Below are positions 1 to 64,000 of a DNA stretch of 64,000 nt, piece after piece. The notes beneath the pieces are model-generated. The model had not been told where the DNA came from. It saw nothing but the letters and a program-made list of their open reading frames with translations, and searched no databases. The stretch's first letter is position 1, and each line of letters opens with the position of its first letter. The position numbers and the translations under genes are program-made. The stretch spans positions 1 to 64,000 of the forward strand of contig JAQGDQ010000735.1 of NCBI GenBank assembly GCA_030141605.1. The letters are read 5' to 3'. The stretch comes from Tubiluchus corallicola (Eukaryota; Animalia; Priapulida).

Positions 1-40
1 AAATGTTTTGTGAGGAACTTACAGTTTTTTCATGGCTGTG

Positions 41-652
41 CATTAAACTATGTATAACTCAAACACCTCGGAACTGGAAAATTTGTTCGAGTTGTGCAAA
101 AGTACGAATTAGACAATGTTTGTAAGAAAACAAGATTGAATCGCTCATCAACATGGGACAGTACACTAGTAACACTGCAGCTTGTGAAAATGTCAATTGA
201 GAATTTAATCAAATATTAAACATCCATTTTGTGAAATATAATAACAGGTCCACCTCTATTGTAGTCTGAGTAGCATGGTCAATAGAATTCAGTAATAATA
301 ATATTGTGATCTACATTAAACTACGTTCATTAAGCCATGTTGATGTAGCGACCTGCTAGGGTAATTCAAGAAACCTTAGCATTTTTGTTGAAACAAGCAG
401 TCAAAGTAGTAACGTGGTGCACACTTTCACATATGATTTCTCATTTGGGAGACTGTTCAAGATAGGTGAGGTAATTTCAGTCAAAATCTTAAGAACTGTA
501 CCAGGAATTCAGTTCGAGTTACGTTATAATTCAAGGTACAGATTTCAAGTTAGGTAAAAGAAAAAATGAAAAAGAAAATCAAATTCCATAAGATATGTTC
601 AAGATACGCAAAAATTAGAGCTATACCAGTTCGAATTATACATAGTTTACTG
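41..652. mobile_element. Tc1/mariner-pogo-like MITE
   Basis: Terminal inverted repeats: CATTAAACTATGTATAACTCAAAC versus the reverse complement of the right end, CAGTAAACTATGTATAATTCGAAC. TA follows the right end. No ORF. Confidence 0.65.
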
Positions 653-713
653 TAGTACTCTTAGGTATTGCTTTGTAATTTATTTACTAAAATTTGCTCT
701 AATTCTGTTTTAG

Positions 714-1553
714 CTGCAGCTATGCTTGAGCTACTAAATGGTGACATTCAAGCAGGAGAATGGCTGCAAGAAAGACTCTGTGCAGCCATAGAATCTGTTA
801 TACAAAATGAAAAGCCTTCAAAACGGTAAAATTAATTATGTTCATTTTAAAGCAAGATTTTGTTTCATGAGCTTCGGTTACTAAAATTTAAACACTTTAG
901 TGCATTTTAAAAAGTAGAACTGCATCTTAGTGGGGCAGCTTGACTGTAAAATTCAGGTCGATTGGGCCTTTCCATTTAGAACTTCTAGAAAATAGTCCTC
1001 AAGGATTAGACACTAAAATAGCAGCCCATGTTTGGATGATTGTGTGTATTCTTGATGAAGGTAAATAGTTGGAGGCAGTACTGCAACTGAAACTGCAGAG
1101 AAGCAGTTTCTTTTGCAAACACCATCCATTTATTGGCTGTTAATGATGAGCTTGATTCTGGTCCTGCCACAATCGTCTTTATTAAGCAATCGCTGCTCTT
1201 AAATGCTCACTTTTGGTTTGTATAGTTTCGAATGTGGAAACATATCATTAACAATATGACAGGAAAATGTGATATATCATTGATGTAGAAGATGGGATGA
1301 ATGATGTAAAATGGCAGTTAAATCTAACTTGTTTGTGTTTACAAACTTGTTTAAAATTATTTTGTAAATTTATATTTGTTGATTTTTTTTCAGGACTAGC
1401 ATGGAGGCAGCTGAACACTGGCGCACTGCAGTTGTTTTTGCACAAGCTCATAATCTTCCGCTTCCTGTATCATATTTACTTGATTGTGCTGCAGAGAATC
1501 ACTGGTTGAGTTTTCTAATACATGCAGAATTGCACGGTTTCCAACCAAAAACG
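714..1553 (+). CDS. SPG11: Two internal spatacsin (SPG11) exons on the opposite strand to exons 1-17 (714-825, 1394-1553)
   Basis: tttag|CTGCAGCT..AAAACG|gtaaaa and ttttcag|GACTAGC..AAAACG|gtaatg, phases 1->2->0. They translate to AAAMLELLNGDIQAGEWLQERLCAAIESVIQNEKPSKR/TSMEAAEHWRTAVVFAQAHNLPLPVSYLLDCAAENHWLSFLIHAELHGFQPKT. This matches human spatacsin ..SSQWALVVQFCRLHNMKLSISYLRECAKANDWLQFIIHSQLHNYHPAE (recalled). Confidence 0.85.
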
Positions 1554-2071
1554 GTAATGATACTGTCAAAAAAGAAATAATAAAGAAATGAATTGTACTA
1601 GCATGCTAAATATAGCATAATTTGCATGTAACTCGAATTTAAGGAATTTTAGTAATAACTTGGCATACTCAATAACAAGAAAACATGCATTTTATGAACG
1701 TATTAAAAGTACGTAAAACAAAAATTCATGCAAAATCATAACAAAATATAAATGCAATAATGTTAAGCAAATATTATGATTATAAAAATCAAAGAATATC
1801 ATCATTACCCTTTACATGCAAATCAAAATCATGTGTTGCGAAATATTTAATATTATGCAAAATATGCAAACCACTGATGCATACAATAACAAAAACAACA
1901 CAAAAATAAAAGGGCAAATAAATAGATACGGTAATGTAGCATAGGAGCTTAGTATTATTTATATTTTTGATTGAAAAACAAAACAATTTCATCATGTAAT
2001 TTATATAAGTGTACACTGGTTCAATAACCAGGATTAAGTAAAGATTAATTTAGCCAGCAATGTCCTCTTAC

Positions 2072-5000
2072 CTACTTCATCTTGTGTGCTTAGTACATTA
2101 CTGGTCTGCCAATGAAACAGCTTTGATATATCAAAAGGACAATTTCCCTAGAAAAATAAAAATAATTAATCAACGTTTAATTAAGCTAAAACGTTTTACA
2201 ATGAAATTAATTTAAAGTTCCCAATGACATGTACAGCTTTCTACAATGTTGCTAATTAAGAAACATAATTGCAGTTATTGATTAAGCAAATTAGATTAAA
2301 TGGTTAAAACAGCTACGTTACACAAGATAAGGTTTTAAATGTGTGCTTGCATTGTACAATCGTCCATAAGTCGGCAATTAAGCTCTTCTAGTTATTCACA
2401 TATCCTTAATCATGAGGATCATTTTGATAGCAAACTCATCGCTCTATGTTATTTCTAAGCTGAGATAATCTGCATTGAAGCTGAAGTGAGCGCTCAAGAT
2501 AAATAATAATAATCTTGAGAAAATCGCTATTAAAGTTCACCACTGTATTTTGTCACGTTTCTACAAAAACACTTAGCAACTACACAAATATTGGTTGCAA
2601 TAGACTTTGCAAGAACACATTAAAGTTATGTTCAAATCCAGTAGATGGCTCTTGCTGATGAAGATCTGGGCTTGGCAACAAAGCAAAATGACTGTTTCCA
2701 GGAGCTACTATCGAAGTTTGAAAATGGAGATTTTACAATTGCAGTACAGCGATACCTCGAGATACGAAATTAATTCCTTCCGGAGGGGCTTTCGTATCTT
2801 AGAATTTTCGTATTATCAGACAAGATTTACCATATAAATGCCGTAATTTGTTTCAGCCCCCGGAAAACAGTCAAATAAAGTGTAAATATTGCCCCACCCG
2901 AAAGAAATATGTTCATTAATGACCGATCATTATATTCCTCTGCGATAGCACTTAAACGCCTGCCACTTTCATATTTTTCGGACCCATGGTTATTGAATGC
3001 GTTCACATGAGATAAGAGCACAACAAATGTTCACGTGATGCTACGAAATGCATTCTGGGAGGACCGCTGTTGGGTGGCACCTTCGATTTTCATTTTCATA
3101 TCTTGAATATTTTTTCGTTAAATGGGACGGGAATTTCTTCGAAGCCCGATTCGTATTCTGAATTTTTCGCATAGTAGGTTTTTGTAAGTCGAGGTTCCAC
3201 TGTGCTAATTTCTAGACAGAAAAGTGGGTAAAGAGTTATAAAATTTAATTTTAAGTGTTTTTAAGACTTTCTTGATAATTTGATACTAGAATATAAAACT
3301 CCTACATATTTAGCATTGGTTTTTACAAAATACGAAAAATTGACATTTGATCAAATTTTTGGTCATTCTACTTTGAAGCATCATGATGTAGTTTTAACTA
3401 TGCCGACTTATGGATGGTTTTGGTTTGCAAGCACATAAATGTAATTTAATGTAAACTGGGCTCTTTGTGCAGGGGCATTTGAATTTTCCTGTATCATTAT
3501 TAAGTGGTTCCTGAAGAGGATTATGTTTCACTTTGCACAAGTAACCACAATGAGAACAAATAACAAGCAATCATTCATTACTTTTCTGTTTTTTACAAAT
3601 ATACAAACATTTACAAACAATTCAGCATTTTTTTGAAACTAGGTTTACGCATTTCAGAGTTTTATACTAAAGAAACATGTAAAAAACTTGGAAAGAGTTT
3701 ACAGTTCCTCACACAGTTTAAATACCTTAACCCTGACTCTAACCCTAATCCAACCCTAATCCTAATCCCAACCGTAATCCTAACTCTAATCAACTTCAGG
3801 AACTAATTTCTTGTGCGTGGGGAATTGTAAACTTTGGGCAAAAACATAATATTTAGCAGCATGTTTACAACCTGCAGAAGTTGGTACACAGTGATATCTG
3901 ATGAAGAAGATCTGTTTTCCTGTTGTGGAGGAAATAAAGTGGCTCTGAGTTTGGGGTATAGAGCCAGTGCTATTTTTAAACCTTCTTGGTCATCCTCAGG
4001 GTTCTTCAATAAGACCTAAATTATGGAACAAAAAAAACTGCTAAAATTAAAACTGTAGTAGAATAAACCTTTTCACAGTTTCACCATGCACATGTGCAGT
4101 TGCTGCAGGTCAAAGGTTAACTAAGCCCAAGGCGTCGTACATAACTACATTGGTCACGTGACCTTATGCGTGGAATTACATGTAGACGAAACGCGTGAAA
4201 CACTTGGCTATTTTTTAATTCTACTACACATGTATAGTTTTAAACTAACACGTTATTCTTACCCAAAAACGGTTATCAAAATAGCAACAGCAATCCATGT
4301 AAAATGTAATAACCGAAGCGAAAATTAATGCCAGCAAGTGCTACTATTACAATAGCACGAGCCTCACTGTTTTGTCAAGTGTAAACAAATGCGTTATCTG
4401 GTTCAGATAACCCTTGACCTTGTCACGATCATCATCAATCGCTGGAACTGTGAAAAGGCTTATTGAATATATTCACAAAACATCAGACTGCAATATTTCA
4501 CAGCTAAAAACAAAACAGCAATGACAGACATTCAGAAACAAAAGGTGGTGTAAGTCAGTATACAACATAACATGTCTTTCCATCGTGAACAAAAGGCAGA
4601 CTATGAAGGTACTATTAAGCGTTATCAAGCTTAACGAATAAATAAGGTTTAATGGACTACTTATAGTTTTAAGCTGGTATTGTACCCCCGATAAGTCTTC
4701 TTTAAATGTGCAAAGCAGTTCAATTCAATTAACTTCATTTTCAAACATTTAGCTATCTGTTACTGTATCTATTGCTTTTCTACATTCATTATTTATTGTT
4801 CTACATTTATTACATTTTCTACATTTATTATTTATTTTATTTATTTATTCATTGTCTATTCATTACTTATTTGGCTTCTTTGTGCAAAATTTTCTCTATT
4901 GTAGGCTCTGCCAATATATAAACTGTTTGTTTGTTTGTATATTGTACCACTGCAGACTGCTGTCTAGAGGTCTGGACATGTTCTAAAACATTTGCAAACT

Positions 5001-8000
5001 GAAGTTTTTGTAATAAAAGTTGTGTTTTAATAAATAACGTGTTAAACATGCAGCTACACAGACATTTGTTTATCTTGTAAAAAGGATCTATTCTGTCATA
5101 TTTTTCACTTAAAATAAGTAACATTAATATAATTTATAAACAACACATCTAAATGCATCATAGCAAACCTGAGTAACTGAGTCACCAGACGAATAAACGA
5201 GGTCCGCTAAACCCAGGAAGAGACGATTGTGATGTAAAATGAGCTCAGTAGGTGAAACAGACTTCCCCACCATCAGCCGAGTATTGCTGCAACTGGCTTC
5301 ATACACAAGCGAATTGTCTAAAACAATGTAAACTTTCTGTAATTAGCAAAAGTTTTTGCAACTTCATAAAAGTGTACATCTTTTTCTAGCTTTGATAATA
5401 ACAACAATTTCTGGAATTGTCAAATCTCAACTCATCCCATCCTTGTTAGTGGGAGTCTTTTGATGAACACACACCATAATGTAAAACTATTAAAACTATC
5501 TACATCAGATAATGAAATACAAAAACTGTTTAGTTGAAACAATACCAATATTTCTTACAACTGTTATATAATATTTTTTCAATTGTTATTACAAGTGATA
5601 GTCTCTAAATAAACGTTACCAAAAACATACCAAAAGTTCCCATCGCTAGTTGTTGGAACTTCAGTATCAAATCTACCCAAGGAATGTCTCGAATGGAAGA
5701 TAGACAGGAGGAATTACTTGAAAACCTGAAAAAATTGTAAACATTGCGAAGTCGAGAATAGAAATTCTAAATCATTTAAAGTTACTAAAGTTTTTGATAG
5801 GTCCACATTGCACAACAAAAGGGATATTATAATCTCACAGCATGTGACAATACAGTACCTATTTACGGTCCTCCATACCTTCATTGTCAATGTTCGTGAA
5901 AACTTCACTTTGCATGCGTATGCAAACTAGAAATTTCAATGATCTTGTCACTTCAACACCACTCTATTCTGCCATAATTTTTTCTTTAACAAATGGCAAA
6001 CCATAGAGCCTCGATAATGTAGTACTAGGTAGTTCAAAAAATTCTGTTTTTCCCTGCATGCTACACTTTGTTTACAATTTTTCATTATTTACATTTACAT
6101 CTAACTTACTATGAATGATAAATGTTGTTATAATAATATGATGTTAATTCCTGAGACTTGGCTACTAGTATTAGGTTAAGTCGTCATTAGAAGAAATACT
6201 CATATATAATTGTAGTTTGTATTCTCTGGCGATTAGCATTGTCACAATAAATTTTTTAATGATGCCCCATAGTCATGGTGTCTTTAAATTTATTGTTATT
6301 GTTAATCCCAGATTTTGTTTTGACAACTCTGCTAACCTGGCAACAGAATGTACAGCATAATAACCATCTGTAATAGACACGCAAGAAGTGCCATGAAACT
6401 TTAGAAAATGATAAAATAAACTACAAATACCTGTGACACCGGATATAGTTAGAGAGAATGTAATAAAACTTGTGTTCTATGCAGTAATTTATAAATTGTT
6501 TATGAAATTGATCAGTCGCTGCTATTGGAGAGGAAAAGAACGACTGACTGGCATTCTGTGCTTGAGATAAAGACAGTCGACGAAGCAAAAGTGGAAAGTT
6601 TTCCCGCTCTAGCTGGCTGAATATATTTTGCCTACATAAAAATAAATGCATATTAACAGATTAAAAATGTAGCACTGTAGCAGCAATGCTACAGTACTAG
6701 CTTTGCTCACATTGATGTTTACTTACTCATTTCTAATTATTTGATATTCCTTTTTTCAAGCATTTTTTCCTGTTTTGAAGGGTAAGAAGATTAATATTCA
6801 TTAATTTAAGAAAATTTCTGATTTCTACATATGAATACTTAAACAAAAATAAGCAAAATAGAAAATATAATTAATAATTATAATGAGCTATGTTGTCACG
6901 TCTTCATCGATTACACTCTTTAATTATTATTTATTGAGTGATCATTTGTTGTAACTAATTCATAACTTTTTAATTCATTGCCAGCTATTATCTCGTACTT
7001 GATTTTTAGGTACAACTGTTATTCTTAAATTTTCCTAATTTGTTACTATGTACAAATTATAACAACAATAAATTTGCTCATCATTTGACTCACTATAACA
7101 ATTATAATGGAAATGCTTGTTAAAGCATTTTCTGTCTTTTCAAAAAGAACAAGTATAAAGAATTAGGGATCGCTATTATATATCTTTAACAATTGAACAA
7201 TACACTACATAGGATATACCGATATACGATTAAGGTTTTTCTAAATAATAATTTAGATGATTTAAGCACCGTTGCCAAGTGCTATAACTGTATTTTCATG
7301 GCTTTCTGTAACTAACATACTTAAGAACAAAATACTTTACAAAACTTCGCAATTATATGGCTTACCTAGCAAGTTGATTCAGAACTCTTTCTATTGTAAT
7401 GGATGTACCAGCTGTCCAAGTTTCTGATTCGCCCAACAATGAGTCTATAGCTGTGCCCCAAGCATCTGAGGTAATCCAAGGACGAAGGCGTTTCCAATCA
7501 CTATGACGAAGCAAGTATAACCACAGAACTTTTGGTGGAACTAAACTGTTTAACTTTCCATGATCTACAAAGATATCATAAGCTATTAAAACGATAAGAT
7601 ATAGGCAAATTATGAATCAGGGTCAAGATACGTAAAATGCTTTTACGATATCAAAAAAGGTTAATTTGTTAAACAAATGTAGGAGAATAAACAAAAGGAA
7701 ATTAATAAACATGAGCATTTTCTTTGTATCTCTAAGGCATTAAGCATCACATGTAAGTTTAGTGTATTCCTAAGAACTCTTTAAAGCAATTGTAAAAGCC
7801 TAGCTATACCACAAGAGCGAAAAAGTAATCATTTCCTTCAAGGTGACACCTTGAAATAGCAAGTACTAAGAAAGATACTAAGTACAAAAAAGAGAAAAAC
7901 AATTCTGCTAAATCAACATATACATTAAAATGTTCGTTTTGTAAATCCAGGGTCTCATTGGGTAGCGACTTTTTTGTGATAATCAAAAATTGTCCAACAA

Positions 8001-11000
8001 TCAAAACAGTCCAACAGTTGCCAAAATATTCCCGCTACTGTGTGTTTTGTCACAAATCCTTCGTCAGTTTCGCCACATTTTTGCAAATTCCGAGGTTTTT
8101 TCTTGAGCGAAAATCGCGAGAATATCGGCCGACATGTTTGCGCATATTTGACGACTTCTGCGTCTCTTATGCAACAAGGCGAATGTTGCACGACATTCAC
8201 GCGAGTATTTTGCGATTATTTCATGACAGTTTCACAGAATTTTCGAAGAAAAGTGTGGGATGACTGAGATTGTTGGCGAACATTGCGACTAATTTGCGAA
8301 TGTTTGGCGGCGAAGTGCCAAGTTTTACGACTCCAACGACAAATTTTAAACATTTAAAGAAAATTTGACGACACCGGTAACCTTTTCGCAACTGTTTGGC
8401 GAACATCTAGCGAATGTTTAGCAAATGTTGGGCTTAGAAATTTCCAGATTATCACCGAAATCGCGAACCCTGTGAACATCTGACTTAAGTGTTTACCACC
8501 ACCACTGCTAAAAATAGCCTCGGTGAGAATGTTCATTCGCTCATCGTAACTCCAGTCTAGGACCCAGTCAAGAGACAGATGTGAATAACCAATGCCAGCA
8601 CAATTTGTCAGATCAGCATTTCCCAACTCTGCACATTTAAAAACAGTATGTTTTCTAAGCGGTCGCTGCAGTAATGGTTGCAGTGCTGTGATATTACTCC
8701 ATCTAAACAATAAAAAACAAAAAAGATGGAGAAAAGACTTCAGGATGATACCACATTTACTTTGGGCAAATTTCACTGATTCATCTTTAATCACCAAAAT
8801 TTTCGGAACACAAGAAGCTCAAGGCAGGTAAAGTATGTAAATCGTGATATGCTATGAACTATGAACTATGAATTTTATTTCACATATGCTATGAACTATG
8901 AACTATGAATTCTATTTCACACATCAAAAAATACAATATCAAACACATTGATAAACTTTAAATAAAATAATTTGAGTAGTGCGAGGTGAGTGTACGACCA
9001 TGCGGTCATTAACACACTCACCTTACTTAAATGAAAAAATGATTATAGTTATGCATGCTTCTGTAGATAACTTAATGTAAATGATGTAAGAAGAGCAATA
9101 AACCTGAAAGTTGAGAAAGGAAAACATAATATGTAATTACAACTTTGAGTGAGCTTTAAAGAGTGAAATTTTTTTTTAAATAGTTACGAATATGAATTAT
9201 GTGAATATTTGTCAATGTACCACTTACTTGCTTACCTTTATATACAATGATATACATATACACATATATGTACCCAAATTTAAGTGGGGGAGATGAGATT
9301 AAATAATATGTTATACTTGTAGTAATAACTATAATTGTATAGAACATTTAGATATAATTGATGGTAGTAATGTAGCCATCATAACCATTAAAGATGGGCT
9401 GTGGGGAGGGAGGGGGGCAAATTATAAGAATATAAGTGATTCATTAGCAAAATTAATGCTACAATAATACATTCAAAATTTTTTGTATCACTGGTATTTG
9501 CAGGTTATAAGCTAAGAGCATTCAAGGGCTTATTTTCCAAGTGGAAACCGATACAGATATAGGCTATACTATGAATCGCTACTTTTTGCTACACCACTGC
9601 TGTAAATTACCGAGACCTTGATTGCAGTATATTACACAGTTTATTATCAGTAGATGATAAAATTGCATTTTATTTTTAATTAAATACATCTGTTTTTGCC
9701 AAACAACTATCAAGGTGCTAAGATGAATATCAAAATAGGTGTATCAATTACTATATCAATTTTTTTATAAAAAACCAGCAAACATTAACCAGAAACGTCT
9801 GATTAATTTGCCTAAGTTTTTTGTCGAATTTTACTTAGCTATAGTAAAAGTGGAAACTAGAAAAATAAAAATTCATTGATTTACCCGGCTTTCTCTCTCA
9901 GCAGAACTTGTTTAGCTTTCACGTACGATGGACAGGAATAAAGGTTTTCCAGGTTCCGTAGAAAACTGACAGCATCCCTCTCTGTTACTGTCAAATGCCC
10001 CATCTTGTCTAGTTCATCCGCCAAGTAATTGCGAAGAGTGCTGCTGATTGTGAAGCGAAATATTGTCTTCAATTTTGCAATAGGATCAAATCCCTTAAAA
10101 CGAAAATGTAAATACGATAATTACAGAAGGCCATGTAATGTTACACTTCAATTAATTAAATTTCATCAGGTGACATTAGCACTACTATAACCAAAACTTA
10201 TAGATGACTATACAGGTTAAAATTGCATTTGAATTAAATGTTAACACCAATAATGGCCTTAAAGTTAGAATACTCAGTACAGTTATGTAATATTTTTATT
10301 TCAAGTTTACAATAAAGAATACTCAAAGAAATAAATATTTTTATGAGCAAAACAGTTGAAAATACAGCTTTTCAATTCAATTCAATTATTTTACAAGATA
10401 AACAAATACTTTTACATTACAAGGGCATACATAAAATCAAATTGTTTTTACGACAAAATTCAGATACAATTATTAAATTTGGCACTAGAGACTGAGGAAG
10501 TGGGCTTATGCTAGGCCACTGGAATTAGTAGTGAAAAAAATTATTAACAACATGTTACTGACAGTTAGAAAGAGTTACAGTGGGTGTTAGTCATGTTTCA
10601 TAATTAAGATGTAAAGTGACGTACGGGACAAAGAAATGACAAATGTTTTAACACATTCACTAAGCATTTGTGTACGATGCCAAATCTTCGTATATTGATG
10701 CGAGCTATTGAACTTCAAAATAAGCTATACTGGAAATATTATTTGTATGTAATTCAGCTAGTTATGCTGGTGTCACATGTTGTTCATTACTGACAAACTT
10801 TTAACAAGCAAAAAATAAATTTTGATACAAGTTCCAATACTTAGTAGTTTGAATTTAAAAAGGTATTACCATATTAGTAAGAAGCTGTTTGGCTTCATCA
10901 AGATTTTGGTTGACTAAGCTTTGTAAGGAAAGACTGAGTCCCATATGAAGTACTTTTTCTAGCCTATAATCCTCCATGCCTCGATACTCTCGTAAAAATT

Positions 11001-14000
11001 CTTGGCAAGCTGGAACTCTGTTTGATAAAATTGCATCACGAATAACTTCCTAAAAATAAAATCAAGTATGAATTTGTTAAATGACATTGCTATATACAAG
11101 TTATCAACTTCAGCATCAACATAATGTAGTAGTATGATGCTGTATATCAAGGAACGTCAATCTATAATGACCTAGTTAAGATTTTTATATTTTAGAAGTC
11201 AATTCGTCATGCTTATTTTGAAAATGATTTTATTCATCACAGTCATCTGCTTCAGTCAAACTGAATAAACTCATAACAAAAAGCTCAACTTATATGTAAA
11301 TCAGGGCAGTTTAAGAGCAGTTAACTTGTTTTTGATCTAAGATCTCTCTGGACATGTAGAGTAATAGTGACAGGTAGCTTTTCTATATTCTGTTAGTATC
11401 CAGCATTATCAGTTACGAAATTAAAATTATTCTCAAAAAAGAAAACGATCGATAACTCTGCATATTTATCCAGCTGATTATACCATCAAAATCAAAATTT
11501 TTTTCATTAAATTACATTTCACTTATTCAACCACTTATTTATCCAGCCAAAAAATTCGATCAATTCTAAAGCCACATATCGGGATTGTAATACAAAAAGA
11601 ATTAATATACAGTGAGTTATCCGTTGCGGAATGAGATAATTACCTCTGTCGATAACATGTTCCATTTTTCCTTCAACAAATCTCTAAAATTTGAAGATGA
11701 TTCTTTCCTTCGCTGCTCATATTCTTCCTCTTCTTCTAACTTGTCCATGTCCTTGATAATGTCACGAAACGTGGCAATGCTCTTGATAACGAAGTCAAGT
11801 ATTTCATCGTAACATTTTGTATGAGTGTTGTCATGAGAGGAGCCAATTGTGTCAGCTGCTTCTAATATGTTAGACACAACCTGATTTAAAACAAAAGTAT
11901 TTTGGTGATTTCGAAATTTTTTTGTTTAATGACAGCAAGTCCTCGCTCAATAACGCTAATGTGAACCAGCAACATGTGACGTTAAGTGAAACGTTGTAAA
12001 TGAAAGCAAGACTTCCACAGAAAGTAATGCAAAAGAATTGAGATGCGTTTCAGAGGGAAAAATCAAAGCTGCTTTAAACACATAAATTAAACACAAAATA
12101 AATTAAATTAAATGTTTCAGGTTTATTTATGTTTCTACTGCTTACATGGAACCACCCATCTTTCTTACCAATACCTACTACCTAGCTAGCAGTTTCTCTT
12201 TCATTAAAAGCCCTAGGCAGTTAGTGGTTGGATATGACATTGTGAAAATAAAGCACTGAGGCAATGGCTTTGAGCAAAGTAAAAAATAGTCATGAAAATG
12301 AAACGTGCATTGTTAGCTGAGAAAAAGGTGTTAAAACTTCATCTCTGTTAAAACGAAACTTTGCTAAACGAAAGTCGTTAAACGAGGAATTCATATGAAA
12401 AATCGGTTACTTCTTTGCATTAAATGTCAAATAAAACCTCAGAGTTTTCCACTCTGCATAACTAAGGTACAAACACAATGAACAAGTCTTTCAAGCTCAC
12501 CATGATATAACCTAGGACCAATCGTAGTGCAAGTGTGATCAGTAAAATATAAATCTCAATTTAAAAGCTCTTAAAACTGGAACATTAAGTCATTAAAATT
12601 TGCAAAACTGATAATGAAACAAATTACAAAAAGCACATCTTCTGTTTATCGTGTCTTAATGATTACAAATACAAACACGAGACAAACACTAACACGTGAT
12701 AAACAATTTTTTTGCATGAAAATATCAAATACCAAACTTGTTCGTTTTTCATAGTAAAATTTTTTTATTAGCTGACAAATTAATGTTTTTGTTGGTATAT
12801 TTAAATATTTAATCCTAACCTTATTGAGAAAGTTCATCGCCAGTCCCAAAACTTGACTGGCAAATAAATGATACTGGCGATTGGTGAGATCATGTTGAAC
12901 ACTAGCTTTCAGTAGATGAACAACTCGTCTCATTTCATTTGCTTCTTCTTTAAAAGTTTCACCATTTAGATCCTGAAACACTGAAATAATCTGCTACACT
13001 AGGACAATGTCAAATTGGCTGTGTGTTCATGAGTTACACACAGTTTTGCAAGGTCATTTCATCTTACAAAGTGATTTTCTAAAAATTTTCTTTAGCGGAT
13101 ATTTCCTTCAAGGCATAACACACATTAATGAAGGAAGTTGCAGTTCATATAGGGAACAGGACCATAGGCAATAGTTTAAATTACGTACATTTACAACAAA
13201 TCTTCACTAACAATAGTTCAATAAATAACCTACAATTCCAAATTACACTAAAATGTAGCGATTATTCACTACATGATTAGCCACTCATTAATATAAAATC
13301 TTCTTTGCCCTACCCCATTGCTACAACATTGTGAGTAGCCTGTCCCCTGTAGTCTTTGCTCTTTAATTGTTTTTTGCTAACTTTTTATTGGTTTTGCAAT
13401 GCAAATTGTTAACGGAGCCTTTGCTGGGCCAGCAATTTTCTCTCATAGGACTGATGATGGAATCCACTTCTTTTTGCATCTAAAGTCCAGAATTACCCAG
13501 AAGAACCGATATATCTAGCACAGTGCATCCCTAACTTCCGTTGACCCCACGAAGAACATAATCACATGTTATACTATTACACATCATTATTGTTTGCATT
13601 TATTAATTTTAACTTACTAATCAACAAATTATTGAACAATGAGTGATCATTTCTTTAATTCATTAATGTGATGGTTGTACCTGTTTCTCATCTGTACACA
13701 ACTGTATAGCTTTTTAACAACATGCATTTTCATTTTCCTGGAAAATCAAGCACTGATATACTGCATTTAGAGCGGGAAAACCTAGTTTCACTTTCCTGAT
13801 GTAATGAGAGACTGAGGAAACAAGACCTACTTACATACTTTTCATGCAAACAGCATTTAAAAAATTATCTTTGGACTAGCCCGCGACCCAACGAAAAGTG
13901 CTTGGTGATCCCAATTGGGGTCGCGACCCCAAGTTTGGGAACCCATGATCTTGCATAAGTCTACAGCACTATCACAAAGAAATTATCTAGAAAAAAGGGA

Positions 14001-17000
14001 TACATGAGAAGTTACACAAACCTGACTGCTTGCTCTTGATAAAGAAAGCCACAGTGTCAAGATTTCTCTGAGCCAGACCTTCCTCCAAAGCTTGAACTGG
14101 ATTTAGAAACTCTGTAGCACCTAGATGCGCTTCACGTGAGAGAGTCTGCAACTCATCTGTTTGTCCGCACACAATCATCTGCATGCAAAAGTTTTTACAA
14201 CTTTTATATAAAATTTTCAAAAAATATTACTCAGTAATAAAATTACTACAGTGTACAACACATTTACCAAAAGCCATATAGTCAGTTAATAGAATTTTTG
14301 ACGTGTGATTTCTACAGAATAATTTAAAAAAAACATCTGTTTGAAATTAGAACATCAGAAGAGTGTGAAATTTATCTCGCGGGTCCCACTAAAGACGTAT
14401 TTGCATGTTGGGCCTGTTTTCCTATTTGCTGGTCAAAGTTTGAGCCATAATATTTGTTTTTAGATTACATGAAACCTGTGCTGATAAAGTAACTACTAAG
14501 CCACTCCACACCCGCCCCACTCTACCCATAAAATAATGATACTATATATTATACAATGTGAAATATCATTCAGTGACTGCCTGGGCTACACTGCTAATAA
14601 GCAAATGTGTCTGGTGCAAAAAATTAAAACTACGAGTGCGGTAAATGTGCACAAAAAAAGACACAAGTAATAAAGTAAAAAATGATATTAGTTACAGCAA
14701 AATACTCCTATCTAAAAAAATAAAGCACACTTTACAAACACAATCTCATAGAAAATAAAATAAAATAAAATAGACTGCTTCGTCTGTGGCTGTGGCATGT
14801 GCATGTACTAACAACTGCACATGAATTTCAACTATAATGCGGACCTTCTTAGCTTACATAGATCGTACATTTGCACGACAAATTCTTTAATTAAAACCAA
14901 AATGTTTTTTAGACTTGTATGCTTTATCAGACTGCAAAATTACTATAATTATAAAGTTAATGAGTGCTGAAAATGCTCGTACATATTGGGAAAAAAGCCA
15001 GGCAGCTGACACAATAATTTTCATGCTTAAATTATGTTATTAATAAAGTCGCATGCTGGCTCGATAATACTGGCAGGTATCACTAATGCCAGCACGTGTG
15101 TTAGGGATCAACAAATAAATACATTAGTAATAAATTCGCATGCTGGCTGGATAATACTGGTAGTCATTTCTGTGCCTTGTATTAGGCATCAATAAATGAA
15201 AAGCGCCACTTCTTTTGTCACTTTACATTACTTGGTAAGTATTCCTTGAGTAATGCTTTAGTGATTAAACATCTTATTCAGCAATTATCTTTAAAATTTT
15301 TATAACTGACGCAAATTGTCATCATTCAGTCCGGAGAGAATTGTTTTGGTTCACTTAGTCAGCTTTGTTTACAATTATGTGATTTGAGTCCGGTAATCAG
15401 GTAACCATTGGACAACGTGTAACTCGCAACCTGGGTAAGTCATTTGGAACAGTGCCTTGCAAAAATGTCACTTTGCAAACAAGGCTTTGAAAGCCAATTC
15501 TTAAAATTTTAGTTCGCACGTTTTTCCAGTTTGTAGTAAGCGCTACAATGCATGCGCAGTTCATTTAAAAATGTAGCTGTGAAAAATGAAACGAAGTGAT
15601 AGTTTTAGTTTTATAGCTTTATTTGTAGATAAATTATAGTTGATTACTTTTTGGTCAAATAGACTCAAAAGCAGAAAGATCTGTAAGTGTTATGGTTTAC
15701 GATAAAAAAGTGAAAAATTTACAAGTTTAATAGAAGCAGAATTCAAAACTGACCACATTTCTGTCAATGCTAGCACTAATACTTCAAGAAAAGAACCATT
15801 TTCAGTGAAACAATTTTCGTATGCCCGTCTTTAAAAGTTCCGAACAAACTCAAATATTTCATATACTACATAATATGCATAACAATATAAAAACTTGCAT
15901 AAGTTTAATGCTATCATTATAAGTAATGATTTTACAGAAACCGCACAGCATGAAACATGTTCAATTGTCCTAATAAATTACTTTTTATACTAAAAGCAAG
16001 CTAATTTAAGATTTGTAGGAAAAGAACCTAATGTTAGTGGCAGGACAAATGCATCAAGGAATTGTTAAGTAATCAAATCAGCGAACATATAAAAATAAAT
16101 GAACTTAAAAATCTTGTTAAAAAGATTCAGGCAAAAATTTGAAAACTAGCAAATCATACATAAAAATTAAAATAATTGGTTTTAAATCAGGATTACCAGC
16201 TCAATATGTGTCTCAGTGGTTGACTTAAGTTTGCCCCTTTTGCTGAGTCACTTTATTTAAATACAGGCTCAAACTCTCACATCAGTGGTAAGTTTTGTCT
16301 AAATACATTTTAAACACTGCTCTCACAATATTATCCTATTCTCTCATAGGATCATCTGTGTATTGCAGAAGCCATGCCAATAGGTAAGCTAGAAAACACG
16401 ATAACATCTAGAAACAGCTAGTGTGCGACAGGAAATGGGGATCCCCTGAGTTCTGAAACTAGCTAATATAGCTCTTCCTGGACAAAAAAGCAATATAGAG
16501 CAATGTAATACTGATACTTACAAAGAAGTGCTGACTTAAACTGTATAATACCATAAGGCTATAACCTGTATAAATACCATACTGAATGACTGAAGACACT
16601 TACACTGTTTAACAGTTCTTCTTCTTCTTTGGTGAAAATAACAGCCGAAAGGGAGCCTTCCGTGATCAAGAACGGGACATTCTTCTGCTTATCAGACATT
16701 ATCAGGTAACCAGGGCCTTCATATCTGTAAATGCAATGACACAAGCTTGTAAGGTTAAATGCAATTTTAAATTTTTAAAGGATAAGCACCGTTAATACTG
16801 GTCAATACTGTTAAGCAATAGACATTGTTAAGAGTTGATGTAAAAACATAATTTGGTATCATAAAAAGAGTTTTATCATTCTCAAGAAAAAAATTGCCAA
16901 AGAAATGAAATAGACTACTTAACTATTAACAATACGACTTTACAGAACAAAAGTGCAAAACTGCATCAATTGACTGCAAAATTAGGCACATTACTGATTT

Positions 17001-20000
17001 GTAAGATGTCCCACTATTAATAAGATAATCAAATTAATATGTATTTAGTTTGTACTGAGAAGTACTAAACACGCATCAGTAAGAAGCTCGTACAATATAA
17101 GGATTTAGTGACTTACAGTATGTTTTTTGTTTAATCAAGTGTTTATATGAGATCAACAATTGGCAAACCAAGATGTGGCACTCAGCAGCAGGGCCTATTT
17201 AATGTTGATGAATTGACAGAGATGTTTTAGTCAAGGTAAAATGTGTATATACAACTTACCTAAGCAGAAAAAATATCGAGGGCAGTATAATGGATAAAAC
17301 AGTTACAATACAAAAATATGTACATCATTATTCTATTAAAACGTTGGAAGACTGGCACATATCACTAACTTCCTGGAAGGAAACTGCAGCTAAAAAACTT
17401 GAACGTTTCCATTGGGAAAAGTATATAATCTGAAAAAAGATCAAAAAAATGTACTAACCTGTACGTACCATGCAGATCCTTGTCACACTCAATGAAGTGC
17501 ACAGCTCCATTGAGACGACGTTTACCGCGATACCAGATGAGTATCTCAGAAGCTTGTAATACATAGAGTTCTATGTCAGTATTGTCAATGTAGCCAGCAT
17601 CAAATGGACAAGCCACTTCATCTGCTAAATTGTGACAGGCAGGACTAGACGACGATGATGAACACGATTCACTAATGTCTTCATCTTTATAAGCAAATGT
17701 CCACTGTGGAAATGAATGTCTGCTAGACACTGGTACTTCCTGTTTATCGATGCCACTTTCAGCGGAGAAGCTGTCTCCCGCCTGTATTTGTTCTTTTAGA
17801 CTAGAGGGGTTATAAGCAAAATATGACGTGAGGTTGACCTTGTACACTGTTTTGCAAGTTGACAATAAGATAAGCCAGTCATGATTTTCGGAGACTACAA
17901 AACTGAAAATTGGTTTACCAGGCAGTAAATCACACACTGGTATAACAGCTAAAGAGCTGTTAGTTTCAGCATGAAATACATCTGTGTTAAGTTAAGCATA
18001 TAACAGTAAGCAGACTAAGATAGTATAACAAGAAAACTGTATCTTACCAACTTTGATGGTTAGATTTAAACTACAGTCATACAAAAAACATATTTGTGGT
18101 TCTCCAAACTAACAGGCATAAGAATTGTATAAAACTAATTATTTACAACCTTAATTTATTATATAAATGCTCCATTGTATTATTAATTAGTCCATTATAA
18201 TTAATGGAACAAATTTTGCATTTTGCATTTTTGCAACATTTGCAGCAAAGCTGTCAATCATTATTGGAATATGGAAAGTTATTAAAGTATTAATTTTTAG
18301 AAAAATAATCACTAAAATTTTTGTGGTCATTTTACTGGTAATTTTTCTAATCTACCTGAGATTCCCTACTTAAATATATAAAATTTATGCAGTATGTCAG
18401 AGAGCACAGTGTGCAATATTCAATGGTGACTCAAACATAGTTTGCACAGTAAGCCAACAAAATTTTTTTTTAATGAATCCAATGATTTTACTACTTTGCT
18501 AAAAATGGGATGATTTTTCAGATCCTACCCCTATGAAGTACAGTAAGTCCTCGCTTAACGACGCTAATGCGCTCCAGCAAAACATGACATTAAGCAAAAT
18601 GACAAAGCCACGTTAAACAGTTTCCATAGAAAGTTATGTAAAAGTGAGATAAGTTCCAGAGGAAAACGTCAATGTTGCTTAGTTCATATAAATTAAACGT
18701 TTTAGGAGTTTATTCATATTTCTATTGCTTGATTTCTGTCTATTTGCTTGAAACTACCTACATTTCTTACCGCTACTTAGTGGTATCTCTTTCCTTAACT
18801 TTGAAGCCCAACACAATTAGTGGTCAAACACTACATTGAGAAAATTTTGTCCAGATGCCTGTTGCTATAGCAACAAGTTGTAGGCAAATTTTCTACATGC
18901 ATATTGCATAAAGACTTAGTTTGTATACAGGTGCCTAAAGGCATATAAATATCAAACATATCTCGCTTGATACAAACGGTTAACATTAAATTTCAGCAGT
19001 CATTAGGGAAACAAAAACATAAATAATTGTACTATTTTGCGTTACTAGTACATTTTTAGAACAGAATAATGCAAAACATATTGTTTTAATATTTCAAATT
19101 AGGTAAAAAAGTTGTTGATAAAAAATTGCTTCGACCAAAGTAAAAAAATTGTCACTAAAACGAAAAAAGTGTTAAATGTTCAGCGTCATTAAAAAGACAG
19201 GAAAAGTAAATGGGGAATCGTTAAGAGAGGAATTACTGTACGGTAAAAAGTATACATTTTAACACATATAATAATGCTAAAATGATTCTGAAACTTAGCT
19301 TAGAAACTTAATTAACAGGCGATGAGCACAGTTAGCAAATGACATCACAATTTAACATAATATTTCAAATGGCAAAAATGTAATGTGACCATGTTGCACA
19401 TGCTTACAAGAGCAAAAATTAAAATACAGTGCTACTGTACAGTACTGACTATGATTTACAACAAACGGGCAAATTTTCAAGTTAAAAATTTAAATTAAAA
19501 GCTTATTGTTGTGCCAACATGTGATTTCGCCACAAATGGGTGTCACGCTAAGACGGAACTTAGAGACACGGCACTTGTTTTTCTCGTACTGACCACATCA
19601 CCGAGATGCAGGTGCTGTGTTCATCTAACTAGCAAAATGCCATTTAATGGCGTGAATGTAAAATTAAACTTCAGTGCTAATAATTCTTTCATGTCAATCA
19701 TTCTTGAAAAAACAATATTTTCCTTTAAATGCATGTGGTTTAATACTGGGTCCAGTTTTGCTTCCAAAAGGATACAAATTATCCCACATTCGGACAAAAT
19801 GTACAGTACATTTTCAGTAACGTGAGCGTAAATAACTCTGGATAATACGGTTTCACTGCTACTTGCTGGTGAAGGAATCTGGTAAACTGCTGAAAGACTC
19901 AGATCTGCTGCAGAACCATCAAATTCTACCCTCAGCACAACATCACTCACAGTAAGATAGACATGCTCAGCAGCAAACTTTATGATTTTTACATCTGTTT

Positions 20001-23000
20001 CGCTATACTGACCATCTGGATAATATAAAAATAATCTGTAAATGTGCCATTCAAACTTTGGTGTTATATAAAGGTAATGACTGCACTCAAATCTCGGTTT
20101 GAGTGTAGACCTCGCTTTTATGGATATTTGAAGATGGGGCAAAATCTGGACCATTAAAAAGTCCCGCAAACTACGGACTTAGTCCGCTAGTTGGCAGGCC
20201 GTCACTTTGTTTACATCATAACATCAGTGCAACCACATACATATTTCTATAAGTGTGCTTGCAAACCAAAATCATCCATAAGTCGGCATAGTTAAAACTA
20301 TGTTATGATGCTTCAAAGTAGAATGCATCAAAAATTTGGTTAAATGTCAATTTTTTGTTTTTTATAAAAACAAACTCTAAACATATTGGAGTTTCATAAC
20401 CTAGCATCAAATTATTAAGAAAGTGTTAAAAAATACGAAGAGTTTAACTTTATAACCCCCTACCCACTTTTCTGGCTAGAAACTAGTAAAGCAATTTCTA
20501 TTTGTATTTTCAAACATCTGTATGGTAGCTAATGGAAATGGTCATTTTGCTTCGGATTGTTTCTGTAGCCAAGCCAAGATCGTCGTCAGGAAGAGCCATA
20601 CATTGCATTTAAACATAATTTCAATGAGTTCTTGGAAAGTTTATAGCAACCAACATTTGTGCGGTTGCTAAGTGTTTTTGTAGAAATGCGACAAAAAACA
20701 ATAGCGAACTTTAACAGTGATTTTTTTCAAGATTATGTGTTTCAGTGCATAGCCTGCACCCCAACTTCAACGTGGATTAACTCAGCTTAGAAGTAACATA
20801 GAGCAATGAACTTGGTACCAAAATGATTCTCATGAAATAGAGATTCAGAGTACATCGATAACTGGAAAAACGTAATTAACGACTTATGGACAATCTTGCT
20901 ATAAAAGCACACATGTATAAAAATATAGAGTCAATTACGCAGAGTTATTTGAGTCAACAGTTTTTATATACTTTGCATAGGGAGCAGCCGTACTAGACGT
21001 TTTTGAGACATTTAGGTGATTGATTCTACATTACCCTGAGTCTAATACAAGGTGCCTACTGTATTAGCTTAGTATCGGTAAATACGGACAATCGACCGCT
21101 TTTGTCCGGCAAACTGAGATATGAGTGTATTTAAAATTTACAGAAATAATGAAATAATTAAGAAGTTAATTTGACATAAGTGGTAAGAAGTGAGAGTGAT
21201 AAGTATTTCGTTACATATTTTGATGATTGAACTATGATGTTTTAATGGTGATTTTCAGGTCATTACTATACACTTGTTTGCTTTTGTTTCATATTCTTTG
21301 GCTCTATTCAGTGTTGGTATTTCCTTAATATTCTCTTGAGACTTTCTTTCTCTATGTGTGTATGAATATATATCCACTCTGAACATCAATTTAGAACACT
21401 ATAAAGTTCTCCATCCTAAATGATCATTATGGTACTCTTCTGTGCAATTAACAATGTACATTATCATATAAATATGTAGTTATTGCTGTTTGCTTGTTGC
21501 TGCATTGACAGGTAATTCAAATTCATAACTATTTAAAATGTTTAACTCTTTGAGGCTCACTCAAAGTTGTAATTACATATTATGTTTTCCTTTCTCAACT
21601 TTCAGTTTTATTGCTTTTATACCATTGCTATTATTACATTATTTACTTCATCCTTATTTACATTATTAAGTTATCAACAGAAATATGCATAATTATAATA
21701 ATTTTTCATTTAAGTAAGGTGAGTGTTTTAATGACCGTATGGTCATACATTCACCTCGCACTACACAAATTATTTTATTTTAAATTTATTGATGTGTTTG
21801 ATATTGTATTTTCTGATAGTGTGAAACAAAACTTCATAGTTCATAGTTCACATGTACTTCGAAATGGTACCTTATGCATAGAAATTGCTGCAATCACAAC
21901 ATCAGCTATTAATGCCTATTTCGTAATGTCTTTTGCAACAGAGTTTTTGTTAAAACATTAGGTGATGATGAACATAATACAAGAATTTAAATAGAAACAC
22001 AAGCTTGGAACTAGCTAACTAATATTTTCATTTTTTTGCACATCTTCTATGGGTAGGCCAAGAAACTATGCCTTTGCAAACAGATTGAAAAACTATAACT
22101 TATGAAATCTATAAGCACGACTAGTTATTAACCAGAGAACAATTATACAAGGTGTAAAATTCAAATATATCAAAGTTCTTCCATTTTACTGTTAAAGTGT
22201 GATAAGCTCATTTAAGATTTGGTAAAAACTAAAAGTGAGGGAGACAATCACAATCATGTGTAAGAAGCTCTATGTACTGGACAGTGCTGCCCTCTGAGGC
22301 CAGCAGTGCAGTTACCTCTACTTACCTGTAAGGTGATTTCATGGTTGATGACTTTAGGTACCTGGCTTTGTGAAATGCTGCAGACGCTTGGCCTTGATAT
22401 GTTGGGTCTGGTCACATGTAATTTATAGATTTGTGTCTTGTTAACTAAATTATTATTTCCTGCTGTCTGCAGTTGCAATTGGTGTTTATTGTCTGTCACA
22501 GTTTTCTAATGGTGCTCTAATGTTTGGGCAAGGATGTAAGTTGCTTTTATTTAATTTAATAATTTTTGCAGTTTTGATTAGCTACTGAAATTAACTGTAT
22601 ATGTGAAATGTTACTTTATGTAATTTGTTTGTGTATGTACTAATTTGGAGTTATTATATTCATAAAATATGCAACAATTTACTTATTTACATTTCTATAT
22701 TCTTAACAGAATAAACAACTAATGTACACACTTATGTCTGGACTTGATGTTTGGATTGGAGTGTTTGAGCATTCTTGGTCATTCTTGATGAAATGGGTCA
22801 TGCATGCTACACTCTATTTTGTTATTTTTAAAGAGACACAGTACTGCAAGTTAATTAGAACCGATAATAGCTGATACTACAAATGGTAAAACTTCTTGCA
22901 AGACAGTGTAAAATTGTACCAGCCTGTTGATCTACAGTACGATATGCTCACCTGGTTTACATTTTGTAAGCATGTTCAGCAAATCTGAACAAGCACATAA

Positions 23001-23775
23001 TGCAACTGAACGTATCTGGTGGCCTTCATTATTCTGCTGCACTATTTCGTTGATAGAAAGTCTTGATTTGTTGTCAATGGCAGCGAATCTAATGTGATCC
23101 ACAGCAGGTTGCTGAAACTCAATTCTGGAAAAAATTATTGTTTTATTATTACACAATTTAACTGAAACTAGCATTAGCAGTAAGCATGCTTAAACACAGT
23201 AGACAGGCATCACGGACCTAAATATTCAGAATAATTATTTATTACTGAAAATGTATCTAGCGAAATAGTTTAATTCGTTTAATTTTAGGATTAGTTGGCA
23301 GCACTTTAACGATGGTCTCTTTCCCTTCTGAGAATCTCTAAGTATCTGGGTAGGTACAAGCTGAATTTACTGCAAGCCTATCCAATTTCTGTATCTCAAC
23401 ATCTGCACCCAACCACTCTCTAACTTTTGAGGCTTGGTTAATTCTCATCATTTCTTCCTTTAATTTCTCTTCCTTTCTCTGTTTTCACCATGCAATTCAT
23501 TTGAAAAATGTCAAAAGTTACCCTTCATAATTTTCCAAATTTGATAATCTCTTGGATAGAGAATCGGAATGACAGCGATAAATTTGATCACCAGTTTTCG
23601 CGACATAAACAGTGTGGTATTTCCAGTTCAATAAAACTAATTCACCACTATTGTAATGAAAGACCGCCGTTTTTAAATTAGGGCATAGATTTGTTTTTAC
23701 CAGACCGTAAATTTCGAATTTTATTCTAAAAGTTTGCAAAGTTTTAAGAACTCCTAATTTCTTATCAACTTCCAT
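2072..23775 (-). CDS. SPG11: Spatacsin (SPG11) orthologue, N-terminal part, exons 1-17 (~1114 codons); no stop codon reached, last exon ends at a phase-1 donor
   Basis: Exons (high->low): 23775-23522, 23124-22952, 20015-19776, 17981-17459, 16724-16604, 14178-14022, 12980-12820, 11880-11644, 11049-10870, 10093-9885, 8702-8497, 7582-7366, 6631-6431, 5725-5631, 5317-5169, 4015-3872, 2147-2072. All are GT-AG bounded and phase-compatible. Peptides are collinear with human spatacsin as recalled: ALEEGLAQRNLDTVAFFIKSK (human ALEAGIENRQLDTVNFFLKSK), EVIRDAILSNRVP..AKQLLTNMGFD (EEVIASAILNNKIP..ASELLKNMGFD), FHKQFINYCIEH (FHSQFILYCLEH), LKIALALYPKLRATLFP..SDITVYQLLQ (LKMALTPYPKLKTALFP..SDITIYHLIQ), GNCPFDISKLFHWQTSN (PFDPSRLFGWQSAN). 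The first two exons rest mainly on splice phase, not motif recognition. Confidence 0.9.
2341..3436. mobile_element. MITE family A, copy 1 (host of a nested MITE)
   Basis: Ends GTGTGCTTGC..TCCATAAGTCGGCA / TGCCGACTTATGGA..GCAAGCACAT. An uninterrupted homologous copy lies in inverted orientation at 20253-20912. Confidence 0.8.
2747..3202. mobile_element. pogo/Tigger-like MITE nested in family A
   Basis: TIRs CAGCGATACCTCGAGATACGAAA / revcomp CAGTGGAACCTCGACTTACAAAA, flanked by TA and TG (degenerate TA target duplication). Absent from the copy at 20253-20912. Confidence 0.75.
3696..3833. mobile_element. Short foldback element with internal telomere-like (CCCTAA variant) repeats, copy 1
   Basis: TIR AGTTTACAGTTCCTCAC / GTGGGGAATTGTAAACT around degenerate TAACCC/TAATCC repeats. 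A second copy lies at 29814-29911. Confidence 0.7.
4062..4464. mobile_element. MITE family B (TIR AATAAGCCTTTTCACAG), copy 1
   Basis: AATAAACCTTTTCACAGTT..AACTGTGAAAAGGCTTATT. The internal GCAGTTGCTGyAGGTCAAAGGTTAA is shared with three other copies. Confidence 0.8.
7948..8472. mobile_element. hAT-like non-autonomous element
   Basis: CAGGGT..ACCCTG ends, flanked by TGTAAATC / TGAACATC (6/8 match, degenerate 8-bp target duplication). The interior is CpG-rich compared with the host intron. Confidence 0.55.
8847..9400 (-). mobile_element. LINE-like 3' end with terminal (TTCATAG)n repeat and hairpin, copy 1
   Basis: Inverted homologue of 21240-21850. Stem AGGTGAGTGT..ACACTCACCT and a (CTATGAA)n tail with a local duplication. 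The far boundary is approximate. Confidence 0.6.
11933..12395. mobile_element. pogo/Tigger-like MITE family C, copy 2 (shorter, degraded)
   Basis: CAGCAAGTCCTCGCTCAATAACGCTAATG..GTCGTTAAACGAGGAATT; internal blocks shared with 18541-19238. Confidence 0.7.
13879..13948. mobile_element. hAT/Charlie-like terminal fragment
   Basis: GCGACCC..GGGTCGCGACCCCAAGTTTGGGAACCCATG resembles a typical hAT MITE end. The other end was not found. Confidence 0.4.
17982..19775 (-). other. U12-type (minor spliceosome) GT-AG intron, SPG11 intron 3
   Basis: The 5' splice site reads |GTATCCTTT, the U12 consensus. The 3' end reads TGCTTAAC-TTAACACAG|: a branch-point-like TCCTTAAC variant close to the AG, with no polypyrimidine tract. 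Splicing gives GIIY|VFH, matching human GWIYIFD. Confidence 0.8.
18541..19238. mobile_element. pogo/Tigger-like MITE family C, copy 1
   Basis: TA|CAGTAAGTCCTCGCTTAACGA..TCGTTAAGAGAGGAATTACTG|TA: TIRs plus a perfect TA target duplication. It sits inside the U12 intron. Confidence 0.82.
20253..20912. mobile_element. MITE family A, copy 2
   Basis: Same TIRs and internal sequence as 2341-3436, in inverted orientation, without the nested insert. Confidence 0.8.
21240..21850 (+). mobile_element. LINE-like 3' end with (TTCATAG)n tail, copy 2
   Basis: Homologous to 8847-9400 in the opposite orientation; ends in CTTCATAGTTCATAGTTCA. Confidence 0.6.
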
Positions 23776-24205
23776 CTCGCTTCGTCTTCATATCAAGGCG
23801 ATCTCTTCAATTATAACATCTAGAAAACGGGAAATTCAAAGATCTCTTGTATTGCCGAAACACGTTTTCAACTTTTGATTATGCCGGCTTTGCTGATGCT
23901 GATGAAATGGTCAAAGAATATAACAAACCAGGATCTGTATAACAAAGTTAAGGCAGAGGAATGGACAGTTAAAATCAAGAAGTACAATAGTCTTATTTGT
24001 CGACATAGTAGTGCCTCGCTCACCTTCTTGATAAGTAAACCCTGATTTCCGTCTCTTGCACCAATCTCTCATCCACCTAATAGTAATACTATATAATAGC
24101 TGTCCAGAGCACACCCTTGTCCAGTTGTTCGTTGTTGGTTTACTCTCCTTCTAATATACCGACTGGTATTAAAATAGGAGGTTTTTCGAACGCAGTTCTG
24201 AATAG

Positions 24206-24480
24206 AATTTATGTTTGAAATTATTTACTTTATTTGCGCTCACTAATGATTCCGGTAATGAGTTCCACAGTATTACTTCGGCTTTTGAAAAACTATGCCG
24301 ATACGTTTCAGCATTAACCCCATGCTTGTACAATTTAACACTATGCCCACGTGTAATGCTTCTGTCGAGTGGAAAACCTGGTTTGCATTGATGTCAGTAA
24401 ATCCCTTAAGAATTTTGAACATTTCAATAAGTCCCCCCACGTCTTATTGTTGAAAGTCGATACAAGTCTAATTTTTGCAG
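24206..24480 (-). mobile_element. CR1-type LINE ORF2 C-terminal remnant
   Basis: Frameshifted minus-strand translation: LQKLDLYRLSTIRRG(D)LIEMFKILKG..TRGHSVKLYK..LWNSLPESLVSANKVNNFK. These are the RGDLIEVYKI / TRGH / WNSLP motifs of CR1 ORF2. Confidence 0.75.
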
Positions 24481-24922
24481 TTTCGCTGTTTGCTTATTGG
24501 CGCAACAAAAGCACAGCACACTGGTGTTTACCTAGTGACTAGTATATACTTTCTAAAAGCACAATATTGTTCCTGTAGTGTGTATGCTCAAGAGCTTCTT
24601 ATTATAAGGCACAAGTAAGAAGTTTGCGGGTTGATGATAAGAAAGTCTATGTTTCTTAGCATAGGGTATCAAGTTTATGATGGAGGTGGAGCTAAGGAAT
24701 AAGGAAAGAGCTTCTGGGTGGAAGCTAATGGTAATAATATTAAAATTACGTTCTTATAGTGCCTCTGCAGTTACATTATGTGAGTTACGGTCACCGTCAC
24801 ACAGTCTGGGATCTATTTGCAGTTATATTAATTTAAAGACGTTTACACAAATAGTTCTCTGCTTGCCTATCTTGTGGTAACCTAAGACATATATCTTTAA
24901 CTTTAGTCATCTCCAAATGCAT

Positions 24923-25282
24923 AAAACCCATTCTCTGGAACGAGGGATTGCAGTTTTTTTATTAGGACAAAGTAGATATGGCAACACCAGCATGGCTCAC
25001 TTCCTCAGAGATCAACAGTAACTAATTTACCTTCTTGCTTTCAAGAATAACTAGACAGACTGGTTCAATGACTCCTCGCTGCCATGTAATAATGTTCTGT
25101 ACAAAAGCCATTCTCTGGAACAAGGTATTGTGGTTTTTTTTATTAATACAAAGTAAATATGGCAGAACCAGCATGGCTCACTTCCTCAGAGATCAACAGT
25201 AACTAATTTACCTTCTTGCTTTCAAGAATAACCAGATAGACTGGTTCAATGACTCCTAGCTGCCATGTAATAATGTTCTGTA
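24923..25282. repeat. ~180-bp direct tandem duplication within the CR1 remnant
   Basis: 24923-25102 and 25103-25282 are near-identical (AAAAsCCATTCTCTGGAAC..CCATGTAATAATGTTCTGTA). Confidence 0.85.
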
Positions 25283-25900
25283 TCTTGACTTTAAGAAGCC
25301 TTTCGACTCTGTGCCGCATCAACATCTTTTGGTGAAGATGGAATATGCAGGAATAAGAGGCAGCCTTTTCACACATGTGGTTTCAGTACTTACTTCTTGA
25401 CAACTGCCTTCTACATGTGGTCTTAAATGGCATAAGCGCAAGTTGGAAATATGTCTGCAGTGGCATACTTCATTGCACCCTCAGTGGCCATACTGTCCTA
25501 TATAGGACAACAGTGATAGGTGTATGCTACAATTTGGTGTCAACAAGATTGGAAAATAGTGTGAAGGATGGTTATTGGAGTCTAAAAAAAAGCAAGAGCC
25601 ATCTTTTTTGTGTCTGTCCTAAGAGACAAACTCCATATTATCTTAAAAACTAACCCGTTGAGGATAAATCATCTGTTAAAGATCTTGGCTTCACAATAAT
25701 GAATGATTTATCGTGGAATGACCACATAAGCAAAATCATTTCACAAGCAAGTTATTGCATAGTGTATGATCAAACGTTTCACATCCAAGAAAGCTTCGGT
25801 AATCATTCCGCTTTACAAAGCTTTGTGCGCCCAATTCTTGAAAATGCTTCAGTAGTCTGATCACCACTGTATTCCACTCTTAAAGCCTCTTTGGAAAACG
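24923..25900 (+). mobile_element. Degenerate CR1-type LINE reverse transcriptase fragment
   Basis: QHGSLPQRSTVTNL, LYLDFKKPFDSVPHQHLLVKMEYAGIRG, VKDLGFTIMNDLSWNDHISKI and LYKA-VRPILENASVV*SP, with stops and frameshifts. Confidence 0.85.
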
Positions 25901-26551
25901 AACAAAAGTGCCCAGAGTGACCAATACCATAAATGGGGTGATATATAATTTTGTGCAGAGTGTGTAGTGTATCTACCAGAATAGCACTTCAATAGATGGT
26001 TACTTTTCATGTTTTAGCAAATGAAAAACTATAATTCGTAATCAACAAAATTAATCAATGAGTTGTCGATTGGCATTTTTGCCCATGGAATCTTAACGAA
26101 CTTGTTTTAACAATATTTGCTTAACAAAAGGCTTTGCTATATTGTATTGCCATCATTAAAGTATTATTGTATTAAATTTATTGCCATAATCTTACTGTCA
26201 AAATTATGTTAATGATGTTACAAACCAGTATTGGGTAGGAGCGTCGCAAAATTTAGCACTCTAATTTTTTCAGTAATATTAGCAAAGCGTGGTTTTAGTT
26301 TTCAGATGTAGCCACCTAAAAGTAATGCGCAGTCATACTAAGAGCAAGCAGCTCTCCCCCTTCTACATCTTATACTCTACTTTTTTATTATAACCGAAGC
26401 CCATTCACTGCACAAAAAGTCAAGGTATTTAGCTAGTATTGTACATTTTTGTGAGTAACTTTTAAATGTACCTAGCTACTTTGTCAATCTATTAGCCGTA
26501 GCTTAGCTGACTGCAATTTTTTGTAGCTTACCTAATACGGTCACAAACCCA

Positions 26552-26776
26552 CGGTTAATTAAATTTTGATACCAAACTTGAAGGACAGGAAAAGTCTATG
26601 TTACGCTTCAAGTTTTCCATTTCCTGCCTTTCCTGCTTCAAATTTCTCACCTTTAATTTTGATATCAGACTGGAAAGACAGGAAAAGTCTGTCTTGCACT
26701 TCAAGTTTTCCATTTCCTGCCTTTCCTGTTTCAAATTTCTCACCTTCCAAGTTTGATATCAGAATTTAATTAACTG
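26552..26776. mobile_element. MITE built from a 93-bp tandem unit, with ~23-bp TIRs
   Basis: CGGTTAATTAAATTTTGATACCA / revcomp CAGTTAATTAAATTCTGATATCA, with TA after the right end. Internal units start at 26564, 26657 and 26751 (partial). Confidence 0.7.
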
Positions 26777-27029
26777 TAATGCCACTATTGTAGTATAAAC
26801 ATGTTTTTCTAAATCAACATAAACTTCAGATGTGATGAACTCAAGAATGAACACCATTTATGCCTACTTTTAGAATTATTCATGGCTTGATCAAACTGAA
26901 AGTAACAGCAGTGGATTTCAGCAATGATTAATCAAAAATTGATTGCTCTTTTATTGTATTTATAATGTTTGGCGGATTTTTTCAGTTGTGTCAGTCGAGG
27001 ATTGATGGTGTGCATTTGACATCAGCAAA

Positions 27030-30000
27030 ATGGCTGTGGATATAATTGGAATTTTTGTACTGGTTATACTCTACTTTATCATTCTCATTATTGGTGTTTG
27101 GGCTGCAAAACGGAGCAAACAGATTCTTGGGGAACAAGAGAACAGTGATGAACCAGTTAACATGGCAATGATTGCCAATCGAAAACTTGGCACTTTTGTT
27201 GGAATCTGTACAATGACAGGTAACATTTAGTAAGAATATTGCCTAGCAACCACAAAACTTGTGTTGTGATAGCACTGAGCAATATTTATTTTTCTTCTCT
27301 CTTTCTCCAAGTTTTCCTGTTTCGCTTTTGACTTTTCTTGTTTCTGCACCACTTTTTTTATCGCTCTCCTGCTTCCTTTTTCTGAAACTATTTTTTCCTA
27401 ACTGTTTATAATTATGTGCATGCACGTTAATTCTAGCTTTATTGTTTGTTCAATAATTTCAACATAAACATATTTTCAATAATTTTCATATTTTCATAAA
27501 TTTAGTTACTTTAAAAAAATTTCAGCTACATACATCTGTGGCAGTTACATCAATGGTACAGCAGAATCGGTGGCAAATTATGGCCTTGTGTGGACTCTAG
27601 CTCCACCAGGAATATTTTTAGGAATGATAATTGGTATGTATTTTCTGTGTGTCGGCAAAAGCCCAAAAGTCTAAAAACAACATCTTACAAAAACATAGGT
27701 TGCAGTTTGAATTTTTCTATTCATTATACTCAGGTTACCTTGAAATTCTTGTGAGTATTTTTCTTACATATTATTACAGTATAAGCCTTTTCACAAGTTT
27801 CATTGTGCGCACGTACAGTTGCTGTAAGTCAAAGGTTAAGTGAACTACAGTAACAAGTCTTAACTACTTGTAATCGTTATGTGATGTGGGTAAAGCAAAG
27901 CTGTCTGTTATAACAGTTCAGTAACATCAGTTATTTTATGTGAAGTTTACTTAATTATGCATTGGTCTGTGCGTAGAGTGATTTACTAACAGGATCTTGC
28001 TTGGGAACAAGAAAAAATGAACTAGGTAAAGTTTTAGCTAGCTTTTAAACTGTTACTGTTACACTGTATGGGCTGCAAGACGTCGTCAAGTGTACACAAA
28101 TTCATTGTCTAGTACACTTAACCTTTCATTTTTTCAATATCAATTGCTGGAATTGTGAAAAGGCTTTTAAATTCACTGCATGTATAATGGTTTTTACGAA
28201 CCAACTGATTTGTTATTAAACAGAACCAAAACAGTAACTTCATATACATTATGCTCAGTGGTCTACTGAAAATAGACTGTAAGTTAAAGTTAACTGGATA
28301 TATATATATATATATATGTATACAACAATTAAAGGTCTATGTAACCCTCACGGACACTGAAGTTTTTTTCAACGCATTATTATGATTACACATAGAATTC
28401 AGAGTCTTTATTAAACAAAACAGACTTATAATTTTTTCTGGTGATTTTCGAATGCGTGCATTGCTGTAAAGATCGCCATGTTTCGCGTCTCTGGCAAGAA
28501 TGACGTGCGAGGTGCAAAAAGCATCTTTGTTTACCAATCTTTAGGTACATCGTGACTGCACTTATTACGTTATTCGTCTCGCACAACAAAAATGGCAGTT
28601 CTTCAAATTTTATACTGCTAACAACCAAATGATAAAAAATCAAAAGAAACAAGTTTTGCAGCCTCGTCTCCATTATGATTACTCTACGGCAGTAGTACTA
28701 CTAGACATGGAGCAAAAGAACTAATTAAGTTCACTAACTCGCACTATCATTTTCACGCTTCAGCCACGGATGAGCCATGCCTTGCATTTACAGCTTGTAA
28801 CTTCACAACTGCAAAAATTTACCTTCTGGGTAATTTATGAGAGCAAGTATATCCTACATTCTGCAAACAACTTAAGTGGACCTGCTCTTAAATATAGTGG
28901 CAGATTAGCTTAAGGACTGATCAGATAAATAAACGAGGTTTGCCTTAAGAGCAAGTATAGCCACATTATGTAAACCACTTAAGTAGACCTTTCTCTTAAA
29001 TTTAGCATATAATGCAATTCTTGCTGAGTTTATTAGCTAGCCAATTAACAAGCCATGAGTTATTATAGGAAATAGTGTAAAACCTGATGTGTGTCAAACA
29101 TACAAACTTACTTGTAACATATTTTTGTAGGTGGCCTGTTTTTTGCAAAGAGGATGAGAGAGCGCAACTATGTGACCCTTTTAGATCCATTTGAAGAAAA
29201 GTTTGGCCAAAAAATGGCTGGTATTTTGTTTGTTGCTGCTCTCTTTGCAGGTAATTGGCCAATGTTTTATTAGTATGGAAAATTTAAAAAAAATGGTTAG
29301 GGGTTTTTCAAATGTTTTTTATGTTGCATTTTTGCATAAAATGCAACATATTTTAAAAAAGTATATACTGCAGACTCATGTAAAGCTGTAAGGTTCCTAC
29401 GTGGCCTACTTGGTCAATTCTCCAAAGAACAATTGTGTGTAATTTGCTAAAAAAATGATTTGAAATAAATGAATTACGGAATTTAAAGTAAGTAATTAAG
29501 TAAGGTAAATGCTTTAAAAGTTCAGTTCTTAACAGTTTGTGACCATATGGCATTTTTTCTACTGACGAAGTGAATTTGTAACATATGACTTAATCTGCAT
29601 GAAATTGTCATCTAATTTTATCAATAGTTTTCTGCCCACATTGTAAATTAGTCTGTGCTTTCCTCGAATGTTGACTGCAGCTGTTTTTAATGTCTTATTG
29701 TTGAGCTTGGATTAAATTATACAGTATTATCACTGAGTTTTTCTGGCTGTCTGCATAAAATCAAACATTTTTTTTATTTGCAGCTTCAAAAATGGTAAAC
29801 ACCGTAAGGCTAAAATTCACAGTTCCCCACATGCAAGAAGTTAATTCGTGAAGCGGATTAGGGTTAGGGTCACGGTTAGGGTATTTAAATTGTGTGGGGG
29901 AATTGTAAACTACTTTCCAACCTAAAATTATTTTCTGAATTTTCATCTTAACTATTGTATTTAAACAGACATATTTTGGACGTCTTCTGTTATGGCTGCA

Positions 30001-33000
30001 TTGGGTACAAGTATAGCCGTGGTTATTAATATGGATACAACATTGTCAATCATCATATCATCCGCTGTCGCTGTCCTGTATACCGTGATTGGTCAGATGA
30101 TCTCCGTTGCTTATACTGATGTTATACAACTTGCATTTATGGCTTTTGGACTAGTAAGTTTTGGTTTTTTTGTATAAATCTAATTTTGTTATAATACTTG
30201 TCAGACAATGAGCAGAAAAAATGTTAAGAGCCCAGCATTCAAGCAAGTGGCAGGAAGTGGACCAGGGGAAGCATTGTTTTTGTCATTGCTATTGTACATC
30301 CATTGACTACAAAACTATGACTTGTTTGTACTCTTATGTCGAAAGTTTTTTATGAATGCCCTATAACCAAAGCTTGATTAATTAATGAAATAAAGCTACA
30401 GTTATGATGGACAAGTAAAGCAAACAATTGCCAATAGTGGAGGACAATAGTAACCTAAGCCAGTAGCTACTGTTTTGCTTAGAAAAGGCAAATTGCAGAT
30501 TTACAAATAAATCTGATGGCAGTTATTATTTCCTAATGTAGCAGAAAATTAATATCAAGCTTGCTAGAAGTAAATATGCTAAATCTGTCACTTATGCGGT
30601 ACATTTTAGAGTCTTTTTTGCAAACTGCTGTTCTGAGCCCGTAGTGTAAAGTTGGTATAGCCTGATTACATGAGTTCGAAAGAAGCCGCAAGTCTTGCAA
30701 GTATTCCAGAACACAACTACAAGACGATTTGGTGTTAGTAGGACTTATACACAACATTAGGCTAATAATACAATAATGTGGCTACTGCAATGCAAATAGA
30801 TTACCCTAGCAATTACTACAGCTATCACTGCAAAGAACTTGACTGTGAAATTAATAGGTGACAAACAATTAAACAAAAATACCGTAAATAACTGATGGTT
30901 TGTCACACCAGGTATATACCACAATGGATAATACTCCTATCTTATGTCTGGAGAATTGCAGACTTGATACTGTCTTACTAAATGCCTTAAAATGGTGCCA
31001 TTGTGACTGTGTTGCCTAGACTGGTGACAAAAAAGACAAAATGTGGATGTAAATAAACTCTGTTATGCAGACATAGTTAGTTTTTTTATTTATTAAGAAT
31101 ATTTATAAAATATACAGTATTATATAAACTTCAGTTATAGATCATCCGTAAAGAAAACTTTCTAGGGAAGAGTACAAACAGGTCACAGTTTTGTACCATT
31201 TGAGAACGTAATAAATAATAAATAAATAAAAATAAAAGATGAAACTGGCAGGCTATATTAGCTTTAATGCCAGCCTGTATTATGAAATGACAAACACGAT
31301 CAAGTATATAAATTTATAGTTGGTGAAATTTGCAGTATAGTAGACGAGCATTATGTTCCTTTTTGAGTTGTAGTCCACCACTTTAAGTAATATTATGAGG
31401 ATTTCATAAGTAAGGGGCTGATCAATTTCAGTATATGAAGTTTTAATGTAATCATACCCTTCAGTTAACAGTTACAATCAATTTTCTACTCATAATGTAC
31501 AAGTAGTAACATTTTTTGTAGTGAAATATCTAGTGCTGACTAAATTTATATACTAGCATGTTGGCAGTTGCTTTTTTTTCAGTTTCTCAGTTTGCCGTTC
31601 GTTTTTACCAATACTAATGTTGGAAGCATTGTTACAAATTCTGATGAGTGGTTAGGCTCTCTGCCGAGTGATGAAATAGCAGTATGGCTGGATTTCTTTA
31701 TCGTAATGGTAATGAAAGTTTAACTTACTTACTTTGAAACTTAAACAGATGTAATGGACATTTGATGATGATACAACTGCAAACTAAGATCGTTTTCTGT
31801 TGGTATTAATAACTTTTTTTTACCAACTGTGAGGCTGGTAAAACCAAATTTTAACCAAAGATTTTTACTCCCTCACTAATTTGTAGTAAAAATTTTTGGC
31901 ATGTTTCTTCAAGTGCTCTTGGCGTGTTTCTTCAAGTATGCTTTGACGCAATAGTCAAGTACATTTGGCTATTCGTCGGTCAAGATCGTGCTTCCATGAT
32001 AAAAGACTTGTGCGAAACGACAAGAACCACAAAGAGTTATAAACTAAGTCTTAAATGGAATTCTAAGGCCAATAAACATTTTCTTAACACAATTATTAAA
32101 CCATCTATAAAACGGAGCTAACCAGATTCTGCTCACAATTTACTTTGGCAACATTGCAAACTGCTGAACATTGTCATATTTCCGGTGAGTTCAAATTATC
32201 CATTCATATCCTTTTATTTTCAGATATTTGGTTCTATTCCTTGGCAATCATACTTTCAGCGAGTTTTGTCAGCCAAATCTGGTCAACATGCACAGGTGTT
32301 TTCAATCATTGGCTCATTTGGTGCTCTTCTGCTTGCTGTTCCGCCAGTTCTTTTGGGTGCAGCTGGAGTTGTAGCTAGTATGTTATTATTAGCGATTTAG
32401 TATACATTAATCATAATGTAATCATTAATGGGGCCAAACAATTGGTTCTTCTCTAATTCATGGTTCAAGATTTCTCTCTAATTAGGACTGTCTATGGTCA
32501 GTTTTTTGTTTTCTGACTATTACAGTAACTAACAATCATTATATGAATTGTATGCCAATTGCCCACATTATTGGATATAATGTTTTCTCATAGAAGTAGT
32601 ACTGCTAAGTTCAGTTTGCTCTTGTATATCAACCATAAGTCATCTGTAAAACTTCTTGGCATAAATCGAGCGCAAGAATTTCGTATTAATTAGTAAAATT
32701 TATCTGTATGAATTAAATGCAATGATCATTAACTCGATACATAATTTACCTTTTGTGTAGTATGATGTATCTTTTAAGTCTTAAGAAAAAAGTGTCATAT
32801 TAAAATAATAATCTCTACATCAGAAATGATGAAAAATTAAGATGTATGGAAGATTTGTCTAGTTCCTTTGTAAATTGCTCTTTCTCTATGTTTTTGTGTA
32901 TTTTCTTCATACTTTTATTTTTTTCTGTTTTTGCTTTGCAATCTTTGTCATGTAAGAAAATTTTTAGTATATGATAAAAATTTGTATGCTTCATTTAAAT

Positions 33001-36000
33001 GACAGCAAATAAGTCTATTTTCGAGGCTTTCTATTTTTCATGATTAATTACTTTTTGCTTGTCTCTTATTTTAAATATTTGTACTAAGCAAAAGCTTGTT
33101 AATAAGCCTTTTCACAGTTTCTTTTTGCACACGCGCAGTTGCTGTAGGTCAAAGGTTAAGCATTCCACCGCAACTAGTCTTAACTATAACCGTCATGTAG
33201 TTGAGGATAAAGCAAAGCCCAGTCCAGTAACTTCAGTTGTTTTACATTGCTGGAACTGTGAAATGGTTTATTCTTGGAAACATTTTTGTTCCATAACAAT
33301 TTGGGACACCGCTTGCAATGATTGTTCTACAATGAAAAATAGCATTTTGTTTCAGATTGGACAGACACATCATATGGTGCGAGTCCAGTTGCAAACAACG
33401 AGAGCGAAAAGATGCTGCCTTTAGTTTTAGACAACTTTACTCCACCTGCCGTATCATTACTTGGTAAGAAATGGCACTTTCATAGTACTTTGGTTAATCG
33501 TGCGCGTTTCTTTTTTTAACATAGGATCGTGTACCAAAAAATGCATCATAAAAAGATCACCAAAAAGAAAAAAATAGATTTTAGCCCCTAAGTATATGCT
33601 AATATAAGGAAAGTTCCAAAGAAGAAGCTCATGGTACAATGTTCATTAATTTTTGTTGGGATATAATAGAGGTTTTACAATAGAATGTGATGTTATTGGA
33701 TGTTTACTGAAAAACAAAGAATTGCTTAGTAGCTTTCAAACAGAAGTTGGTTATCTCATTTTTGGCCCGTTTTGCTTTCAAACAGAATTTTGTATTAAAA
33801 ACAACCAAAACCAGTGGCCTGTAAAGAGTGTATTATACGTTTGACTCTGTTTTTCTTGTTTCAGCTACAATATGACTTTTCTGCAAAGGGAATGTGTGTT
33901 CAACTTAATATTCCGTGTTTTGACACTATAATTCTAAAATGTCTTTATTCACTTAAAGGAAAACCGGATAATTGTGTAAACACGAGTTCATAATAAAGAA
34001 TGCTCTAAAATATTGAAAACTACAATAGCTTATTTTAAATCAAAGCTTAGATTAAATAATAATTACCTCTGATACTGAAATTTTGTTAAACTTTCAAAGC
34101 TACGCCGGCTCAGTGAATCTATTAAGATTGGCAGCGGCGCCTTTTTGTCACATGCACATGGCCGACAAATAAAAGGCGGTACCATGATCATGAACTGCTG
34201 TGTTAGTTTCATGACGTCATATGATGTAAAGCCCACTTTTCGTGACATCATGCATTTAAACAGTACTGTAACACCTATGCAAATGTGCTTGACGCACAAG
34301 TGAAGACGCCTGCAATTGCACAAACTGTGGTTAGTTTCTGACGTAAGCAATAACTGTGTTCGGTTGCCGTTAATTAACTTTCTAAGCTAATTATTCAAAC
34401 ATAAGGAACAATTGTTAACTTTTATAGGCAAGAAAATGTATATTTTGGATAGTAAATTAAAATGAGATTGAATCTAAACAATCGTCCGGTCTTCCTTTAG
34501 AAACAGACTGTCTGTAAGTTGTAAAACTTTGGTGCTGAGCATATGGAACAGTGAATGTAGGTTTCAATCAAAAATTCACCCGCACTGGTTGAAAATTGTA
34601 TATGTACCAAACAGCCAAATGTTATTTTTACTGTAATTTTTTTGCTGAGATTTTACTGTATATAATGTGAATGAAATGTCCGGGGATGTGGAGGTGGTGT
34701 TTGTATGTGCTGTATATAATATTGTCTTTTATTTATTTTTGCGGTATGCTATTATGTTTTATTTTATGCCTTTTCTAAATTTCTAAAATAAAGGTTTAAA
34801 CTGAAATTTAATTCAATTTTTATGGTGTGTACTTTTTAAGCTGGACTTGGTATAGATGAAGAAAGAGTTTAAGCTGGACTTGGTATAGATGAAGAAAGAG
34901 AGACAGTGGCATGTGCATAAGAATGCCATGTGTGTATGTAGATGACCAGATGTCCATACCTAGGCCACTCTTGAAGAAGATTCAAATGCCTCAATATTTT
35001 CCAAATGCACCTAAAACTGCCATTATATTTTCGCATGACGTTTCATTGCAATGTATGTCATAGTTGAAAACAAAACAGAACTGAAGCTTATGATGTTTTA
35101 TCATTAAAAATTATTTGTAGGTTTATGTGCCATTGCGGCTGCTGTGATGTCATCAATGGATTCTGCCATATTGGGATCCAGTTCCATGTTTACGCACAAC
35201 ATTTACAAAATTTTACTGCGACCCAAGGTATATAACGCTTTCTTTTCGTGCATGATATGTGGTATTTGGCGTGCAATATGCCTGTGCAGTATGTTGTGTA
35301 TGATAAATTCGTAAGTATAGTGATGAAAGCTTCTCCTTTTTAATGACTGACTAAATTCTTGTCCCAAAACACAAAACAGTTTGATATCTAGAATAAAAGA
35401 TTTTATTTTGATATTTGAAGTCTCTTATTTGCAAACAATGCCTAGTTTTAATGAAAAACAGAGTTGTAATAAGCTGAATTAATACAAATCACAGAAAGCT
35501 GCTTTTTCTACTAATTTATCTGTATGAGTGAGAGGACTATATGTTGGCACATCATGTTAACTTAAATTGCTATATGAAAACATCCAGAATGTGTATCGGG
35601 AAATGTAGGAAATGCGGCCATACTATTAAAGTTACACTATGAATTTGAATACCACAAGAGCATAGCAGTCATAAATTAAAAAGAGGAGACACTTGCACAC
35701 TACACAATATTATTTTGGATGAGGTATTCCGTGAATTTAAATATTTCGAATTCCTGTTTGACCTTTTTGTATATGTCACCTTGAATATGACTGTTTGAGA
35801 AATACTTTGCAGTATAAGTATCATTTTCTAATTTTTCTAATTTCACTTTGCAACTCGCATACTGCAGGTAGTTTACTGTTACTAGTATGTTGTTAGTAGA
35901 CTATAACTATATTATTGACGCAGATGCATATACAAAACATTTTTTGTGAAATTATGCTGAGCAGCTTGTTTTCAACTGCTAGTTTTATGAAATCCAAAAC

Positions 36001-36720
36001 TTCCTTATGTTCATCTTGTTGTCTTTGGCATTTGGCTTCAGAGGCAAGTTGCTCTAAATTATTGTTTTAGCAGCTGAATTCATATAAAGAATTCTCACAT
36101 AGCAAAATAAAAGTTCTTTTCTTTTTCAGGCATCAGGGAAAGAGCTGCTGTATGTTCAACGTGTGTCAATAGTAGTAGTAGGCGTGGTCTCCTGTACAGT
36201 AGCATTGACTGTTTCAACCATTTATGGAATGTTCATTATAGCTGCTGATCTGGTTTTTGTGGCTCTTTTACCACAACTCATCGCATCCGTATACTTTACC
36301 CGTGTGAATACGTACGGATCGTTTCTTGGCTTTCTTACGGCAGTTGTTCTACGTGTTCTAGCTGGTGAACCTTCGTTGCAGTTACCAACCTACATATTTT
36401 ATGGAGGTTTATATGACGCGGAGAAAGGACATTTGTTTCCATATCGGACGTTTGCTATGTTGTCATCTTTGACATTGATTCTCAGCATATCCTATATCAT
36501 GTTCTGGTTATTTAAATTTTGCAAGCTCCCGCTATGTTTCGATATTTTACAGTGTTTTAGTGAAGAAATAAAAACTACTCAACCAGAAAAGATGGTAGTA
36601 GAAAATAGAGCTTTCTGGGCAAGTGAGAATTTTCATAACTTCAAAGTGGCTGAAGTGAATCAGCCTTTAGGCCGGTCGAGTGAGTGGCCTGATGGTGAAA
36701 ATCACATTTGTAAATTTTGA
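27030..36720 (+). CDS. SLC5A7: Sodium:solute symporter, SLC5A7/high-affinity choline transporter (CHT1)-like, 9 exons, 562 aa
   Basis: Exons 27030-27219, 27526-27633, 29131-29250, 29969-30153, 31583-31708, 32224-32377, 33356-33463, 35121-35227, 36130-36720 (1689 nt, phases consistent). Family motifs: [86 protein letters not shown]. It may be a paralogue rather than the true orthologue. Confidence 0.92.
27779..28169. mobile_element. MITE family B, copy 2
   Basis: ATAAGCCTTTTCACAAG..TTGTGAAAAGGCTTT, with the same internal sequence as copy 1. Confidence 0.78.
29814..29911. mobile_element. Short foldback element with TTAGGG-like repeats, copy 2
   Basis: Inverted homologue of 3696-3833 with fewer TTAGGG units. 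Confidence 0.7.
33101..33272. mobile_element. MITE family B, copy 3 (internally deleted)
   Basis: AATAAGCCTTTTCACAG..CTGTGAAATGGTTTATT; both ends retained in only about 170 bp. Confidence 0.75.
33957..34496. mobile_element. Kolobok-like MITE
   Basis: TTAA|AGGAAAACCGGATAATTGT..ACAATCGTCCGGTCTTCCT|TTAG: TIRs starting AGG, with a TTAA-like target site. Confidence 0.65.
34835..34900. repeat. 33-bp tandem duplication
   Basis: TTTAAGCTGGACTTGGTATAGATGAAGAAAGAG occurs twice in tandem. Confidence 0.85.
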
Positions 36721-39582
36721 AGTTTGTTCTAATGATTTAAGCATGAATTGTTGAATTCCACATCAAGTGAATGGACAGCCAGAGCATCCAGCAAGTGCAA
36801 GAAACAATCTGAAAATCATCCGGTAAATTTTATATTTTGTATTATGATTTAGTGTTTTATTAGGGCTACTGTGATATGATGGGATTTTATTGAAAATAAA
36901 GCACACCTGGGGTTTTCGTAATGCATTTAGCCATAGAAATGCTTAAACATATTGATGTATATATTTTATATAATATTGTTTTTTGCATTTTTTTATCTTT
37001 TCTCAGACGAGCTATGCGTTTTTTGTACACGCGATTTTCAAGGTTTTCCATCATCGGGTTTAAAAATAAATGTGATCGTTTTTGCTGAACTTTTTTTTTG
37101 ATTTTGTAAAACTTTGCATTCACTGGGCCTGTTTGCAGAATACGCCATTTGGTTACCCAAACATCTTGGAATTACTACTATTGTGGGTTTTGGTTAGCCA
37201 GATTAGTAGCAACTTTGGTTTATTTAGTGCAGTGCAGGGAGGTAATGTTATATATCCAGTCGCCACATTTACTATTAAGACATACTAGTGACCTAGACTG
37301 TTCACATTTAAGATGATGAAATTGAAGAAAATGCTTATTATTATTATTATTATTATTTTTGTTGTTGTTGTTGTTAATACCGTATATACTTATGTACAAG
37401 TCGAATTTTTGGGAGGTGATTTTAAGGTGAACTTTTTGGGGTCGACTTATACTTTCGATATGTTTTTGGGAGATGTCGCTAAAGAGTCGTCTACAATATG
37501 TAAAGATATAATCCTTCATTATCTACTGGACTGAATAAACACTCATACTGTGATACTTCACATAAGAGAATATTCACATCTTGACATTTCACAAATTTAA
37601 CAAAGGGTAGTGTAATTTATTTTAATGTACCGGTATGTGAAATTAAGTTATAATTATAATTATAATATAATAATAATAATCATCATCATCATCATTTTTA
37701 TTATTATTTGGTCACATGAATGGCACCATTGCAACTTTTCCATTAATTTTATTAAAATGTAGACAAATTTTCTGTTTAATAACTTATTTTTTTCTGTGGA
37801 CCTAATTCAGCCATGTCACTTCGCATCACATTTACAGTGATTTATATAATTGTACTTTTTCTTCCATGATTTATATCTAAAGAATATCTTATCATACTTG
37901 TTGCACATTTTTGGCCTTTTTATAGTGTCTTAGTTCAAAAGAGCAATAAATTTAACCTACGCTTAACCTATTTACCTACTCTCTTCTGCTGTATTTGAAA
38001 TTTCTTTATTTTTTCTTAATTTTTTTCTTTTCTCTATCTATGATACGTATTTTCCATCTGCGATTTTTCTCGCTTCAATTGCAACCACTACGCGGGAGTA
38101 CTATGTGCTTTTTGTCTCGATTATTCTGCTGCAATATTCAGAATAAAAATTGCTCTTCTGTGAGCAAAACTTGAAGTTGACTAAGACACATACGGCAAAA
38201 TATACAAACTGTACGGCTGCACTTTTGTACATGTAAATGTGTCTGTGGTGCTGCTATGATTGTATTTTGCTGCTGTCTCTGATTCGTTGTGAGTTTGATA
38301 CTTTTAGCTCTATAAAAGTGATTCCTATTTGTCAGAGTAAGAACTAACAACCTTTCTAGCAGGAAAATTTTGAAGAACTGATGTACCAAAGAAATTACAA
38401 CAGCATTAATTTTTTTGCAAAACTAATATCACAGCTTTGCTAGCAACGATGACCAAGTTTTTCAAGTAAAGTTGGTCGGCCCAGACATTGTGTGTGTGTG
38501 CGGGCATGCGAGGGGGCACATATGCTTGTGTGTAGAGGTTCTGGATTCATATCCTGGTTGATACACAATTTTTCAGTTCAAATGTGTGTGTGAGGGGCTA
38601 AATTAAAACTTGCTGACACTTAGAGTTTTTAAAGCTTTAAAACATGTTTGTGAATTTTAGATGCATAATAATAACACGCTCTTTAGGTAGAAAGTTTAGG
38701 GGTTTGAGAACTCATCACAATCTTTATTAAAGGCACATGTTATGTAGATTACATGTATGAGCAGTATGCAGTCTATCAGTACAATCGAACAAGTGTACAC
38801 ATTCACAGCAAGTGCAAAAAAACTACATACAACATCAAAAACAGTAACTCACGCAAGTTGAAAATTTGAGCAGTAACAAACAGTCCTAATAAAGTGTCGC
38901 TAATTTCTATTTACAAACATTTAAATAATTCTTATGGTTTTTCGTAAGGATTTCCGTGCGATTTTTGCCTCGTTTTAGTACTGGCATTCCTACCAAATTG
39001 AGCTAAGTTCGTGATAGTGTAATAAGCACAGTTATTAAATATACCATATACATGTACTTATAGTACTCCTAAAGTAATGCATTGACAAATTTGTTAATAC
39101 ATATTTTATTAACGTTAATGCAAGCATGAATGGTATATTTGTATGACGGGAGCATATTAAACAAACAAAGTTTTACCAAATGATTAGCTTTAACACAGTG
39201 AAAAAAGACTAGACTGGCATTTTAAAGGCACATAGTGATTGACAATTAATGTTATGCGTTTCCTGAGCCTTGAAAAACAAATGATGGAAAACATACAATC
39301 AACAATTTCAATGTCAGAGACGTTTACATAATTGCTAATAATAAATTAGTACTAAAATTGTTTACATTGGACGTATACTGTACATGATTAAAGATTACAC
39401 ATCTAACAAGTTTTCTCAACTTTATAAAAGAAGGTTTAACGAAGAGATATTCACATTTGTAGTTTACGCAATTATTTTATATAAAAGCTTCCAAATTATT
39501 AGTTTTTTCAGTGGTTTACACAGTAAATGATCAGAAAGTTTGCAATAAGATGCCTGGATATGAAAGGCACAGTTTGTGATTT

Positions 39583-54440
<14,858 letters not shown>

Positions 54441-56792
54441 AGAGAAAAACTGTCAGCATATGAGAACTCGCCTACATTCTGAAAAATTAAAAAACTTGTT
54501 TTAATGAGTAACTGAAGTTTGTCAAAAAAGATTTGTCAAAAACCTTATAGAAGCCAGGCATCACTGTAACCTCATTTCAGACCCTCACTTCAAAATTTTA
54601 GGCATATATGGAATTTACTGGGCAATCTTTTTGGGCTTCGTAACACTGTTCTTAAACCATGTTTTCATTACTACGACCTAGGAACTCACTAGAGTTATTG
54701 ATTCCTGATCGATTATTTTAGTGCTTGTGAGCTGACCTGCTAGAAATGTTGCTCCTACCTGGGTGTTGAGGCATTACTGTTGAAAATATTGGGACAGAAT
54801 TCATTCCCATTATTTTTGGCATTTGGCAGCTTGCACGAATCACTGAAGGATCTAACGGTTAGCCCTAATGGAATGACAGCTCAGCTTTTCATCCTGTGTG
54901 CATTAGTTCACTTTGATTGAAACATTTTCCAAAGCTAAGCATGGGCAAAAATGGTCAGGTTGTAGCATTTTTGTCATTTTCTTATAATTATTATTTACAG
55001 ATCGTTTATCAAGTGTGTACACTACCCTGAGTCCCTGATAATAAATATCTTTACCTTAGTCCCTTGCTTCCTGAAAAAGCTCCTCGGACCACCACGAAAC
55101 TCTAATGTCGCCACTTATCTGCCAGATGAATTCTTACATTAAAACGCACACAAAACGTTTGAGTTCTGATCGTTTCTTATACGATGTTGACTTGCTTTTT
55201 TGTCCTGTGTCAAACTGCAGTGTTGATTAGACTAATTAGATTGCAATTATAATTCACAGACATCCAGGTGCCCGGAACGGCTATTAGTGACCTGTAGACA
55301 AGTTTCAATCTTGGGCGAACTAGTTTTTTTTTCATTAATAAATTATCGATTAGTGATCGTGAGTAGAATGGATTTTCTTGTATTAACTTGGTTTCCCCAG
55401 TGCCAAATGCATATATCGACACGTATCTACACAATGATTCCACTGTAGCACTGCAGGAAAGGTATGGTATGATCAGTAATTAGTGATCGTGATTGATTTA
55501 TTAAAAAAAATAATGCCTGCTGCTCGTTCTGGGATCGAGTGATATCAACTACATTCATTTATGTGTGATTTAAGGTAACAGCAGCTGCTGCAGAGCGAGG
55601 GCGGTACGACAAAATATGTATTCATCACACTGCTTTGTCTTTGCGCAAAACGAAACGCTAGGTAGAAAACAGGGACGACGTAATTAAGTTTATCAAACTA
55701 AATATATTAATGCATTGTTTTTGTTACGTAATTGGGCGGACTGCAAACATGAATCCAGCATGCAACACCAGAACTCGTCACTAATACTGAATTATTGTGG
55801 TGGGACCGGAATCTATCATTTTTGGCTAACTGGCAACTCTTTAAGATGAGGCAATGAACTGGCAGAGGCGTAAAGGCGTATTAAACACGTTTAAATGTGC
55901 ATGCATCCTTCCTCAAAGAAAAGGAAGCAAGAATTTCACCTATAGCAGAAGCAATATTTGTGGCAACAAAACACCCATTTACTAACTAAGCACATTGTTG
56001 CGCAACTTCAGGGACATGTATATAAAAATACGTCAGCACTATTCAGTTGTTCCCTTCACTTGTACCACTTTAATGTAACACGTGATTCCTAAGCATCTGG
56101 ATCGGCTAAACACATGATTCCTTGGTACTTGGATCCGCCGAGTTGCATGGGAAGAGTTACAGCTGATAATAGACAGAAATTCTAATAACAATAGAAAAGC
56201 TGTCTACAGACAAGCAGCAGTTACCATAGACACTTGATCACTAATATCTCCATACATTGTCGTTGATTTGAATAGAAGCAAGGTTAATATTTTATTTATG
56301 AGACATACGTAACCGAAATCATATTGCAGGTGACACGATGTTGCTAATAGAGCAGGCAGAAAAATTATATTTGTTAAGCATTCAGCGATAGCTATTAGTG
56401 TTATTAATTTTTAATATCACCAATATCAACAAGCGACTAGGAGATAAACCTGACAAACTTAGAAAGATACACAACCAAACCAAATGGAAAAAACAAAACG
56501 TCAAATGCCGTCCAATTTTCGAATAACTACTGTTAAAAAATAAACGTACTCAAAAGTTCGTGTCGCCTATTGTACGATCAAGCAGAAATAAAATAGTATA
56601 CCTAAAATTCGACTCATTCGAGCATCCGCATGGATTGAACATCTATTAAGCAAAAATCACAGACAATTTAACGGATTTTTAATGTTGTTTAGAAACTTTG
56701 TGACTAAAGTTCTTACAAATACTGTGATGCAGCTGTTTACTATTAGTATTTTTTTCGGCAGTTTATAAATAACCCGTAAAGCTACAAACACA

Positions 56793-57201
56793 CGCGCATG
56801 CGCGCTTTGCAAAAAAACGTTGCAAAAAGTTATTAGAAATTCACAAATTATGTAAACTGTAAAAAGCTGAGAATGTACTCACTTCTTACCTACTTAATCC
56901 TTAAGCGTGCTGATACATTCAACAATAATTCCCTCTTCTGAGAGCTGACTCACCACTTGCAGTAACTGTTGCTGCCATGTGACTGCTGACTGCGAAGTGG
57001 CTTCCCAAGTTTTACTTTAGTGAAATATACCAATAAACCTAACGGGAAAATAATTTCTTACATATTTAATGCAAGATATCAATATAGTCATGGAAACTGG
57101 TCGTTGGAGCTGGCCATTAACAATTCACCAATCACCTGGTCGTCATGACAACGCCTAAACACTTGGGCTAGGTGAACAATATATTCACTTCCATGGTAAC
57201 C
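56793..57201 (-). promoter_or_regulatory. Candidate CASZ1 promoter / first non-coding exon region
   Basis: Minus-strand donor AG|GTAAGA at 56889. NRF1/EWG-type palindrome CGCGCATGCGCG at 56793-56804. CCAAT boxes near 57030 and 57128, E-box CACCTG at 57133, X-box GTCGTCATGACAAC at 57139-57152. Motif evidence only. Confidence 0.35.
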
Positions 57202-60200
57202 CAGCGTGCAGACGATGAAACGAGCAGTATTGTGAGAAGCTGCAACAAGAGCAGGTAAATTCAATTAGCTTAATGAACCACCAACCAGGTATCCTAGCAC
57301 CGGCGTTTAACTACTACTATAAATTTGTTTGCGATTTTAAGAAAAGAATCCTACATGTACACACTGCTACAGCTTCCAACTGGACCGCTTCATTTGTTTT
57401 TGTATTATGTATGAATTTAGATTTAGTAAAGCGCAGCTGGATTTTTTGCTTTTATTTTTCACATTCAAGGAAAAAACAAACGTCGCAAAAAATCACACTG
57501 AGAAATGGTTATGTGCTTGTGATATTTGAAGGCAGAATCAATCTTAACAGAAATAGTCTAGTGTGTTTGTATTTAGTGGTTTAATGCATTAATGGGTGGC
57601 AGGAACTTTAACATCTGCTCAACAGTAGTTGTTCGAAAACTGCACACCCCTTTGTGTTTCTGCCGTTTCTTTTGTTTGGTTAATTTGACTTCTATAAGAA
57701 TTTTTTGATTCTGTGGGTACTGTTGAGTCTTTTGCTTTGAGTAGGGCCGAGAAAAGTTTGTTGACTTAACGGTTATTTCCTCTGTGATGAATCTCTTTCC
57801 GGGATAATGTTTATCTTTACCTGGCACCCCAAAGAGCGGCATTATGATTCATCCACGGCCGGTCACATCTAACTATTAACCAAGGTCGATGATGCTTAAC
57901 TGAGAAGCGGTGTGCCCTTTCCAAAATTATTTCCAGAAAATTGATTTCTTGAGTATTGACATAGAAACAATAGCTAAGCTAACCCACTGCCTCCCCCTCC
58001 AGCAACATTAGTTCTTAAAGCGACAATATAATCCTGAGCTGAATCCTAATAATCCTATAACCCTAAACTGGTTAAGTAGGTTTGACCATCTATTTACAGC
58101 AGTTTGTTCTCTTTTGGACAAAGATGGTCCAGACGAGTTAGTGAGTAAGCCGCTCAGGTAAACAACAAGAAACCAGAAACTTATTTAATGCACAAGAAAA
58201 CACCATCTTACATAGAGCTTAAAAAATCGTCTTGAAATTTTATACCACCTACGTACTGCCTTTTTGCATACAGGGCTTGCGTCAGCTGTAACGCTCTATA
58301 AAACATGTAAATTTAAACTCCCGCGATGACGCAAAATAATATAGCTTTTCATGGAAAGTTTCTTGGGACATAAGTTTAAAGGAAGACAGGATGAATTTTC
58401 ATAGTACTACCCCCATTTTCAAGTCCGATAAAAAGTATACATTTTAACACACTTTATGCTGCAAAAGCGCATAATTAAATAGTAGATTAAAAACTTAATT
58501 AACAGCAGGCGAGTCCAACTATTGATGACATCACAAACTAACACAATTTTCAGCAGCAAAAATAGTCCACGAGCGTGTTGTACGTGTTTAAGAAAGCGGA
58601 GATTGAAGTACAGTGCTACTGTAAGATATTCAGTGTGTTGTAATATAACTAGGCAAGTTTCAAGACACAAATTTAAATTCAGCTGTCAATTGTGTGTAGT
58701 TCATCACAAAGTAACACACCTGAACTGGGAGGTACAGTACCTATTTTTTGTGGAATGCGTTTTCGAAATGAAACAGGTATTTTTCTGCTTGTTATAAGTA
58801 CAGTTTGATAGTTTCTTGGTAATATTCGAGAAACAATAATATTATTGTTTTCATTGCATATATTATAATTATAGATACAATATTATTTCTCGTATACATC
58901 ATCTCAATTTTTTCCATTTTCTTCTTGCGTATATGTAGAACTGTCGGAGGTGCTATACAAATGCCATTTTGTCATACGGTATATACGTACTTAATCACGA
59001 ACAATGCAGTTTATGAAAAGTTATGATGTATTCACGAATCACGAGCTCGTACGCATTCCCCGTGTATTAACATCTACGCCCACACAATTGTAATAAAATT
59101 GTAATAGAAACAACGGCAACGGCATTTAGTATTAAATGGAAATATGGCTTTTCGGCTTAACAGAGGAACAATATTTAGAACAATCAAAAAGCAGTGTGCC
59201 GTACTGTGTTGCCAGGATGCACACGCTGTCAAATGAATAAAACTGGCAATGAAGTCTGAATTTTAGGCCTATATGAGGTATGAAATTTTGCCAGCTAATA
59301 GTGCGTACTATAATTAAGACAAACAGAAAGGTCAGCTTTTTCTGAACAAAATCATTTTTGGAAACTAACAAACTTAATGCCATTGACGTGCATTTAGTCA
59401 ATGACTTTGCCTAAAAATAGGTTAGTAAAAGTTTGTAGAACAATGCCGTTACCGTTATCGCTGATTTATTCTAGCCTCACTCAGTATTTTTACGGCTTAT
59501 TAGGCTATGACATTTTTTACTAAAACATACACTCATCTAGAAAAACGCTTTCAAACGTTCCAGCACTAAGCTCTGTCGGTAACTCAGTGCAATAGTAAAC
59601 ACATTTCTACTTTATTATATCACCTACCTTTGTAGGTATCAGTACTTTCAACGATCACCCTGTTGAATTTCTAGAAGCCAAACGAGTAGCTTAATTATTG
59701 TAGTTGCTGCTTCGCTGGCACATGTGTAGCTAACATTCTGATCAACCCAATAGCACGATCAGAGCTACCAATAATAACGCAACCAACTGGCACCGTTGCC
59801 ATGGCGTTCTGCTAAAACCTTCAACTTCTGAATCCGTTGCCATAACAACCACTCGTGTTTTTCAGAGTTTATCCCAGAAATAGAGTGGCTGGTGTGAGAG
59901 TGAGTGGTTTTGCAAAAATGTTACAAATCAATCCGGAGGTCGGAAAAACATAATAGTGACGGAAGCCTGATTTCCTTATAAAATAAATACAAACTCCTTG
60001 CGTTTGGAATCATTAAAACTGCAATACAAGCGCATCATGGTAAAATGTTATCATTACTCAGATCGGGGCGATCTTTTTGGACAGCAAAATTCACTAACCT
60101 TGTGCTTTACCTTTATTTAGTGATACCATATAATTATGACACGAGCTATATAAAATGAAAATTATAAAATAGTCAATAAGAAAGCACCATATTGGAGATT

Positions 60201-63200
60201 GATCGTCAATTGTGTGTCGAGACTCTACCGTTGTGGAGAAGCCAGTCAAAGAATTACAAGTCATGTTCTATCTCAAATCTACTTTAATGTGACAGTGTTC
60301 CAAACAATTTAGCAACTATAACTGAATTTCTTAAAAATGAGACTGCCGGTTTACACATGTGAAGACAAGTGGGGAATATTCTGGAGTACAGATTAGGGGC
60401 GTACATAAGTACATAATTATTGTTATTTTGTATTTAAAATTAAAACATTAGAGGCAGGTTGGTCAAACAAAGTAGCGACTCCACAAAATTCTTCCGAGGT
60501 CGTGCGATTAAAAAAATGTAAACAAGATTCGACTTTTATGGCACAGGTGACTAAAGAGTTAAAGTTGTTGAAAAGGCGTCAATTTTGAAAAAGCGGGTGC
60601 TCCCCTTGCTCCCCTATTGGCTACGCCACTGATAATTTTAGTACAAGCTGATGTCCAAGTTAACGACAATCAGTTCAATCCAGAAGTCGTGGAAAGCTAA
60701 AAAGCTTGAGTTCTTGTAAATGCCTTCGTAAAGCAATAAGCAGCATGCTGGCTAGCCGACTAGAATTTCAGTATCTGCAGTAGTAGCTTTACTGAAGCCA
60801 ATTTTTGCACAAAATTTGTTTCGTGTTAACATGAGATTATTGTGTGTATAAGAACGCACTACAGTGAAAAGTGCTTCTCCTAAACCTGAACGTTTCCCAG
60901 GAAAATGGCAGCAAACTAAAACGTGATTATAACATTCCCTCATTATGGAGCCAGCTGGGTTACCGAGGATATAATTATGTCAATAACTCACCATTTTCAC
61001 CTGCCTACTTGGTGACAAGATACGTTTTACATTGAAATTCACACGCGCAATAATTTTATCTGTTCTAATTTCTCCATAACAGTGACCAAATCCACAAGAA
61101 GACAGATTGTTCTGACAAGTTCTGAGTGACAAACTGAGTCGGATTTGCCTGGAACCTGCCACTTATCAAAGATTCGTAAAGTACTTCAATAAGCCTCTTT
61201 TATCACTGCGTTCATAGAAGACGCTCTCAAGACTTCGCGTCATTGGTTCTTAAACTCGACAGTTTGTTCACATTATGCGGTTTGTTGCTGTTTTTTGATA
61301 TCTTTACTTTTGAAATTCCTACGTGCCGAACAGCTACTTATGAATCTTGTTTTCTCTCAGACCGCTTTTCAATGAAATTCTCTGTCAGAAAATTGTTTTT
61401 GTACTACTACAACATCATTGGTCCAAAAGAATGTTAACAGATCCCCCCTGTTGCAACCAAATTAGTTTAAAAATGCCTTTTGTGGGTCTGTTTTATTTTA
61501 ATTATTTTTATGACAACCTTTACCTTGAATAGGTTTTGACTTTATTACGACGGTTTGTACTTAAAAAAATCCAATCACTAGAAACAAAAAATTACCTACC
61601 TAGTGGAACCGAAAATCCATACGATTAGTTTAATAGTAAGTGAAGTAACTTCGTGCAAAACTACACAGTGATTCATTGCGTCCAACAATGCACTGACCAG
61701 TCAGTGACCACTGAAGACCACCAGAACACGCTACTAAACCAGCCGCTTGTACTGGAAACATAAGCTAAATATAACCAGCAGCTCACTAGAAACCTTTTGT
61801 CAGATTTTGCACAGTTTTAGGCTAAATTAAGCGTTTTGCTCAAGTTTCAGTGGATATTCAGTACGCGGTCTATTCATAGAAAGCAGACGAAGCTACACTG
61901 TGATGGGCGCGTGAAGCCTAAACAGTCCAAACTGGAACAAACTGAAAGGCGGGGCTTCTGTATTATTTCGTCTAAACCAAAAGCAGCGTTGAAGGCACGT
62001 TAACTTATCTCAGGTTGTAATTATTGTAACAAGGAATAAGTCTCAGGTAAAAATGAGTGAATCTCATAAGAAGTAGACCTACATGAATTTCTTCTACTAC
62101 GTGTACGTTCTACAAATACTAGCTGAAAAATAGCTGTGTAAGTAAGTCTGCATGTTCAATGCAGCGTGTCATCGCTTGCAATAATCTTTAATTGGCGTAT
62201 AATTATAATGTGGTTAAACGTGTCCAGTTACAGTAGGATATTGATCAAATAATGTGCAATTCACTTTATATGCACGCAATGCACAAGTAAATTTCACTCA
62301 CCGTTACAAGCATTTAAAAGAATTTAATTACAAAATCAGTTATTCTGGCCAAAATGCTGTACTTTTTCTTTTCATGGAGGTGGGATGATAGTGATGGTGG
62401 TAGTTAGTGGTGAGCGGGCGGCGACAACGACAGTGACTTCGCGTGTAAGCAGCTAGAGTGACTAGACTATTATTTGTTGAGCTGTAGGATCTCGACTTCA
62501 GTAACTTAATCGCAGTGAGTTAAGCTTGTTAATGCTGATCGTTTTAGTCAGCAAGCTACGTTTCATTCTATTATTATGTAGATTAGGCCTACATTTTTTT
62601 AAACTGTATCGGTTTCGAAACTTGAATAGTCTCTGAAGATTAATTATAGAAACTTTTAAATCATTTTGTTATTAGTACAAAATCTCCCAAGAAGAGCAAA
62701 GTGCTGCAATACTTAAAATAAAACATCCTACGAAATTTCATGAACATGACTGCATACGAATACTCGCACGGAAAATACAGAAAATATTAAACTCTCAGTA
62801 CTGTGTTTGTGCGCGTGCGCGTGAAATGCATGTCTTTTCTCTATACTGACATAAAAATGAATATTCAGTTTAATTAATGTGACATGCACTTTAATGTACG
62901 GTTGTAATCATTCCCTGGATATTTAATCAAAACAGCTTATTAAAAAATTATACCAAAATTATCATTTTCACATTTCTATATTTTAATACGGAAAAGTATT
63001 GTCTACCGTGGAAGTATAAATAAACATTCGCAGCAACTTTATAATGGGTATTTAAATTGGTTTACTTTGTTTGCCTATTTCAGACCATTGCAAAAAGTAT
63101 ACGTAACACAAAATAAAAGCTAAATGATCGTACATTGGCTCTAATAAGATGATGGACTCGAAGTAAAGTTGCGCTTTGTACTCGAACTAACACCCGCGTG

Positions 63201-64000
63201 GATTACAAATGCTTTAATCACGCTAACTAGCCTTATGAGCAACTAAACAAATGGAAAAGATGACAAGTGTTGCTTGAGCTATACAAACTAGGAAGTCCTT
63301 GTTAGAGTCTCTTTATTTAGTTATTAAAAACTTTTACTAATCATTGAAATATTTTTTTAAATAAGGACGTGCATATTGAATTCTAAATAAATGGACGTGC
63401 AAATTTGTAAGTTTGTGTCGTATCTGCACAGACTGTTTACACAGCATTTTGACAGCAATTATTGATTAATTTTCTAACTAAAAATAAAATCCTGCTGATT
63501 ATCATAGCTATTTTATTTGGCCCAGACTTGATTGCGTTTTATTTTTGTTTTGCTTTTTCTCCGATAGGTGGCAGGCTATGGTATTTCGTAAAGCTGATCA
63601 CCGGTAAATACCTTCATCAGAATCTCTGGCAAAAATTGTACGAATGCACAAAACTCGGCAAAAGTAAAATTATTGCTTTACCCTCACAAAAGCAGCAAGG
63701 GTAATTTTCTGGCTGTTATCGCAAACTAGACATCGTCACATTAGTTTTTTTATTAATTATTGTAAAATTACAACGGACGGTTCCGTAAAAATTTAAAACG
63801 CATTAAGGAACTAAGCCAATGTTAACTTATTATTTAAATGTAAATTAAGATTTTCTACAAAATGTTAAGCAAACAAAACTGTACGTATAAGTCTGTCTTA
63901 AAAGAAAGTGCATAAAACTATTTTTGCAGTAGTTTAGGAGCGGATTCAAGACTGTTGCAAGTTGTCATATATAAATAAGACAAAAATGTGTACTTGCTAT

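Follow-up and report, generated by a model that had tools for sequence, protein, structure and literature searches.

Head-on spatacsin exons in a Tubiluchus corallicola contig probably come from an inverted chimera or misjoin

The spatacsin gene (SPG11) is split across both strands in the window, a stretch of 64,000 nucleotides without N from Tubiluchus corallicola (contig JAQGDQ010000735.1, positions 1 to 64,000): two plus-strand exons face thirteen minus-strand exons head-on, and the facing splice donors are separated by 518 nt (1554-2071). We consider it probable that this arrangement is an inverted template-switch chimera or a misjoin that entered the assembly, the underlying gene being ordinary and collinear. 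The species itself most likely lacks the head-on feature, and how the odds are divided between an artefact and a real allele is a matter of judgement.

Both parts show spatacsin homology, in order along the protein, and each is 34-47% identical to its nearest named relative. On the plus strand, the flipped block holds two internal exons bounded by AG and GT. The first (714-825) has an open frame, is entered in phase 1 and left in phase 2, and corresponds to positions 1133-1165 of a profile of five spatacsins; the second (1394-1553), at the end of the block, closes with a phase-0 donor and corresponds to positions 1166-1223 (69 bits). Spliced together they keep an open frame with no stop, and the encoded stretch has 45-47% identity to P0003, a Logan protein, and to P0004, the spatacsin of Priapulus caudatus (XP_014665063.1). 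The stretch 1395-1553 also matches residues 1336-1385 of human spatacsin (8yad_B) with an E value of 1.2e-10. Exon 714-825 alone is a weak match to the five-spatacsin profile (4.5 bits), yet it lies in register, ranks first among the frames of the window with a local profile (iE 0.001), and falls inside a single 877-nt contig (298-1174) of sequencing run X1. A full profile search gave 46 matches, all of them at most 56% identical and none from the same species; a word-index protein search with the plus exon gave 0 of 3 candidates, and five metagenome loci drawn from 440 pattern matches had no tblastn match to eight spatacsins.

On the minus strand, the last spatacsin exon (2072-2147; AG..GT, phase-1 donor) corresponds to profile positions 968-995 and is matched by tblastn to residues 602-632 of P0003 and 769-791 of P0004. 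Twelve further consecutive AG..GT exons with matching phases lie upstream of it, between 16724 and 3872: 16724-16604, 14178-14022, 12980-12820, 11880-11644, 11049-10870, 10093-9885, 8702-8497, 7564-7366, 6631-6431, 5725-5631, 5317-5169, and 4015-3872. The spliced frame of all 13, from 16724 to 2072, is free of stops. The last 11 encode 616 residues, with 36% identity to P0003 over 628 columns and 34-38% identity to the Priapulus protein. The head-on layout had been proposed by a sequence-only reading of this DNA, and our analysis bears out its coordinates, strands, splice sites, and in-frame splicing, as well as the phases that it gave for the donors after 1553 and at 2072. It had also counted the minus-strand exons from 1 to 17, with the exon at 2072-2147 as number 17; we confirm 13 consecutive in-frame exons but not the number 17. 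Upstream of these 13 we found one exon with an approximate acceptor, an open frame from 17991 to a donor at 17459 that is in phase with the 16724 exon; the acceptor that we guessed, at 18014, introduces the one stop. This frame and another long one on the minus strand, at 20178-19624, are the probable first exons of SPG11, with approximate boundaries. The frame 20178-19624 had no significant match among eight spatacsin references, and a Pfam search of these probable first exons (17459-20178) gave no match.

The minus-strand and plus-strand parts are separated in the protein by approximately 135 residues according to the five-spatacsin profile, instead of the roughly 120 first suggested. As had been claimed, the intervening segment is absent from the window: profile searches of its frames on both strands gave nothing for these ~135 residues (best iE 0.67), nor for the C-terminal half of spatacsin (best iE 1.6), while control profiles in the same search recovered all three known exons. 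The window codes for approximately the first 55% of spatacsin, with a hole of ~135 residues, and the Spatacsin_C domain (PF14649), found in P0003, lies beyond it. Exons are intact on both sides of the join. Since the two parts cover separate stretches of the protein and both have P0003 and Priapulus P0004 as their closest references, we agree with the earlier view of one gene with an inverted internal block, as opposed to two paralogues. We infer that a single inversion, with breakpoints in the introns after the last minus-strand exon and after 1553, would be the sole one-step route to facing donors.

We then compared the window with Logan contigs of runs X1, X2, and X4 (sample S1) and X3 (sample S2, from a separate study) over positions 1-5000, with a close-up of 1380-1720 in X1, X2, X3, and X6. 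The close-up comprised 60 contigs (21, 20, 19, and 0, respectively; the empty X6 is a run that we guessed to be RNA, and it has no bearing on expression). In each of X1, X2, and X3 one contig matches the window up to 1574 and then continues with 182, 86, and 78 letters, respectively, of the same non-window sequence, whose first 30 letters differ at a single position between S1 and S2 and whose first 20 letters have no match in the window. An X4 contig also ceases to match, at 1572, with 21 letters left over. Depth in bins 1524-1559 equals that of the lone diverging contig of each run (135.1, 13, and 11.7), so that not one of the 60 contigs over 1380-1720, which come from simplified graphs, spans the join by 31 letters in both directions. 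Three runs from two samples and two studies thus part from the window at 1574 and share what follows. Each sample has one or more alleles that lack the join at 1574/1575, which is not a fixed feature of the species. A head-on layout common to the whole species is therefore unlikely. In X4, unique bins have depths of 0.31, 0, 0.29, and 0 to the right of the join vs 3-8 to the left, and we did not count these gaps in cover as evidence.

Left and right of the join, S1 has contigs identical to the window (1145-1343 and 1314-1574 in X1; 2001-2398 in X2), and S2 matches it letter for letter at 1040-1515 and 4441-5000 but diverges from it at 1574. At 913 and 938, the window has letters that none of the three S1 runs shares. 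At 1145-1343, S1 has two alleles, one equal to the window and the other differing by 13 substitutions and 7 gap letters over ~200 nt; heterozygosity is high there. S1 may be the assembled animal, and heterozygous. It has a single contig path per allele over 298-1574, and X1 depth over the plus-strand exons is 135-138, vs 118-149 in unique contigs of the minus side. The depth of the diverging X1 contig, 135.1, falls between the expectations for a heterozygous join (99-130) and for no such join (130-168). Graph simplification can remove paths such as a link of ~50 letters that leads out of unique DNA and into a deep repeat. Logan contigs are described as simplified graphs (10.1101/2024.07.30.605881), so that a short heterozygous link into the high-depth repeat could have been lost.

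The strand switch itself can be placed at 1574/1575. The 21 nt that start the intron after the second plus-strand exon (1554-1574, plus strand) align with the X1, X2, and X3 contigs and are common to both samples. Their last 7-8 nt (CAAAAAAG, 1567-1574) are common to the unique intron and to a repeat family: unique contigs stop matching at 1574, and repeat contigs start matching at 1567-1569. At a random join, 7 or 8 common letters would be expected with a probability of ~0.002 or 0.0008, given the base composition. The repeat occupies 1567-2030 and is likely part of the intron following the last minus-strand exon; the plus exons and the last minus exon have the depth of unique DNA, whereas summed depth is approximately tenfold higher over ~1570-2030. 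Other copies reach 50-75 letters further left, with a common motif, and between 1574 and 2009 the window is matched by a series of overlapping contigs, so that the copy in the window is cut at the join. Its motif from the left has one match in the window vs 2.2 expected, which is not above chance. On the other side, unique contigs of X1 and X2 at 2001-2398 agree with the window from end to end, showing that in S1 the repeat is attached to the minus-strand side, as in the window. In the window, the 518-nt interval consists of an intron start, the repeat, and another intron start. We found no long inverted repeat pair and no recombinase-type site at the join. A scan of 1554-2071 for bacterial promoters and terminators gave 2 sites vs 4.6 expected, with models that are bacterial and unsuited to an animal.

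Further from the join, a repeat of very high depth lies at 2333-3435 (summed X1 depth up to ~620,000 at 2339-2505). It has an inverted second copy (74-85%) at 20254-20920, just upstream of the 5' end of SPG11. Recombination between long inverted repeats was considered as a cause and rejected: these two copies are the only large pair, they do not bracket the join, and the last minus-strand exon, outside the pair, has the same orientation as the exons inside.

If the arrangement is a chimera, copying that had reached the repeat, in the intron that follows the last minus-strand exon, would have jumped to the other strand at a point a few kb down the gene, an A-tract 14-21 nt into a later intron, and would then have returned across the two plus-strand exons. 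With ~135 codons missing, and given the mean exon (163 nt) and median intron (776 nt) of the gene, the two joined sites would lie ~4-6 kb apart. The gene in the animal would be cis-spliced to full-length spatacsin. One event at one site would explain both the strand switch and a join that is not shared, which favors a chimera or a misjoin. Assemblers do not join on 8 letters, so the join was likely present in a sequenced molecule, whether a library chimera or real DNA. Inverted joins of this kind are reported to be the most frequent chimeras of whole-genome amplification, where 85% of chimeras are given as inverted, 337 of 475 as inverted and less than 10 kb apart, and complementarity as 2-21 bp (Lasken and Stockwell, 2007; PMC1855051). 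The join in the window is likewise inverted, has 7-8 nt of complementarity at 1567-1574, and is predicted to span less than 10 kb; it is unseen in the contigs of other runs, which can drop a heterozygous link. Amplification chimeras are also described as entering long-read assemblies and causing misassemblies (10.64898/2026.06.11.730069). Some observations count against this reading. The chimeric fraction of unamplified HiFi reads is given as 0.8% in one study (10.64898/2026.06.11.730069), and amplification of the DNA that was assembled is only assumed here. In a symporter gene further along, two Pfam-matched exons lie in order, indicating that the window is not generally scrambled. There is no fold-back duplication in the window; its expected place is to the left, and the reciprocal side also falls outside. 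Read as a chimera or misjoin, the join matters only as a flag on the assembly: an SPG11 model taken from this contig would be truncated in error, and the assembly may contain other short inverted joins of the same sort.

The same evidence from the join, i.e.: the switch at 1574/1575 and the microhomology, would also be left by a real, non-fixed intragenic inversion of ~4-6 kb, restricted to the assembled haplotype and produced through microhomology-mediated repair or replication template switching, which we regard as possible but rather unlikely. Microhomology-mediated end joining (MMEJ) in living cells is reported to leave this signature, and germline intragenic inversions to occur in healthy genomes (PMC13484493). 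As presented in that source, inversion alleles arising by MMEJ or NAHR resemble the window in the reversal of an internal exon block, intronic breakpoints, microhomology, a repeat at the breakpoint, and a predicted loss of function; the window differs in that its join is without read support and that only one of the two breakpoints lies inside it. A window without an N gap is in agreement with a real allele, as are the S1 contigs identical to it on both sides of the join, if S1 is the assembled heterozygote; the X1 depth, lying between the two expectations, does not speak against heterozygosity. Absence of the join from the S1 and S2 contigs argues in the opposite direction, and S2, identical to the window on the left and divergent at 1574, shows that a window-like left flank does not imply the join. 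An exon-breaking inversion in a conserved gene would also be expected to be rare. The allele is predicted to be a recessive null, since skipping the flipped block would join a phase-1 donor to a phase-0 acceptor, leading to a frameshift and to the loss of the Spatacsin_C half; a real allele would thus be an ordinary recessive loss-of-function variant. A polymorphic inversion null and a misassembly were the two explanations ranked likeliest from the sequence alone, and that ranking holds. Far less probable is that the plus-strand exons are a displaced or duplicated piece (a second copy or a transposed fragment) or belong to a segment that inverts somatically. Sequence to the left of the window is out of view, which leaves some room for this reading, but S1 has one contig path per allele over 298-1574, at a depth near that of the unique minus-side contigs, and both parts would need to end at complementary places. 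A programmed invertible segment, put forward in the sequence-only reading, is not supported: a short microhomology leads into a truncated repeat, and neither a long inverted repeat pair nor a recombinase-type site was found at the join.

Trans-splicing of opposite-strand transcripts, the other proposal made from the sequence, is not supported, given a join that is not fixed and contigs of X1, X2, and X3 that continue differently. It could be preserved if all animals had the head-on layout and, in the haplotype of the window alone, a later microhomology deletion of at least ~230 nt had erased the old breakpoint; full-length mRNA would then be made through two trans-splicing steps, from the minus-strand pre-mRNA into the plus-strand block and back out. 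Deletions between short direct repeats are common, all exons are intact, and the 182-letter continuation may rejoin the repeat. Trans-splicing between opposite strands does exist, as described for Drosophila mod(mdg4) and lola (PMC6237743). We nevertheless find this scenario highly improbable, the least likely of all: it requires a second independent event within the same 518-nt interval, removing the breakpoint, while the content of that interval is already explained, and it requires a plus-strand promoter and two trans-splicing steps, where in mod(mdg4) the common exons are followed by a single terminal exon. The assembled window does share with mod(mdg4) and lola the presence of coding exons of one protein on opposite strands. 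As described in PMC6237743, theirs is a fixed layout of alternative terminal 3' exons with their own promoters, a single trans step, and a gain in isoform diversity. In SPG11, in contrast, both plus-strand exons are internal, with an acceptor and a GT donor, two trans steps would be needed, and the join is not fixed. Among the titles and abstract openings listed from the open-access literature, we found no example of an animal in which double trans-splicing rescues internal exons. If true, this would be a constitutive animal gene rescued from an inversion, unlike the terminal-exon systems of Drosophila; it would mean that double trans-splicing can maintain the function of an animal gene that has suffered an internal inversion, and only in this case would the arrangement be of wide interest.

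The window contains other features to the right of SPG11. The symporter gene mentioned above is a multi-exon sodium:solute symporter (29965-36717, plus strand) in which two exons match PF00474 at profile positions 105-163 and 334-404, and which may resemble a high-affinity choline transporter. A gene on the minus strand (42558-54452) has an open frame of 384 codons (53301-54452), along with short frames rich in Cys and His (42558-42770 and 51657-51860) that are presumably akin to castor/CASZ1 zinc fingers; a Pfam search of this gene gave no convincing match. A long trinucleotide microsatellite at 51886-52218 gives poly-Tyr and poly-Asp frames. Frames at 24172-25857 are presumably decayed pieces of a LINE reverse transcriptase, and this region carries a 180-nt tandem duplication (24923-25282).
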